Source of the DNA: an uncultured virus (IMG/VR IMGVR_UViG_3300042860_002775)
Lineage: Duplodnaviria; Heunggongvirae; Uroviricota; Caudoviricetes
IMG/VR virus record: IMGVR_UViG_3300042860_002775
Direction: 5' to 3' (one strand)
Length of the DNA stretch: 64,000 nt
Shown piece after piece: positions 1 to 64,000 of the stretch (positions within the stretch are counted from its first letter, which is position 1; the number at the start of each line of letters is the position of its first letter). The notes under the pieces are model-generated. The model saw only the letters and a list, made by a program, of their open reading frames with translations, was not told where the DNA came from and ran no database searches. The position numbers were made by a program, and so were the translations under genes.

Positions 1-1113
1 CATCGGAATAAGTGCCACGGTCTTTTTATTTTGAGTTAAAAGAGACTCATTTGATAGTATGGTTATGATAGTATCGTGTATATCGTCTCTCATTCCAATC
101 ACCGTTCTTTTTCCACCGGAAACCTTGGCCAGTTTTTCAAAGAAATTTTCCAGTTTAGCTTCGTTTTTTACAATATAGAAGTTTATATCAGATATTACAT
201 CTTCTTCCGTTTTTCCTTCCGTACCAACCTCTTTCATTATCTTATATATCAGATCTCGTATAAGTTTAAAATAAGGAGTTTTTGCTTCTGGATCAATTTT
301 TAGAGCCGCCTGTTTTTCTGCCCTTGCTCCAGACTTGGTGTCATATTGATCCGCCTGAACAAACTTGAAAAACCTACCATCGTCAAGTTTCAATACAACA
401 CCTTCCGTTTTTCCACCAAGAGTAGATTCTATACTTAATATAGCACTCTCAAACTTCTTTAGTACGTCTATTGGATTTTTCCAGTCAACTCCAACCATTT
501 TTGATGCTATGGCGGGATATTCATTTATGTTTTCTTGCGTTATTTTTCCGCTAAACATGATGGGAAATGTCGCAATTTGTAATATATCCGCCATCTTTTT
601 TACTGACGTATAATCTGTAATTTCTTCTCCAACTACTTCGGTATATAATTTATTTGCTACAATCCTATAATCAACTGTTCCATAGCTTCGCAAAAACATA
701 CCACCAAGTCGTTCATATGTTCTCGTCAAAGTATCCTTGTTTTGTGCAAACTCGATGCTAAACTCTGTGTTTGATGGTATTGAACCCGCTCTAGAATTTA
801 TACTCTTCAAGTGATCAAATATGATCGCATACTGTGATCTACCGATGGATATCTTTGTAATATTCTGTTTTTCTTTATCCGAAACATGCGCGAACTCTTT
901 GGCATTTAATATTTGTCCCTTATATGAAACAATCCAATTTTTCGTATAATCGGCATCACTTGCAGTTGTGCGCACGAGCGTTAATTTTGTACCATCAACT
1001 TTTTCTGTTATGGTTATGTTTGATGACAATAACTCATTTGCCCGTTTAATACGCAAAGATTCCGTTTTTAGATCAAAAACATAGCTTTTGATATTTTGTA
1101 TAGAAATATCCAT
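1..1113 (-). CDS. ATP-dependent ligase-superfamily (RNA ligase-like) nucleotidyltransferase; runs off the window edge
   Basis: Not in the ORF track. Translated by hand from the ATG at 1113 (MDISIQNIKSYVFDLK...), open to position 1. Has motif I TEKVDG, motif IV EGVVLK and a motif V-like FFKFV. TATTTATA lies 4 nt upstream. Confidence 0.7.
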   Translation of the reverse strand, partial: MDISIQNIKSYVFDLKTESLRIKRANELLSSNITITEKVDGTKLTLVRTTASDADYTKNWIVSYKGQILNAKEFAHVSDKEKQNITKISIGRSQYAIIFDHLKSINSRAGSIPSNTEFSIEFAQNKDTLTRTYERLGGMFLRSYGTVDYRIVANKLYTEVVGEEITDYTSVKKMADILQIATFPIMFSGKITQENINEYPAIASKMVGVDWKNPIDVLKKFESAILSIESTLGGKTEGVVLKLDDGRFFKFVQADQYDTKSGARAEKQAALKIDPEAKTPYFKLIRDLIYKIMKEVGTEGKTEEDVISDINFYIVKNEAKLENFFEKLAKVSGGKRTVIGMRDDIHDTIITILSNESLLTQNKKTVALIPM

Positions 1114-1171
1114 ATTCTATAAATATATATGATATCTCAAATCCGCCGAAGTTGTTATAATATATATGATA

Positions 1172-1939
1172 TTAATCTGCCACTCTGTAAAAACTTCCAC
1201 TTAATATAAGTTCTTTATTTGCTCTTTCCCATTCACATGATTGATTATTAAGATGTTTCCAGCAATCGTATGCTTCGTCCGGAAATCTATAAAACAGGTC
1301 TTCTCCTATAGATTCCCAAAACAATTGCCAGCTTGTGTCTCCAAATATGAATATATCGTCACCATATTGATAGTTTTTTGTTCCATCTTGTGATACTAAT
1401 TTTTTATTGTAGGATGTTATTTTTGCCGACATGACTATGTCATCAAAACTTATATTTTTTTGAATGAAATATTTTTTCTCAACCATCATCAACCATTGAT
1501 GACATCGAGGCAAATACATCTCATTGGCAATATTCATATTAAAATATTTTTCTCGTATAGCAATTCTTGCCGATATTCTTGGAGCTACTCTACCATATAC
1601 TTTATGTTTTTTTGTTTTGGTGACGTTTTCTGCCCACGAAAAGAAACTTCTATCCAATAACTTAGCATCGGAATCTAAATGTAAAATCCAGTCTCCGTCA
1701 ACCTTTGGTAGTATTGTTTTTATTGCTGATGTGTGTGATCTTGTTTGACCATCTTCTATTAGTGTAAAATTATATTCCCGCTGCTTTTGATGAAGATATT
1801 CTGTAGTACCGTCTATAGATGACACGGTTGAGTTATAAACTATCAAGTTCCAATTTTCAGGTAGTGGAAACCAACTATCAAAACATTCTTTTACTACTGG
1901 GAATGCACCATATACAGACGTTATTATGGTAAATTTCAT
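1172..1939 (-). CDS. GT-A fold glycosyltransferase (GT2-like)
   Basis: N-terminal FTIITSVY strand and the DxD motif in DWILHLDSDA. Confidence 0.75.
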   Translation of the reverse strand: MKFTIITSVYGAFPVVKECFDSWFPLPENWNLIVYNSTVSSIDGTTEYLHQKQREYNFTLIEDGQTRSHTSAIKTILPKVDGDWILHLDSDAKLLDRSFFSWAENVTKTKKHKVYGRVAPRISARIAIREKYFNMNIANEMYLPRCHQWLMMVEKKYFIQKNISFDDIVMSAKITSYNKKLVSQDGTKNYQYGDDIFIFGDTSWQLFWESIGEDLFYRFPDEAYDCWKHLNNQSCEWERANKELILSGSFYRVAD

Positions 1940-1942
1940 TTA

Positions 1943-3103
1943 TTATATTAAATGTGAATAATATGTTTTTATAAACGAAAGTTTATCTTTTCCATCCACC
2001 GCACTGCCCATAAAATGCACAAAAACAGTTTCTTCGTTGAATTTATTATATAATTCATTTTGATTTATTGATACAAATCCGAATTGTTCTCCAAATTTAA
2101 ACACATTGGACATCTCCAATACGTTAAAATAACAATTCAAAAAACTCTGTTCAAAGAAATATTCTCCGTCCCATACCGATATAAAATTGTTTATATTGTC
2201 GAAATGTTTGCGCATGGTGGGCGTGTTCTTAAAAAAGAATTGTCCCGCGTTGAATGGAAATATATTACCTTTATCTAGCCGTTCCATTTGGGTTGTATCG
2301 TATCGTATCAAACTGTGATAAATAGTTTTGTGCATCCCATGACTTAACCTATGCGCACCAGAATAAAAAATATTTGGTCTGGTTCTTTCTTCGAATATCT
2401 TTGCTAAATTCCCCAACACAAGTATATCCAAATCCAAAAATAGTATCTGACCGTAATCATTTATCTTTCCGTATTCGTATATTTTAAGTTTTTGCATAGA
2501 CGCATCTACGGGATCTTTAATAGTTGGTCGCACAAGATAATCCACCTTAAAATGTTTTAACTCTCTGGCTTTTTTTATTTCTGGTAAAGTTTTCTTGTCT
2601 GTAATAAACAATAGATCGAAATTTTTATATGGCTGCTTTTTTAGCGTAGAAAGCAATAGTTTCATTAGTTTTCCGTATACTTTATCACCGAAAAACGTAA
2701 AGTATATCAGGTTTTTTTCTCCAATAACGCTGTTATCTTTTTCTATGGATGCGCCATCAAATATCCACTTTTTTGCCAAATCTATATTGCCCGTTCTCTC
2801 TTTATTCTTTACTAGATATTCTCCAGTATTATTTATGACAAATTTTCTAGAATCTTTTCTTTTAAATACTTTATCTCCCCATTCAGTTTTTTTATAAAAA
2901 GGATAAAAAATAATAGTATCACAATCATTGTACTGCTGCTCGGTGATTTCTATATATTTTTTAGTTTTATTAAAAATATCTGGCTCGGATTCTTTTGTTA
3001 TTTCCTTCCGATATATAGCGGAATTATTTTTGTCTAAAATAAAAGCAATAAAATTTAATTCTTCAAAATTTTTTATAAGTTGGTAAGGAATCCTAATATT
3101 CAT
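1943..3103 (-). CDS. GT8-like glycosyltransferase (386 aa; true start 3103, not 3559)
   Basis: Contains KLKIY...ILFLDLDILV (DxD), FNAGQF, EQSFLN and VHFMG, typical of GT8. The track's upstream extension is a shadow frame of the TP-repeat gene. Confidence 0.8.
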   Translation of the reverse strand: MNIRIPYQLIKNFEELNFIAFILDKNNSAIYRKEITKESEPDIFNKTKKYIEITEQQYNDCDTIIFYPFYKKTEWGDKVFKRKDSRKFVINNTGEYLVKNKERTGNIDLAKKWIFDGASIEKDNSVIGEKNLIYFTFFGDKVYGKLMKLLLSTLKKQPYKNFDLLFITDKKTLPEIKKARELKHFKVDYLVRPTIKDPVDASMQKLKIYEYGKINDYGQILFLDLDILVLGNLAKIFEERTRPNIFYSGAHRLSHGMHKTIYHSLIRYDTTQMERLDKGNIFPFNAGQFFFKNTPTMRKHFDNINNFISVWDGEYFFEQSFLNCYFNVLEMSNVFKFGEQFGFVSINQNELYNKFNEETVFVHFMGSAVDGKDKLSFIKTYYSHLI

Positions 3104-3143
3104 ATTATAACCATGTATTAATAAGTATGTTCTGTCAAATATT

Positions 3144-3989
3144 TTAATATCCTCCACTGGCCGGTGGTGTTCCAGTCGGTGTTGCAGAAGGTGTTGCGGG
3201 AGGGGTTTCGGGTGGTGTTTCGGGTGGTGTTCCGGGTGGTGTTCCGGGTGGTGTTTCGGGTGGTGTTCCGGGTGGTGTTCCGGGTGGTGTATCATCTGGC
3301 GGTGTGTTTGTTGGCGTATTTGTTGGCGTATTTGTTGGCGTATTTGTTGGCGTACCATACGGCGAACCCGCTGGAGTTTTTGTTGGCGTGTTTGTTGGCG
3401 TTTCCGTCGGCGTGTTTGTTGGTGTTTGCGTACTTGTAGGCGTACCATAAGGAGTCCCAGCTGGCGTTTTTGTTGGTGTGTTTGTTGGCGTTTCCGTTGG
3501 CGTTTCCGTCGGAGTCGGTGTCTCTGTTGGTGTTTGAGTTGGAGTCTGACTGGCACCATATGACAGACTTATCGTCGGAGTAGATGTCGGGGTTGGTGAT
3601 TCTGTAAGTGTGGGCGTCGGTGTTTGCGTGACTCCATACGAAAGACTAATAGATGGCGTTGTTGTAGGCGTTTGTGTAGGAGTTTCGGTTGGAGTATCCG
3701 AGACCGTCGGGGTTGGTGTTGGTGTCTCTGTCTCAGTCGGAGTCTGAGTTGGAGTAAAATCTATATTCGCAAAAATATAACGCAAATCTGTTCCGCTTTT
3801 TTTATAATTTACATCAAAATTTATTTCTTGATTTGCGGTAGTTATAGGTTCAAATATAGCAGACAAATCGGTGTTACTTGATTTGAATTCAACGTCTGGA
3901 GCAGGAGATGTATCTGGCAATTTTGGAGCAAATATTGTGTCCAGATCAACATCAACGCCATTTATTTTAACTGTATAACCAGTAGGCAT
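3144..3989 (-). CDS. Thr/Pro-rich mucin-like virion or fibre-associated protein
   Basis: Three short N-terminal repeats (DLDTIF/DLSAIF/DLRYIF), then ~200 aa of TPTx and TPP(G/E) repeats. Lies directly downstream of the giant fibre gene. Confidence 0.75.
3200..3352. repeat. 12-bp coding tandem repeats (TPPG/TPPE and TPTN units)
   Basis: Repeated gggtggtgtt(t/c)c units followed by repeated tgttggcgtatt units. Confidence 0.85.
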
Positions 3990-3990
3990 T

Positions 3991-6900
3991 TTACTTCTTT
4001 AGTTCATTTATTTGGCGTTTTAGTTCCTGTACTTCAGCCGATAGTTCTTTTACCGCAGTAGTCAATACAGCAACAAGTTTTCCATACTCAAGTCCATCTA
4101 TTTCACCGTTTGAGTTCTTATAAACAATAGTAGGTAATATTTCATTTACTTCTTCGGCAATCATACCAATGTCATTTTTTATATCCTTGTTATTCCAATC
4201 AAACATTACTGGTCTTAGATTATTTATAATATTTAAGCCGTTGGTTAGATTTCTGATGTTGGTCTTATATTTTCTGGATGATGTGCTATTAAATGAAGTT
4301 GCGGCCACAGTGGAATTTACAGTCATTGCGCCATCAAACTCGGATGTTCCCAACCAATCAAATTTTCCATCGCTTTGGACGAATCCTCTTTGTGCCCCGC
4401 CCGCATAGAATTGTATATATTGTCCTCCTGTAGCTACTAAGCTTACTATTCCGCTCGGAGTTAAGTCTATTTGTCCACCAGACGCATTACTTGGACCTCC
4501 TGTAATGGTCAATGTACTGCTTCCATCATTTCTAATACCGATAGAATCTGTGACATAAATACCACCAGTAACTTTCAACTTTGAACCATCCCATACCAAC
4601 TTATTACCACCAGAATTACCAACTGAGAATTTTCCATCATTTGCAAGATACCAGCCGGTTCCTGTGTCATACCCAGTCATTCCGGCATATACATTTCCTG
4701 TACTATTTAAAGTAATATTTCCGCCCGTCAATGTGGTTGAACTAATAGTCCAGCCACCAATCTTTCCACCAGTACTTGCTTGAAGGTCCGCGCACGTAAT
4801 CGTACCGTTGCTATTAAGAGTGGTAGAACCTCCCGTCAAGGTGGTTGCACCGATAGTCCATCCACCTATTGTTCCTCCAGTTGAAGTAATATTTCCGTTG
4901 GATGCAACTTGAAATACTCCACTACCTATGTTTAGGGTTCCGCCCGTTATTGTTGGAGAATTTATTGATATTGCCGCACTTATTGTTCCTGCACCAATTT
5001 TGTCCGCTGATATTGTACCAGCTGTTATTACACTAGCATTGAGATTTTTTATATATGCATTATTTATCTTGACGCTACTTCCATCAACTTCGAATGGAAC
5101 AATTGTTCCTGTACCATCTGGTTTTACTATCTTGAATTGGTCTACTTCTACAATAAACGAAGAAGATGTTGATGAGTTTGCGAGCAACTTGAATCCTGCC
5201 ACTCTATTTCCAGCAGATACTTTTAGTACATATTCTGATAGTACTCCAGAAAGTGAGCTTGATACTGTAGACACTGTAGAAATAGTTCCTGCCAAAGATG
5301 CACTATTTGTTACAACACTAGCCGATAGTACACTTATTGAACTTGCCAATGAACCAGATGCATTTGAGAAGGCAAATGCCACCTGACCAATACTTGATGC
5401 AAATGATGCGCTATTTCCAGTAAAGCTGGAAGATATTATAGTTATGGTTTGAGCAAGCGACGAGCTAAAATCTACATTTGTAGTATTTACTTGAGTTATG
5501 GAAGCCGCCAGTGACGAACTGTTGGTACGTATGCTAGACGACAGTGAGGTAATGCTTTGCGCCAAGGAAGAGCTAAACGTGGTATTAGTCGTATTGTTCT
5601 GGGTAATGGAAGACGCCAGTGATGCGCTGTTTGCACTGATGCTAGACGATAACGTGGTGATACTTTGCGCCAGTGACGAACTGAACGTGACGTTGGTGGC
5701 GTTTGAAGTGGAGATGGATGCAGCCAGTGACGCACTATTGGTACGTATGCTAGACGATAGCGTGGTGATGCTTTGCGCTAGGGACGAACTGAACGTGACG
5801 TTGGTGGCGTTTGAAGTGGAGATGGATGCCGCTAGCGAAGAGCTAGCCGTATTGACACTGGCTGACAGCGTGGTGATGCTCTGAGCAAGAGACGAACTGA
5901 ACGTGACGTTGGTAGTGTTTACTGTGGAGATGGATGCCGCTAGTGATGCGCTAGCCGTGTTGACACTGGCTGACAGCGTGGTGATGCTCTGAGCAAGAGA
6001 CGAACTGAACGTGACGTTGGTAGTGTTTACTGTGGAGATAGACGCTGCCAGTGACGAACTGGCTGTATTGATGCTAGACGACAGTGTGGTAATGCTCTGA
6101 GCCAGAGAAGAGCTAAACGTCACGTTTGTCGTATTTACCGTGGAGATGGATGCCGCTAGAGAGGCACTGTTGGTGCGTATGCTAGCCGACAGTGTGGTAA
6201 TGCTCTGAGCCAGAGAAGAGCTAAACGTGACGTTGGTAGTGTTTACTGTGGAGATGGATGCCGCTAGCGAAGAGCTAGCCGTATTGACACTGGCTGACAG
6301 CGTGGTGATGCTTTGCGCTAGAGAAGAGCTAAACGTCACGTTTGTGGTATTTACCGTGGAGATAGACGCTGCCAGTGACGAACTGGCTGTATTGACGCTA
6401 GCCGACAGCGTGGTAATGCTCTGAGCCAGAGAAGAGCTAAACGTCACGTTTGTGGTATTGACTGTGGAGATGGATGCCGCTAGTGATGCGCTAGCCGTGT
6501 TGACACTGGCTGACAGCGTGGTGATGCTTTGCGCCAGAGACGAACTGAACGTGACGTTGGTAGTGTTTACTGTGGAGATGGATGCCGCTAGTGATGCGCT
6601 AGCCGTGTTGACACTGGCTGACAGTGTGGTAATACTCTGAGCCAGAGACGAACTGAACGTGACGTTTGTGGTATTTACCGTGGAGATGGATGCCGCTAGT
6701 GATGCGCTAGCCGTGTTGACACTGGCTGACAGCGTGGTGATGCTTTGCGCTAGAGAAGAGCTAAACGTCACGTTTGTCGTATTTACCGTGGAGATAGACG
6801 CTGCCAGTGACGAACTGGCTGTATTGACGCTAGCCGACAGTGTGGTGATGCTTTGCGCCAGAGATGAACTGAACGTGACGTTGGTAGTATTTACTGTGGA

Positions 6901-9900
6901 GATAGACGCTGCCAGTGACGAACTGGCTGTATTGACGCTAGCCGACAGTGTGGTAATGCTCTGAGCCAGAGAAGAGCTAAACGTCACGTTTGTCGTATTT
7001 ACCGTGGAGATAGATGCCGCCAGTGACGAACTGGCTGTATTGACGCTAGCTGACAGTGTGGTGATGCTTTGTGCCAGAGAAGAGCTAAAAGTGACGTTGG
7101 TGGTATTGACTGTGGAAATGGATGCCGCTAGCGAAGAGCTAGCTGTATTGACACTAGCTGACAGTGTGGTGATACTTTGCGCCAGTGACGAACTGAACGT
7201 CACGTTTGTGGTATTTACCGTGGAGATAGATGCCGCCAGCGAGGCACTTGTCGTGTTGACGCTGGCTGATAATGTGGTGACGCTTTGCGCCAGAGAAGAG
7301 CTAAACGTGACGTTGGTGGTATTGACTGTGGAGATGGATGCCGCCAGTGATGCGCTAGCCGTGTTGACACTGGCTGACAGCGTGGTGATGCTTTGCGCCA
7401 GAGAAGAGCTAAACGTGACGTTGGTAGTGTTTACTGTGGAGATGGATGCCGCCAGTGATGCGCTAGCCGTGTTGACACTGGCTGACAGTGTGGTAATACT
7501 CTGAGCCAGAGACGAACTGAACGTGACGTTTGTGGTATTTACCGTGGAGATGGATGCCGCTAGTGATGCGCTAGCCGTGTTGACACTGGCTGACAGCGTG
7601 GTGATGCTTTGCGCTAGAGAAGAGCTAAACGTCACGTTTGTCGTATTTACCGTGGAGATAGACGCTGCCAGTGACGAACTGGCTGTATTGACGCTAGCCG
7701 ACAGTGTGGTGATGCTTTGCGCCAGAGATGAACTGAACGTGACGTTGGTAGTATTTACTGTGGAGATAGACGCTGCCAGCGAGGCACTTGTCGTGTTGAC
7801 GCTGGCTGATAATGTGGTGACGCTTTGCGCCAGAGAAGAGCTAAACGTGACGTTGGTAGTGTTTACTGTGGAGATGGATGCCGCTAGTGATGCGCTAGCC
7901 GTGTTGACACTGGCTGACAGCGTGGTGATGCTTTGCGCCAGAGAAGAGCTAAACGTGACGTTGGTAGTGTTTACTGTGGAGATAGACGCTGCCAGTGACG
8001 AACTGTTTCCATCAATTCTAGATGATAATGTAGCAATACTCTGCGCCAACGATGAACTAAAATTTGTTTGGGTAGTAGTTGCATTTGTTACTGCTGAAGA
8101 CAGCGATGCACTATTTGTATTAATGCTAGAAGATAATATAGTAGTTCTTGATGCCAAAGATGAACTAAATGTAGTTTGTATATCTTCTACAGTTTTTATA
8201 AATGCTGCCAAAGATGAACTATTTGTAGTAACTCTTGAATCTAACTCGGTTGTTCTTGAAGCAAAAGATGAAGAATTATTTGTAGCCGCAAGTTCTATAG
8301 TTGTTATAGAAGCTGCCAACGAAGAACTGTCTATGAATATAGCACTAGCAGAAATAGAAGCTATTCTTTGTGCTAAGGAAGAACTTGCATTTGTAAAAGC
8401 AAAGTCAGTGCTAGTTATTGCAGCAGACAATGAACTGCTAAAAGTTAAAAAGCTAGAAGATAACGTAGTAGATCTGGATGCTAGAGAAGAACTTGCAGTA
8501 ACAAATACAGTATCTACATTTGTTATAGAAGCTGCTATCGATGCACTCGTAAAATTGATGCTTGCCGACAATGCCGTAGATACTTGAGCAAGCGATGAAG
8601 AAGTATCTGTAAATGTAGTTTGAACATTTGTTATAGATGCGGCGAGAGATGCACTATTTGTTTTTACGCTAGACGATAACGTGGTGATGCTCTGAGCCAG
8701 AGACGAACTAAACGTGACGTTAGTCGTATTAGAAGTGGTGATGGATGCCGCCAGCGACGCGCTATTACCAGAAATTGTGGATGACAGCGAGGTAATGCTT
8801 TGCGCCAGAGATGAGCTAAACGTGGTGTTGGTGGTGTTCGTCTGGGTGATCGAAGACGCCAGTGACGCGCTGTTGGTGCTGATGCTAGACGACAGCGTAG
8901 TGATGCTCTGCGCCAGAGATGAGCTAAACGTGGTGTTGGTGGTGTTTGTCTGAGTTATGGACGCTGCCAGTGACGCACTGTTGGTACGTATGCTAGACGA
9001 CAGCGTGGTGATACTTTGCGCCAAGGAAGAGCTAAACGTGACGTTAGTCGTATTAGAAGTGGTGATGGATGCCGCCAGCGACGCGCTATTACCAGAAATT
9101 GTGGATGACAGCGAGGTAATGCTTTGCGCCAGAGATGAGCTAAACGTGGTGTTGGTGGTGTTCGTCTGGGTGATCGAAGACGCCAGTGACGCGCTGTTGG
9201 TGCTGATGCTAGACGACAGCGTAGTGATGCTCTGCGCCAGAGATGAGCTAAACGTGGTGTTGGTGGTGTTTGTCTGAGTTATGGACGCTGCCAGTGACGC
9301 ACTGTTGGTACGTATGCTAGACGACAGCGTGGTGATACTTTGCGCCAGAGACGAGCTAAAAGTGACGTTGGTCGTGTTTGTCGTGGTGATGGATGCCGCT
9401 AAGGAAGAACTGTTACCATCGATTCTGGAAGATAATGTGGTAATGCTCTGGGCCAGAGACGAACTAAATGTGGTATTGGTTGTATTCGTCTGTGTTATAG
9501 ATGACGCCAACGACGCACTGCTAATGTTTATACTAGAAGAAAGAACAGTGACTCTCTGAGCCAGAGAAGAACTATAATCCGTATTTACGCTGTCGATTTC
9601 GGTGATAAATGCAGCAATAGAAGCGCTCGTTGAATTTACAGATGAGTTTAATATTGTTGTTCTATCCGCAAAAGATGAAGAGTTTGTTACTACCGCCTGT
9701 TCAACCGTGGTAATAGACGCGGCCAAAGAAGCGCTATCTATAAAAACTGCACTTGCGGAGATCGACGCCAGTCTTGATGCCAAAGAAGAGCTTGCACTAG
9801 AAAATGCAAAATCTGTGCTGGTTATTGCCGCCGACAATGAGCTACTAAATGTATCGAAACTCGTATTAAGTTGAATGGAGCGTTCAGCGAGCGAAGCACT

Positions 9901-12216
9901 TGTAGTGGAAAATACGGTATCTACGTTTGAAATTGTGGCAGAGATTGAAGAACTAACTAAATTTATGCTAGACGATAATGTGCTAGATCTTGTAGCTAAA
10001 GAAGAGCTTAGATCGGTAAATGTTTCTTCAATTGTTGTTATTGTAGAAAGTAATGATGCGCTAGTATTTACAAAACTTGAAGAAAGCGTAGATGCCCGCG
10101 ATGCCAGTGAAGAACTAAATGTTACAAATGTTTGTTCCGTTGTAGATATAGAAGCCGCTAACGAAGAACTTTGAAAATTAGCATCAGAATCTAATGTGGA
10201 AACTCTGGAGGCAAGGGACGAGGAATTATTTACTACAGTTTGTTCAATGCTTGATATTGACGCGGCCAAAGATGCACTGTCGATGAAAATGGCACTGGCA
10301 GATAATGCAGATATTCTTTGTGCCAATGACGAACTGGCATTAGTAAATGCGAAATCCGCAGTGGTTATTGCGGCAGAAAAAGAAGAACTAAATGTATATA
10401 CACTTGCAGATATGACCGTAGTTCTAGAAGCTAATGAAGATGACAGTGTATTTACCGCAGTCTCATTTTCGGAAATGAAAGAAGAAAATGAAGAACTAAC
10501 CCCAGTTATGTTGGAGTTTATTACCACCAATCTTTCTGCCAAAGAAGATGATGCTTCAGAAAACACAGTCGAAGATTCCGATATAGATGCGGCAAATGAA
10601 GAACTTACATTTTCTATGTTAGAAGATAATGTGGAACTCCTCTGTGCGAGAGATGACGACGTAGATACAAAAGTTTCATCAACGGAAGTGATCGTGGCAG
10701 AAATGGAAGAACTAACCGTGGTTAGCTCAGATGATAATGTTGATATTCTTTGTGCAAGCGAAGATGAAGAATCTGAAAACGTACTGTCCGTAGTAGTAAT
10801 TCTTGATGCTAAAGATTGACTTGTGTTTGAAAAACTTGCTTCTAAAAGTTGAGTTCTTTCTGCCAAAGAAGAGGATACCGTAACAAACGCCGTATCTGCG
10901 TTTTGTATCAATGCCGCTATTGATGCGCTATTTTCATTAAAATTGACTGCGGCAGCTATCGTTGTTATTCTTCCGGACAGAGACGATGATGCTTCCGCAA
11001 ATGTAATATTATTTTCCGATATCGACGCCGCCAGAGAAGAACTTGTATTTGAAAACGAACTTCTCAATTCATCAATAGTCAGGGCAGACGATGCACTGGT
11101 AGTAGTAAAAGAATCTCTTACAGATTTTACACTGGAATCCAAGGATCCAGAAACATTAGTGAATGAAGTACTTAGTTCTACAATCTGTGTGGCGGCTGAC
11201 GAACTGAAAGTTGTTAGTGTGGAAGATAGCTGGGTTATTGTTGCTGCCAAAGACGCACTGTCCAAGGAACCCGATCCAGCTATATACGAAGAAAGGTTTT
11301 CTACTTTAGCGGCCAGAGAAGAACTTGCATTTATAAACGTGGTATATGTAGTATCTATTGATGAAGCAAACGATGCACTATTGAAATTTGCATTAGAACT
11401 TATCGTGTCAATTCGAGTTGCAATAGATTCGCTAGTGGTAGTCAACGTAGCTTCTATTGTTTTTATGGAGCTTGCCAGAGAACTACTGTTTATTGATAGC
11501 GACGAACCTAAACTAGTTATATTTGCCGCAAAAGAAGAAGAACTATCTGAAAAAGCTCCATATACCGAAGTTATATATGCCGCAGTTGATGCGGAATTTT
11601 GCATCAAGGTTTCGCTAAATGCTCCGTAACTTGCAGACAAAGAAGCAGAAACTTGATCCAATTTTATTATTACGGAAGAAGATATGCTGGTTAGAGAATT
11701 GTTTAGTGAAGTAACTCTTGTACTAAGAGAACTGGACGCCGCAGTCAATACCCTAACATTGGTAGATATGGACGAAGAAAATAGTCCAAGTTCTTGTCTA
11801 ACTACATCGATAGACTCGGTAGGAAGCGGTATTATTGGTCCACCACCCTGCTGTATTGTAAGCGTTCCATTATTTTGGTCTGTCAGCTTTACAGATCCGA
11901 CGTATAAACTCCCCGAAGTTACATATATATCTTTCCATCTTCTGGAAGGACTTCCCAAATCATACAAATTATCTGTCTGTGGGATTATATTTTGATTTAC
12001 TTGACTTAAATCAATAGAACCACTTACAATTGAACCAGAACCGCCAGAATTTAAGTAAGGTAAGCTGGTCCACGAGGCAGTTCCATTCCCTATCTTAAGT
12101 CTACCAGTATCCAGTTCAAATCCGGCTTCGCCTGGATATAATGTCGGATTTACTGCCGCCCAATTTGAAGCAGTATCTCTTTTTAGCTGAATTCTAGAAA
12201 TTCTGATTGTTGCCAT
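3991..12216 (-). CDS. Giant tail fibre/adhesin (2741 aa): Mtd/hyaluronidase-type N-terminal anchor, long S/T/A repeat stalk, tail-tip-like segment, Gly-rich beta region, C-terminal S74 intramolecular chaperone
   Basis: N-terminus [36 protein letters not shown]. Segment [25 protein letters not shown] resembles gpJ/DUF1983. C-terminus [27 protein letters not shown]..coiled coil. Confidence 0.9.
5480..9560. repeat. 108-bp (36-aa) coding tandem repeat array, including a 324-bp higher-order duplication
   Basis: Unit [36 protein letters not shown] occurs ~23 times at 5480-8010, with more copies at ~8600-9560. The block starting at 8714 recurs at 9038. Confidence 0.95.
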
Positions 12217-12228
12217 TTTCTATAAATA

Positions 12229-14466
12229 TTACGTAGACCCAGCATCTCCACCGTCCAGTACAATATCTATCACGTTACCTCCTCCACCACCTCCACCGCC
12301 ACCCCCACCGCCACCTCCACCTCCACCACCTCCACCGCCCCCACCTATTACAACGGTAAAAGGAATGTCGCTGGATACTATACCTACCGGATCTACGAAT
12401 ATTTTTGTTTTTAATGGCATAAATCTTTTATTATAAGCAAAAGTATATGAGTTTGAGCCATATGCCAGCCTATTTTGAGCATCATATAGTTCCATTTCTA
12501 TTTCATATAGTTCATTGGGCACTTTTACAGGTAATGGTATTTTTACGCTAAAACTATCAATAGAATAATCTATATTTTGATATGGTTGTATAGAAATATC
12601 GGATATGTTCCATTCGCCCTGACTTGGTGCAAGAAGTATAGTGCCAAATGACTCTTGTTCATTGAAAAATGTCTTTTCGTATGCTTCATTAGCGCCAAAG
12701 TTGTATGAACTGTCTATATATCCAATCATTTTTTTATTTGTTCCACTTATATAATAAGTATATAATTTAGCGTCATTTGAGTTGTTAGCACCCGCTTTTA
12801 CTTTCATACTGAACTTATATAAAGTATTTTGACGCAATCTGATAGGATTACTGTCATGAACCCTACCGTTTATTAGGTTCTCTTGTGAAGCACTGTAGTT
12901 TGATATATATGGAATGTTATTTATACCAAGGTACGACGATGTTGGATATATATCATAGTTTATAAATGCATCTGTATTCGCATACCAATATGAGTTATTC
13001 AGTAAGTTAGGTCCATAATATGTAAAGTCAGTTGAACCTGAAAATGTATTATCCTTGAATATTACATAATCACTCAATGAACTATTATCCGCGTGGCTTA
13101 TTCTGGCACCGTTTATAAGCACTTCGTTACTTTGAGTAAAAACACAGCCGCCCTTTATAAACCAATGCTTTTGTACATGTGCGTTATTATAAAAATATGA
13201 TGTATTATCATACAATCCATTATCAAACTTTTTTGAACGTATAACGTGCTCTGCTTCAATCTTACCTTCGGCCAGCAATGTTTTTGATATTGGCGTGTTT
13301 AAACTTCTCCCATATATCTTGTAGTATGACAAATCGCCGCACAATGTTCTTGCATTATTGCATTCAATATTTAACGCGGACACAAAGTATGTAGAACCTG
13401 AAGGGTCTGCTCTTGGCAAATATACAGGTATTTGTTTATGAAATATTTCATATTGACCATCGGACAAACTTAATACATAAAAATTTTTCTTATGAAATAC
13501 AGTTTGCTTGGCGGCATCATCTATTACTGTATATCCCTTCAACTGAACAAGATTGTTTTTGGCGTATGGTGAATCTTCGTTTGTTGAGTTGATAAGTTCA
13601 GATACGGTCGCAAATGGTATATCAAGCAGCAATGAAGTTTCATTTACTACTCGTTTTATTTTTGCGATAAAATCTGTATTCAATATGCCTTGATACTCTA
13701 CTCTATTATCGCCAAAGTTTGTGTATGTAAACTTTGTTACGGTTGGATTTTTCAGGCGTATATTTTCGCCTTCCATACTGGCACTAAACTTGTTTCCAGA
13801 TTTCCAGTATAGTTGATATGATGCATCTTCAAACTGATAATCATAATCTCCGTTTGCATTGTTTTTTGGACTTAGTGCAATTGACGAAAATGTGCCAGAA
13901 GATAAGCTATATGAACTCGTTGGATATAATGGCAGTGAATATATTTCTGATTTTGTTCTGATATATGGCGACGTAAAAAATCTTACTTCAGAATCAGTTT
14001 TTTTGCTAGTGTCTATCAATAAGTTTCTGGTCCATATAACTTCACCGGTTTCTAGCTTCTTATCTTCGGATGGAGCACTTGTTAGTGGCAATCTTTGGTT
14101 TTTATTTATCTTGTATCCAACATTATTATAATACGCAACAAGACCTGTATATCCTTCTAAATTTAGCCCAAGAGCACGTATTTCTATTTTTCCTGTGCCG
14201 TTGATTGTTTCTTCTGGAACATTTACATAGTATAATTGACCTGTGAGCGTTTGTTCAGAAAACGCAGAATTGGTTGGTTGAATTATTCCTGAAGGCAGAA
14301 TATTGCCTTGGGTGTCATATACTCTTACCGTAATAGGAGTATTAGGTATAACATACGGCGTTGTATTTACCGTAAACGAATTCTTGCCCGCTTTTAGTAC
14401 ATCACTAAAGTTAGTTAGAAAAAAGTAGGTATTAGAGTTGTAATCTACGTCAAATAGTTGTTCCAT
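12229..14466 (-). CDS. Probable virion structural protein with a 23-Gly tract and an LDGGDA C-terminus
   Basis: Beta-rich 745-aa ORF directly upstream of the fibre gene. Poly-Gly at 12277-12345. TATTTATA upstream. Confidence 0.6.
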   Translation of the reverse strand: MEQLFDVDYNSNTYFFLTNFSDVLKAGKNSFTVNTTPYVIPNTPITVRVYDTQGNILPSGIIQPTNSAFSEQTLTGQLYYVNVPEETINGTGKIEIRALGLNLEGYTGLVAYYNNVGYKINKNQRLPLTSAPSEDKKLETGEVIWTRNLLIDTSKKTDSEVRFFTSPYIRTKSEIYSLPLYPTSSYSLSSGTFSSIALSPKNNANGDYDYQFEDASYQLYWKSGNKFSASMEGENIRLKNPTVTKFTYTNFGDNRVEYQGILNTDFIAKIKRVVNETSLLLDIPFATVSELINSTNEDSPYAKNNLVQLKGYTVIDDAAKQTVFHKKNFYVLSLSDGQYEIFHKQIPVYLPRADPSGSTYFVSALNIECNNARTLCGDLSYYKIYGRSLNTPISKTLLAEGKIEAEHVIRSKKFDNGLYDNTSYFYNNAHVQKHWFIKGGCVFTQSNEVLINGARISHADNSSLSDYVIFKDNTFSGSTDFTYYGPNLLNNSYWYANTDAFINYDIYPTSSYLGINNIPYISNYSASQENLINGRVHDSNPIRLRQNTLYKFSMKVKAGANNSNDAKLYTYYISGTNKKMIGYIDSSYNFGANEAYEKTFFNEQESFGTILLAPSQGEWNISDISIQPYQNIDYSIDSFSVKIPLPVKVPNELYEIEMELYDAQNRLAYGSNSYTFAYNKRFMPLKTKIFVDPVGIVSSDIPFTVVIGGGGGGGGGGGGGGGGGGGGGGGNVIDIVLDGGDAGST

Positions 14467-14496
14467 AGGTTTTTATAGTTCCTATGGTTATAAATA
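14463..14496 (-). promoter_or_regulatory. TATTTATA motif plus a hairpin covering the start codon of 12229..14466
   Basis: Inverted repeat CCATAGG (14463-14469) / CCTATGG (14481-14487) includes the ATG. The motif is at 14489-14496. Confidence 0.55.
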
Positions 14497-14500
14497 TATA

Positions 14501-17500
14501 TCAGACGGTATTATCTATCTTACTGAACCCGTTTTCCTTCTTTATCTCAAGTTGCTTATCTACCATGTCTCGCATAGCGTCAAGATGGCTTATTATAATG
14601 ATAAAATCAAAGTTTCGCTTTAGATAATCAAATAATGCGTGTAGCATAGGTATATTATGACCATCTAATGCTGAAAAACCTTCATCTACAACAAGATAGT
14701 TTGGTCTTGGTAGATTACTCACGTTGATTAGAGCAACTCTAAGTGCCAATCCCGATATGAACTTTTCCATACCTGAACATAGTTCAAGCGGCCATTTTTT
14801 ATCTTCATACTTGATATATACATTCACATTCTTGCCGTCTGTTTCTATGCTTACACTAAACTCGACAATATGAGATAGTATGTTATTTACTTCTTGTTCA
14901 ATCTTTGGTATGGCGTCGGATATTATTTGATATGGCACGCCATCCTTGCCAACGGCAGAAATATAATATTGATATGCGGAAAGATCATCTTCGTATTGTT
15001 GTATTGTCAATAGTTGTTTTTCTGATTCTTTGAGTTGATCGACCGCAGATACTTTCTTGCTATACGCATCCATATGCTCTTTTTCTATGTTTTTGAGCTT
15101 AGATGATATGTTTGACGCTTTGATTTTTAGCTCATTGACAATATCTTCTATCGCCTTGTTGCTTTCTACAATCTCTTTTGACTTTTCATATAGTTCAATT
15201 TGATCTTGTAGTTCTTTGATGCGAGCATCATTTCTTTCAACACCGGACTTTAGATTTGTTTTTTCAAGTTCTTTCTTGGAAATAAAAGCAGTAAGCGTGT
15301 TGAGTATTTCTTTTAGTTTCACGCTTTCTTCATACTTTGATACATACTCGGCATATGCTTCCATTTCTGTTTTGATGTTTGATAATGCGTCGGATAGTTC
15401 CTTGGCTTCTGTTCTATCGGCAGCAAGGCTTTCTCTGGTTGATATAGCATCTTTTACAAAGATATTATCGCAGCAGTATTTACAGTTGGGGTCATATTCG
15501 TGTTTATCAAGATGAGCCAACTTCTTCAGCTTTTCAGACACAATCGTTTTGAGTTTATCCATCTCGGTTTCAATACGCTGCTTGGTTCTGCTTAGTGTCT
15601 GATACTTGTCATGCTTTTCTTTGAGATCGTCTGGAAACTCTTTTAGCTTGTTGGCGGCGTCAACATATATTGGCTTTTTGGCTGATACTTCAATATCAAT
15701 CTTTTCAATATTTTCATTTGCCAGCTTGTTTTTTGATACAAGATTATCTCGCTCACGAACAATAGGCATTATGTTTGTAGGAACATTTTCAAGTTTTACA
15801 ATAGTAGCTTTTTTAGCGTCTATTTCGGCATCAACTTCATTCTTGAACGCCGCTTGTGTTTCTTTTTGTGCGTTCAAGTCATTGATTTTAGAGTCAAGCA
15901 GTTCTATATCATTGCTGGTTTGGCTTATTTTCTTCAGCCCATTTTCTTTGTTGAACAACTTGACCGCACCAGACAGTTCCTTGGTTTTGTCTGCGGCAAG
16001 AGAAGCTAGTTTATCAAACAAGTTTAGACCAATAAACTGAGACAATAGTTCTTTGCGTTCTGTTTGTCCCATATCAATAAACGAGCCTTGATTGCCTTGT
16101 AGAGCAAGTGTAGTCAATACAAAATCATCATAGTCGCCAAGATAATCACGTATGATTTCATTGGTGCTGCGGCGAGCTTCGCTGTTGAGGCTTACTTTTT
16201 CATCGCCGTTTAGCTTGTAAAAGTTTACATCAACTTTGACATTGTTCTTTTTGTCTCGCTTGCCTTCACGTTCAATAACGTAATGAACATTGTTTATCTC
16301 AAATGTGAACTTGCCACTAAAACTCATCTTTTGCGAGTTCATTACGTGCGTGGCCTTGAATGCTCGTGCACTCTTGTCAAACACCGTAAAGCACAACGCA
16401 TCCATCAATGAACTTTTGCCGCTGGCATTTGCCGCAAATAGTCCATATACATCCTCAAGCTTTGTAAAATCAAGAATGTTCTTTTCGCCATAACTAAACA
16501 TATTGCTGAACTCAAACTTGACTGGCTTCCAGCGAATGTTTCTGGATGTATCATCCTTGCTTAGTCCAGTATTTAGTTCCTTGTTGATTTTACAGACGGT
16601 GTCAATAGTTTCATCGTCCATAACATCCACAAACTTCTTTCGCAGATAATCCGTGATGATTTTGTTCTGATAATCAATATTGCCGATTTGATTTAGATTT
16701 GATATGTTTTGTGCTTGAGCAACCTTGGTGGCACCATCTGTATCTACTCTTACATATATCAAGTCGGTGATTTCATATGTTTTGCGTAGTTCATTGATTA
16801 CCTTCTTTACTTCTGTCGCAACACTTTCCTTACAACGCACACGTAGTTTTGGCTTACGTGGCATTGTGGTTATGTCAGTAATCAGTTTGCCGTCATCAAC
16901 ATCTATCGTAAAATACCCATAGTCGTTTGGTATTTCAACATGAGAATATGTTCTTTGCTTGATGTTCCATAGCGATAGTCCGTGTCCAAGCAATGCTTCG
17001 CCGTGGTTCTGCTGGATAAGAGACCCCGCATAACGTATAATAGGTTTTTCATTAGTTTCATCATATTGCTGTAAATCTTGAGCCATATGAATATCACCAA
17101 GCATGGCAATATCGTGCCCATCAAATAGTTCGTTGGTTATTGTTTTATCCGAGACCGCATATCCTATATCTGTGCGAGCATTTAGTACTCCGCCGTGATA
17201 TAAAGCGATTTTTGTATCAAAACTGGTCTTTATCTTTTTGGTTACATTCTTGAGCTTGATGTATTTGGTAACGTCGTCAAATACACTCATATTATTGATG
17301 AGCAAATTTGCGGCACCATACAAGCCGGTATTCTTTAGATAAAAAAGTTTATTGTGCTTTAGATTATCAACGATAGGAGAAATACTATCAAGACGAGTAG
17401 CATTAGTAAGCAAACAATCGTGATTGCCTGCGATGATAATCGTTGGTCTAAGTTCTGATAGTTTATGAAAAAACTCACTTGTAATCTGAACTGCTTCTGG

Positions 17501-17707
17501 GCTCAAATCAACTTTGCTATGAAGTGTGTCGCCAGTATTGATAATAACCGTGTTTTCTGGCGTCTTTGATATTTCAGCATACAGCTTCTCAAACGCTTCT
17601 CTATATTCTTCGTGGCGTTTTGTAAGACGAATATGTATGTCGGATATATGAACAACATAATCAATCTTACTTAGTCCTATATCCAACTTTTCAAATGTAT
17701 CTACCAT
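14501..17707 (-). CDS. Fused SbcD/Mre11 nuclease and SbcC/Rad50 ATPase (gp47-gp46-like)
   Basis: Phosphoesterase motifs SDIH, GDTLH, GNHD, GDIH. Walker A NASGKSS, coiled coil with a CKYC hook, signature CSGME, Walker B VVDEG, H-loop IISH. Confidence 0.92.
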   Translation of the reverse strand: MVDTFEKLDIGLSKIDYVVHISDIHIRLTKRHEEYREAFEKLYAEISKTPENTVIINTGDTLHSKVDLSPEAVQITSEFFHKLSELRPTIIIAGNHDCLLTNATRLDSISPIVDNLKHNKLFYLKNTGLYGAANLLINNMSVFDDVTKYIKLKNVTKKIKTSFDTKIALYHGGVLNARTDIGYAVSDKTITNELFDGHDIAMLGDIHMAQDLQQYDETNEKPIIRYAGSLIQQNHGEALLGHGLSLWNIKQRTYSHVEIPNDYGYFTIDVDDGKLITDITTMPRKPKLRVRCKESVATEVKKVINELRKTYEITDLIYVRVDTDGATKVAQAQNISNLNQIGNIDYQNKIITDYLRKKFVDVMDDETIDTVCKINKELNTGLSKDDTSRNIRWKPVKFEFSNMFSYGEKNILDFTKLEDVYGLFAANASGKSSLMDALCFTVFDKSARAFKATHVMNSQKMSFSGKFTFEINNVHYVIEREGKRDKKNNVKVDVNFYKLNGDEKVSLNSEARRSTNEIIRDYLGDYDDFVLTTLALQGNQGSFIDMGQTERKELLSQFIGLNLFDKLASLAADKTKELSGAVKLFNKENGLKKISQTSNDIELLDSKINDLNAQKETQAAFKNEVDAEIDAKKATIVKLENVPTNIMPIVRERDNLVSKNKLANENIEKIDIEVSAKKPIYVDAANKLKEFPDDLKEKHDKYQTLSRTKQRIETEMDKLKTIVSEKLKKLAHLDKHEYDPNCKYCCDNIFVKDAISTRESLAADRTEAKELSDALSNIKTEMEAYAEYVSKYEESVKLKEILNTLTAFISKKELEKTNLKSGVERNDARIKELQDQIELYEKSKEIVESNKAIEDIVNELKIKASNISSKLKNIEKEHMDAYSKKVSAVDQLKESEKQLLTIQQYEDDLSAYQYYISAVGKDGVPYQIISDAIPKIEQEVNNILSHIVEFSVSIETDGKNVNVYIKYEDKKWPLELCSGMEKFISGLALRVALINVSNLPRPNYLVVDEGFSALDGHNIPMLHALFDYLKRNFDFIIIISHLDAMRDMVDKQLEIKKENGFSKIDNTV

Positions 17708-17711
17708 AATA

Positions 17712-18686
17712 TTATTTTCCTAATCTTAAACAGGTTAGTGCCCCAAAGTCAAGCACATCCGTTTGTTTAATCTGGTTTATAGTTTTTTCAAATCCAAGCA
17801 CGTTGGGATCTTTGCCTTCTAAACGCACAAGCTTGGCAGTTTTTCCAAGAGATTGTATAAACTTCGCAATCTTGATGGCACTATTCAACGCATCATCGTC
17901 CAACACAATATTGACTTCAGGACATTTGCTGGAAGTTATTGCTGCCTGAAGTTTTTTGCTCATTGTTTTACCAAACAGCGGTATGGCATTACGTTTGAGC
18001 GATATAGCATCGAGTGCACCTTCGCACAGATATATTGGATAATCAAAGTCTATCATATTCTCAAACCCAATGATATTCTTGCTAAATTCACTATTCTTAT
18101 ATTTGTAGCCGTCATCATAATAACTGCGGCAACTATAAAAGTTCAGATTGTTATCTTTGTCGTATGATGGAAATACAAGACGATTGGCAAATGGACCCTT
18201 TGCGCAATATCCAATGTTGTATTTTACAATATCACACAACGATAGTTTGCGTTTCTTGGCATAGTTGAACGCGACTTTATATTCTCTGCTGCCGTCATTT
18301 TCTGCCAAACTCTTGAAGTCAGGCATAAGAGAAAGTGATTCCGTTTTTTCAACTTCAACTTCACCAACTTTGAGTGATAAAATCTTGCTGTCAAACTCTG
18401 ATAAATTTGATTTGTGCCCGGTATATCGGTCATTATCCCGCACTTTGTCCAATATATCGGACGTTACGTTCATTCGCTTAAACAGCCAATATAATCCACG
18501 ACCCTTGGCGTGACATACCCAGCAATTCCATTTTTGGGGATCATCCAGACACACTTCCATCTTTGTCTTATGATGGTGGCAGAAAGGACAATGATATACT
18601 ATATTGTTGCCTTTACGCAGCCTGCCAGTTTCCTTGAATGCTCTGTTCAGCAAACTGGTAAGTTCTGTTATTTTTAATGATGACAT
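17712..18686 (-). CDS. DNA primase (zinc finger + TOPRIM)
   Basis: CPFC..H...CWVC zinc-binding domain, RLVFP, YLCEGALDA, LDDDA, KDPN. Confidence 0.88.
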   Translation of the reverse strand: MSSLKITELTSLLNRAFKETGRLRKGNNIVYHCPFCHHHKTKMEVCLDDPQKWNCWVCHAKGRGLYWLFKRMNVTSDILDKVRDNDRYTGHKSNLSEFDSKILSLKVGEVEVEKTESLSLMPDFKSLAENDGSREYKVAFNYAKKRKLSLCDIVKYNIGYCAKGPFANRLVFPSYDKDNNLNFYSCRSYYDDGYKYKNSEFSKNIIGFENMIDFDYPIYLCEGALDAISLKRNAIPLFGKTMSKKLQAAITSSKCPEVNIVLDDDALNSAIKIAKFIQSLGKTAKLVRLEGKDPNVLGFEKTINQIKQTDVLDFGALTCLRLGK

Positions 18687-18696
18687 TTACCATACC

Positions 18697-18724
18697 ACTA
18701 TACAGATAATGGTAAAGTAGTCAA
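18697..18724 (-). promoter_or_regulatory. sigma70-like promoter TTGACT-N16-TATAGT
   Basis: Read directly, 10 nt upstream of the primase ATG. Confidence 0.65.
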
Positions 18725-18729
18725 CTAAT

Positions 18730-18758
18730 AAAAAACCCGCCGTATTTGGCGGGTTTTT
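18730..18758. terminator. Intrinsic terminator, bidirectional shape
   Basis: aaaaaacccgcc-gtattt-ggcgggttttt. Confidence 0.85.
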
Positions 18759-18790
18759 GTAATTTATTATTTATCTAATTTTCGTCCCCC

Positions 18791-19261
18791 TCAATCGCTT
18801 TCTAGTTTCTCAATTCCCCGAATAATTGCATCCGTGATGTCTGTTGTTTTTTCAGCTTTTGTGACATCTTCTTTAACAGCATTAAACTGCTCTCCCCATA
18901 TTCTAACACTGATAGTAGCCTTCCGCGAGCCTCTATCCAAAGTTAATGTAACTTTGTATAATTGTTCTACTCCACTTTTTTTTAATTTTTCAAAAGTTAA
19001 TAATTGAGTTGACCCCCCGTCGAATGCTGGTCCGCTTATCGCCGTTACTGGATAAAAGCTGTAACTAGTATTCGGCATATTATATATTTTTGATTTTCTC
19101 AATTCTTTCAGAATTTTACTACCAAGTTCGTCCATAAATTTGTCTTGTTCGCCAAGTTTTGACAATGAATCCAAGTATTGGTTGTAAATTGTCGAAGCAT
19201 TGCTTCCTCCAACTTCTTCAATTACTTCTCTAATCAATTGTTTTAGTTCGCTTCTTTTCAT
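18791..19261 (-). CDS. Hypothetical protein with an MKxSELKxLIxEV N-terminal motif
   Basis: N-terminus shared with 40895..41596 and 33948..34403. Confidence 0.7.
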   Translation of the reverse strand: MKRSELKQLIREVIEEVGGSNASTIYNQYLDSLSKLGEQDKFMDELGSKILKELRKSKIYNMPNTSYSFYPVTAISGPAFDGGSTQLLTFEKLKKSGVEQLYKVTLTLDRGSRKATISVRIWGEQFNAVKEDVTKAEKTTDITDAIIRGIEKLESD

Positions 19262-19313
19262 AATGATATATCTCTAAAAGGTTATCTTAATAAATATAAT
19301 GCTAAAACGGTAA

Positions 19314-19805
19314 TCAACCAGCCAAACTTAATACTATGGCGTCTCGCACATCTTCCATCCTTTTATCAGGATTTCCTTTTTTATTTAAAACAGACCATTT
19401 TGATAAATCGTATTGTTTCTCCAATTCGGCTTTTACAAAATCTTTAGCCTTGACGCCTTTAGCGCGCGCCGCACCAAGTGCTTTTTTACGAGCAGTTTGT
19501 GCGTGAATACTATCTACACATACACCATAATGATTTTCAAGTATATAACCTACTACAGCCTTGTTCTTGACCAGTTTAATAATGACTTGCTGTGAAGTAC
19601 CCCCACCAGCAAACCCAAACAAGCTTTCTTCAATCATTATTTTATCAAAACTGTGACCAACCAGAGTTTTTATAATAAGGTCTGCTTTATCTTTATACTT
19701 CTCGGCGTTTGATATATCAATATAGCCGCAAGATAGTATTTCTTTATTTTCTGTAATAGCCCATCCACAAGTTGTTGTGGATAAGTCAAGACCCAACACT
19801 TTCAT
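19314..19805 (-). CDS. RuvC-like Holliday junction resolvase
   Basis: VLGLDLSTTTCGWAI, IMIEE and a C-terminal DVRDAI: the RNase H-fold acidic residue pattern. Confidence 0.85.
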   Translation of the reverse strand: MKVLGLDLSTTTCGWAITENKEILSCGYIDISNAEKYKDKADLIIKTLVGHSFDKIMIEESLFGFAGGGTSQQVIIKLVKNKAVVGYILENHYGVCVDSIHAQTARKKALGAARAKGVKAKDFVKAELEKQYDLSKWSVLNKKGNPDKRMEDVRDAIVLSLAG

Positions 19806-19823
19806 ATAACCATTTATAATAAA

Positions 19824-20171
19824 TCAACCGTGATATGTAGAATTGCTGTGTCGCAGCGTGTTTCTGGCATAATTCAATGCAGAATTGCTGAATCCACCAT
19901 TTCTGGTAATAAACGGTATGAACGAGCTTGGTTGAAATGTACGAGTATATTGATTGTCAATATAATTATTTGTGGATTGATATACTGGACCGCCTGCCTT
20001 ATAACTTTCTCCCCATCCTCTGTCCCCAATGCCGTTTCTTGGTGCAATCAAATGCGACCGAATATTGCCATACACAGATGCTCCAAGACGAGGATCGGTA
20101 TGTATAGTTCTATATAATGTTTCTAATCTTTCAGGACCAGATGGTTTTGCGATTGGGTCGAGTGCTGACAT
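19824..20171 (-). CDS. Hypothetical protein
   Basis: Fills the gap between genes. Has an AGGAG SD-like site and TATTTATA (20195-20202) upstream. Confidence 0.65.
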   Translation of the reverse strand: MSALDPIAKPSGPERLETLYRTIHTDPRLGASVYGNIRSHLIAPRNGIGDRGWGESYKAGGPVYQSTNNYIDNQYTRTFQPSSFIPFITRNGGFSNSALNYARNTLRHSNSTYHG

Positions 20172-20207
20172 ATGTATTTTCTCCTATTATTTATTATAAA
20201 TATAATG

Positions 20208-23200
20208 TTACGTATCAAAACGAACAACAATATTAAGCGGCCAATCAATTAAGTTTTTTACAGGTCTTCCCAATTTACCAACAGCTACAAGTTCGTTTCC
20301 GTCATACAAGCCAATAGTTGTTATAAACGGAGCCAAATATGAACCTGTAGGGTCGTATGATGAACTATATTGATACTCTAAGAAATATGGATTTACTTTT
20401 GCATTATCACTGCGGCAATATGCATTCAAATATTCTTTTATTTCTTTTACATATCTACGTGTAGAGTCTTCGTTAATCAACAAGTTTAATCTGTCTGGAG
20501 TAAGACGTTGTAGATAATAAAGAGAAAGTATGTTTCCGTCGTTTAGGTTTATTTTTCCGTCACCATCAATATCAAGTAACCCCGTGTTTACCAAATTATT
20601 TTCTATATAATCAAACGCAGTTTTGGTGAATGCATTAAATGATGAGCTTGCTAAATATGCCGCCTCATCACTTTCCAATAACAACACATCCTCGGATTCA
20701 AGTTGTAGTATGTCATTATTCCACCAACTATAATCTTTAAGACTATCTTGTTCTAAAATAATTCCATTATCGTCAAACACGAATTCTTCAAAGAATTTTC
20801 TCTTTTGCAAATACCGCATTATCAAATCAACATCATTAAAATCAAAAACTCCATCTTGATTTACGTCAAACAACAATGAACTTTGCACAAGTGCAGTAGG
20901 ATTGATACTATAATTGAATTCTCCTGGTCTAATAGAAATTAAATGTTCGTGCTCGTATATTGTATGAGAACCTTGATAGTTTAAATCAAATCCACGAGAA
21001 CCTGTACCAGTGAATATATTGTAATAATTGGACGATGTATTTGTTAATACAAAATATCCATTCTTATAAAATACATTTCCGATTAATGGGCTGGTCTGGT
21101 AATTGCTAAGATTATAAACATAAACTGAACCGGAACAATTTGATGGAAACCCCAGTAAGTTATTTGGGTCAGAAATAGACTCTGTGGCCGAGGCTGTGGC
21201 AAGGTGTACAACAGGTGCACCAACCGTCAAAAAGTCAGAACAAACGCAGACAGAATATCCATAAATATTACTTGGTTTGTATGCTTCTTTGTTTCGCTTT
21301 ATCATGCCTGTCAGTTTCCAAGCATCCGACGCATCGTCATAATTATATACAGTTACTCTACCCAATACTCCGGACGTATCTTCGGACGAAGTTGAAGCGT
21401 ATGAATAATTTTGTAATACATATTGTCCATCAACATAATCGACGCTTGTACCGGTTGTGTCGGACCAAGATGTTACCGCAGCAAAATTTCCATCAACAGA
21501 CACAGATTTTCCAAAATTATTATTTTTTGTATATTGCCTGTCACCAAATGTTTTTAGAGATTTCCAATAACTGGATGTTCCGCACTGCGGCATATATCTA
21601 TAAAAATAAGCTGCCCCAAGAACAGTTGCTCCACCAGAGTATGAAGAATATGGAATAAATGCCTTATCGCTCAAGCATCCAACAACTATTGTCGGATAAC
21701 TTACAGAGACCGAAGTTCCAAATCCATCCGTTGTTATTTCTGTAGAAGTAACATCGTTATTGTATAGTGCAAGAGACATATCCAAGTCTCCGTATGTATT
21801 ATCTCTTCTGAGTATCTTACATTCTCCCCAAGACGCTGTGGGACATTCTCCGTATGAAGCAGAATAGTATGAGCAAGTGAATACTGCGGCATATCCATTT
21901 CCACTCTTGTATGTTCCCACAACTAAACTACCAGAATCTAAAGAAACACACCATCCGAATTTATCACCGGAAGCAAGCACGCTTGATGTAACGACCGCTT
22001 CATATACCCAAGTATAACTACCAGACAATGCGCCAGAAGCAATAGTTCTTTCATTATATATCGTATATGATCCAGATTCTGTTATAAGTTCTCCACAAAA
22101 ATCATCCTGTGGGGCAACAGTTTGCCAGAATGAACTGGTTTGTATGTTGTCACACCCATTACTAAAATATCTCTTTCTTCTGAAAATATAAACTGCACCA
22201 GATCCACTTACATTTGGTGCACCGACCGCCAACGTGTCGTCATCCAACGCAACAGAATGTCCAAAATAATCATTGTCCGTTGCTCCCTGTAATATATTGA
22301 CGAGTCCCCAGTTATCTATGCCGCCCTTGTCTCTATTGTATACAAATACATAGCCAGGAAATGAACCAGACAAACATATAGATCCGGAAGATGAGCCAAT
22401 CGCGAGAAAATTATCTCTCACCGAGACGGATTGACCAAACGTGTCTGTGAAATACGAAGAACTTGCCTGAAACTCTGGTATTGAATATGGGAATGTATCA
22501 TCAACGTCAAAATCAGTGAAAAATCCAGAATCCGTAAATGGACAATTAAATTTTTTAACTAGTCTGTGAACTCCGGTATTGTCGTCGTATTTAAATATCG
22601 CTGCATATCCCAACGAAGGTCTATACAAGCTATACTTGTCTATTGAAGACCCAACAGCAACATACTTGTACCACGAACTGACCGATTCACCGAAGTGCTC
22701 ATTGTCCGATTGAAAATTATCTACAACAGAACTGCTATCAAATAAAATGGAAGATGTTCCAACATAAGAAACATTCATTCCTATACTGGCATACTCTTTT
22801 GCGGAGACTACATCTATTTTATGGACTATGCCATTGCCCAGGTTCAAATAAAATTCTCCACTTGAAGTATCCCAATATGGTCTTGGATATATGTTTTTTA
22901 CCCCACCCAAAGTTGTATATGTAGAAAAGTGAGAACCGCTGACATACAAATTAGTGTACCCGTCATCTAATATTCTATATTCTTCATGTGGATTTGAGTT
23001 GTCGGTAATTACCACGGAGCTTGGTCTTACTTTGTCACCAAATGCGTTATGATTTAGTGCCAACGAAACAACTCTATCATTTATGCTTCTAACTTCTCTT
23101 TTTCCAGTTACTTTATCGGTTGTATAACTTTCTACGCCAAACAACTCAGTGAAGTTGTTCTTGTTTCTATAAAACATAGCGTCAGTGAGACTATATATGT

Positions 23201-23438
23201 TTCTTGCGTATTTCCCAGAAGGATTGATTGGCTCTAACGAGGCAGAATAATATGGACTACCGGATGGATAAAAAATAGATGATATTTTCTTACCTTCGTT
23301 TATCTCACAAAACTGATTGTAATATGTGCTATATCCATATGCATCAACAGAAGACGAATCAACACTTTGAACTGTCCAGTTCTTGAACGTATTGAATGGC
23401 CTTATTGTGATATCCCCTGCGGAGAACTGTTTTATCAT
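20208..23438 (-). CDS. Baseplate/tail-associated protein with FG-GAP propeller repeats and dockerin-like Ca-binding loops
   Basis: Repeated FGxSVS...LAVGAP..G.VYVY. Loops DVNQDGVFDFND and DIDGDGKINLND. C-terminal ITTIGLY..ELVAVGKL shared with 23498..24592. Confidence 0.75.
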   Translation of the reverse strand: MIKQFSAGDITIRPFNTFKNWTVQSVDSSSVDAYGYSTYYNQFCEINEGKKISSIFYPSGSPYYSASLEPINPSGKYARNIYSLTDAMFYRNKNNFTELFGVESYTTDKVTGKREVRSINDRVVSLALNHNAFGDKVRPSSVVITDNSNPHEEYRILDDGYTNLYVSGSHFSTYTTLGGVKNIYPRPYWDTSSGEFYLNLGNGIVHKIDVVSAKEYASIGMNVSYVGTSSILFDSSSVVDNFQSDNEHFGESVSSWYKYVAVGSSIDKYSLYRPSLGYAAIFKYDDNTGVHRLVKKFNCPFTDSGFFTDFDVDDTFPYSIPEFQASSSYFTDTFGQSVSVRDNFLAIGSSSGSICLSGSFPGYVFVYNRDKGGIDNWGLVNILQGATDNDYFGHSVALDDDTLAVGAPNVSGSGAVYIFRRKRYFSNGCDNIQTSSFWQTVAPQDDFCGELITESGSYTIYNERTIASGALSGSYTWVYEAVVTSSVLASGDKFGWCVSLDSGSLVVGTYKSGNGYAAVFTCSYYSASYGECPTASWGECKILRRDNTYGDLDMSLALYNNDVTSTEITTDGFGTSVSVSYPTIVVGCLSDKAFIPYSSYSGGATVLGAAYFYRYMPQCGTSSYWKSLKTFGDRQYTKNNNFGKSVSVDGNFAAVTSWSDTTGTSVDYVDGQYVLQNYSYASTSSEDTSGVLGRVTVYNYDDASDAWKLTGMIKRNKEAYKPSNIYGYSVCVCSDFLTVGAPVVHLATASATESISDPNNLLGFPSNCSGSVYVYNLSNYQTSPLIGNVFYKNGYFVLTNTSSNYYNIFTGTGSRGFDLNYQGSHTIYEHEHLISIRPGEFNYSINPTALVQSSLLFDVNQDGVFDFNDVDLIMRYLQKRKFFEEFVFDDNGIILEQDSLKDYSWWNNDILQLESEDVLLLESDEAAYLASSSFNAFTKTAFDYIENNLVNTGLLDIDGDGKINLNDGNILSLYYLQRLTPDRLNLLINEDSTRRYVKEIKEYLNAYCRSDNAKVNPYFLEYQYSSSYDPTGSYLAPFITTIGLYDGNELVAVGKLGRPVKNLIDWPLNIVVRFDT

Positions 23439-23497
23439 ATATAGATAAATATTTATAACCCGCAGTATTTGACCACATTCATGTGGTACTTTCTATA

Positions 23498-24592
23498 TCA
23501 AATGTCGATTTTAATTTTTATCAACGCTTCGTTGGTAAAGTCTTTTAGCAACGGCTGACTCAACTTAGCTACGGCAACAAGATCATTTGTTTCGTTATAC
23601 AGTCCTACAGTGGTAATATACACTTTTGGATCTGTGTAGAAATCGCTGAATCTTAGTTTGCCATAATCTGCGCTAGTAGAATCAGATATAATAAATGTAG
23701 GATTATTGCTGTAGTTATATTCCTGATTCTTTACGCGAACAAAGTAATGGCGGGCAGGCACATACTCTGTTACTCTCGCTTTCATTGACGAAATAGTCGC
23801 GCCATTTTTGATAGAAGCAAAAAGTACATTTTGCATTCGTGCAAATCCGCCGCTCCATCCATTTACTGGATCATATAAGGAATAGCCGTCTACATCGCCT
23901 ATCAAATCTCTTAACACGGTTGGATTTAGTATTACCATTCCAAGATCCGGGTACATAGATCCGATTGCTTCATAATTTCTCGTTTGTGCTGCACCATTGG
24001 CAATCGTACCCTGTATTAAATTGTAACGCTTCCCTCCAGTTTGTGTAGTAGTCGAAGGGTTGTCCTTGGAGTCGTCAATGATCGTAACTGTTCCAAGAGA
24101 TCCACTTAGTGTAATTTCAAATTGGCCCGGATCTAATCTATCTTTGTATTTTGTACTTCTAAATGCGATAGCATAAATTGCATCGGAATCAACCGACGTT
24201 TGGTTACCGAGTGCGTCAGACTGAATAAATGAGAATTTAGTATCACCAGGTGCCAATAGTAAATTTCTATATTGATTGTATATTGCCTTCGTTGGATAAA
24301 TCAGACTCCCCTGCGACGTATTGGTATCAAACGTTGAAGAACCAGATCCGGCGTAGTGTCCGTATGTCAAAGAAAAATAGATATCTGCACTGGCTGAGGT
24401 TATAGGATAATCATAAACGTTGGTATAGTATAGCCCGTTCAATGGCTCAAACGCCGATGATGACGCGACGGTCTGTGCACTGCTTGTATAAAATTGAGAC
24501 CATGCAGTTTCTCCATCACTCCATACTCCAGTTGATACTGGCTGGGATCTTCCTGCTACTATATCGGTTGCGTCAAATTGCTTAAAAATCAT
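23498..24592 (-). CDS. Baseplate/tail structural protein; its ends are paralogous to 20208..23438
   Basis: MIFKQFDATDI start and VYITTVGLYN..DLVAVAKLSQP C-terminus. Confidence 0.7.
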   Translation of the reverse strand: MIFKQFDATDIVAGRSQPVSTGVWSDGETAWSQFYTSSAQTVASSSAFEPLNGLYYTNVYDYPITSASADIYFSLTYGHYAGSGSSTFDTNTSQGSLIYPTKAIYNQYRNLLLAPGDTKFSFIQSDALGNQTSVDSDAIYAIAFRSTKYKDRLDPGQFEITLSGSLGTVTIIDDSKDNPSTTTQTGGKRYNLIQGTIANGAAQTRNYEAIGSMYPDLGMVILNPTVLRDLIGDVDGYSLYDPVNGWSGGFARMQNVLFASIKNGATISSMKARVTEYVPARHYFVRVKNQEYNYSNNPTFIISDSTSADYGKLRFSDFYTDPKVYITTVGLYNETNDLVAVAKLSQPLLKDFTNEALIKIKIDI

Positions 24593-24604
24593 ATGCGTAA
24601 ATTA

Positions 24605-25234
24605 TTAATCTCTAACATTCACCGTCACCGGTATGGATATAGATCCTCCACTTTCATTTCCAATTACGGTTAATGTTGTGTTGGTAGTTGTGGTCAGCGA
24701 AGAGTTTGGAACGAACCTGAATCTAATACCGAGTGCGACCTGCGCGGTTGTTGAAGAAACGTCTCCTATGAATGTTGGAATGGTTGCGGTTGTAGCTATT
24801 TGCAATTGCTCGCCAATTATTGTACCAACATCTTTATTAGATAAAATTGCCGTGTATCCAAGAGTAGTATTATAAACTGGGTTAGTGCTTGGAACGATAA
24901 CAATTTCTCCCTTATAGTCTTTATCTACATATATTGCACTCTGTCCAAGACTAATGACTGGTATAGATGTTTGTCCAGAAGGTAATGTGACGAGTTTATA
25001 TTTCAATACTTGCGTTTCATCGGTAAACGCTTCAAACACTGGGGTATTTCGTATAGCCAAGTCATAGTATGCGGAACCTTGTGGATGATTGGGTTGATAC
25101 AGGCTATAATCAATTTCATCGTCCGCCAGAGCATAAGAGTTAATATTCAGGCCACCTTGAGCCGCAAGTAGTTCTCTACCCTTTTTAGTAAGAACTGCAT
25201 CTACAGTGATAGTTTCGTTATTGATGTACGCCAT
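24605..25234 (-). CDS. Baseplate/tail structural protein
   Basis: VDAVLTKKGRELLA..YALADDEIDY motif, located in the structural cluster. Confidence 0.65.
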   Translation of the reverse strand: MAYINNETITVDAVLTKKGRELLAAQGGLNINSYALADDEIDYSLYQPNHPQGSAYYDLAIRNTPVFEAFTDETQVLKYKLVTLPSGQTSIPVISLGQSAIYVDKDYKGEIVIVPSTNPVYNTTLGYTAILSNKDVGTIIGEQLQIATTATIPTFIGDVSSTTAQVALGIRFRFVPNSSLTTTTNTTLTVIGNESGGSISIPVTVNVRD

Positions 25235-25285
25235 ATAGGTTTCTTTCTAAATAAATATATATGTTAAATCCTTTTTTTACTTATT

Positions 25286-28200
25286 TTATACTGTTTTTGA
25301 TATTACCGGTTCGCTATTGTCTAATAGACCAGTTTTAGGATCTACGGTAGTTTTTTTATTTTGGCTATGCTTTTTCCACTTGAAGCTGGTTTGAACTTTA
25401 GTTATAGGATTAGTTTGATAACTATTTATTTCCATGTTTGAAAACTGCTGCTTGGTGTATTTGTAGTGATTATCTCTATAGCCGGATAGTAATGTGGCAT
25501 TTGATGGATAATACTGCATGGAATATATCTTTCTATAGGACAACCCTTGTGCCAACGGACCAAATAGATCTTTTGATGTATTTTCTACGAATCGCGTAAA
25601 AATAGAAGCGGTGGGAGCCTCGGCTACAAAATATAGATTGTATACTGTTTTATCTGATACATCATTTCCTGTGTTTTCTCCGTATATATTACCTTCAAAA
25701 GTTTGGACGCCGTTATCAATATCAAAAAACCCAGAGTATATTACATTTTTTCCGGTATATAACATACTACCAGAAATTATTAATCCTGGATTAAATACAT
25801 TACCATTTACAAAAATTGAAGAAGATGGATTCTGTAAAGTATCCAACCCAGACACTGATCCGGACATTATACCAAAAATATCGTGTGGATTCAATGTTGT
25901 GTAATCGTGCCAACCTCTCAATCCAGCATCAAAGTACAAACTACCACTAAAATACGTTGGATTTGGAAGACTGGTATTAAATGAAGCGGTCATTGGATAT
26001 CTATCCAGCGTTGGCAATTTAACAAGATTTACCTTATAGTAATATTTTTCTATTGTTTCCGTTTTTCCTTCAAAGTCATTCAAAATTTCAGATTCAGTTA
26101 ATTCGCCGTATGGCTTTACATATTTTTGATATACTTGATACTTCTTACTATATTTTATTGTATCTACTCGATAGAATTCATTATCAAAAAATGTTATACC
26201 ATCTTCCGCGAATAATCTAAAACCATAAACATCATCTACAATTGGGAAAAATACCTGATTTACGTCGGAATATATAGAAGACCCTCTATATTTTACATCC
26301 AAACTTGCGCTCTTGTTGGCATCTTTTATTGCTGTGATTCTATTTACTCCATCAGCGACGCCAGTTTTTTGACCAACATCTTGTTTTACCAAAGGTTTTT
26401 GCTCAAGTTTTGGTCTTTCTAATATCGTGGGCTCAATCAGTATACCATCTACAAGTTTGGCTCTCGCGGGAATAAGTCCGCGTATGTACTTGAACATCGC
26501 CTTATCAAAGTAAAAGCGAACGATGTTCATAAAGAAACTAAAATCTATGTTTCCAAATCCCTGATCGTAATATATCTGCTTGAACTTTTCAAATTTGTCA
26601 TACGAGCGTTTATATACATCGGCTGGATCTCCAATCAAATCTCCTAGAGGAAATTCCCCGAAGAATTTTATGATTTCAGTATTTTGTGTTTCGGATAGAG
26701 AGAAGAAAATTCCAAGTTTGTTGGAATCGACGTTAGACAATTCGCTTGCTTTGTACGATGCTCTAGTTTCTGGAGACAAATTCGTGGCAAGTTCTTGCTC
26801 TATATAATTGATTTTGTTACTTCTGAACTTGTTTGACCCATAATCCGGCAAGTTCATTGTTATTCTTACGTCTTTGCGAGAAAATTGATATGGAAATAAT
26901 GGACCTTCTGCTGGATCGCAATAAGTATTTTGCACAAGTGGCCCAGAAACCTGTGGGAAATTTATGGCAGTAAATGTTGGAAAATCATTTCTAAATGAAA
27001 GATTGTTCAGTGTTATTCCGTATGGAACTGGGTCATATAAGTCCACCGGTCTTTCAAATGATATTCTATACAAATTTTCTGAAACCATTTGTTGTGGAGT
27101 TTCAAGATCATACGCATTTATATTTAGAGTATGCGCAGTAAATCTTTCCGTGGATAACGGAGATTCCCATATTCTTATATCGTCAATATTTCCGAAGAAT
27201 GCCTCTGGGTCGATACTTAAAGATGCCGTATTTTGGTTATAGTTTCCGATATACAAATAAGATCCAGATTCGAATGAATCATTATAACTTCCGCTAAAGA
27301 ATGCACTAGCAGAAACGTGAAATGTTATACGATCATCTTCGGATTTTTGAAGTAGCAAGTCGTATCTGGTTGGATATTCATTCAATGAAGCGGTCGCACC
27401 AAATAAAGATTCAATATCATTTCTTCTGAGTAGTGCTTTATATGAATTTCCATCAAATATTGGTGCTCTGGAAGTAAGTATAGACTTTACTGCTCCTGCC
27501 CCGTCATCAATACTAAAGAACAACGTTCCCCAATCTTTTCCTTTTTCACGAACTGCCCCCATAACCCATACATCGGAACAATTTAATAATCTAAATACTT
27601 TGCCATCTTCGTGCGTCTTCTTTGTATCAAACCTAAAACTAAACTCTATCGACTGTGCACTTCCTGTCCAGTCCAACTTAAAATATTCTCCGCTTCCACT
27701 AAAATATGGTTCGTACTTTACTTCTTCCACGATATACAGCGACTTGTCGGTTAAATCACTGACGTTTTGTATGCCACCATATTCTTTTATCTTGATTATA
27801 TTTTTTGGTACTCCAAAGCACGAAATTAACGCATTCAGAGACGCTTCAGTTCCTTTTGTCTTGTAGATATATGGCAATGTATTGAGTATACGTTTCCATA
27901 TTATCTGATTTCTTTGCTCTTCCGAAAACTCTCGTGCTTTTGAGTATAGCGGAGATTCTGGATCAAAATCCGATCTAGAAAATGCAGACAATATCAGCGG
28001 AAGATTGTCTTTTGATATCTCTACGTTCCACCCCAACGACTCCAGCATATCTCCCACAATGTCGGTCGATATTCCGACATTTGGCGAGCTTGATATATTA
28101 TTTTTTTCCGTATATTGTTTTGCTGCCAACGAAATATTATCAAAGAAATGTCCGACCATTCCAACAAATTTGATATAGTCTGCGTTGTTGTCGGAATCTT

Positions 28201-29968
28201 CTACCAAGAATTGAGGAAGGTTGTTAATTAATGCTCCACCATTTTCTTTGTCATATAAAGACGCAGAAGTATATCCATCCATTTCTCTGGTATGTTCATC
28301 ATACCACATTGGATTATCATACAAGAATTTTTCATAACCATCCATCCCCGCTTCTATTTCATCTATTTCATTACTTGCATCGATTTTTTGTTTTAGATAA
28401 AACGTATCATCTGGGTTTATTGTAAGTTTTTCGTCTAACTCTCTTAGTTCTTCAGTAAGTTCTTCTATTCTGTTTCTTTTACTTTCGAACGCTTGTAGTC
28501 GTAAATCAGCAGAAGAAAAGTTGATGAAGTTTGTAAAGTTTCTATAATCTGTTGTATCGATGAACCGCTGTGCCTTTCCTTCCAGCTTGCTATTCAGTTC
28601 ATTGTACAAACTTCCAGTTTCTCCGATGAGTTGTTCCATGGACAACGCTTCAGTAGAGTTTCCTTCATTCTCTATTTTGATTAGAAAATTTGGACCGCGC
28701 AAAGGTGTGGTATTTATTATCTGCCTTGAATAGTAATAAACATTTTGGACGATTGGTAAAAATGCAAAATCACAAGTAATCCACATATCTGTATTTAGTT
28801 CTACATCGTATGGCAACGGTTCGAGTAATTTCAATGCCAATACATCATAAAACCTTGAATCGGTAGATGCGATGGATTTTCTGTTGATTATTGATATAGG
28901 CTTTTTACCCGGTATATTTAAATAATATTTAAAATATCCAGACAAGTTTACGTTATACTTTTGCTCCAGCCCAAATATTATTGGATAAAATATATTGTTG
29001 TAAAATATAGTTTGTAAAAATTCTACAATCTGTGGATATGTGTCCGGTTTTTTGTTTGTTATCCGATTTAATTCCTGGTCCACAATATACAAGAACAAGC
29101 TATAATAGTAATCGCGAATAGCACCAAAAGTGTAACCAGTTTCATAGTTTTGATATAGCCAGTTTTTAAACTGGTCATAAATTCCAAGTACGTCGTTGTT
29201 TGCGTATTGTCCATTACTTCTTAAGTTTCCTTTCTTTACTCCGTAATATATGTCATTCAGGAAAGAAATAACATCAACGTCTTTTTTAAAACTGTAGTTT
29301 AATTTTAATTCATTCGACCCGCTTGGGTTCTGGGCGGCGGCAGCATTATAAATCTGGTATATTTCCGGTTTGGATAATCCAAATATTAAATCGTCCGCAA
29401 TTTCATTTACCTGTATTTGTGCGTTGGAAAATATATCATATTCAGTGTTGATAGTGGATTTAGTACCCTTTATAGTTTTGGGTATTATTCCTATCTCTGT
29501 TCTGTTCGTAGAAATACCATTTATGATAAGTTTATTTTCGCTCCCATTTTCATTGCCGATGATGTTTCTACCAAGTTCTATATAAAGTTTATAATTTCCA
29601 TTTTGTACGCCAAGATTATTTAGATTCTTGCTTACATCAAAAAACAATGATTGTGTTTCTGTACCAAGTATTACAAAGTCCGTGTTATACTTTTTGTATG
29701 AATATGTTATAAACTGGTTGAATACATCGTAATAAGATGACGTATGAAATGAATATTCTCCGGTGGAATATATCATGGACGACGTAATCAAACTATCGTC
29801 TAAGTTATATACTCCAAATTTTATATAATCTTGCTCTTTCTGCCCAAATGGGAAATTTTTGAAAGTTTTTCCATCCGTGTAAAAACTTAAATCTTCTTTG
29901 CTTAAAAATGATCCAAAACTCAAAGATGAGGTAGAAGTTACGGTATATTTTACATCTGATAAATTCAT
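25286..29968 (-). CDS. Large baseplate wedge-type protein with a LamG/ConA-like domain
   Basis: LPYIYKTKGT..L...FG wedge-like motif and a LamG-like SIEFSFRF...YIG...FFGNIDDIRIW segment. Confidence 0.65.
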   Translation of the reverse strand: MNLSDVKYTVTSTSSLSFGSFLSKEDLSFYTDGKTFKNFPFGQKEQDYIKFGVYNLDDSLITSSMIYSTGEYSFHTSSYYDVFNQFITYSYKKYNTDFVILGTETQSLFFDVSKNLNNLGVQNGNYKLYIELGRNIIGNENGSENKLIINGISTNRTEIGIIPKTIKGTKSTINTEYDIFSNAQIQVNEIADDLIFGLSKPEIYQIYNAAAAQNPSGSNELKLNYSFKKDVDVISFLNDIYYGVKKGNLRSNGQYANNDVLGIYDQFKNWLYQNYETGYTFGAIRDYYYSLFLYIVDQELNRITNKKPDTYPQIVEFLQTIFYNNIFYPIIFGLEQKYNVNLSGYFKYYLNIPGKKPISIINRKSIASTDSRFYDVLALKLLEPLPYDVELNTDMWITCDFAFLPIVQNVYYYSRQIINTTPLRGPNFLIKIENEGNSTEALSMEQLIGETGSLYNELNSKLEGKAQRFIDTTDYRNFTNFINFSSADLRLQAFESKRNRIEELTEELRELDEKLTINPDDTFYLKQKIDASNEIDEIEAGMDGYEKFLYDNPMWYDEHTREMDGYTSASLYDKENGGALINNLPQFLVEDSDNNADYIKFVGMVGHFFDNISLAAKQYTEKNNISSSPNVGISTDIVGDMLESLGWNVEISKDNLPLILSAFSRSDFDPESPLYSKAREFSEEQRNQIIWKRILNTLPYIYKTKGTEASLNALISCFGVPKNIIKIKEYGGIQNVSDLTDKSLYIVEEVKYEPYFSGSGEYFKLDWTGSAQSIEFSFRFDTKKTHEDGKVFRLLNCSDVWVMGAVREKGKDWGTLFFSIDDGAGAVKSILTSRAPIFDGNSYKALLRRNDIESLFGATASLNEYPTRYDLLLQKSEDDRITFHVSASAFFSGSYNDSFESGSYLYIGNYNQNTASLSIDPEAFFGNIDDIRIWESPLSTERFTAHTLNINAYDLETPQQMVSENLYRISFERPVDLYDPVPYGITLNNLSFRNDFPTFTAINFPQVSGPLVQNTYCDPAEGPLFPYQFSRKDVRITMNLPDYGSNKFRSNKINYIEQELATNLSPETRASYKASELSNVDSNKLGIFFSLSETQNTEIIKFFGEFPLGDLIGDPADVYKRSYDKFEKFKQIYYDQGFGNIDFSFFMNIVRFYFDKAMFKYIRGLIPARAKLVDGILIEPTILERPKLEQKPLVKQDVGQKTGVADGVNRITAIKDANKSASLDVKYRGSSIYSDVNQVFFPIVDDVYGFRLFAEDGITFFDNEFYRVDTIKYSKKYQVYQKYVKPYGELTESEILNDFEGKTETIEKYYYKVNLVKLPTLDRYPMTASFNTSLPNPTYFSGSLYFDAGLRGWHDYTTLNPHDIFGIMSGSVSGLDTLQNPSSSIFVNGNVFNPGLIISGSMLYTGKNVIYSGFFDIDNGVQTFEGNIYGENTGNDVSDKTVYNLYFVAEAPTASIFTRFVENTSKDLFGPLAQGLSYRKIYSMQYYPSNATLLSGYRDNHYKYTKQQFSNMEINSYQTNPITKVQTSFKWKKHSQNKKTTVDPKTGLLDNSEPVISKTV

Positions 29969-30186
29969 AACTCTGTAAATGTTGGGTCAATTCTAGTTTC
30001 AACCTTTACTGGCTCATATACGACATTTTTAAGTTCTATGCTTATGGAAGAACTATACAACTGGGAAGTTGTGTTTTGTATTGTGAGGTTTGTGTATTCA
30101 TCTATGTTTGGTACAATATAACCCGTGCTTAATAAGCTTTCTACATCCGCCTGATTATATCCAATTAGATTTGGGTTGGCTTTCAT
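29965..30186 (-). CDS. Small hypothetical protein, translationally coupled
   Basis: ATGA overlaps with the genes on both sides. Confidence 0.7.
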   Translation of the reverse strand: MKANPNLIGYNQADVESLLSTGYIVPNIDEYTNLTIQNTTSQLYSSSISIELKNVVYEPVKVETRIDPTFTEL

Positions 30187-31523
30187 CTAGAAATCTTGAA
30201 TGTTGTTGGAATAGTATAGGTCAATATAGACCCACTTTGTTCTGAACGTATTTCAACCGTGTAGTATCGTTCAGACGCAAGTCCGCTTGTATCAAGCATA
30301 AAATAATTTCCTGTTGGATCACAACTCAGGCGGGTAAAATCATCATATGGAAGTATTGTTTCTTCGCTTTCTGCATCCTTGATTTGGTAATAACTCGAAG
30401 ATGGTAGATAGTATGGAGACAGATAATCGGAGAATCTGTTAGTAAATGTTTTTACTGGATATCTTTGTCTTGCGGCGACATCCATACGAACAATGGAACC
30501 GAACTTGTATTCTCTTGCCATATTCTTCATATTTACTACAGCGTCACGTAGTTGTATAGCATCCGCACTACCAGTATTGATGGTAGAATCATACCAGCAT
30601 ACATCAAGATATGGAGAATATATTGTATTAGTTTCTTTGCTAAAGAACTTCAATGAGCCATAATCCACAGAACTTGACTCGTCTGCGTGCATCAATATGA
30701 AACCTTCGTTTGGTATTGCTCTAGTAAGCCAAGCATTTACTATTGGAGTAACATCCATTCTTACGTCGGATGTTTGATAATCAAAGTATTGATAGCAAGC
30801 ATATGAACCCGTGGATATTATGCTGGACGAAACTGGCGGAACATAACTGCTTGTAGGACAATCTGGGAATGGGTTGTATTGGCTTATGTTTGGATACTCG
30901 GCATATCCAGAACCAGATGCGATAGAGGCACTATCCAACCACCATACACCACCACCACTACAGTCGGTGAGAGACCCGGTATTCCACCATTTTTGTAGTT
31001 GGTCGGCACTATAAAACTTCCAGTTTGCTCCATCGGACGTTGATGCTCCATCATACTTGTATCCAGTTCCCATTGCCCAAGATTGTGAAACAGGATATGC
31101 GGCAAGCGAATAACGAACTGGTACTTCTTGCGACTCACAAATCTTCAAGTTCAAGAAAAACTTGGGGCTGGTAATTGTTCCCGCCGCTATAGATTGCGAT
31201 ATTGTGGATAAGTCAAAATGTAAAAGTGCTCGCGATAAAACAGCACCCATAGTAGTTGGTCCAGATACATCTTTATATGAACTTGATACTACTCTTGGAT
31301 CCGTAGAACCAGAATCAAAAGACGCCGACTTTAGTCCATTCAATAGTTCTATACTTGAACTGGTATAAGAAAACAATACAGGAAATGTACTTGTGCTTGA
31401 ACAACTATAGCCAGAAACTCGTTTTTCAACTTCTAATAGTTCGTCCAACCCCATATTTTTGTACATATAGGTTGGATAGTTGGTTATAAACGTGTCTTTT
31501 GTTGGATATAAAAAGTAGTGCAT
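30183..31523 (-). CDS. Structural protein (DNRLRE-like beta-sandwich)
   Basis: PTKDTFI..N.G...LEV, RALLHFDLS, DVT.IV.AW, FFSKE..PYL.V motifs. Confidence 0.6.
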   Translation of the reverse strand: MHYFLYPTKDTFITNYPTYMYKNMGLDELLEVEKRVSGYSCSSTSTFPVLFSYTSSSIELLNGLKSASFDSGSTDPRVVSSSYKDVSGPTTMGAVLSRALLHFDLSTISQSIAAGTITSPKFFLNLKICESQEVPVRYSLAAYPVSQSWAMGTGYKYDGASTSDGANWKFYSADQLQKWWNTGSLTDCSGGGVWWLDSASIASGSGYAEYPNISQYNPFPDCPTSSYVPPVSSSIISTGSYACYQYFDYQTSDVRMDVTPIVNAWLTRAIPNEGFILMHADESSSVDYGSLKFFSKETNTIYSPYLDVCWYDSTINTGSADAIQLRDAVVNMKNMAREYKFGSIVRMDVAARQRYPVKTFTNRFSDYLSPYYLPSSSYYQIKDAESEETILPYDDFTRLSCDPTGNYFMLDTSGLASERYYTVEIRSEQSGSILTYTIPTTFKISR

Positions 31524-31578
31524 TTATATATTTCTTTACTTTATAAATATAAACACCCAACAGATATTCTGTATATAT

Positions 31579-33534
31579 TTATGCTACTCTGCCTACTATA
31601 TCTTTAGTTGGAAAACGTACTTCAAACACTGACGGATCTATGGATGGATATATAACATTATCTACTGTGGCCTTTTCAGTGTCATATTCGTATTGAGAAT
31701 AATCACCATCTTTTAGTGTAAGATTTTTTACACGCAACTGAGTTACGGACTGAACGCCATCTACTTTGGCAATTTCCAGTTCCAATCTGCTAAGATTGAT
31801 TGGCTGACAGAACTTAGTATTGTTTATGTCGAAATATTGCTGCACCAGTGTTAGACAATTAGCCAAAACTTCGCGCTTATTATAGTTTTTATAAACAATA
31901 ATGCTAAAATCGACGCCAATATTGATGACGTATCCATCCAACATATTCACGCTATCTGTAAGCATTCTATACTGATTTAGGTAGTTTTTCAGATTATTGC
32001 GTACTGCTTCGTTGGTAGGAATCAATCGTTGATTATTGTCATAACACAACAAGTATAGATTGATAGCAAATGGGTTGTTTTTGTCTGGATTAACTTTGTT
32101 TACTGTACCCGGTGCGAAACTTCCAGACTGTAATGAGGATGGTTGTGCTTGTATATTAGATATGTCCAACTGAGTATCTGTTACTGCATAAACTTTGGCA
32201 ATAGACCCATATTTTGATGGCATTGCGTATGTTCTTACTTCATAATCTCCCTGTGTTACCGCTCTATTTTGCGCAGCAAAGTATGCCAGTGCATTATTAC
32301 GAATTTCATCGTTTGTTTCTGCGGCTTTTCCTCCCGTCGCTGGTATTGGGTTGTTTACTCGGACGGAACGACGTACCAGATTAGTTAAGTTGAATTCCAA
32401 CAACCCCATTTCCGTCAAATCGCCAAAAAATTCAACAGAACTTACATTTTTGATTGCGTTTGCATTTACGTTACTTTCTACTCCACCTCCAACTACATAT
32501 CTTATCGTCAACGTCGTGTTTGAAGGAGCCTGTCCAAATGCTTTAGACGATAGAAAATTTGATGGGTCATATGCAATATTTTCTGCTCTAAAAGTCGTAG
32601 GTTTATTTACAGTAAATGCGTTTGGTATAATCAACTCGTCGTCTTTTATGCTAATACCAGACCCAAATTCCAAAAACGTTGTGTTATCTGCGTCAACGCC
32701 GGTGACAAAACGTTTTGATGTACGCAAATATCTCAACAAAAATGGCGTAGTATCTCTGTACACGGATAGAGTAACATCATTTTTATAGATATTTTCATAA
32801 TCTACTGGTAGTAGATCTTGGGCAAGATAATCTGTCTCATACCATCTATTTCCATCAGAATCATACACATCTAATACTTCTATTACATTAGTATCATCCA
32901 AGTATATCTTTAAAAATGGAACAGGATCAACAACTGATACAGTTTTTGTCAATATTTGACCAGAAAATGCATCTACACTCTTTTTTAACACAAAAAATTC
33001 TGGTTGTCCCGCAGAGTTTCTTTGAAAAACAGAAACTTCGAGTGGATCGTTTTTTGTATCTACTGTAAAATCTACGGGCGAATTAGTCAAAAATGTTACG
33101 TTAGTATCGCTCGTGGTAGACATTCCTGGTTTTATGATTTGAGCATAATTTAGGTCAGGGACTATTTCTCCCGCATCATCCGTCTTTGCAGGAACCAATT
33201 GATATACATCCAATCTTGTAACCGAAGGTATTGTTGCCTTTGCTTTGTATCCTACCGATTTTGCCGCATCAATAATATTTTTTCTTTCCTCGGAATTTAC
33301 CAACATAGATTCCTTGAATTGATAATCGATGTAATATGATAATACGTCGCCAACATACGCCGCCATTTCCATAAACATCATTCCGGTGGACGCTTCACTG
33401 AAGTCTTTGTATGTATTAGGATAATATGTCTTGGCAAAATCCATTAACGACTGCTTCAGTTGAGAAAAGTCTTTGTTTAGATACTTAATATCTTTCTTAT
33501 CTGGTTTGAATGATTTTGGTGTATCTAATATCAT
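31579..33534 (-). CDS. Baseplate wedge subunit (T4 gp6/baseplate J-like)
   Basis: KDF.QLK..L, DFSEASTGMMF.E..AYVGD.LSYY, Y.VGGG..SN, GG...E...IR, QNRAVT.GDY. Confidence 0.9.
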   Translation of the reverse strand: MILDTPKSFKPDKKDIKYLNKDFSQLKQSLMDFAKTYYPNTYKDFSEASTGMMFMEMAAYVGDVLSYYIDYQFKESMLVNSEERKNIIDAAKSVGYKAKATIPSVTRLDVYQLVPAKTDDAGEIVPDLNYAQIIKPGMSTTSDTNVTFLTNSPVDFTVDTKNDPLEVSVFQRNSAGQPEFFVLKKSVDAFSGQILTKTVSVVDPVPFLKIYLDDTNVIEVLDVYDSDGNRWYETDYLAQDLLPVDYENIYKNDVTLSVYRDTTPFLLRYLRTSKRFVTGVDADNTTFLEFGSGISIKDDELIIPNAFTVNKPTTFRAENIAYDPSNFLSSKAFGQAPSNTTLTIRYVVGGGVESNVNANAIKNVSSVEFFGDLTEMGLLEFNLTNLVRRSVRVNNPIPATGGKAAETNDEIRNNALAYFAAQNRAVTQGDYEVRTYAMPSKYGSIAKVYAVTDTQLDISNIQAQPSSLQSGSFAPGTVNKVNPDKNNPFAINLYLLCYDNNQRLIPTNEAVRNNLKNYLNQYRMLTDSVNMLDGYVINIGVDFSIIVYKNYNKREVLANCLTLVQQYFDINNTKFCQPINLSRLELEIAKVDGVQSVTQLRVKNLTLKDGDYSQYEYDTEKATVDNVIYPSIDPSVFEVRFPTKDIVGRVA

Positions 33535-33941
33535 ATGTTGCTGGTGTTCATTGAAACTTCCAAGGTTTGTTGCTGTGTTACTCCAATACTAGGAACAGTG
33601 AATAACACTTTGACGCCAATAGTGTATTTATCTTTAAATTCAGAATCGTTAGTGCTTACTTGAACATCACTTACATTGACATAAGACATCCATCTCGTGA
33701 TATCTTTTCTAATCGTATTTTCTATTAACGCGGAAATATCGTCGGTATAATTTTCAAACAATACATTCCACAATCCAGAGCCAAAATCTGGATTCATTCT
33801 TCGCTCTCCTTTTTTTGTGCGCAATAACAAGTTTAAATTTGATTTTACCTGGTCTATTATGGTGTAACTTTGGTTAAAATAACCTTGTGGCCCATGTGTT
33901 ATGGGTAAAGTTATGCCATAAGGTTGTATTGCTGTTGCCAT
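33531..33941 (-). CDS. Baseplate gp25/GPW-like protein (sheath initiator)
   Basis: NLLLRTKKGERRMNPDFGS.L..LFE signature. Confidence 0.9.
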   Translation of the reverse strand: MATAIQPYGITLPITHGPQGYFNQSYTIIDQVKSNLNLLLRTKKGERRMNPDFGSGLWNVLFENYTDDISALIENTIRKDITRWMSYVNVSDVQVSTNDSEFKDKYTIGVKVLFTVPSIGVTQQQTLEVSMNTSNI

Positions 33942-33947
33942 TTATTT

Positions 33948-34403
33948 TTACATTGGACGCTTGGCCTTCGCCTTAGCATCAACTGCTTTTAGAAGTTTCG
34001 AATAATCTCTGGTCAACGCATTTGCTACCGCAGCGACTTCTTTGTTTTCGTTCAACGCTTCTTTTGGTAAAGTTTTTATTACATCAATTGCAGAAGGTGT
34101 GGAAGTTTGTTCTTCTATAGGAACACCTCCAACAGTTTCATTTAATACCTGGTTCAATAATGGATTTTTTGTAAAAATTTTAGGCGCTTGAACGGCCTGT
34201 TTTTTTACAGGTTCTTCTAATCCAACGTTGAAATTTGGTTTTCTGGTTGGAATTTGATCGGCCTGCTTTCTTGTTTCAAGTATTGCCGCCGAGTTCTCTG
34301 TCATTTTTTCTGCAAGCACTTCCATCAATAGTTGTGGAAGGGCGTTATGCACTTCTTCTTTTACGATAGTTCTTATAATATCTACTAGTTCGTTCTTTTT
34401 CAT
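33948..34403 (-). CDS. Hypothetical protein with an MKKNEL..II..IVKEEV N-terminal motif
   Basis: Shared N-terminal motif. TATTTATA at 34419-34426. Confidence 0.7.
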   Translation of the reverse strand: MKKNELVDIIRTIVKEEVHNALPQLLMEVLAEKMTENSAAILETRKQADQIPTRKPNFNVGLEEPVKKQAVQAPKIFTKNPLLNQVLNETVGGVPIEEQTSTPSAIDVIKTLPKEALNENKEVAAVANALTRDYSKLLKAVDAKAKAKRPM

Positions 34404-34443
34404 ATATATGATGCTTTATATAAATATATAGTATTTTTAATAA

Positions 34444-35427
34444 TCAGCCAGTTGGCGGAAAGGTAAATGATTTAAGTGTAGATCCCGCCGTAGATGTAAA
34501 TTGACTTGTTTTTATATTTGAAGTCGCCAATATACCTTCTCCGACTTTTGGTGCAATATTGCTAACATCCGGGAATCCAGATAAATCTGGTTTTGGTGCC
34601 GGTATTTCTATTGTTTCACCGTCTTCATTTGTTGTAGTTTGGGGCGGATTTAAAGTATTAAAGTTGCTTAAAAATGAATCTTTTGCTCCGCCTACCACGC
34701 TATTAAGTTGGCCTTGTATGTTGTTTACTCCAGTAGAATCAATCGCCGTTTGCAACTGACCTAATGCTTGACCTTTAATGTCGTCTAAAACGCTACTTAA
34801 CAAATGTTTCAATAATTCGGAAGGATTTGCAGACATTGCTGCTTTTATTACGGACACTGCTGCCAGCGCCATTCCCATGTTTATTTTTAATCCAGGCACA
34901 AACGGAGGAACTATACTTTTATATTTTGCTATCTGCTCGGCTATAAACTTAGGACCAGCACCAAGATTTATACCGGCTAAATCTATGCCTGGAAATTCTG
35001 GCAGTTTGGGAAAATTTAGACCAGTCAAACTTAAATCTAATTTTGGCATACTGGCATTAAATCCAAGTGTTTTAAGTGCGTCTCCGACGGGAGGTAAAGA
35101 TGTTGGAATTCCCAGTGAAGATGCCGCGCCTCCTATGCTCGTGGGTACTCCCAAACCGGACGCTGCACCTCCTATACTTGTTGGTACTCCCATAGTTTGT
35201 CCAATTCCACTCAAATTCAAGCTTGCTGGACTAGATATTGGATTTGTTATACTTAAACTCGGAGCACTAATGGATCTTAAAGATAAATCGGGTGCTGTTC
35301 CTGTTAAAAATTTAGGGGCACTTGTTCCCACACTTACCGACGGGGTACTTACACTTATTGAAGGCGAAGAAAAAGTGGTAGATGATAAAGACACTGACGG
35401 AGCCCTGACTACAGATAGTGCATTCAT
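34444..35427 (-). CDS. Ser/Pro/Gly-rich hypothetical protein next to the baseplate spike gene
   Basis: 13-aa repeats GVPTSIGGAASxL. Abuts 35429..36856. Confidence 0.65.
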   Translation of the reverse strand: MNALSVVRAPSVSLSSTTFSSPSISVSTPSVSVGTSAPKFLTGTAPDLSLRSISAPSLSITNPISSPASLNLSGIGQTMGVPTSIGGAASGLGVPTSIGGAASSLGIPTSLPPVGDALKTLGFNASMPKLDLSLTGLNFPKLPEFPGIDLAGINLGAGPKFIAEQIAKYKSIVPPFVPGLKINMGMALAAVSVIKAAMSANPSELLKHLLSSVLDDIKGQALGQLQTAIDSTGVNNIQGQLNSVVGGAKDSFLSNFNTLNPPQTTTNEDGETIEIPAPKPDLSGFPDVSNIAPKVGEGILATSNIKTSQFTSTAGSTLKSFTFPPTG

Positions 35428-35428
35428 A

Positions 35429-36856
35429 TTATCCTCCCAAGAATACTCTACTACTTAACAGTGAACTTAACTGCGATCTTAGTGCAGTTAAGCTTATTTG
35501 AGATGCATACAGCGATTGCATTTGTTCCGCCCACATTGCCATAGCTGGTGGAAGAGATGGGGTCGTTGGTCCAACTTTGGTCATATGAAAATGCGATATT
35601 AACGCAGTCAACATCTGTATTTGAGTATTAACGTTCAATAACATCCAGTCGCACAACGAATACATCCATAACACGGTAGTTCTTCCCAATAATGCCGGTT
35701 GATCATTTGGTCCTTCGGTATTAAAATTTAAATATATCTTCGGTGCATTTAGTGTCATTATTCCCTTGTTAGACGTTATTGTCGTATTTCCATAAGAATT
35801 TAAAGAAAGTACTTGATCTGTAGAGATTCCTATCATTTTCTTGGAAAAGAATAGCATTTCGTTTGCCTTGGAAGAAAATACTAATCTGTCACTGTTTATC
35901 ACTATTTGATCTCCATCTAATTTTGGAAAAGGAATGCCCTTTGTGACATTTATCATGCCGGTCGTTGTTACCGGAGAAAATCTGGATATAGTTTTTCCCG
36001 AAGTAAGATGTATGGAAGAACCATCTTTATTTATATCTTCCACCGTATACCCTTTTCCTGTATATCCTTGTGGAAGTTTTATCGGCGCTTGTCTATTTCG
36101 TATAAGTATCATCGGATTGCCACCATTATCCGAATATTCTCCAAGTCCATTATCATTTCCACGATTGTTGTCGTATGCTCCAAATCTTATAGACGATCCA
36201 AATCTTGATTGTAATATGGTATCTCCCTCATACAATTTCAATCCACGTATTTTTGGGTTAAACTTAAAGTAGTTCCCCAATATTCCCGTATAATCGTCAC
36301 CTCCAGAAAAATTAATTTTTGATTGCGGGCCTGTATATGCACCATCTTCGGAATATTCGTTTATATTTTTATCAACTTGCCCTGACGTTCTTTCCGCAGA
36401 AAAATCTGCATTTGAATTTATCGTGGAATTTACATTAAGTTTCCTGGTATAAAAATACTGATCTCTGTATTTTCCAACGATTACTATTTCGTTCATTAGG
36501 GGATATTCTACAATACCCGTATTTTCCACTGGAAATGCCCAGTTAAGCGTTTCTTTTTCTTCATTAACTTGGCTGTTTAAAAATCTAAATCTTACTCTTC
36601 CTATCCAAGAATAGTCGTTGTCGGATGGATTTGGCTCACTTCCGTCTATATTCGGAGGCCAAGTATCGACCGATAATATGGCTGATGAAAATATTGGATG
36701 GGTTTCATCCAACACAACGTCCAGAACCACGGCTTCTTCCAACTCATAAAATAAATTTGTATCTGGTTTTCTTTCTATAACAAAACGTTTTGACGCAAGC
36801 ATATCATCTTGTTTGGTATTTTGTTCTGCACGTCTGTCAACGGTGTTATAGGCCAT
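35429..36856 (-). CDS. Baseplate hub/spike (gp5/gpV-like)
   Basis: N-terminal OB-like GRVRFR..WAFP..YPL.NE.V, EGD.ILQSRFGSSIRF, beta-helix-like QIVINSDRLVF, and a C-terminal HxH (HFH). Confidence 0.7.
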   Translation of the reverse strand: MAYNTVDRRAEQNTKQDDMLASKRFVIERKPDTNLFYELEEAVVLDVVLDETHPIFSSAILSVDTWPPNIDGSEPNPSDNDYSWIGRVRFRFLNSQVNEEKETLNWAFPVENTGIVEYPLMNEIVIVGKYRDQYFYTRKLNVNSTINSNADFSAERTSGQVDKNINEYSEDGAYTGPQSKINFSGGDDYTGILGNYFKFNPKIRGLKLYEGDTILQSRFGSSIRFGAYDNNRGNDNGLGEYSDNGGNPMILIRNRQAPIKLPQGYTGKGYTVEDINKDGSSIHLTSGKTISRFSPVTTTGMINVTKGIPFPKLDGDQIVINSDRLVFSSKANEMLFFSKKMIGISTDQVLSLNSYGNTTITSNKGIMTLNAPKIYLNFNTEGPNDQPALLGRTTVLWMYSLCDWMLLNVNTQIQMLTALISHFHMTKVGPTTPSLPPAMAMWAEQMQSLYASQISLTALRSQLSSLLSSRVFLGG

Positions 36857-36861
36857 AAATT

Positions 36862-37239
36862 TTATTTAACCTTTTTTTCGGTTGCTTCCGGTTTTTGTAA
36901 CTGTTTGGCGGTTTCTTCTACGGTAGCCATCAACTGTTTGCGTTCTTCTTCAGTCAACAACATAGCACCACCTTCACCTTCTGCTCCACCCTTGCCACTC
37001 ATTAGTCTTTGTATAATAGCAGCAAGTTTGATAAGTTGTTCATCGTTTCTTACACCAACATCAAAATATTCTTTCAATAATGGCACAATCATGGTGGCAT
37101 CGTTGATGGTTTTGATCATTTCACGCAAATCAGTAATCAGAATATCTATCTGATTCTTCTTTTCTTCGCTGTTTTTGACAATGTCTTTACACAGGTCGGA
37201 GAAGTTTTTGCCCTTAAAAATCTCTATGTCATTATCCAT
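36862..37239 (-). CDS. Small helical hypothetical protein
   Basis: Clean ORF preceded by TATTTATA 3 nt upstream. Confidence 0.7.
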   Translation of the reverse strand: MDNDIEIFKGKNFSDLCKDIVKNSEEKKNQIDILITDLREMIKTINDATMIVPLLKEYFDVGVRNDEQLIKLAAIIQRLMSGKGGAEGEGGAMLLTEEERKQLMATVEETAKQLQKPEATEKKVK

Positions 37240-37242
37240 GAC

Positions 37243-37259
37243 TATAAATAGTATTTATA
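37243..37259. promoter_or_regulatory. Inverted pair of the late-type motif (TATAAATA-G-TATTTATA)
   Basis: Perfect 8-bp inverted repeat in the 28-bp gap after the sigma-factor gene. Confidence 0.55.
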
Positions 37260-37267
37260 ATATATAT

Positions 37268-38176
37268 TTAGATTTTTGCCCCGCTGATTGTGCCACGATT
37301 TAGATATTCTTCAGCGATGTTTTGCTGGGTAGCCTTCATTTTATTGATGACTTTGGTAATCTTTTGAGTTTGGCAGTCGGCGATTTCTCGTATATATAAA
37401 TAAAGTGCCTTTTTATTGAATACATCAATGCGGTCAGCGTTTCTGAATATTTCTATAACAGCGTGAGCAATCTTTAGGTCTTTTTCCTTGTTGAACATCT
37501 TATGAACGTTCTTATCCCAGTAATCTACCATTAGTGCTATAAACTCGCGTGTTTCGCTTTCTTGCTTTTCGTGTTCTGGTTCTACTACAAATTCACCGGC
37601 ATCGCCTGCTTGCTCACATATTTCAACGTGCTTCTTGAACCGCTTATATGTTGTATTATTATCTAAAATAAACCAGTTCTTGGCAACAATGCTGAAGTAA
37701 CTAAATGCCTTACCCTTGCCTGGCTCATATTTGTCTATATTAGCCACCATATGCGATATAGCCTGCTTTTGTATTTCAAGAGGGCTGACATCCGCATAAC
37801 TAAACTTGAATGTGTTATAAACGTTTTCTGCTATCTTAAAGAACGCTTGTTGAATATGGTCGTTGTATATTCTATCTTTTTCTCTGGAATCTGTTGTTTG
37901 GTTGTATGCTATAATGGCTGCTTCTGTTTCTGGGGTAAAATATACATTTGATACTTTTGGCGTGCCGTCTTTTTGCTTATTCTTGGCACCTTTTGGTCTG
38001 CCTCTTGGTCGCTTCTTTGGTTCAATCGGCGTATCATTTATTACAACCGGAACAATAATCTGCTTTTTTATCTTTGGTTGCTTCTTGACCTTTTTTATAT
38101 TTTTGGACGCTACTCGTTTTACCTTTTTGACGAGTTTTGTTTTTTTAGCATTCTTCTTCAGTTTCTTTTTTTTCAT
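37268..38176 (-). CDS. Phage late sigma factor (gp55-like) with a Lys-rich N-terminus and an AT-hook
   Basis: Region-2-like KIAEN..F.Y...KYEPGKGKAFSYFSIVAKN. The N-terminal ~75 aa is K-rich and contains KKRPRGRPKG. Confidence 0.72.
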   Translation of the reverse strand: MKKKKLKKNAKKTKLVKKVKRVASKNIKKVKKQPKIKKQIIVPVVINDTPIEPKKRPRGRPKGAKNKQKDGTPKVSNVYFTPETEAAIIAYNQTTDSREKDRIYNDHIQQAFFKIAENVYNTFKFSYADVSPLEIQKQAISHMVANIDKYEPGKGKAFSYFSIVAKNWFILDNNTTYKRFKKHVEICEQAGDAGEFVVEPEHEKQESETREFIALMVDYWDKNVHKMFNKEKDLKIAHAVIEIFRNADRIDVFNKKALYLYIREIADCQTQKITKVINKMKATQQNIAEEYLNRGTISGAKI

Positions 38177-38179
38177 ATA

Positions 38180-38434
38180 TTATTTTATCTTCTCGTCAAA
38201 CTCTTTGATTATCTTTACGATTTCAGAAAACACAAATCCTACATCATCGTCCTTCTCAAACAAATTTTTGTCATCTACTGCTTTTATTCTATTGTATACA
38301 TCAGACACTTCACCTCTAAACATATCAAGCCAATCTTCATATACTTCCATCTTTTTGAGTAGATTATAGCACGCATATCCCAACGCACACGTCGTTAGGA
38401 AAAATATAACCAGCAGAGTTATTAGTAACCACAT
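38180..38434 (-). CDS. Small membrane-anchored protein
   Basis: N-terminal hydrophobic helix and a FEKDDDVGFVF motif. Confidence 0.7.
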   Translation of the reverse strand: MWLLITLLVIFFLTTCALGYACYNLLKKMEVYEDWLDMFRGEVSDVYNRIKAVDDKNLFEKDDDVGFVFSEIVKIIKEFDEKIK

Positions 38435-38442
38435 AAAGAGTA

Positions 38443-38601
38443 TTATTCTTCGTCTTCCTCTTCTTCATCTTCGTCGGGATCATATCCAAGTTCTTCTTTG
38501 ATGATTCCCAACGCTTCTTCGACCGAAGGCCAACTACGGCTTTCTAGTGCGTATTCTAATAGTTCTTTTACTTCTTCTATGTTGTCTGGGTCAATGTTCA
38601 T
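38443..38601 (-). CDS. Small acidic protein (52 aa), not in the ORF track
   Basis: Manual translation MNIDPDNIEEVKELLEYALESRSWPSVEEALGIIKEELGYDPDEDEEEEDEE. Its ATG overlaps the def stop codon (ATGA) and it fills the gap exactly. Confidence 0.75.
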   Translation of the reverse strand: MNIDPDNIEEVKELLEYALESRSWPSVEEALGIIKEELGYDPDEDEEEEDEE

Positions 38602-39215
38602 AGTATCTTCCATCCTTGTTCAACGAGTTCTAATGCCTTCTTGTATTTTATATATTGTGTTTCACCATTTTTTTCCACAACAACCTTATCATTTCTGCCG
38701 TGTTTTACCTTTTTTTCTACCGGCTTGATGAACTTGACGCCAGGATCAATCATTAGTCTGCCATTTAGATGGTCGATTTCGTGTTGAACGCAGATTGTTT
38801 CTAATATACCAACATCATCATATACGCTCTTTTCTGTTGGCGGATTTGTATCTGGACCAAATGGGATAGGGTTGGCGTGGTTAAGAGTATTGACGGTTAC
38901 TTTCAACTTACGCATCGTATTACAACTCTTGCCCGGCAAACTTAGGCAACCTTCAAGATAAATGATATTTTCATTACTAACTTCTGTTATAACAGGATTC
39001 ATCAACACAACTGGCGGCTGATCTTTTCTGGCTCTAATAACAGAAACACTTTTTGATATTCCTATTTGATTAGCAGATAGTCCAACTCCACCGTGAGGCA
39101 AACTATCTAAAGTTTCTATAAGCTTGTTTGCTATTTCTTGACCCTCTTCAATAGAAGATACAGGTGTTGTTGGCTTATGTAGAAAATCTTTATCCTTGAC
39201 TATTTTATAACTCAT
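38598..39215 (-). CDS. def: Peptide deformylase
   Basis: All three motifs present: GVGLSANQIG, EGCLS, QHEIDHLNG. Confidence 0.95.
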   Translation of the reverse strand: MSYKIVKDKDFLHKPTTPVSSIEEGQEIANKLIETLDSLPHGGVGLSANQIGISKSVSVIRARKDQPPVVLMNPVITEVSNENIIYLEGCLSLPGKSCNTMRKLKVTVNTLNHANPIPFGPDTNPPTEKSVYDDVGILETICVQHEIDHLNGRLMIDPGVKFIKPVEKKVKHGRNDKVVVEKNGETQYIKYKKALELVEQGWKIL

Positions 39216-39291
39216 ACTATGTGAATTTTTTTGTTTTACAATTCACATATATATTGAATAGTTTTATTTTGTCAAATTATAATAAAACAAA

Positions 39292-40812
39292 TTATGGATT
39301 AGGACGACTAAAATGTTCATAGTCCCTAATAAATGCTTCTGGAGGAGCTTCTGTGCTATTTGCTTTAGCAGGCTCTATTCTGTTTTGTAGTTGTTCGTTA
39401 TATGGGTCTTTTTGTTCTATTTGCTGAGAAGGTTCTGGTGTAGGCTCTGGAGTCGGACTTGGTGTTGGCTCTGGAGTAGCAGAAGGAGTGGGAGATGGTG
39501 TTATTGTTGGTTCTGGTATAGCCGTTGGAGTTGGCGTTATAACTGGCGTAGCAACTGGCAAAATCTGTTCTTTCTTTTTTCCTACTAATGTATTATACGC
39601 TAGAATCAAACACACCGCCAGCGGGTCAAACACAAGCATGATAGACCATATGAAATAGTTTACTGCTGTATCTAATGGTACGCCAAGGCTCTTGGCAATA
39701 AACTTGAATGTGCCTACATCTGTTTTTACTATCTTGTCTTTATAATCTGTGTTTTGATTACGTAATGCTTGTATTTCGTTTTGATATTCTATTACCTTTT
39801 TCTTTCCAGCCTCTGCGAGTTCATCTTTTTTGCTGTTTAGCGATGATACTTTATTGTCAGACTCTTTGTTGTATGCGTCTATAGACGCCATTATTTCTTC
39901 AATATCCTTTTCAAGTTTCTTGATGTTTGCTTCTATATCTCCACGCTGACCTTTGCTTCTAGTTTCTATTACTGCTACACGGTCATTATACTCTTTCATC
40001 TGCGACGCATATTGCTCACGCAGTTTGGTTATTCTGTCTTGAGATGATTTTATCTTTTCATCTATTTCAGCACGTTCTTTTGCTTGACCTTCTTTTACAA
40101 CTCTGGCTTGGTTTAGTCCATTTTTACCAAACAAACCACCTGTGCCTTGGTCCATCCATTTCTGAACTTCTTTATCCAATATTTCCAATCTGGCATTGAA
40201 TAGTTTTATCTGCTCAAGCTCTCTGGCTATATCAGTATCAGTTGAAGATTTTGATATTTCAAGAGCTTGTTTTGCCGCTGCTATATCTGCTGAAGCATCC
40301 TGTGTTGTATTTGCTGATTTACGAATGCTTTCTATCTGCTGATTTTTTTGTGCTACAACTTGAAGTTTTTGTTCTATGAACTTTTTTCTGTTAGCATCAA
40401 TGCCCGCTATTTCTTCTGAGTTATAATCAGACTTCTTGATAGTTTCTATTTCTTTCTCAAACTCTGCTATCTTGGTATTATTAGATTCTATGTTTTGTTC
40501 GTATCCTTGAACGGCAATAGATGTTGCCGTGTATCCAGCACTCAAATATCCATATATACCAATGGAAGTTATGCCCATCAGAAACAATGTGGCAAGCAAC
40601 ATATATGATTTCATCCACCATCCTATTTCTTTCCACTTTTGTTTTAGAAACGTGGCAGTAATAATTTTACCAACTTCAAGGGCAGTTCCCATTATAATAA
40701 TAGACAACCCGCCGCCAACAAAAAGCAGCTTCAATCCTATGATGCTAAAATAAGCACCACAGATTGATATGGCAATACCGCTTAATAATACTAAAAATGC
40801 TAAGATATTCAT
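39292..40812 (-). CDS. Membrane protein with a long coiled coil and a Pro/Thr-rich tail
   Basis: N-terminal TM helices (GAYFSIIGL, MGTALEVGK), ~270-aa coiled coil, TM segment LVFDPLAV, TPTPEP tail. Confidence 0.75.
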   Translation of the reverse strand: MNILAFLVLLSGIAISICGAYFSIIGLKLLFVGGGLSIIIMGTALEVGKIITATFLKQKWKEIGWWMKSYMLLATLFLMGITSIGIYGYLSAGYTATSIAVQGYEQNIESNNTKIAEFEKEIETIKKSDYNSEEIAGIDANRKKFIEQKLQVVAQKNQQIESIRKSANTTQDASADIAAAKQALEISKSSTDTDIARELEQIKLFNARLEILDKEVQKWMDQGTGGLFGKNGLNQARVVKEGQAKERAEIDEKIKSSQDRITKLREQYASQMKEYNDRVAVIETRSKGQRGDIEANIKKLEKDIEEIMASIDAYNKESDNKVSSLNSKKDELAEAGKKKVIEYQNEIQALRNQNTDYKDKIVKTDVGTFKFIAKSLGVPLDTAVNYFIWSIMLVFDPLAVCLILAYNTLVGKKKEQILPVATPVITPTPTAIPEPTITPSPTPSATPEPTPSPTPEPTPEPSQQIEQKDPYNEQLQNRIEPAKANSTEAPPEAFIRDYEHFSRPNP

Positions 40813-40840
40813 GTTATAATAAATATCATATATATTAAAA

Positions 40841-40872
40841 AGAAAACCCCGAACTTTTTATAGTTCGGGGTT
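40841..40872 (-). terminator. Intrinsic terminator
   Basis: aaccccgaact-ttttat-agttcggggtt, preceded by an A-run (a U-tract on the minus strand). Confidence 0.75.
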
Positions 40873-40894
40873 ATTTACCATTTTGGTTTTATTA

Positions 40895-41596
40895 TTACGT
40901 TATATAGTTTTCCAACTCATGATATGCCTTGTATCCTTCCTCGGCCTTTTTTTTCGTGTCTTCATAAAACATATCTTTATGGCGGTTTGCGAGATATATA
41001 GTTGTTTGAATTTTTTCAGATCTTTGCAGGAATTTAATGTCTTCGTCTAATTCTTTTGCACTGCGTTTCCCAGATATATAGTAGCCAGTTCGATTGCTAA
41101 TTTGACGGACTCTGTCCGTTAACTCTTGACATTCTTTATACTTTTCTTGCCATTCTTTTTTCTGGGCTCTTAGGGAACTTACATCATCGTCATAAGCCGA
41201 TACGGCATCGTCACCACGTCGATCTCCGTATTGCGACCTCTTGTTGGGCTCCCATATTCCATGCTCCTCGTATCCCCCCGCCTGACGCAGATCGTCCTGT
41301 GCCCTTCGAATACGAGTGTCAACATTATCCTCCTCTCTTGAATAATAAGCACATCCTGCTCTCATACCTTCTATAATTGCATCCAATCGCTTTTCATTTC
41401 TTGCGAATATTTTATTGTTTTCCTCTCTTCTCCTATTGTCTCTGGTTTCTTTTTCTCCTCTTTCTTTTTCCGCCTTTGCACGGGCTCTTTTTTTTCCGGT
41501 AGGATCTTTGAGAAAATCCATGATACCTTCATCTTGTTGAGAATATACTTCTTCGACGACTTCTTTAATCAACCGTTTTAGTTCGCTTTTTTTCAT
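40895..41596 (-). CDS. Hypothetical charged protein with an MKKSELKRLIKEVVEEV N-terminus
   Basis: Shared N-terminal motif. TATTTATT upstream. Confidence 0.7.
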   Translation of the reverse strand: MKKSELKRLIKEVVEEVYSQQDEGIMDFLKDPTGKKRARAKAEKERGEKETRDNRRREENNKIFARNEKRLDAIIEGMRAGCAYYSREEDNVDTRIRRAQDDLRQAGGYEEHGIWEPNKRSQYGDRRGDDAVSAYDDDVSSLRAQKKEWQEKYKECQELTDRVRQISNRTGYYISGKRSAKELDEDIKFLQRSEKIQTTIYLANRHKDMFYEDTKKKAEEGYKAYHELENYIT

Positions 41597-41667
41597 ATTA
41601 TAATAGGTTATAATAATAAATATATATCAAAAACAAAAAAAACCCAGATTTTATCTGAGTTTATATA

Positions 41668-42450
41668 TCAACTGACCGAATCAAAAAACTCTGCCGTTTT
41701 TGCAGTTTTATTATCTTCGTGCCATTTTATTCGTGTCTGGCACTTTGCGTAATAATCATTACTAATTTCAGAACTATAACACTTTCTGTTTAGATGCTGG
41801 CAAGCAATATATGTTGTCGCAGAGCCGCCAAATGGATCAACTACAACGCCGCCTTCATTAGTATGCTTCTTAATAAGATCCTCAAACAGTTCAAGCGACT
41901 TTTGAGTAGGATGAATACGATCAATCTCACGCTTGCCCTGATAAATAGGATACTTATAAATACCATTATCGTACTCGGAGTTGAATGTAGCCTTGCCTCC
42001 CTTTACACAAGAAATGGCGATTTCACGGGCATTACTAAGATATGTTGCCTTGGAATTGATAGGAACAGGATTGGTTTTTACCCATTCAATAAAACGCAGC
42101 TTACCAAACTTGTGCTTTTCAAGCAGCTTGCTTAATGTCTCAATCTTCCAAAGATCAAAGAAGATGATACACGAACCACCATTCTTCAATACACGGCTAA
42201 ACTCCTTGATAAACTCTTCGAGATTTTCCAAAGTAAAGTTGCTATCCCATTCACCATAGTCTGTTTGTATAGCATACTTGCTGCCATACTTCGCCTTGTC
42301 TTTAGTGGCATCATCGGCATTGAACAAAGCATCCATGCCAGTTTTCTTGGAGATAATATAAGGCGGGTCGGTCAATACAAGATCAACAGACTTGCTGTCA
42401 ATCTGTTTGAGCATTTCTAACCCGTTTATGTTATGAAAACCAAGATCCAT
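41668..42450 (-). CDS. Orphan N6-adenine/N4-cytosine DNA methyltransferase (beta class)
   Basis: DLVLTDPPY, HPTQK and VVDPFGGS, with the catalytic motif before the SAM-binding motif. Confidence 0.92.
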   Translation of the reverse strand: MDLGFHNINGLEMLKQIDSKSVDLVLTDPPYIISKKTGMDALFNADDATKDKAKYGSKYAIQTDYGEWDSNFTLENLEEFIKEFSRVLKNGGSCIIFFDLWKIETLSKLLEKHKFGKLRFIEWVKTNPVPINSKATYLSNAREIAISCVKGGKATFNSEYDNGIYKYPIYQGKREIDRIHPTQKSLELFEDLIKKHTNEGGVVVDPFGGSATTYIACQHLNRKCYSSEISNDYYAKCQTRIKWHEDNKTAKTAEFFDSVS

Positions 42451-42456
42451 GAAAAC

Positions 42457-42484
42457 ACTATACCATAAAAACTAAGGTTGTCAA
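42457..42484 (-). promoter_or_regulatory. sigma70-like promoter TTGACA-N16-TATAGT with extended -10 (TGG)
   Basis: The -10 ends 6 nt before the methyltransferase ATG, suggesting a leaderless transcript. Confidence 0.7.
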
Positions 42485-42514
42485 TCGTATAAAAAAACAA
42501 CCCCCGAAGTTGTA

Positions 42515-44740
42515 TTATGGACCATAACGTATGATGATTCTTACATTACTTGGTGCTGAAATACCTGTAACATTAACAAGTGCTGAACTACTATCCGTTG
42601 AACTAGTCATTCCATCAAAGGTACGTGTGGCGACAACTTTGTATGTTCCACCAGTATCTATTACGACTGGTGATACGGTGTATGTCGATGATGTAGCACC
42701 AGATATAGCCACATTATTTCTATACCATTGATATGATATTGTACCTGCTCCAGAATCTGTAACAGGCGGGGCAGGCGTTGCGGACACGCCGCTTACATCC
42801 TGAAATCCAGTCGTTCCTCCATTAATGAGCGTACTGAATGATAGTGGTGTTAATATACCGTTGGCTGTGTTTACTGTATACCACTGACCATTATCAAAGG
42901 ATTGACCATACAACGTTGAACCGGCTGGACCGAAGGTGATCTGAAGCCTACCTATTATCGGAGAACCAACTGTGCCTATATTCGTGGCAGCTATAGTACC
43001 ACTTAACGGACCAGACGGCAGAGTCAGATTATAAAACATAGAACCGTTGGAAGTAGTGGCATATAATGTACCATTACTAGTAATGGCTATGTCTCCAATA
43101 TAATTGTTGTTTGTTGTAGGTATGCCGCCCGTGAGCGTAGCGGACGAAATGCCATTAGAAACCATTGTAGGGGTTCCTGATCCGTCATATTGTAATGCGA
43201 CTCGCACCAGCATATGTGTACCCGGCATAATATACCAATAAGCATTATTCCAATATGCTCCGTTGTCTGGTCGGCTGGTGGTCAATTGCCCCAAATTGAC
43301 TGGTGTAGAATTGGCAGCTTGGTTCCAATACCACAAAGACGCCAGACCACTTCCACTCGGATTGGGTGCCGCAAAAAATACTTGACCTCGGGTAGTATCA
43401 AACGCTATTCCGTTTATTGCGTTTGTTGATGTTGCACCTACAAGAGTAGACACATCTCGCACAGCCCTCTTTGTTCCAGTATCGCTAATTTCATAAATAT
43501 TGTTGTCTGTACCAACAGTATAATAATACACCGATACTGATGCGAAGGATGATAGTGTAAGTGTATTTCCAAACTCAACACTTGTAGCAACAGGCTGAAC
43601 GGTAAAGATAGGTGCCTTTAATGTTCTAACAACGTTTACTGTTGCTGTGTTGCTGTCTGTAAAACTGGATACACCATCTATAGTACTGGTTGCTCTAAGT
43701 TTATACGCACCAGAGTCTACACTGGCAGCGGCACTCACAGTATATGATCTAGAAGTTGCTCCTGTTATAATAACATCATCTTTGTACCATTGATATGTTG
43801 GAGTTGGTGTACCAGTAGCCAACCCAGATAATGTAAATGATTGATTGAGATCAATGGTCACGGAGGATGGTTGAGCAGTAAATACTGGTGCCGCAAGGGT
43901 TCTAACTACGGTTACTGTTACTATATTACTATCAACTGAACTGGATGCTCCGTTTAGTGTATTGGTGGCAACAACCTTATAATCGCCGCCATTGGCACTA
44001 ACAGCAGAACTTACGGTATATGATGTAGATGTTGCTCCAGTTATAGCGACGTTGTCTTTATACCATTGGTATGTTGGAGTTGGAGTGCCGGTCGCTAATG
44101 CCGATAGTGTAAATGACTGTGTAAGATTTACTGTTGCGGCGACGGGTTGCGTAGTAAATGTGGGCGGCACCAAAACTTCTATGACAGTAACTGCCACTGC
44201 ATTACTGTCCGTAGACACTACCGTTCCGCTAACAGTATTACTTGCTGATACTTTGTATGTGCCCGCGTCAGCAAGAACTGCCGATGATACTGTATATGTA
44301 GCAGATGTTGCACCTGATATAGCGACATTATTTTTAAACCATTGATATGTTGGTGGAGAGTCGCCCGTGGCAAGAGATGATAGTGTAAAAGATTGGCCGA
44401 CAGATGCGTTAGTAGCAACTGGTTGTAGTGTAAAACCCGGCGGATTGACAACACTTAAATTTGCAATATTTGAAAGACTACTTCCTAACGAGTTACTAAC
44501 TTCTACGGTATATGCGGCAGCATCCGATATTGTAACATTCGCCAGCACATACGATATAGATGTTGCACCGGCAATATTCGTTCCTCCTTTTTTCCACTGA
44601 TATGTAAACGGGGGTGTTCCGCTGGCGGTAGCATCAAAAGTAACAGTCTGACCAACTTTAGCAACCGGACTAACGTCTTGAGCATATGCCATACTGCATA
44701 ATGCAAGTATATAAAAAAGTATCTTGATATAGTTCTTCAT
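42515..44740 (-). CDS. Secreted Ig-domain repeat protein with an inserted beta-propeller-like domain
   Basis: Signal peptide MKNYIKILFYILALCSMAYA. Five I-set-like units (P.FT.QP...TYQW.K....I.GAT...Y......D.G.Y). Confidence 0.85.
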   Translation of the reverse strand: MKNYIKILFYILALCSMAYAQDVSPVAKVGQTVTFDATASGTPPFTYQWKKGGTNIAGATSISYVLANVTISDAAAYTVEVSNSLGSSLSNIANLSVVNPPGFTLQPVATNASVGQSFTLSSLATGDSPPTYQWFKNNVAISGATSATYTVSSAVLADAGTYKVSASNTVSGTVVSTDSNAVAVTVIEVLVPPTFTTQPVAATVNLTQSFTLSALATGTPTPTYQWYKDNVAITGATSTSYTVSSAVSANGGDYKVVATNTLNGASSSVDSNIVTVTVVRTLAAPVFTAQPSSVTIDLNQSFTLSGLATGTPTPTYQWYKDDVIITGATSRSYTVSAAASVDSGAYKLRATSTIDGVSSFTDSNTATVNVVRTLKAPIFTVQPVATSVEFGNTLTLSSFASVSVYYYTVGTDNNIYEISDTGTKRAVRDVSTLVGATSTNAINGIAFDTTRGQVFFAAPNPSGSGLASLWYWNQAANSTPVNLGQLTTSRPDNGAYWNNAYWYIMPGTHMLVRVALQYDGSGTPTMVSNGISSATLTGGIPTTNNNYIGDIAITSNGTLYATTSNGSMFYNLTLPSGPLSGTIAATNIGTVGSPIIGRLQITFGPAGSTLYGQSFDNGQWYTVNTANGILTPLSFSTLINGGTTGFQDVSGVSATPAPPVTDSGAGTISYQWYRNNVAISGATSSTYTVSPVVIDTGGTYKVVATRTFDGMTSSTDSSSALVNVTGISAPSNVRIIIRYGP

Positions 44741-44782
44741 TTTGGCCTATATTGATGGCAGGCATCATTTTGTCAAGATAAT

Positions 44783-44810
44783 AAAACAGCCCCATATTTC
44801 TATGGGGCTG
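44783..44810 (-). terminator. Intrinsic terminator with a GAAA tetraloop
   Basis: Minus strand CAGCCCCATA-GAAA-TATGGGGCTG-TTTT, a 10-bp perfect stem. Confidence 0.85.
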
Positions 44811-44878
44811 TCAGGGGTGATGGACTTATCACCCTCCACCAGTCAGTTTGTGGAGCCACTGACAACCATAACCACTTT
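44783..44878 (-). ncRNA. Candidate structured small RNA (three-way junction with complementary loops)
   Basis: Three nested perfect stems at 44809-44864, a promoter upstream at 44883-44910 and a terminator downstream. No credible ORF. Confidence 0.55.
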
Positions 44879-44882
44879 AATT

Positions 44883-44910
44883 AGACTATATACTGTTGTA
44901 TATTTGTCAA
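44883..44910 (-). promoter_or_regulatory. sigma70-like promoter TTGACA-N16-TAGTCT
   Basis: Same 16-bp spacer as four other promoters in the window. Confidence 0.6.
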
Positions 44911-44915
44911 GGGCA

Positions 44916-45362
44916 TTATAACAGTTTGTGTGTCTTTGGTCTTTGCTCTTCAATCTTCAGTTTAGGAAGATCAACTTTTATTGTTCCGTTTGTGAAGTCG
45001 GCTTTGATCTTATTTTTGTCAATGCCTTCACCCACGCTGAACGAGCGTGTGAAACTAGAACGCTTAATTTCTTTATATAGGTACTTTCCTTTAGTTGTGT
45101 TTTCATTGTTAGTTTTTTTACCTCCTCGTATTACAAGCGTGTCGCCCTCAAGATCTACAGAAACATCTTCCTTACTCAATCCAGCAACATCTGCTTCAAG
45201 AACATACTTGTCATCATATTCAACAACGTCTACTTTTGGGTAACTGTGCTTGGTATAAGATCCAGCGTAAGGTGTTACGCCGAAACTGTTGAAAACATCG
45301 TCAAATAGACGATCAAATGGGGTGAGAAACTCATCCCGTGTATATCTGCTTAGTGTACTCAT
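44916..45362 (-). CDS. Small heat-shock protein (Hsp20/alpha-crystallin); likely start 45362
   Basis: PKVDVVE....Y.LEADVAG..KEDV.V, FTRSF, A.FTNG.I.V.LPK. SD-like AAAGGA precedes MSTLSR. Confidence 0.93.
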   Translation of the reverse strand: MSTLSRYTRDEFLTPFDRLFDDVFNSFGVTPYAGSYTKHSYPKVDVVEYDDKYVLEADVAGLSKEDVSVDLEGDTLVIRGGKKTNNENTTKGKYLYKEIKRSSFTRSFSVGEGIDKNKIKADFTNGTIKVDLPKLKIEEQRPKTHKLL

Positions 45363-45468
45363 ATTTTTGTATCCTTTGTTTATGTCGGCTCCATAATGGA
45401 CACCGACGCACACTATATATCATTTTTTGTGCCAACAGTTTTGTCACACCTTTTACCTCGTAGACAAC

Positions 45469-45498
45469 AAAAAAGGACGATTTTACTCGTCCCTTTTT
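45469..45498. terminator. Intrinsic terminator
   Basis: aaaaaaggacga-tttta-ctcgtcccttttt. Confidence 0.65.
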
Positions 45499-45523
45499 GT
45501 CACACGCTATGAGACAACTAGTC

Positions 45524-46267
45524 TCAAAATAAAATATTCATTCTATTCATTATCTTTTCATAAGATTTTTCCCAATCATACCATTCTCGTTTTCCATCAA
45601 CGATGTCACTGTTTAGTTTTTTCTGGACCACCGCCAGAGGATAAACTAAATACCTATTTTTAAAAATCTTATTCAAGTATTCATCTGCTGGCAATGGAGG
45701 CCAATCTTTTGAAAAACTTTCACAGTCGTTGATTAGATTATCAAAAACTGTGGAATTATATAATACCGCATGGGCACCGTATACTTGATAAACTTTTAAA
45801 AGATTTGGAGTAACTAATTCGTATGATGCTTGTTTGTGATGTGGGTCCGGTAATCCACCAAGATATACCGCATGCCAATCATTTATGTTTTTTAACTGAG
45901 CGAGTGCGGATGTTACCAAATCTATTGAACTATAATGAGGAGATTTTATAAATTCAGCGTCATCCTCAAACACTAAAGCATTTTTTGCACCCAAACGTTT
46001 TGCTTCTTTGATTATTTTGTAATGACCAACCCAGCAACAATGTGCTTTTACGTCAGGTGTAACCAATTTAGGGTCCAAATTTGAAGCATTAAAGTCCGGA
46101 AACAGCATTTTAAAGAAATCAGCCGGTTCCGGTGCTTCTAATCTTTGGATATATGGAAAAATACCAAGTTCAGAAAAATGCAACTCCAATGCTTCTTTTT
46201 TATCTACTCTATTCCGCAAATTTATATATGCGGCATAATCAACAAAGTTGAATAGTTTTTTATTCAT
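45524..46267 (-). CDS. GT25-like glycosyltransferase
   Basis: YINLRNR.DK, C..GH, ALVFEDDA, W..VYLG, AHAVLY, ADEY. Confidence 0.8.
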   Translation of the reverse strand: MNKKLFNFVDYAAYINLRNRVDKKEALELHFSELGIFPYIQRLEAPEPADFFKMLFPDFNASNLDPKLVTPDVKAHCCWVGHYKIIKEAKRLGAKNALVFEDDAEFIKSPHYSSIDLVTSALAQLKNINDWHAVYLGGLPDPHHKQASYELVTPNLLKVYQVYGAHAVLYNSTVFDNLINDCESFSKDWPPLPADEYLNKIFKNRYLVYPLAVVQKKLNSDIVDGKREWYDWEKSYEKIMNRMNILF

Positions 46268-46935
46268 TATCTTTTTGCCATGTCATTTTCAGCGTTGCAG
46301 GCGAGATAGTCTGCAACGTGAATAAGTCTAGCAAGATTATTCTTTAAGCCCTTTTCGTGATCATACGTCTTTAAATAAAAAGCGGCAGACTCATCATACA
46401 TTCCGTCGGATAGTTTAATAGCAAGAGTTTCTTTCCAACTTAATACAATACCGAATCGCTGTAGATTATACAAGGCGCGATCTGTTACTTTCCAAAACTG
46501 ATTCTTGGTGTTGTTCTTAAACAAGAGTCCCTGCTTCTGCACAGACCATTCTTCTGTGTTGGGAATATAATATGGCCCAGTTTCATCGCCAAGTTTGCCC
46601 AAATCGTGATGTAACGCCGCCATTACTCGCTCTTCGTCCGTATAATCAATCTCGCCACCGATTGTTTCGTATAGTTTTTGAACTCCTCTGCTGGTTTTTT
46701 CAACATCCATAACATGCTGCAAATAACCACCTGCATGTGCATTATGAAAATGTTTCTTACCAGACGCCGGTGCGGTCGCGAGTTGCAACCCAAGATTTTC
46801 CTCGGAATACATAACAAGTAACTTTTCCAGTCTTTCGTTGCTAAACTTTTCTTTCAAAAACTCAAGAAAGTAATTATAGTTTTCCTGAATTTGAGTTTCA
46901 TTCAATTCCGACCCCATGTGCAGTGTATTATTCAT
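46267..46935 (-). CDS. HD-domain phosphohydrolase (YhaM-like)
   Basis: APAS..H.A..GG...H, ALHHDLGK, IHVAD. Confidence 0.85.
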   Translation of the reverse strand: MNNTLHMGSELNETQIQENYNYFLEFLKEKFSNERLEKLLVMYSEENLGLQLATAPASGKKHFHNAHAGGYLQHVMDVEKTSRGVQKLYETIGGEIDYTDEERVMAALHHDLGKLGDETGPYYIPNTEEWSVQKQGLLFKNNTKNQFWKVTDRALYNLQRFGIVLSWKETLAIKLSDGMYDESAAFYLKTYDHEKGLKNNLARLIHVADYLACNAENDMAKR

Positions 46936-46949
46936 AAATGATATATTTC

Positions 46950-46977
46950 AATATACCAAATCCAGACTAACGGTCAA
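46950..46977 (-). promoter_or_regulatory. sigma70-like promoter TTGACC-N16-TATATT with extended -10 (TGG)
   Basis: Read directly upstream of the HD gene. Confidence 0.6.
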
Positions 46978-46988
46978 TACATAATAAC

Positions 46989-48686
46989 TCAACACTCTTT
47001 TCTTATTTCTTTAGCGTAATGATGTACTCGGTTATGATTTACGAGTGATGCCATAAGCACTGCACTGCGAAGTCTTCCTTTTTTCATTGTCTGAAATGCG
47101 TGCGACATGATCGTTTGCTCAAAAGGAGCAGCATACACAGTTTCCAAAAATATTTTATAATTCCCCGCTTTAGTCATAACGCTCGGCCAGTTGCTATAAT
47201 ATACATCACCGATCAAATAACTTAGTCCGTCGATACAGCCGGAATTTTTCCAACGCATGCGATGTGTACCATCTGAAAAATATTTGTTTTTTACATTTTG
47301 AGGCACATTGTGCCATGCCCATTGCTTATGATGATCTCCAAAAAACTCACTGAATGAAATCTTTATAAAGTCCAATTTTTCTTCTTCAACGATATTGATA
47401 CACTTATCTACCCAGTTGTCTATATGCATATTCAGTCCATTTTTACATAACACGTTCTTGTCCTGCATAAGCATATCATCTTCAAACCATATGATATATT
47501 TTGACCCGCTGTCGTGAAAATGCTGTGCTGCCCATTGGCGTGCTCCGCATACGCCCATATTTCCTTTACGTATCAATTCAAATCCATACTTCTTGGCAAT
47601 ATCATCAAACGCCGGTTTGGTCAATTCGTCCGTGCTATTGTCGATAAGATATTTGTTATTTATACGCAACAATTCTGGATTATATTTTTCCATACTATCT
47701 ATCAATAGCAATAGTTGCTGTGGCAAATTAAAGCAGGTGATATACAAGTTTACTCCCTTGCCCGACTTGTTCATGGCAACTTCTTCTTCGCTTTGAAAAT
47801 ACTCAACATCCTCTGGAACGTCTTGTTTTGGTATGCTTATTTCATACTTCGGAACTGGCATCTGCTTTACTCTTTCAAAAAATGTTGAAACCAGCCCGTT
47901 TCCTTCTATCATTTCTATATTGGTCAATTCTGGGCAAAGGTATGTAATAAGCGTGAAAATACTTTCTTCTGTGCCCATATATCCCTCAATCAACGTGTTA
48001 TTTAGAAGATTATAATATATTCCATTTATCTGCGATAACACTTTCTTGTTTCCGCCAAAAAATCCTCCTCGCGCAACACGGTTTACTTTTGCGTTTGCGT
48101 ATCTGTTCATTGCATCAATCTTGAAGCCGTGTATCTCGCTGGTTGTTTCGTATGGATAGCAAACGAACAAGAACTTCTTCAACATCGGCTCTAATTTTTG
48201 AATCACGTTGTCGTGACTAAAATAGCCAGGATGCACCGTCTGGGTAAGGCCAGCATCTATCCAGCAATAATTTTCAGAATCAAACGGGTTGAAAATTGCT
48301 GCGTCGTTTAACAAGAACATCTTGCTCATTACAAGCGGGTTATATAATTCAAGTTTTGCTTGCGTTGACTCTGCCAGCCATCCTACTTGATTGTACCAAT
48401 TCGGATCTTGACGTATTTTATTTACTTTATCATACAGACTAAACCACGTTCTGAAATCTTCGGGTTTTTTAGTACGAACGTCTGTGCCAACGGACCCTTC
48501 TCTCGCTTTTAAGACAAAATCGACGTGCGACTCATCCACATACACCAGCATCGGTGTGTTTTTACACGCACGCAATAGTTTATCAAAGTGCTGAAGATAT
48601 TGACTAAATGGACGCTTGAATCCAGTATCCATTTCTCCACGCTTCAAATCAAATAGTCCTGTCACCAATGTTGTATTATAGTTCAT
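46989..48686 (-). CDS. Two-domain glycosyltransferase: HtrL/YibB-like domain + GT-A domain
   Basis: TLVTGLFDL.R, SKMFLL.DA..NPF...YCWIDAG, GGFFGG, GTEE. Second domain has ITCFN, LIDN, WFEDDM. Confidence 0.75.
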   Translation of the reverse strand: MNYNTTLVTGLFDLKRGEMDTGFKRPFSQYLQHFDKLLRACKNTPMLVYVDESHVDFVLKAREGSVGTDVRTKKPEDFRTWFSLYDKVNKIRQDPNWYNQVGWLAESTQAKLELYNPLVMSKMFLLNDAAIFNPFDSENYCWIDAGLTQTVHPGYFSHDNVIQKLEPMLKKFLFVCYPYETTSEIHGFKIDAMNRYANAKVNRVARGGFFGGNKKVLSQINGIYYNLLNNTLIEGYMGTEESIFTLITYLCPELTNIEMIEGNGLVSTFFERVKQMPVPKYEISIPKQDVPEDVEYFQSEEEVAMNKSGKGVNLYITCFNLPQQLLLLIDSMEKYNPELLRINNKYLIDNSTDELTKPAFDDIAKKYGFELIRKGNMGVCGARQWAAQHFHDSGSKYIIWFEDDMLMQDKNVLCKNGLNMHIDNWVDKCINIVEEEKLDFIKISFSEFFGDHHKQWAWHNVPQNVKNKYFSDGTHRMRWKNSGCIDGLSYLIGDVYYSNWPSVMTKAGNYKIFLETVYAAPFEQTIMSHAFQTMKKGRLRSAVLMASLVNHNRVHHYAKEIRKEC

Positions 48687-48687
48687 A

Positions 48688-50289
48688 TCAACGTTTTTTT
48701 ATAAATACATTTTCCACAATTAACCCATCCATGCGAGTATTATCAAACACGTTAAATGCTTCTTTGATGGTGGACAATACTGGCTTACCATTTACATTAA
48801 AGCTTGTATTAAGAAGCACGCCAATGCCATTTATTTTTTTGACTTCTCCAATTAAATCATATAACCACGGATTTACTTCTCTTCGCAAGGTCTGCACTCT
48901 TGCAGTTTCATCTACGTGTGTTATTGATTTTAGTTTTTCCTTATACTCATTTCTTACTTTGAACGCAAAGCTCATATAAGGAGATTCTTGTAGCATTTCG
49001 AAGTATTGGTCCGCGTCCTCATATCTTACTACGGGAGCAAAAGGTCTATACCATTCTCTGTTTTTAACTTTCGCGTTTAGTATGTCTTTCATTTGAGGAA
49101 AGCTTGGATCGCATATGATACTTCTGTTCCCCAACGCTCGTGGCCCGTGTTCGGCATTTCCTCGTGCGACACCAACAATCTTTCCGTCGCAAATATATTT
49201 GGCAAGTGTATCAAGATTTACATCGTGAGTTATATCGCACGTATACGAATGCTCGTAAATGTAATATCCAATAGAATCTATATCCAAAAGCGGCATACCG
49301 GAGTAAATTAATTCAACGGGCTTTTCTGGTTTTAATACATGAAGAATTCCTCCCGCTGCCAACCCACAATCACTTGGGTTAGGTGGAATAAACATATTTC
49401 TGTTGTATCTCTTTTTTATTTCCGTGTTTAGCAATACATTAAGTGCACACCCACCCGTCATTCCTATTGCATAATCTGGGTATTTCTTGATATGTTCATC
49501 AACAACTTCAAAAAATACATCTTCAAATGCCTTTTGTGAAGTGGCGGCAATATCATATGCCATTTGACCATCAATTCTATCTTTTGTACTAAAAATTATT
49601 CCCGTTTTTGCACTTAGCTCTGCGATTTTTTCCTGTATGTTTTTTGTGTATACCTTAGTTTTATAAAAATCCTTGAAAGCATTAAGCCATTCTGTTCTTA
49701 TGGTTCCATACCCACACAATCCCATCAATTTTCCGCTATACACAAGATTTCCATCATCAAAGCCAGATTCTTGTCTTATTGGTTTCAGATAGTGACCAAA
49801 AGTCATATATGCACCCATATCATATTCAGCAGAAAACAACAATTTTGGTGGCTGCTGTTTGCTTTCACACGCATATCCGTTGAAAAATCCATCATTTCCA
49901 CCGCCGTCAAATGATATTATTACCATTTTTTCATATGGCGATTGATAATATGTTCCAACCGTATGCAAATAATGGTGAGTTAAATCGTGTAATGGCTGCT
50001 TGTGTGGAATATTGTCTTCGTATTTTACATATATGCTTTCGCCGTTTATTACATTAACTGAATGAGAATAGCTGGTGACACAGGTATCAAACATTTCTAT
50101 TCCATATCTACGCTTGATATATTCACATATTTGCTTTACGTGTATGTCTCCGACTGGAATAGATTTATACTGACTAATTCCGGAATTTTTATATCCGTTG
50201 AATCTTTCTGCTTCAACTACATAAATTTTATCGCCTATATTAAATGCTATTGCGCCGTTATGAGAGCCGTGGATTGAAACTATTTTCAT
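48688..50289 (-). CDS. O-carbamoyltransferase (NodU/CmcH family)
   Basis: E.ER, HH..H, SFDGGG, GKLMGL, GGCALN, P.P.D.G, E.GPRALGNRS, RPFAP, HVD.TARVQ, LLNTSFN. Confidence 0.93.
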   Translation of the reverse strand: MKIVSIHGSHNGAIAFNIGDKIYVVEAERFNGYKNSGISQYKSIPVGDIHVKQICEYIKRRYGIEMFDTCVTSYSHSVNVINGESIYVKYEDNIPHKQPLHDLTHHYLHTVGTYYQSPYEKMVIISFDGGGNDGFFNGYACESKQQPPKLLFSAEYDMGAYMTFGHYLKPIRQESGFDDGNLVYSGKLMGLCGYGTIRTEWLNAFKDFYKTKVYTKNIQEKIAELSAKTGIIFSTKDRIDGQMAYDIAATSQKAFEDVFFEVVDEHIKKYPDYAIGMTGGCALNVLLNTEIKKRYNRNMFIPPNPSDCGLAAGGILHVLKPEKPVELIYSGMPLLDIDSIGYYIYEHSYTCDITHDVNLDTLAKYICDGKIVGVARGNAEHGPRALGNRSIICDPSFPQMKDILNAKVKNREWYRPFAPVVRYEDADQYFEMLQESPYMSFAFKVRNEYKEKLKSITHVDETARVQTLRREVNPWLYDLIGEVKKINGIGVLLNTSFNVNGKPVLSTIKEAFNVFDNTRMDGLIVENVFIKKR

Positions 50290-50960
50290 TTTCTAAATTC
50301 GGTTGCAAATTCCGCATAGGTGGACGTTGTATAATAATGATATGTAGTTTTTCTCTTTAGTAGATCGGAAAAATCTTCAACGGGCCATCCGTGATTTATA
50401 AGAATTGGATACGAGGATATGAAATTTCTGGTTTTTTGCAGAGTCGTATAATAATAATGATCCAATTGATCATACTTTTCATATGACCAATTAAGAATAT
50501 CTTGGTACATACTTTCTTTTACAACCAGCGCGTGTGCCGATTTGGCAGATTGAATCTTTCCTACATTTTCGTCCAATTTTACCAACGGAGAATGTAATAT
50601 TGTACCAAAAAACATTGCATCCCAATTTATTTTTTCGGATTGCTCCAAAAATTTCAAAACGGTGTCTTTGTATGGCAAATGATAATCTCCAATTCCAGTG
50701 GATGGTGGATCCATCACATAAAAATCATCTTCACATATAAACACAGATTTCCATCCACGAGATATGGCAATGCGTACAATTTCTTTGTGCGCTTCTCCAC
50801 ATCCCGCATACTCACCTTTTACTATTCCCGGCATCCTTTCCATACCAGAAATTTCAAACTTAGCAAATTGGTCTTCACATTGCTTCTTGCGATCAGTGCG
50901 ATGATCCATATTGATATAAAACCCACCATCCGCTACTTTTTTATTGTAAAATGTGATCAT
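50286..50960 (-). CDS. GT25-like glycosyltransferase
   Basis: YINMDHRTDR, GC..AH, FICEDD, WD..FFG, AHA...LD. Confidence 0.8.
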   Translation of the reverse strand: MITFYNKKVADGGFYINMDHRTDRKKQCEDQFAKFEISGMERMPGIVKGEYAGCGEAHKEIVRIAISRGWKSVFICEDDFYVMDPPSTGIGDYHLPYKDTVLKFLEQSEKINWDAMFFGTILHSPLVKLDENVGKIQSAKSAHALVVKESMYQDILNWSYEKYDQLDHYYYTTLQKTRNFISSYPILINHGWPVEDFSDLLKRKTTYHYYTTSTYAEFATEFRK

Positions 50961-52261
50961 AGATGTCCAACAATTCTATCTCCCCAGTTCTTAGATTGAC
51001 TATGTGGCCACACAACCCAATGATGCGGCTTTTCTGATGTGTTGAATGTTCTCCAAAGCTTGATATATTTATCTCCTTTTGGATCTCTTGCTTCTTTCAA
51101 TAATCTGTCTATTTCGGCTTTGTCCGCATCTTGTCTATGTATCACCGAGTTATCTTCTCGCTCAAACGCAACGCACCAAAAATCATAATCATCCAGTTTA
51201 AACCCGTTAATCGGTAGATCTATACAATGCTTGAATATTTGCAAGAATGAATCTTCCCATTCTTTTTCAGTTTTGTATTTGTGATATTTGTTGGGAGGGT
51301 ATGCTTTGTCTATTGTTTCTTGTTGAACCGCACGTTTTCCAAAATGTAACCCTGCATACTTTTCATAATCTCTCAACGTTCTGACTTTTCCAAATCCATA
51401 TTTGCCCCATTTTATGGTTTCGTGTTTTTCGCCATCCATAGAGAACAATATACGATTGCGTCGATGGCACAAATGATTTCTTTCTCCCCAATCTTTTTTG
51501 TCTGGAATTTTACTGGTATTTCCCGCACCGTGGTCGTCCCAATGCTTTGTTCTTCCTTTACGAGTATATTCGTGCCAAGCAACTAACCCGTGTGGATGAA
51601 ACAAATCATATCCCCAAGTAAATGCACGCACTGCAATACTTATCTCTTCACCGTGAAAATAATATTCAGGATCATGTGGAACTTCTTTACAAAACTTTCC
51701 GGTTGTAAATGCAAAATGTGCAGAATAAAACCTAGCCGGAACAGGAGCGGAAAGTTCTTTCCAGTTATCTATAGAAGCTGGCAAAAAGAATACAGCACCT
51801 TCTGGAATAAATCTATCAAAATCCATTCTCCAAGGAGTTTGTACTCTTGCTTCCGGATCTTTGTCTGGATCAAACGAAGGAATATATCCAGTAAGTAATG
51901 GCTTCTTGTGTCCCATTTTTTGCAGTTGTTTATACATTCCAATAATCACTTCGTCCCAGTCTTTAACAAAACGATGATGTGAATCTAATTGCAATGTATA
52001 TTCTTCATCTTCATACCGCTGTTGTATTTGATTACGTGCCCAACAAGCACCTTTACTTTCCATATATGGAATATCAATAATTTTTACACTTGGAAGATCT
52101 TTGATCTCGTCAATTTTTTCTTCCGGTGAATGTTGCCAAGCAATACAAAAAACAAGATTTTCTGGATGCTTTGCATTTGCTATGCAGTCCTTTATTGTAG
52201 GAACTAGTTGAGGATCACGATAGGCCGCTATTTGTATGAAGATTTTTCCATTAGAACTCAT
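50957..52261 (-). CDS. GT60-like polypeptide/hydroxyproline alpha-GlcNAc transferase
   Basis: IFIQIAAYRD, SKGACWAR, LQLDSHHRF..WD, LTGY, F.A.FAF, VPHDP..F.GEE...RAFT.GYD.F.P, YG.G..RTL.DY. Confidence 0.8.
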   Translation of the reverse strand: MSSNGKIFIQIAAYRDPQLVPTIKDCIANAKHPENLVFCIAWQHSPEEKIDEIKDLPSVKIIDIPYMESKGACWARNQIQQRYEDEEYTLQLDSHHRFVKDWDEVIIGMYKQLQKMGHKKPLLTGYIPSFDPDKDPEARVQTPWRMDFDRFIPEGAVFFLPASIDNWKELSAPVPARFYSAHFAFTTGKFCKEVPHDPEYYFHGEEISIAVRAFTWGYDLFHPHGLVAWHEYTRKGRTKHWDDHGAGNTSKIPDKKDWGERNHLCHRRNRILFSMDGEKHETIKWGKYGFGKVRTLRDYEKYAGLHFGKRAVQQETIDKAYPPNKYHKYKTEKEWEDSFLQIFKHCIDLPINGFKLDDYDFWCVAFEREDNSVIHRQDADKAEIDRLLKEARDPKGDKYIKLWRTFNTSEKPHHWVVWPHSQSKNWGDRIVGHL

Positions 52262-52282
52262 ATAACATTTAATTTACTATAT

Positions 52283-52300
52283 TCTTGTATATATACAAGA
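52283..52300. promoter_or_regulatory. 18-bp perfect palindrome upstream of the glycosyltransferase operon
   Basis: TCTTGTATATATACAAGA. Confidence 0.5.
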
Positions 52301-52314
52301 TATAATAAATAATT

Positions 52315-53109
52315 TTAACAAGATCTTGCAGATAAATATGCTGTACCCGATGCGTTCCTAGTTATAATATAACCGCATGTTAAATTGGTGTATGTTCCGC
52401 CAGGTACACGATTAATAAGTATGAAATATTGTTCCTCTCCAACTTGGTTAATGTAATAAAATTCTATTACTCCATTAATACCAGCAACAGCATCAATTTG
52501 TTTTGTAGGCAGCAATCCATTGCCAAAATTTGCGGTAATTACAACATTATCAAATGTTGCAAACCCCGTTGCAACTGGATTAAACAAGCGTGGGTTAGAT
52601 AATACCACCTCTTCTGGTGCAGTCCAATTTATTAAATGGGAGTTGGCTGCGGGAATTGCTTGTAGCTGCATTTCTCCAGTTCCGTCATTTGTTATCTGCC
52701 CAGTTGGACTGTCTCCATCTATTCTTGATACCGTTCCGTTTCCATTTGCAACGATTGTATATTGAATTTCCGTTTTAAATGGCGTGCTTGTTGGCGTCGG
52801 GGTAGGTGTTCTCGAACTACCCATCGCGGAGGTTGGAGTTATCGTTGGAGTGATTGAAATTGTAGGCGTGGCAGTAGGAAACGCAGAAGGTTGTGGAGAT
52901 GGAGTTCTTGACACAATTGGAGTTTTAGATGGTGTAATAGACACCGTTTGTGTTGGAGTTGGAGTGGGTGGTATTTCTTTCCATCCAATGTTTTTGCTAT
53001 CATCCGAAACTTTTACGTATAATTTTCCATCATCCGTTGTTATGTCATTTCCTTGCAGACCAAAAACGGAAGAATTTGGATTTCCGTGAATAACAATTTT
53101 TTCTTGCAT
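52315..53109 (-). CDS. TP-linker protein with a shared N-terminal module and a C-terminal beta domain
   Basis: GNP..VFG..G.....D.G.LY.K..DD..NIGW, followed by TPTPT repeats. Confidence 0.75.
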   Translation of the reverse strand: MQEKIVIHGNPNSSVFGLQGNDITTDDGKLYVKVSDDSKNIGWKEIPPTPTPTQTVSITPSKTPIVSRTPSPQPSAFPTATPTISITPTITPTSAMGSSRTPTPTPTSTPFKTEIQYTIVANGNGTVSRIDGDSPTGQITNDGTGEMQLQAIPAANSHLINWTAPEEVVLSNPRLFNPVATGFATFDNVVITANFGNGLLPTKQIDAVAGINGVIEFYYINQVGEEQYFILINRVPGGTYTNLTCGYIITRNASGTAYLSARSC

Positions 53110-53112
53110 AAA

Positions 53113-53469
53113 TTATATAGAAAATTCCGGTTCACTCGAACTTGGGGTGACAGTTGGAGTTCTGGTCGGAGTCACAGATATTGTCGGGGTTACGGTTATG
53201 GTTGGAGTAACAGTACTTGTTATACTCGGAGTAGGAGTAGTAGTAGAAGATGGAGTTGGAGATAATGGAACCGTGGCAGATGGAGTGGGTGTTGGAGTAG
53301 GTGTCGGAGTCAATGTACTATTATCTTGACCAACATATGTCCATCCAATATTTCTGCTATCATCTTTGTATTTTATATATAAATTTCCATTGTCCGATCC
53401 GAGCAATGAACCAATTATACCGAACACGGATTTTTCTGGATTTCCTCTGGGTGGAATGCTTCTTCTCAT
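53113..53469 (-). CDS. Short paralogue: same N-terminal module plus a pure TP tail
   Basis: GNPEKSVFGIIG...DNGNLYIKYKDDSRNIGW, then (TP/TV/TI)n. Confidence 0.75.
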   Translation of the reverse strand: MRRSIPPRGNPEKSVFGIIGSLLGSDNGNLYIKYKDDSRNIGWTYVGQDNSTLTPTPTPTPTPSATVPLSPTPSSTTTPTPSITSTVTPTITVTPTISVTPTRTPTVTPSSSEPEFSI

Positions 53470-53472
53470 TTT

Positions 53473-55917
53473 TTATGGAGTAATAGTTACGTCTACTTCG
53501 TAAAATGAACCTGGGTACACGGTACCAGAAGAAGCAAATACGCCAGTTGGATATTTTATCCAGTATAATTGGAATCTATATATGCCGGGAGACGGAGGCA
53601 ATATTTTACCATATTGATTGTTCCATCCAACTGCTCTCTGTTCAGTTCCACCGGGCAAAGATTGCCAAGCCGAGCCGTCCCAGTAAAGTGCTTTACATCT
53701 CAATCTATAAGAACCCGTAGCGGTTGCCGCCAAAACCGTAGGATCCGTTGTATAAATATATGGAGGATTGTTATACGAGAATGTGGTGGATGACCCCGTG
53801 GTAGTACTCAAATATACATTTGGATGTCCAGATGCGGTATAAGCAGGTGCAGTCACTGGAGTAAATCCGGACGCAGTTGCTATAGACATTGTTACCACGG
53901 ACCAGGGCGTTGGTTGTACCGTTGGAGTATAAGAACTATTATATGTTACCCAATAAAGTTCGGCTGGCCACACCCCAACTGCCGGTGGAAATATTTCCGA
54001 GTAATTATTATTGAATGCTACGGTTCTTTGCTGTGAATTTGAGTTAAATGCGCTGGCCAATTCGTTTCCTGTATTACCAGAAATCTTACATCTCAATCTA
54101 TACCTGAATGAACTTAGTACAGATGAATTTCCTGTATAAACGTATGGCGGATTGTTTAAAGAATACGTTGTATTAGACAAATACACGTCGCTGCCAGGAA
54201 ATGGTGGAGGAGAGAACGTAGAAGCTGTCGCTATGCTCATCGTAATTGTTGTAAATGGTGCACCACCATTCACCGATATTACAGGGTAATTTCCATAAAT
54301 GTCTGGTGTATCTCCGTATTCAACATAATACAACTCTGTAGTATACAATCCAACTGGAGGAACGTCTATTGGAACATAGTTAGTATTAAACACATCTGCT
54401 CTTTGCTCTAATGCCAAGTTTGGAGCAACGTCCGTCAATTCTGTTGCTTTTACTCTTAACTTCCATCGAGTCAGTGATGTTATTGTAGAATTCGTAGTAA
54501 ATACTGTAGGAGAGTCGTCTTCTCTGAAACTGTTTGCGCTGAGATAAATACCCGGCGGCAATGGAGGTGTCGGAGTAGGAGTTCCCGTTTGCGTAGGAGT
54601 TGGCGTCGGCGGCATCGGAGAAGGTGTTATTGTTACAGTAGGTGTAGGAGTTGGCGTAGGTGAAGGCGGAATATAATTTATTACTCCATACTTTGATGTG
54701 TATCCTTGGAAACTGAACGTACACGGAGCAGCACTGGCACTATAAAATACATACAAGCTTCTATCCGTATGTGCTACACCAAGTTCTAGCAATGGCAATA
54801 CGCTTCTGCCATAAGATGCACTTACCAGTGGAACTCTGTTATTATTGAATGAATATATTCCACTATCTCCCTCTACCGCTACATCCGAGGTAGATCCTAT
54901 AGAAAACAATGGTTGACCCGGAGAGTATACAAAACAATCGGTTATTACGTAATTTTCCGGTAGAACATTTCTTTGCGTTCCATTCCCCAAATAACCAGAA
55001 GTTCCATCGCTGAAGAATATTAGACCAAACTCCTTGGTAGGACTTGTTGCTTCTGCGCCTTCTCTTGGTATCAATAGATGATTGTCTCCAATAGAATCTA
55101 GCCATTGTGTTGGACCTGGATTAAGGTTCTCTGGTCTATATGAAGAAACCAGCGAGGCGTCGTTGTTTCGTACTCCACCATAATAATTTTGAGTCACTTT
55201 TGTTCCACTCAATGCGGCGTTGAATACATGTCCTTCATAAATGACAGAGTTGATGTTCCAATGACTTCCGCTCTGACCATTTCCCATAGTAGTAAACGAA
55301 CTGCTGATATAACTTGGCGCACCAGACAACGTACCGACTAAAGCGGAATTTATATAAAATCTAAATGTGCCACTATTTTCTTTTGTTATCGTGGCTTCAA
55401 ATGCTCTGTCCGGATATAATTTTATAAAATCTGGGTATTCTATTATTTTTTCCGTTGTACCATCATTTACGTATCCAATCAAACTACTTGATTTTACACC
55501 GATGTATGCTCTGCTACCATAGTCTGCCATTCCTACTACTTGCGAACCTACGCCAAATAAAACTCTACTACCCGTGTCGTTTAAAAGTGCGTCCGATGGT
55601 ATAAATGCTTTAACGGTCAAAGAAAAATTATTTCCCAAGTCATTTGCTTTTCCGTAGCAATACATGCTTAATTCATCCAATGGAGCATAATTAGCCGCAA
55701 AAGATAATCCGTTAGAACTTTGATAACCGTGCTGCGGCACTGCAAAGTTAGCAAACCCACCAGAAACAACATATTCGGCCAAATCTGCCGCCGAAATTTT
55801 CTTTGTTTCCCCAGTAGGACTTGTTAATTCACTAACATCTACAATAGGAAGCCAGTCGCCATTTGCTACATTTGTTGAAGTAAGTGTGCGTAGTTCAGTT
55901 GTTTTCTGGTTGGCCAT
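53473..55917 (-). CDS. Fibre/appendage-like protein: virion-anchor N-terminus, LamG-like domain, TP linker, three C-terminal repeats
   Basis: MANQKTTEL....D.LPIVD......TKKIS, PSPTPTPTP linker, three copies of YLS...P.VYT...RLR.K...QR...N.Y..PP..G...LY. Confidence 0.7.
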   Translation of the reverse strand: MANQKTTELRTLTSTNVANGDWLPIVDVSELTSPTGETKKISAADLAEYVVSGGFANFAVPQHGYQSSNGLSFAANYAPLDELSMYCYGKANDLGNNFSLTVKAFIPSDALLNDTGSRVLFGVGSQVVGMADYGSRAYIGVKSSSLIGYVNDGTTEKIIEYPDFIKLYPDRAFEATITKENSGTFRFYINSALVGTLSGAPSYISSSFTTMGNGQSGSHWNINSVIYEGHVFNAALSGTKVTQNYYGGVRNNDASLVSSYRPENLNPGPTQWLDSIGDNHLLIPREGAEATSPTKEFGLIFFSDGTSGYLGNGTQRNVLPENYVITDCFVYSPGQPLFSIGSTSDVAVEGDSGIYSFNNNRVPLVSASYGRSVLPLLELGVAHTDRSLYVFYSASAAPCTFSFQGYTSKYGVINYIPPSPTPTPTPTVTITPSPMPPTPTPTQTGTPTPTPPLPPGIYLSANSFREDDSPTVFTTNSTITSLTRWKLRVKATELTDVAPNLALEQRADVFNTNYVPIDVPPVGLYTTELYYVEYGDTPDIYGNYPVISVNGGAPFTTITMSIATASTFSPPPFPGSDVYLSNTTYSLNNPPYVYTGNSSVLSSFRYRLRCKISGNTGNELASAFNSNSQQRTVAFNNNYSEIFPPAVGVWPAELYWVTYNSSYTPTVQPTPWSVVTMSIATASGFTPVTAPAYTASGHPNVYLSTTTGSSTTFSYNNPPYIYTTDPTVLAATATGSYRLRCKALYWDGSAWQSLPGGTEQRAVGWNNQYGKILPPSPGIYRFQLYWIKYPTGVFASSGTVYPGSFYEVDVTITP

Positions 55918-55999
55918 AATAAAAATATCGTTTGATTATAAATATCAAGGCATACCCAAAAATATATATGATTTTATACTTTATAGGGAAGTTATTATA

Positions 56000-56806
56000 T
56001 TACCCTAGATTTTTTACTTTTTTTACAATGAACTTTACTAGGGCACTGCGTAATATGTCGTCTTCATTGAATTCAAACGTATATATACCATGTTCTTTGC
56101 TGTCATCGTCATTGAACAGGTTGAATATTGCCTGAAATCCACTTCTTCCATTTATGTCTGATTGTTGAGGATCTCCGCACAAGAATATCTTACTAAACTC
56201 GCCTGCTCTGGTCATTAGTGTTATTAGTTCCTTTTTTGTGCAATTCTGCATTTCATCGCCAATAACAGCCTTGGCATTCCAGTTCAATCCACGAAGATAT
56301 CCAACTGGCAATCCTTCTATTCTTTCATCTTTTATTAGATATTGTATATCTTCTCGCGGCAATAGTTCATCAAGTTTGTCAATTAGTGGACGTTTATATG
56401 GACTCAACTTGTCATCTGCTTCGCCGGGTAATGTGCCCATTTTTGTGTCAGCACTTTCTACGATGCTACGAACATAAAGTAAATCGCTTACTTTCTTCTC
56501 ATTCATTAGCAGCAACGCCGCTAATACAGATAGATATGTTTTTGTTGAACCTGCTGGTCCAGAAACCAATAACATTTTTACTTTTTTATCTAACGCTAAT
56601 TCTATAAATTTCTTTTGTTTTTCGGTCAGTTCTCTGTCTAATATTCTTAGGTGATGTTCTATTTTTCCTCTTTGATGCACTACTGGACTTTTATCGTGTT
56701 TTATTTGTGGTTGTTGATGGTTATTGTTATTTTCTATATCGTTGTGCTTTTTCTTGTTCAGTAGGCGTTTTTTCTTTGACATATTATTTTGTTTTTTTGT
56801 ATTCAA
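56000..56806 (-). CDS. phoH: PhoH-family ATPase (start may be the second Met, 56782)
   Basis: GPAGSTKT, G.LPG...KL.PY, YLRG, DE.QN, TR.GE.SK...GD..QSD, DILRS.LV. Confidence 0.93.
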   Translation of the reverse strand: MNTKKQNNMSKKKRLLNKKKHNDIENNNNHQQPQIKHDKSPVVHQRGKIEHHLRILDRELTEKQKKFIELALDKKVKMLLVSGPAGSTKTYLSVLAALLLMNEKKVSDLLYVRSIVESADTKMGTLPGEADDKLSPYKRPLIDKLDELLPREDIQYLIKDERIEGLPVGYLRGLNWNAKAVIGDEMQNCTKKELITLMTRAGEFSKIFLCGDPQQSDINGRSGFQAIFNLFNDDDSKEHGIYTFEFNEDDILRSALVKFIVKKVKNLG

Positions 56807-57155
56807 AAAAGACGGACATCATGTCCAACTTTTGCATAACCTGTTTTGCCTGGCGGCAAGTTTCAAAATCATCGTGTTTTTTTGAAAACTCAATGATGTT
56901 TTGAATGTTTTCCCTAAAATCTTTTTGATTCATCAGTACCACAAAATTTGAATTTTTGAAACTGAAGATCTCAACAACTGGCATTCTGTTTTTTATGCCA
57001 TATTCAATGTTATTCAATATGCGACTGTTGATCTCGTGGCGATGCGTTTCCAAATACTTTTCCATTTCCGTGTTTGATGACGGAAGTTCTATGACTTCGT
57101 ATGAATTTTTTGACTTTGCCTTCGATCCAGACTTACTGCGTGGATTCTTTTTCAT
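56784..57155 (-). CDS. Hypothetical protein
   Basis: Continuous ORF overlapping both neighbours. Confidence 0.7.
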   Translation of the reverse strand: MKKNPRSKSGSKAKSKNSYEVIELPSSNTEMEKYLETHRHEINSRILNNIEYGIKNRMPVVEIFSFKNSNFVVLMNQKDFRENIQNIIEFSKKHDDFETCRQAKQVMQKLDMMSVFFEYKKTK

Positions 57156-57513
57156 ATACTGAAGATAAATATATCTCTAACAAAGATTTTCCCATTATAT
57201 TCACAAACTTCTCGTTCTCAGACAATGTTTCTTCTCCTGTTGCATCAAGTATGATATGCATCACTTCATGAAAAAATGTTTCTGCCACCGTTTCTTCTGT
57301 TATTTTGACCACGGCTTCATATACCACGCCATCTTCTTCATATTTTCTATTTACTTCGCCAACTCCCTGCAAACGTATTAATTTCAAGTCTTCGTCCGCA
57401 CAACCATAACAATCCTCTTTCTCAAACAAATCGGGCTCTATTTGGACTTTATATTTGTGTCCAAAAAGTATAAATTCTTTCGGTATATTAAGTCGTTTTT
57501 CGGTATTAAACAC
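57133..57513 (-). CDS. Small HExxH metallopeptidase-like protein
   Basis: TFFHEVMH...E. GTG start with TATTTATA 4 nt upstream. Confidence 0.65.
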   Translation of the reverse strand: MFNTEKRLNIPKEFILFGHKYKVQIEPDLFEKEDCYGCADEDLKLIRLQGVGEVNRKYEEDGVVYEAVVKITEETVAETFFHEVMHIILDATGEETLSENEKFVNIMGKSLLEIYLSSVYEKESTQ

Positions 57514-57527
57514 TACATATAAATATC

Positions 57528-57803
57528 ATGAGTGAACAAAAAGAACCAAATTTAATTGATAAGGCAAAAAGCCTGACCAAGGCCGCATATGACTGGAGCG
57601 TAAAGGACAAATTCAGCAAAGTTCCACCAGAAGTATTTGAACAAAGAAAATCTATATGCCTATCTTGCCCAAATTGGGATACTGAAGCATTTAATGGGTT
57701 GGGAAAATGCAAACTGTGTGGATGCTCTGTGGCAAAATTATATATGCCAAGTTCTATTTGCCCAGATAAGCCTCCTAGATGGCATCCTGTATCTATTTCT
57801 TAG
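57528..57803 (+). CDS. Cys-rich, probably metal-binding small protein (plus strand)
   Basis: R.SIC.SC.......CKLCGC...K......CP....W pattern. Confidence 0.75.
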   Translation: MSEQKEPNLIDKAKSLTKAAYDWSVKDKFSKVPPEVFEQRKSICLSCPNWDTEAFNGLGKCKLCGCSVAKLYMPSSICPDKPPRWHPVSIS

Positions 57804-58008
57804 TTTTCTGTTGACAAGTTCCACAACCAGCAAACAAACTTTCGCAATAAGAACAAAAGCCGGTAAATACTTGATGTATTCCACCGGCTTTGTACTTTAA
57901 TAATACTATCTGATTCTTATTATCTTTGCACGAACGACAAATATAAACACTACCATGGCTTTTTAGTGTATTTAGTTCCTGCTGTGTAATTTCTACTTCG
58001 TGAGGCAT
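57793..58008 (-). CDS. Small Cys-rich (zinc-ribbon-like) protein
   Basis: Three CxxC motifs. Confidence 0.6.
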   Translation of the reverse strand: MPHEVEITQQELNTLKSHGSVYICRSCKDNKNQIVLLKYKAGGIHQVFTGFCSYCESLFAGCGTCQQKTKK

Positions 58009-58011
58009 ATC

Positions 58012-60933
58012 TCAAGAATATAGGTAATTAAAATACTGTTTATAATTCAAATGACGCTCAGTTAAGAACTGAGTTAAGAACTTGTCTGCTTCTGGAAAAC
58101 TCTTAAAAATACGATTTATTACGTCTATTCTAAATTGATCGCTGCCCATTTTACTATAATTATATATTTTCTGTACAATACGAATAGCGGCGCTGTCTTC
58201 GAAATTTAGTAATTTTTGAAGTATATTATCAACCTCCCTTATACCCAAAATTTCTAAACGTGTATTCATTGCGTCAACAAATTTTTCTATATATTTGCCG
58301 CCACTGACATTTATTATCTCCGTACCAACATCCGTAAAATTAATCGAGTTGTTTTTTATATGCTCAAGAATATAATTCATCATTTCTTCTTTATCATCTG
58401 GATCCATATATTCCGTAGAGTATACAAGTAAGTTAAACGTACCATAATCTGTAAAAATACTTGGATCTTTTGTACTAATTTTCTTTAAATTAAGCAATCT
58501 TTCTTTGCTGCTGTCTGCCAAACGTATCACGAGACTTATTGTGGCGTAATCAAATTTTTTTCCATTCTCTATAACATAATTCAACAACCCGCGAGGATCT
58601 TTCGTGAGACCTATATCCATACCCTCAACCGTGCTTGGAGATATTCCCCCAATCATTTCAATAACTTGATTTACATCTTTTGCATGTTTTACAATCGCTT
58701 TTTTATCCAAATCAGTTAATTTTTTTACTTTTAATATTTTTGGAATTAGTCGAATAGGATCTACACCGTAGCGCAAGAGATTTTCAATCATATCGTGGCT
58801 CAACGAGTTATTTTTTACATCTATTATATAGTTCGTGACCGCTTTTATATTTTTTTCATCGTGAATACCTGAAAAAATATAAGCAAATTGAGAATCGGTC
58901 AACTTAGATCCAATCAATTTTAAAAGCTTGATAGCCAAAGATTCTCTTTCTTTGATTGGGTATTTCGCAATAGCGAGTTCCACATTTCTATCATCCATTG
59001 AGTCCGAGTTACCGGTTTCAACAATCTGGTCAATCATTTTTTTCGCATCAACACAACCCAACAGCAACGGCGTTACAACCTCTGCATCCAATGAATTCTT
59101 TTTTAGATTAAAAATTGTGTTCGCTAATTTATCTGATTTTTTTGATCTAAAAAGTTCTTCGACATCATTTCCTGTCAACTTGTCGCCTTTCATATTCGCT
59201 ATTCGTATGGCTATATCCTCGTTCCATCTATTTTGATAAAATATAGTTCTGATTAATGCATAATCCAGCTTGATGCCGGGAATTGAAAGTATCTTTTCTA
59301 TTGTTTTTTTATTATCGACGGCAAACTCTAGTATATATTCTGCTTCGCCCGCGCTGAGTGAAGATCCTTTTATTGAAAGAATATCGTTTTCAATCTTTTC
59401 CTTGTTTGTTGACCAATAGAACAAGACGGGTATGTCGGAATAATCAATTCTATTTCTTTTTGTTTTGAGAATAAGATCGACCATCTTTTGTTTGTCTTTT
59501 GTTAGTTGCAACAAAGCCCCCAAGTCATCTGATGTTGTATTTCTAGTTCTTAGAAATCCCTCCGCAGCCTTGAAATCGTTCGCAACTATTCCCAGATTTA
59601 TTTTATAACTTCTTCCTCTATCTTTTCTCTTTGATTTTTCAGCCTTCCATTCGTCTTCGCTCGGAAGGTCGGATGGATCTGGATTATCCAAATAACTTAT
59701 TATCTCAAATTTAGAACTGTCTGTGAAAAATGCCTGACATCGTTCGTTTGAATGAATAACACCGTATCCTCCATCAAAGACCAACCCGTACCCAAGATCT
59801 TTTCTTAAAATTTTATTCCAGTTTACTGTTGATTTTCCACCAAGTTCATCACTTACCAGCTTGCAGAAATACCAAAACACGCCGACTCCAAGTTTTGCAA
59901 AGTCTGTGCCTGCTTTCGCCCTTCTTAGCAATTCCTCAATATCTTCGACTTTATCCTTATATATTTCTATAATTTTCTTGATGTCCTTTTCGCCATCAGA
60001 TGCTGTATACTTTGATACATCAATCTTTTTTATATTATTTTTTTCTTTCAATATAAAAATATATGGTCTTCCTGCCGCAAATGGAAAGTTTATAATTCCA
60101 TTTTTTTTACCATAAAACTCGGCGGCTTTTTTCAACGGAAAACAATATACACCCAGCGGAGTATCATAACTACTGTTTGGATTTATACCTGCCTTTATAA
60201 AATGAGTAAATGTGATGTATATGTCATCGCGGTCCATATACTTATCAAGCATTTCGGTGTAAGGGATTTTTGGATTTTTTTCTCCACCACGCCGTTTTTC
60301 AGAAAGCAATCCAGAATCAAAAAACAGTTGATCTAATTTATTTTTTACAAACTCTGGAACTTTGTCGCTTGCTGTTATTTTTTCCTTCAATCCATCAAAG
60401 TACATTTCATTTCCGACCAAAACTTTGTTTGCCTCGCCTACATCCGAATATTCAAACCCAATTGTTCCATCAGAATTTATTCCATTGATTTTTGCGCCTC
60501 CAAACACACTGGAAGGAATAATAGTTTTGATCAATTTCAAGAATATCTTGGCGCTTATATCGTTCTTTAGCCTCAATACCTTGAATCCCATTTTCTCTGA
60601 CTGGTTGGCTATTTCCTTACTTACCATTCCCCATAATGGCATATTAGAATACTTGTTCTTTACTTCTTGTATTCCCTTGTAAATTGATTTTGGGCTACCC
60701 GCTACACCAACCAATTTGACCATTCCACTATTCTGAACTCTTACCGCAACATATCCATTTTCATCTCCGTAAAATGTCCAGTTTCTTGCTCGCTCAACAA
60801 ACTTATCTTTATCCCAACTCTTGCCTGTTGACTTTATATAACTTTGATTGAAAATATCATACGCATTGTCCACATTTAGTGTGTCAAATGTGAATTCTGC
60901 CTCACCTAAAAATTTATCAATGGGATCCACCAT
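58012..60933 (-). CDS. Large multidomain hypothetical protein, possibly head-internal
   Basis: 973 aa, with GINP.S.Y.TPLGVY and G.GVIHSNE.CQA segments and helical C-terminal repeats. TATTTATT upstream. Confidence 0.7.
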   Translation of the reverse strand: MVDPIDKFLGEAEFTFDTLNVDNAYDIFNQSYIKSTGKSWDKDKFVERARNWTFYGDENGYVAVRVQNSGMVKLVGVAGSPKSIYKGIQEVKNKYSNMPLWGMVSKEIANQSEKMGFKVLRLKNDISAKIFLKLIKTIIPSSVFGGAKINGINSDGTIGFEYSDVGEANKVLVGNEMYFDGLKEKITASDKVPEFVKNKLDQLFFDSGLLSEKRRGGEKNPKIPYTEMLDKYMDRDDIYITFTHFIKAGINPNSSYDTPLGVYCFPLKKAAEFYGKKNGIINFPFAAGRPYIFILKEKNNIKKIDVSKYTASDGEKDIKKIIEIYKDKVEDIEELLRRAKAGTDFAKLGVGVFWYFCKLVSDELGGKSTVNWNKILRKDLGYGLVFDGGYGVIHSNERCQAFFTDSSKFEIISYLDNPDPSDLPSEDEWKAEKSKRKDRGRSYKINLGIVANDFKAAEGFLRTRNTTSDDLGALLQLTKDKQKMVDLILKTKRNRIDYSDIPVLFYWSTNKEKIENDILSIKGSSLSAGEAEYILEFAVDNKKTIEKILSIPGIKLDYALIRTIFYQNRWNEDIAIRIANMKGDKLTGNDVEELFRSKKSDKLANTIFNLKKNSLDAEVVTPLLLGCVDAKKMIDQIVETGNSDSMDDRNVELAIAKYPIKERESLAIKLLKLIGSKLTDSQFAYIFSGIHDEKNIKAVTNYIIDVKNNSLSHDMIENLLRYGVDPIRLIPKILKVKKLTDLDKKAIVKHAKDVNQVIEMIGGISPSTVEGMDIGLTKDPRGLLNYVIENGKKFDYATISLVIRLADSSKERLLNLKKISTKDPSIFTDYGTFNLLVYSTEYMDPDDKEEMMNYILEHIKNNSINFTDVGTEIINVSGGKYIEKFVDAMNTRLEILGIREVDNILQKLLNFEDSAAIRIVQKIYNYSKMGSDQFRIDVINRIFKSFPEADKFLTQFLTERHLNYKQYFNYLYS

Positions 60934-60972
60934 ATATACAAATAAATATATGAATGGACCCCATTTATTATA

Positions 60973-61434
60973 TTAGGATGTGCATTTCATCAATATGTCA
61001 TAATAATAAGTATAATCTTTGTTGGTATAAACCATTTTAGCTTTATGCTTAAAAACAGTTTTCACCGTTGCCATATCTTTGCCAATATCCTTCTCCTTGA
61101 AGTACCATTTGAACAAAAACTGATTGACCTGTATGTCTTGGGCAATATTACACCACTCTCTGTCCATCTTTGGATTTATAAGCCAATGACCAAACATTAC
61201 GTGACATAGTTCGTGGCAAATAACAAACAACTTTTTATCGTGCTTGTATTTTTTCCAAACTTCTGGATTAGCGACGATTCTAAAGTTATTGTTATAGATT
61301 TCTAACTCAACAGATTCGGCGTCGTCGTCAAATACCATTGGTTCAAACCTATTCCACATTTCACCAAATACGGGATTGAGAATATCAAGCCTCATACTCA
61401 GCAGTTGATTTTCTCGTTTCTTCAGTTTTTTCAT
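60973..61434 (-). CDS. HExxH metallopeptidase-like protein (DUF2201-type); true start 61434
   Basis: FVICHELCHV..GH and NIAQD..VNQ. The track's N-terminal extension crosses a terminator and another gene. Confidence 0.7.
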   Translation of the reverse strand: MKKLKKRENQLLSMRLDILNPVFGEMWNRFEPMVFDDDAESVELEIYNNNFRIVANPEVWKKYKHDKKLFVICHELCHVMFGHWLINPKMDREWCNIAQDIQVNQFLFKWYFKEKDIGKDMATVKTVFKHKAKMVYTNKDYTYYYDILMKCTS

Positions 61435-61460
61435 AAAAAATAGGGGAGGTTTCCCTCCCC
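61435..61460 (-). terminator. Intrinsic terminator
   Basis: ggggagg-tttc-cctcccc preceded by an A-run. Confidence 0.8.
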
Positions 61461-61465
61461 TTGGT

Positions 61466-61687
61466 TCAGATGCGGGCTCGTCGAGCCTTCTTTTTGCTCT
61501 TGGGCTTTTCAGTCGTGCCAGCGACATACTTTTCACCAGCAGCCTTGCGACGAGCCGCACTTGCCCACGAGTTGCGAGTCTTCTTGCTCGCAAACTCATA
61601 CTTCTTTCCTTCGTTGAGCAACTTCTCAACTTCGTCGGTAGAAGTTGCGCTCAAAATACGCTGTTTTAGACCTTGGTTGTTCTTCAT
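61466..61687 (-). CDS. Small basic hypothetical protein
   Basis: K/R-rich, 73 aa, followed by the terminator. Confidence 0.7.
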   Translation of the reverse strand: MKNNQGLKQRILSATSTDEVEKLLNEGKKYEFASKKTRNSWASAARRKAAGEKYVAGTTEKPKSKKKARRARI

Positions 61688-61691
61688 ATAT

Positions 61692-61892
61692 TTAGACTCT
61701 GGCCTTCTTCTGGTTCAGGGGGCGGATTTCCAGCTTGCTACCATCGGGGTATCGCTTGATGATACCTGTCCAATAGTCAAGCTCTCGCTGGGCATCCAAC
61801 TTGGAGTCGTACTCCGAGTCGCTGACGCGGACGTTGTTCCGAAAAACAGCGTACATTGTGGTTTCAGTTTGTTCGAGCGTATTATTACTCAT
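61692..61892 (-). CDS. Small hypothetical protein
   Basis: Member of the compact operon downstream of the promoter at 62111-62138. Confidence 0.7.
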   Translation of the reverse strand: MSNNTLEQTETTMYAVFRNNVRVSDSEYDSKLDAQRELDYWTGIIKRYPDGSKLEIRPLNQKKARV

Positions 61893-61907
61893 GTTTTGGT
61901 TTTTGTG

Positions 61908-62108
61908 TTATTCGTTGTAACGAGAATAGTTATAACTGTCCAGATAAGACAGTTCATCGCGAATGTCATGCTCATTGGGCTCAATCATGCCGGGAAGACC
62001 AACCTTCTTATACTGGACTTCGTCGCCATTTTCATCAGTCACGATCTTCTTGGGACGACCGCGACCACGCTTGATAGTATATGTGTTAGATGTATCATTC
62101 ATACTCAT
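61908..62108 (-). CDS. Small AT-hook protein
   Basis: KRGRGRPKK. Start is probably 62108 or 62102, since the promoter -10 overlaps 62111-62116. Confidence 0.65.
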   Translation of the reverse strand: MSMNDTSNTYTIKRGRGRPKKIVTDENGDEVQYKKVGLPGMIEPNEHDIRDELSYLDSYNYSRYNE

Positions 62109-62110
62109 AT

Positions 62111-62138
62111 ACCTTACCATACTATCTTAAAATATCAA
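62111..62138 (-). promoter_or_regulatory. sigma70-like promoter TTGATA-N16-TAAGGT with extended -10 (TGG)
   Basis: Read directly. Confidence 0.55.
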
Positions 62139-62169
62139 GCACAAAATATTAGAATAATTACTATTTATA

Positions 62170-62316
62170 ATGACCGTGAGTAAGTTTAGCGTAAATGACC
62201 GAATACAACATGGTTATATACATTTTAAATGCTTGTGCGTGTGTATTGCTAAAGGCAAAAACCCCACATTTTATTTAAAGGGATTGATACGAACAATATT
62301 TAGTTGGAAGTATTAG
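62170..62316 (+). CDS. Possible 46-48 aa plus-strand protein
   Basis: MTVSKFSVNDRIQHGYIHFKCLCVCIAKGKNPTFYLKGLIRTIFSWKY, immediately preceded by TATTTATA on the plus strand (62162-62169). Confidence 0.4.
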   Translation: MTVSKFSVNDRIQHGYIHFKCLCVCIAKGKNPTFYLKGLIRTIFSWKY

Positions 62317-63976
62317 CTTCATTCACATTCATTATGTGATTGAACTCTGCTACACTCATACCAAGTTTGTTTGCGATGTCTATAGTCTTGGTATTCTTTG
62401 CTCCAAGCTTTTCTAATGCCGCTTTCTTTTCTTTTGGCGTCATCATATGAAGCTCACGCTGTATTCTTTTGATTTCTTCTGGATCAATCGGAGCTTCATC
62501 AGTAAGTTTATCCAGAAAATCGGTTTGGCCAACATCTGTTTTCATTCCCGCAGTTATTGAACTTGCTGGCGTAAGTGGACCACCATTGCGAACATCTCTG
62601 TCAAGCCAATCAACTTTATATTCTTCAATGTTTCCAAGTATGGTTGGAAAATCCTTATACAATCTTTCAACGTAGTTCCATTTTTCAATCACTTCAGCCT
62701 TGTTGTTCCAGAATGATATTATTTTTTTTCTATACCATAATCTGCCAGCTAATCCACCGGATTTTACTCTAAATGCGCCAGGATCATCATCGTCATGAAC
62801 TTTACCAGATTTGATAAAATCTGCCAATGGACCAGAACTTACAGAATCAAACATAGCTTCAAAATCTGATATTTCAATTTCTCGATTAGAAACCATATCA
62901 TAAAAATCACGCATATCTTCTTCAGTGGCTTTAATATACTCCATATTTTCGTGAGCGTATTGAAGAATTTCCATTATATCAGTATGTACTCCACCCTCAT
63001 TGATTGCTGAAAATTTTGGATAAATAAAAAATGCTATAGCGTCGCCATCCATATATTTCGCAATCTTGAACTCTCCATCAACACTAAGCACCGTATCTGG
63101 GCTTTCTTTCAACAAATCTTTCAGCTTGATATGTCCTTCAAGTGCTGGCATTGCTGCGGTTGCTTTTGCTGGGTAGTCAAATCCTTTTGCTGCTTTTTTA
63201 TCCTGCCTGTTCCAAAAACTTGGACTATAATCTGCCTTATCTTTCTTGAAATGTTTTTGTGCTTTCAATGCCTGTATTTCTTCTGGGCTCAATTTTTCTT
63301 TGTCGTCGGGAATATTACCGGTCAATTCTTTGTATGTATAAATTCCGCGACTATCAATAAATTCATACAATGCAGTTTCAAGATTCATGTTATAGTTTTT
63401 CATGAAACTATATACTTGATTCATATATGGCATCACCCTGTCTTTTTCATTCCAAAAACTTACTACATTTGCATCTACCCAAATTCTACCAGCAAGTTCA
63501 TTTGATTCATCGTCGTTGCCACCGCCCCGAATATCAAGCTTTTTAAAATATTCTCTATGCTTTTCTAGATACTTGCGAACATCTTCAAGACTGCTCGCAT
63601 TTAGGCCGTGAAAATAACACTCATATGCTTTGTCTCTTTTTGCTATAAGTCCAGGATCGCCATCCATACGTCTAAATTCATAATTACGTTCAAACACATC
63701 TTGTTTCCCACGCGAACTATGCCCAGCATATCTAAGAATCAAATCCAGGCTTCCGTGCGTTCCGCGATGCAGATATATTATTATCTTGTCTTTTGGTTCT
63801 ATAAAGAATGGATATGCGTCAGGATCATCCCACCGAATAGATACCGTTTCTTTGCGTTTTATTCCAAGTTTTTCAAGTTTTTGAACATCCGAAGGGCTGA
63901 CAAAAAATCTGTCTGGACTTTCAGTCATTATACTTTCCAGCAAAAACTCTATATCAAATGGAATACGCTTTTTCAT
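62300..63976 (-). CDS. Hypothetical protein made of two tandem homologous domains
   Basis: Each half reads ESPD...DA..FFI...H...LAGR.W....SFWN...PEEI. Linker IKLKDLLKE. Confidence 0.75.
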   Translation of the reverse strand: MKKRIPFDIEFLLESIMTESPDRFFVSPSDVQKLEKLGIKRKETVSIRWDDPDAYPFFIEPKDKIIIYLHRGTHGSLDLILRYAGHSSRGKQDVFERNYEFRRMDGDPGLIAKRDKAYECYFHGLNASSLEDVRKYLEKHREYFKKLDIRGGGNDDESNELAGRIWVDANVVSFWNEKDRVMPYMNQVYSFMKNYNMNLETALYEFIDSRGIYTYKELTGNIPDDKEKLSPEEIQALKAQKHFKKDKADYSPSFWNRQDKKAAKGFDYPAKATAAMPALEGHIKLKDLLKESPDTVLSVDGEFKIAKYMDGDAIAFFIYPKFSAINEGGVHTDIMEILQYAHENMEYIKATEEDMRDFYDMVSNREIEISDFEAMFDSVSSGPLADFIKSGKVHDDDDPGAFRVKSGGLAGRLWYRKKIISFWNNKAEVIEKWNYVERLYKDFPTILGNIEEYKVDWLDRDVRNGGPLTPASSITAGMKTDVGQTDFLDKLTDEAPIDPEEIKRIQRELHMMTPKEKKAALEKLGAKNTKTIDIANKLGMSVAEFNHIMNVNEANTSN

Positions 63977-64000
63977 CTTATAATAATTTACTCTTTGGTT

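Follow-up and report, generated by a model that had tools for sequence, protein, structure and literature searches.

Among described phage RNAs, the nearest in kind to the one examined here appears to be wcaG (RF01761), an orphan found in T4-like cyanophages and marine metagenomes. The part of the survey by Weinberg et al. (2010, Genome Biol 11:R31; PMC2864571) that deals with it rates it 'probably' cis-regulatory and a riboswitch candidate, and places the other cyanophage orphan, the manA motif (RF01745), ahead of ibpA (Hsp20-type) chaperone genes, in their 5′ UTRs. As far as their available text goes, the reports found on wcaG RNA are surveys and cyanophage genome annotations, none of which appears to contain a functional test. 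The gathering cut-off of the Rfam wcaG model is 42 bits, and the canonical loci that we picked by pattern all scored above it (20/20, 54.8–104.5 bits). Canonical wcaG RNAs consist of two to four 'hairpin + UGGYG + GGA..CC helix' units in tandem; 162 'hairpin + UGGYG' units were counted in 72 canonical loci, against 7.75 in shuffles. Two systems outside the phage orphans are also relevant. In the T-box antiterminator, a UGGN bulge pairs with the NCCA 3′ end of tRNA, and the aptamers of the preQ1-II/SAM-II class are small H-type pseudoknots.

The window (the whole 64,000-nt stretch analysed, from an uncultured virus of the Caudoviricetes, IMG/VR record IMGVR_UViG_3300042860_002775) is a large myovirus-like contig. 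Its minus strand carries a conserved structured non-coding RNA of about 95 nt, the 5′ end of which is placed from promoter geometry alone (Table 1). The Ig-repeat gene is the downstream neighbour and not part of the RNA. A structured RNA on this strand had been proposed from the letters of the window alone (the sequence-only reading below), and is borne out by a stable fold, a covarying family and a match to a covariance model built without the window lineage. The stability of the fold exceeds chance: its MFE is −42.9 kcal/mol (z −3.98), a value that none of 200 shuffles reached. The element is also, as had been remarked, richer in G+C (0.495) than the window as a whole (0.379).

Table 1. Features of the RNA and its two neighbours, in window coordinates
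Feature	Position	Strand	Basis or remark
hsp20, conserved upstream neighbour	44916..45413	minus	Pfam HSP20, E 2.3e-22; PHROG 432
−35-like hexamer TTGACA of presumed promoter	44905..44910	minus	sequence read; recurs upstream of relatives
−10-like hexamer TAGTCT	44883..44888	minus	16-nt spacer after TTGACA
Presumed RNA, ~95 nt, inferred start to terminator U run	44783..44877	minus	matches of models R1 and R2
Pseudoknot 5′ strand, leader UGG	44866..44868	minus	pairs with CCA 44851-44853
P1 5′ strand GUCAGU	44858..44863	minus	covariation
P1 loop GGCUCCACAA	44848..44857	minus	holds CCA 44851-44853 and CUCCAC
P1 3′ strand ACUGAC	44842..44847	minus	contains 'loop 1' GACU; covariation
Invariant UGGUGGAGG	44833..44841	minus	UGG linker between P1 and P2, then P2 base
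P2 hairpin, loop AAGUCC	44813..44838	minus	upper 7 bp are hairpin 2 of the sequence-only reading
Intrinsic terminator GACAGCCCCAUA, GAAA, UAUGGGGCUGUU, U run	44783..44812	minus	hairpin 44812-44785
Ig-repeat protein, 741 aa, Hoc-like	42515..44740	minus	Pfam Ig_3, E 4e-47; PHROG 4069

The family set comprised 27 distinct sequences, the window and 26 relatives from viral contigs. Over the whole conserved fold 96.1% of cells were paired and 18 pairs had changed on both sides, which none of 500 shuffles reached, on an alignment (A4) that was fitted to our own fold model and so favours it. The covariation score was 0.58–0.62, against at most 0.12 with the partners slid. The pair counts were made on model-fitted alignments because MAFFT places P1 in two registers; RNAalifold on the unfitted MAFFT alignment recovered the base of P2 alone, including its bulged A. 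In P1, all six pairs had changed on both sides and 96.9% of cells were paired. In an alignment-free search, 31 of 32 distinct sequences had a hairpin of 5 bp or more that stops 0–1 nt before UGGUGGAGG; a control pattern set also had a hairpin before the motif in 8 of 29 members, though at least five of these members (L032, L035, L043, L057 and L060) resemble the family and the control is therefore not clean. The invariant UGGUGGAGG is identical in all 27 rows. A pattern fixing UGGUGGAGGGU..ACCCCU had supplied about 16 of the 27 sequences, and the invariance of UGGUGGAGG is truly tested only by the 11 that came from dnaK synteny or from the model (L246, L250, L254, L260, L252, L253, L251, L258, L015, L257 and L244).

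P2, with 93.2% of cells paired and five pairs changed on both sides, has a base that reads UGG(A)GGGUGAU / AUCACCC-CU-G, in which the A is bulged or forms an A.C mismatch. Its upper part is a hairpin that had been read correctly from the sequence and is both conserved and covarying. Pairing between the leader and the P1 loop was supported by a position-restricted test that counted Watson–Crick pairs only: 15 of 17 distinct combinations had at least three such pairs, which 0 of 5000 permutations reached, and the triplets include UGG:CCA, AAG:CUU, AUG:CAU, AGG:CCU and CAG:CUG. A first, looser test, which took the longest run anywhere and allowed G.U, was null (1607 of 2000 permutations reached the observed value). 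The topology of the knot, with a short leader–loop stem whose first loop has 2 nt and whose third is A-rich, is one that we take to be of the preQ1-II/SAM-II class, from which the RNA differs in having no sequence or model match. Covariance model R1 matches the window at 44783–44879 with 101.9 bits, and model R2, built without window-lineage sequences, matches 44812–44871 (29.7 bits, E 4e-6). A plus-strand reading in which ..ACCCUCCACCA would be a tRNA 3′ end was rejected, because only the minus strand accommodates the U tail, the GNRA loops and the G.U pairs found in both hairpins.

The sequence-only reading had drawn a different fold, a three-way junction with kissing hairpin loops resembling a purine-riboswitch aptamer or the SRP Alu domain. 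All of its complementary segments are present on the minus strand, namely UGUCAG 44864-44859 with CUGACA 44814-44809 (closing stem), UCCAC 44854-44850 with GUGGA 44839-44835 (hairpin 1), GGGUGAU 44834-44828 with AUCACCC 44821-44815 (hairpin 2) and GACU 44844-44841 with AGUC 44826-44823 (the loops), and its four helices can be drawn on the window sequence. With the remaining eight terminator pairs its energy is −35.9 kcal/mol, just 2.7 above the −38.6 of the conserved fold; the nearest-neighbour MFE (−42.9) belongs to a third fold, which contains hairpin 1. Against the junction, only 40.9% of closing-stem cells are paired over the 27 distinct sequences, and the stem is lost in the close relatives L003, L004 and L006, where CUGACA has become CUAAAG. 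Hairpin 1 has 63.8% of cells paired and none of its five pairs changed on both sides; this alternative CUCCAC/GUGGAG hairpin, which uses the CUCCAC of the P1 loop, can form in the window lineage only and is weakened in L246, where the P1 loop is UGUCCCAUAA. Of the cells in the four kissing columns of A4, 80% are paired, but under the loose longest-run test 1798 of 2000 permutations reached the observed value (3.67 observed, 3.77 permuted). The complementarity of GACU and AGUC is lost in G001/L244, L246 and L254; in G001, the nearest record, loop 2 has become UUCCA and 'loop 1' is unchanged. Moreover, GACU is part of the 3′ strand of P1, which covaries in six of six pairs. Neither the conserved closing helix and L2–L3 kissing of purine riboswitches nor the conserved helix 3/4 loop–loop pairs of the SRP Alu domain are found here, and Rfam gave no match to either at E up to 10. 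The three-way junction thus has very little chance of being the correct fold.

Both hexamers of the proposed promoter lie where they had been read (TTGACA at 44910-44905, a 16-nt spacer, TAGTCT at 44888-44883). TTGACA or TTGACC is found at a similar distance ahead of the RNA in L107, L070, L050, L048 and L055, and TTGACA-N16-TAGAGT recurs upstream of two divergent relatives, L070 and L050. A consensus promoter scan, itself not enriched (18 sites against 14.6 expected from shuffles), does not include this promoter among its 18 sites because TAGTCT agrees with TATAAT at only three of six positions, and the promoter is therefore a presumed one. The claim of an own promoter is plausible in view of the spacing that recurs in L070 and L050, and fails on the consensus scan. 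No ORF was found in the RNA; the one frame closed by the conserved U-R-R behind CCCC has four codons, and a U:R pair in the P2 base accounts better for that pattern. A small ORF behind the SD-like GGAGG was rejected for want of a suitably spaced start codon. Pairing with the 16S anti-SD was also rejected, as GGAGG alone fits and the extension UGAU seen in the window is not kept in L250, L055 and L050.

The proposed GAAA-loop terminator is present at 44812-44785, with 12 pairs, 6 of them G-C, followed by a U run. Seven of nine terminator pairs covary in the 27 sequences, and in all 27 rows the terminator lies 3–9 nt beyond the core. The hairpin has been replaced as a whole in L037/L244 (loop UUUU), in L254 (loop UUUC) and in one run X4 contig. 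These swaps occur between near-identical RNAs, so that four different hairpins stand behind near-identical cores. Another GAAA-loop terminator is found at 61461-61442, and the hairpin at 44812-44785 is therefore a generic part. RNA forms found in tRNA arrays do not have the hairpin-plus-U-run terminator typical of the forms behind hsp20 or dnaK.

When the whole window was searched with the Rfam covariance models, nothing reached the gathering cut-off. At E up to 10, the stretch 44650–45000 gave no wcaG, manA, T-box, purine, SRP, tRNA or tmRNA match; the best matches, MicC (22.6 bits, plus strand) and sroB (22.4 bits, minus strand), fall largely on the terminator hairpin and were rejected. ARAGORN detected no tRNA or tmRNA on either strand of the window. 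The earlier statement that no family consensus is recognisable holds in that the window matches no Rfam family, and has to be qualified in that the orphan wcaG is its nearest kin. The Rfam wcaG model covers three forms found in tRNA arrays end to end with sub-threshold scores (L054, L041 and L096 at 33.0, 32.0 and 29.9 bits), and R2 matches the same places at 22–27 bits. In these three the wcaG match begins 2–3 nt past the encoded CCA, and in L087 the R2 match begins 12 nt past it. Cross-detection of canonical wcaG was negative, with R1 matching 0 of 11 loci and R2 0 of 20.

Both RNAs are phage-borne orphans in which a hairpin is followed directly by UGGUG (ACUGAC-UGGUG in the window), an arrangement found in 31 of 32 family sequences and 56 of 72 canonical wcaG loci. 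In both, the helix that follows opens with GGA and closes with CC, the A of GGA staying free, the leader seems able to pair with the first hairpin's loop (in wcaG by eye only), members adjoin tRNA genes (4 of 20 canonical wcaG RNAs have tRNAs before or after them) and an intrinsic terminator often follows. The letters differ within the shared GGA..CC frame, UGGUG-GA-GGGU..ACCC-CU in the window against uGGGg..cCCCg closed by CC in wcaG, as does the linker (UGGUGGA against UGGUGCGGA), and in the Rfam alignment of L054 this linker difference is a 2-nt deletion of CG. The window RNA has one module, whereas wcaG has two or more. The second wcaG module (P3, then UGGCG(A/U)GC) is absent, as are the third hairpin and UGGCG tail; after P2 there is the terminator hairpin alone, with no UGGYG behind it. 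Upstream of 32 of the 72 canonical loci, and outside the Rfam model, there is a 'UGGUGGAG..CCC(U)' unit which, like the window RNA, has an invariant UGGUGGAG after a hairpin and a short helix closed by CCCU, but its second helix spans only about 3 bp (UCA/UGA), it lacks its own terminator and neither R1 nor R2 detects it. The clade of the window, moreover, is not established as cyanophage. On the shared motif, the architecture and the sub-threshold scores, the RNA would be a single-module relative of wcaG, which we consider reasonably probable. By this comparison the single-module form appears to be what is new, and the orphan wcaG kind what was known.

The genomic setting is conserved on one side only. 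The RNA stands behind hsp20 or dnaK, on the same strand, in 14 of 25 Hsp20 loci, and among loci with an Hsp20 at least 49% identical in 14 of 16, the remaining two being cut off. It is found in 11 of 41 DnaK loci, where it begins at the dnaK stop codon in ten, leaving no room for a separate promoter, and about 340 nt downstream of dnaK in L257. In the window, hsp20 and the RNA are bracketed by the terminators at 45497-45470 and 44812-44785. The downstream genes, on the same strand, vary among relatives and encode Ig/Hoc-like, ART-like and small membrane proteins. The Ig gene has its own TTGACA at 44776-44771, 36 nt ahead of the ATG; this is the geometry of the strong promoter of the methylase gene and would give a leaderless start. 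Like manA, the RNA is phage-borne and is found in the neighbourhood of chaperone genes, and it differs from manA in standing after hsp20, not before it, and in giving no manA match.

Taken as a whole, these observations are best explained, with fair probability, by a discrete non-coding RNA of about 95 nt in uncultured aquatic phages, a knot-plus-hairpin relative of wcaG. The leader UGG and the CCA of the P1 loop would form a compact H-type pseudoknot over P1 (GUCAGU/ACUGAC), crossed by two nucleotides (UU) and returning through an A-rich loop. The first three bases of UGGUGGAGG would bridge P1 and P2, and P2, with the bulged or mismatched A at its base, would be followed by the generic terminator. 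In this lake-type phage clade the RNA would close a chaperone unit, here behind hsp20 and with a sigma-70-like promoter of its own, and a stable RNA may be made at the 3′ end of the chaperone transcript or beside it. The knot and P2 might then hold the invariant UGG(UGG) fixed as a docking site for a protein or for an RNA 3′ end. Of the two roles suggested from sequence, a stand-alone phage sRNA and an attenuator of the Ig gene, the former fits better. Against the attenuator stand downstream genes that vary behind a constant hsp20 or dnaK, swapped terminators, the TTGACA of the Ig gene and, for control in cis generally, tRNA-array forms that do not show the hairpin and U run; the RNA is probably discrete or operon-terminal.

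A broader form of the regulatory idea is a terminating riboswitch, in which the pseudoknot, UGG and P2 would be the aptamer and a ligand would set the terminator and read-through into whatever gene follows. The published rating of wcaG, in the part of the survey cited above (PMC2864571), points that way, as do a compact, pseudoknotted core with nine invariant nucleotides that resembles a small aptamer, the close spacing of the terminator in every row and same-strand downstream genes; in addition, every terminator has a C-rich 5′ strand that may offer a pairing partner to the G-rich UGGUGGAGGG. Yet the genes that such a switch would control are unrelated among relatives while the upstream chaperone gene is constant, and the Ig gene has the TTGACA and leaderless-start geometry described above. 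For members in tRNA arrays, as for 4 of the 20 canonical wcaG RNAs, the neighbours are tRNAs, not protein genes. Four different terminator hairpins are carried on near-identical cores, and therefore no conserved antiterminator overlap is seen. We regard the riboswitch as unlikely. The RNA could instead be a 3′-end element of the chaperone mRNA, and of tRNA transcripts elsewhere, that blocks exonucleases or directs processing with no role in trans. The ten loci in which it starts at the dnaK stop codon, the terminators that enclose hsp20 and the RNA, and the matches just past encoded CCA ends in L041, L054, L096 and L087 all agree with this. A mere stabiliser, however, needs neither an invariant 9-nt run nor a conserved pseudoknot, and where the RNA directly follows hsp20 a TTGACA-N16-TAG..T is interposed, which suggests separate synthesis. 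We think a purely 3′-end role improbable, and it overlaps with a discrete, wcaG-like RNA rather than excluding it.

A more specific function can be imagined by analogy with the T-box, to which there is a likeness in principle only: a conserved single-stranded UGG(U) beside a helix, just upstream of a terminator, and relatives within tRNA arrays. Both tRNA-Ala and tmRNA end in CUCCACCA. The exact complement of this end is UGGUGGAG, UGGUG likewise complements CACCA, and the P1 loop in the window lineage carries GCUCCACAA, a near copy of a tRNA-like CCA end. The 'knot + UGG(UGG) + helix' unit might accordingly be a docking site for a tRNA-like 3′ CCA end, a minimal counterpart of the T-box lacking Stem I, that senses, holds or processes tRNA ends. 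Phages would have set such units downstream of tRNA genes, within wcaG arrays and where chaperone operons end, and GCUCCACAA of the P1 loop would compete in cis. If so, GCUCCACAA occupying the site in cis, which is hairpin 1 of the sequence-only reading, would be a built-in competitor switch. We rate this as distinctly improbable. Unlike a T-box, the RNA has no Stem I, specifier, T-box sequence or Rfam T-box match, and its terminator hairpin can be exchanged with the core unchanged.

The orphan wcaG has stood as a riboswitch candidate since 2010, and its building block is seen here to be capable of standing alone, as a core of 60 nt. This core is also present in tRNA arrays of phages, and it has a fixed place behind phage hsp20 and dnaK. 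The question thereby moves from a metabolite for exopolysaccharide genes to a binder of UGG(UGG) where stable-RNA and chaperone transcripts end. As a minimal construct with clear limits, the core lends itself to probing, to the capture of ligands or proteins and to tests of tRNA binding, and for annotation it defines an RNA family missed by Rfam 15.

Searches beyond the viral contigs were largely negative. Among 50,697 isolate phage records there was no DNA match and no Hsp20 match at E 1e-8. Bacterial genomes gave 50 pattern matches, a similar number being estimated by chance, with a best R2 score of 22.9 bits and the P1 hairpin in 0 of 8 inspected. In the RNA libraries, contigs of run X4, which count in favour of the RNA but may include DNA, cover 44813–44937 and 44834–44878; these libraries are available as contigs only, and starts, ends and strand can therefore not be read from them, and stretches lacking coverage carry no information. 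Contigs of X1 and X10 both end at 44930, within hsp20, which we read as an assembly branch point.

The RNA element was found at a fixed place in related viral loci, where its conserved core of knot, linker and hairpin closes a chaperone unit. Relatives of the Hsp20 encoded upstream were searched in IMG/VR, giving 25 loci; in 14 of them a covariance model of the RNA family (R1) located the RNA downstream of hsp20 and on its strand. With Hsp20 at least 49% identical, 14/16 loci carried the RNA, the remaining two (L002 and L014) being cut off, while R1 found it in none of the nine loci at 34% identity. Where dnaK follows hsp20, the RNA is placed after dnaK. It was present in 11 of 41 DnaK loci, starting at the dnaK stop codon in ten and about 340 nt further on in L257.

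The gene content of the window, including baseplate wedge, tail fibre, SbcCD, primase, PhoH, peptide deformylase, carbamoyltransferases and glycosyltransferases, is that of a large myovirus-like phage, and the RNA stretch has a G+C of 0.495 vs 0.379 window-wide. No isolate phage had matching DNA or a matching Hsp20, and the nearest related record (G001) was a 58-kb fragment, rated 24% complete, with a single copy of the element. The hsp20 start codon is ambiguous, with a GTG at 45413 giving 165 aa and an ATG at 45362 giving 148 aa; the Hsp20 relatives in L007 and L013 have 148–152 aa. At 3454–3511 in L007, between hsp20 and dnaK, TTGACA precedes a perfect 12-bp inverted repeat, UGUUUGGGGCUA..UAGCCCCAAACA, whose spacer is 10 nt and which has no U run; it stands just ahead of the dnaK ATG and may act as an operator or as a hairpin resembling an RNA thermometer.

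Features of the RNA element and of neighbouring genes in the window
Feature	Position	Strand	Remarks
hsp20 gene	44916–45413	minus	upstream of RNA; Pfam HSP20 E 2.3e-22
TTGACA	44910–44905	minus	after hsp20 end at 44916
TAGTCT	44888–44883	minus	16-nt spacer from TTGACA
Pseudoknot	UGG 44868–44866 with CCA 44853–44851	minus	
P1	GUCAGU 44863–44858 with ACUGAC 44847–44842	minus	
Terminator	44812–44785	minus	GAAA loop, 12 pairs and U run
Second TTGACA	from 44776	minus	upstream of Ig-protein ATG
TTGACA-N17-AATATA	44741–44776	minus	weaker; begins with the second TTGACA; ends 7 nt ahead of Ig-gene ATG
Ig-repeat, Hoc-like protein gene	ATG at 44740	minus	741 aa
TTGACA-N16-TATAGT	42457–42484	minus	strong promoter of DNA methylase gene; upstream TG, 11/12 consensus positions

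The stretch folded better than shuffled sequences (minimum free energy −42.9 kcal/mol, z −3.98, 0/200), in agreement with the sequence-only reading of it as a structured RNA. R1, built from seven sequences, was used to align 27 distinct sequences (A4). Hairpins P1 and P2 and the terminator were paired in 96.1% of A4 cells, with double-sided change at 18 pairs, including covariation at 6/6 P1 pairs; 0/500 shuffles reached any measure, and the covariation score was 0.58–0.62 vs at most 0.12 with slid partners. As A4 is fitted to its model, two checks independent of A4 were added. An uninterrupted hairpin of 5 bp or more, sought without alignment, ended 0–1 nt before UGGUGGAGG in 31/32 distinct sequences. 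With R2, a model built from nine sequences with the window's lineage excluded, the hit to the window scored 29.7 bits (E 4e-6). MAFFT sets P1 in two registers, so RNAalifold on its plain alignment gave no more than the base of P2.

Two bases ahead of P1, the leader forms a 3-bp pseudoknot with the 5' side of the P1 loop, for which the triplets UGG:CCA, AAG:CUU, AUG:CAU, AGG:CCU and CAG:CUG were seen. At least three Watson–Crick pairs were found in 15/17 distinct combinations vs 0/5000 permutations, and a looser pseudoknot test gave no signal. With its UU crossing and A-rich return loop, the knot is like the classical H-type pseudoknot. UGGUGGAGG was invariant in 27/27 A4 rows, 11 of them fetched without the motif, and P2 starts within it. 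Two readings of the P2 base are possible, one of U:R, G.U and G:C with a bulged A and the other with an A.C mismatch; the alternation of A and G across from this U speaks for the bulged A.

The sequence-only reading had instead proposed a three-way junction with kissing loops (GACU/AGUC). Its complementary segments are all present, its GAAA terminator was confirmed, and its second hairpin holds as the upper part of P2. The junction itself was not the minimum free energy fold. Its closing stem was paired in only 40.9% of A4 cells, and L003, L004 and L006 keep the core with CUGACA replaced. For the first hairpin the paired share was 63.8%, and none of its pairs changed on both sides. Pairing is seen in 80% of A4 cells at the four 'kissing' columns, but complementarity of the supposed kissing loops did not exceed that of permuted pairs (3.67 matched vs 3.77 permuted; 1798/2000 permutations). 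GACU ('loop 1') is the 3' strand of P1, and in G001, L246 and L254 loop 2 is altered while 'loop 1' is unchanged. Fold energies in the window are close (conserved −38.6, junction with remaining terminator pairs −35.9, a third fold −42.9 kcal/mol), and it is comparison among relatives, not thermodynamics, that decides against the junction. An alternative to P1, confined to the window's lineage and weakened in L246, pairs CUCCAC of the window's P1 loop with GUGGAG.

No Rfam 15 family was found for the window at the gathering cut-off, and ARAGORN found no tRNA or tmRNA. At E up to 10, MicC (22.6 bits) and sroB (22.4 bits) appeared as terminator-driven noise. A conserved-core pattern search gave 93 stretches, of which about 25 hold this RNA in different surroundings, among them tRNA arrays (L041, L054, L087, L096, L069, L071, L105); none of 50 pattern matches in bacterial genomes was convincing. 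In L032, L035, L043, L057 and L060, first taken as chance matches, a 6–9 bp hairpin ends directly before UGGUGGAGGGU, and a plausible P2 is present as well. Compared with the analysed set, the RNA family is probably broader, with a higher G+C.

Against the Rfam model of the orphan motif wcaG (RF01761), members in tRNA arrays scored 33.0, 32.0 and 29.9 bits in end-to-end matches, below the cut-off of 42, and R2 matched the same places at 22–27 bits. The wcaG consensus order is leader, hairpin, UGGUGCGGA, helix uGGGg..cCCCg, CC, hairpin, UGGCGaGcc. Canonical loci were fetched by a pattern taken from this consensus; all 20 tested passed the cut-off (54.8–104.5 bits), and tRNA genes lay within 100 nt downstream in 4/20. 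They consist of 'hairpin + UGGYG' units in tandem, with 162 such units counted in 72 loci vs 7.75 in shuffles. Upstream of these, 32/72 have one more unit, UGGUGGAG..CCC, which the Rfam model leaves out and which has the window's exact motif. Thus wcaG seems to be a variable array built from a single unit. Canonical wcaG was found by R1 in 0/11 loci and by R2 in 0/20, nor did the Rfam wcaG model find the window; on these findings together, we regard the element as a variant with a single module, or as a relative of the building block of wcaG, rather than as an RF01761 member. In L125, L129, L142, L145, L173 and others, one or two 'hairpin + UGGUGGAG / UGGUCGGGA' units outside the Rfam model precede the canonical wcaG RNA, 30–140 nt upstream of the Rfam match.

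Weinberg et al. (2010, PMC2864571) present wcaG as a candidate riboswitch of marine and cyanophage origin, close to exopolysaccharide and high-light genes, and manA as preceding ibpA chaperone genes. Where they mention wcaG, two cyanophage genome papers (PMC9964418, PMC9602691) only repeat the 2010 description, and among the titles and abstracts listed by a full-text literature search, which were those of these papers and of a structure-prediction methods paper, none suggested a functional study of the wcaG RNA.

We propose that the hsp20/dnaK transcript would carry the RNA as its tail, that in the window the RNA would also be made from its own promoter, and that the stable RNA would present UGG(UGG) to a partner. 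A terminating riboswitch or a role purely as a 3'-end stabiliser is less likely. Near-identical cores carry four unrelated terminators (loops GAAA, UUUU and UUUC, and a GGCUCCC..GGGAGCC stem), as seen between the window, L037/L244, L254 and a contig of metatranscriptome run X4, and judging from these swaps whole terminators are exchanged as cassettes. The downstream genes vary, being Ig/Hoc-like in the window and L107, and encoding small membrane proteins in L007 and L015. In the divergent relatives L013, L088 and L061 the downstream gene (in L013 3653–4258, plus strand) encodes a 201-aa protein that is ART-PolyVal-like at 25.1 bits, below the Pfam cut-off of 31.2; ART-PolyVal is an ADP-ribosyltransferase family. 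The window has no homologue (best tblastn E 0.72).

Attenuation of the Ig gene had also been suggested. That gene has its own TTGACA, in a geometry like that of the methylase promoter, which ends 6 nt before the methylase gene's ATG (42450); both geometries would give leaderless mRNAs, and this argues against control of the Ig gene from the RNA's promoter. The proposed promoter of the RNA, TTGACA-N16-TAGTCT, is present but absent from the sites of a consensus scan, which were not enriched (18 vs 14.6 expected). Contigs from four metatranscriptome runs were compared with the stretch. Two relatives of the RNA were found in X4, covering 44813–44937 and 44834–44878, one with a different terminator and the other with dnaK upstream; these contigs record presence in RNA libraries only and are silent on transcription, ends and strand.

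TTGACA also recurs within the tail-fibre gene (3991–12216, minus strand, 2741 aa) between 5852 and 7904 in plus-strand letters. The sites (5852, 5960, 6284, 6500, 6608, 6716 and so on) are separated by multiples of 108 nt, as would fit a tandem repeat of 36 residues in this giant protein.
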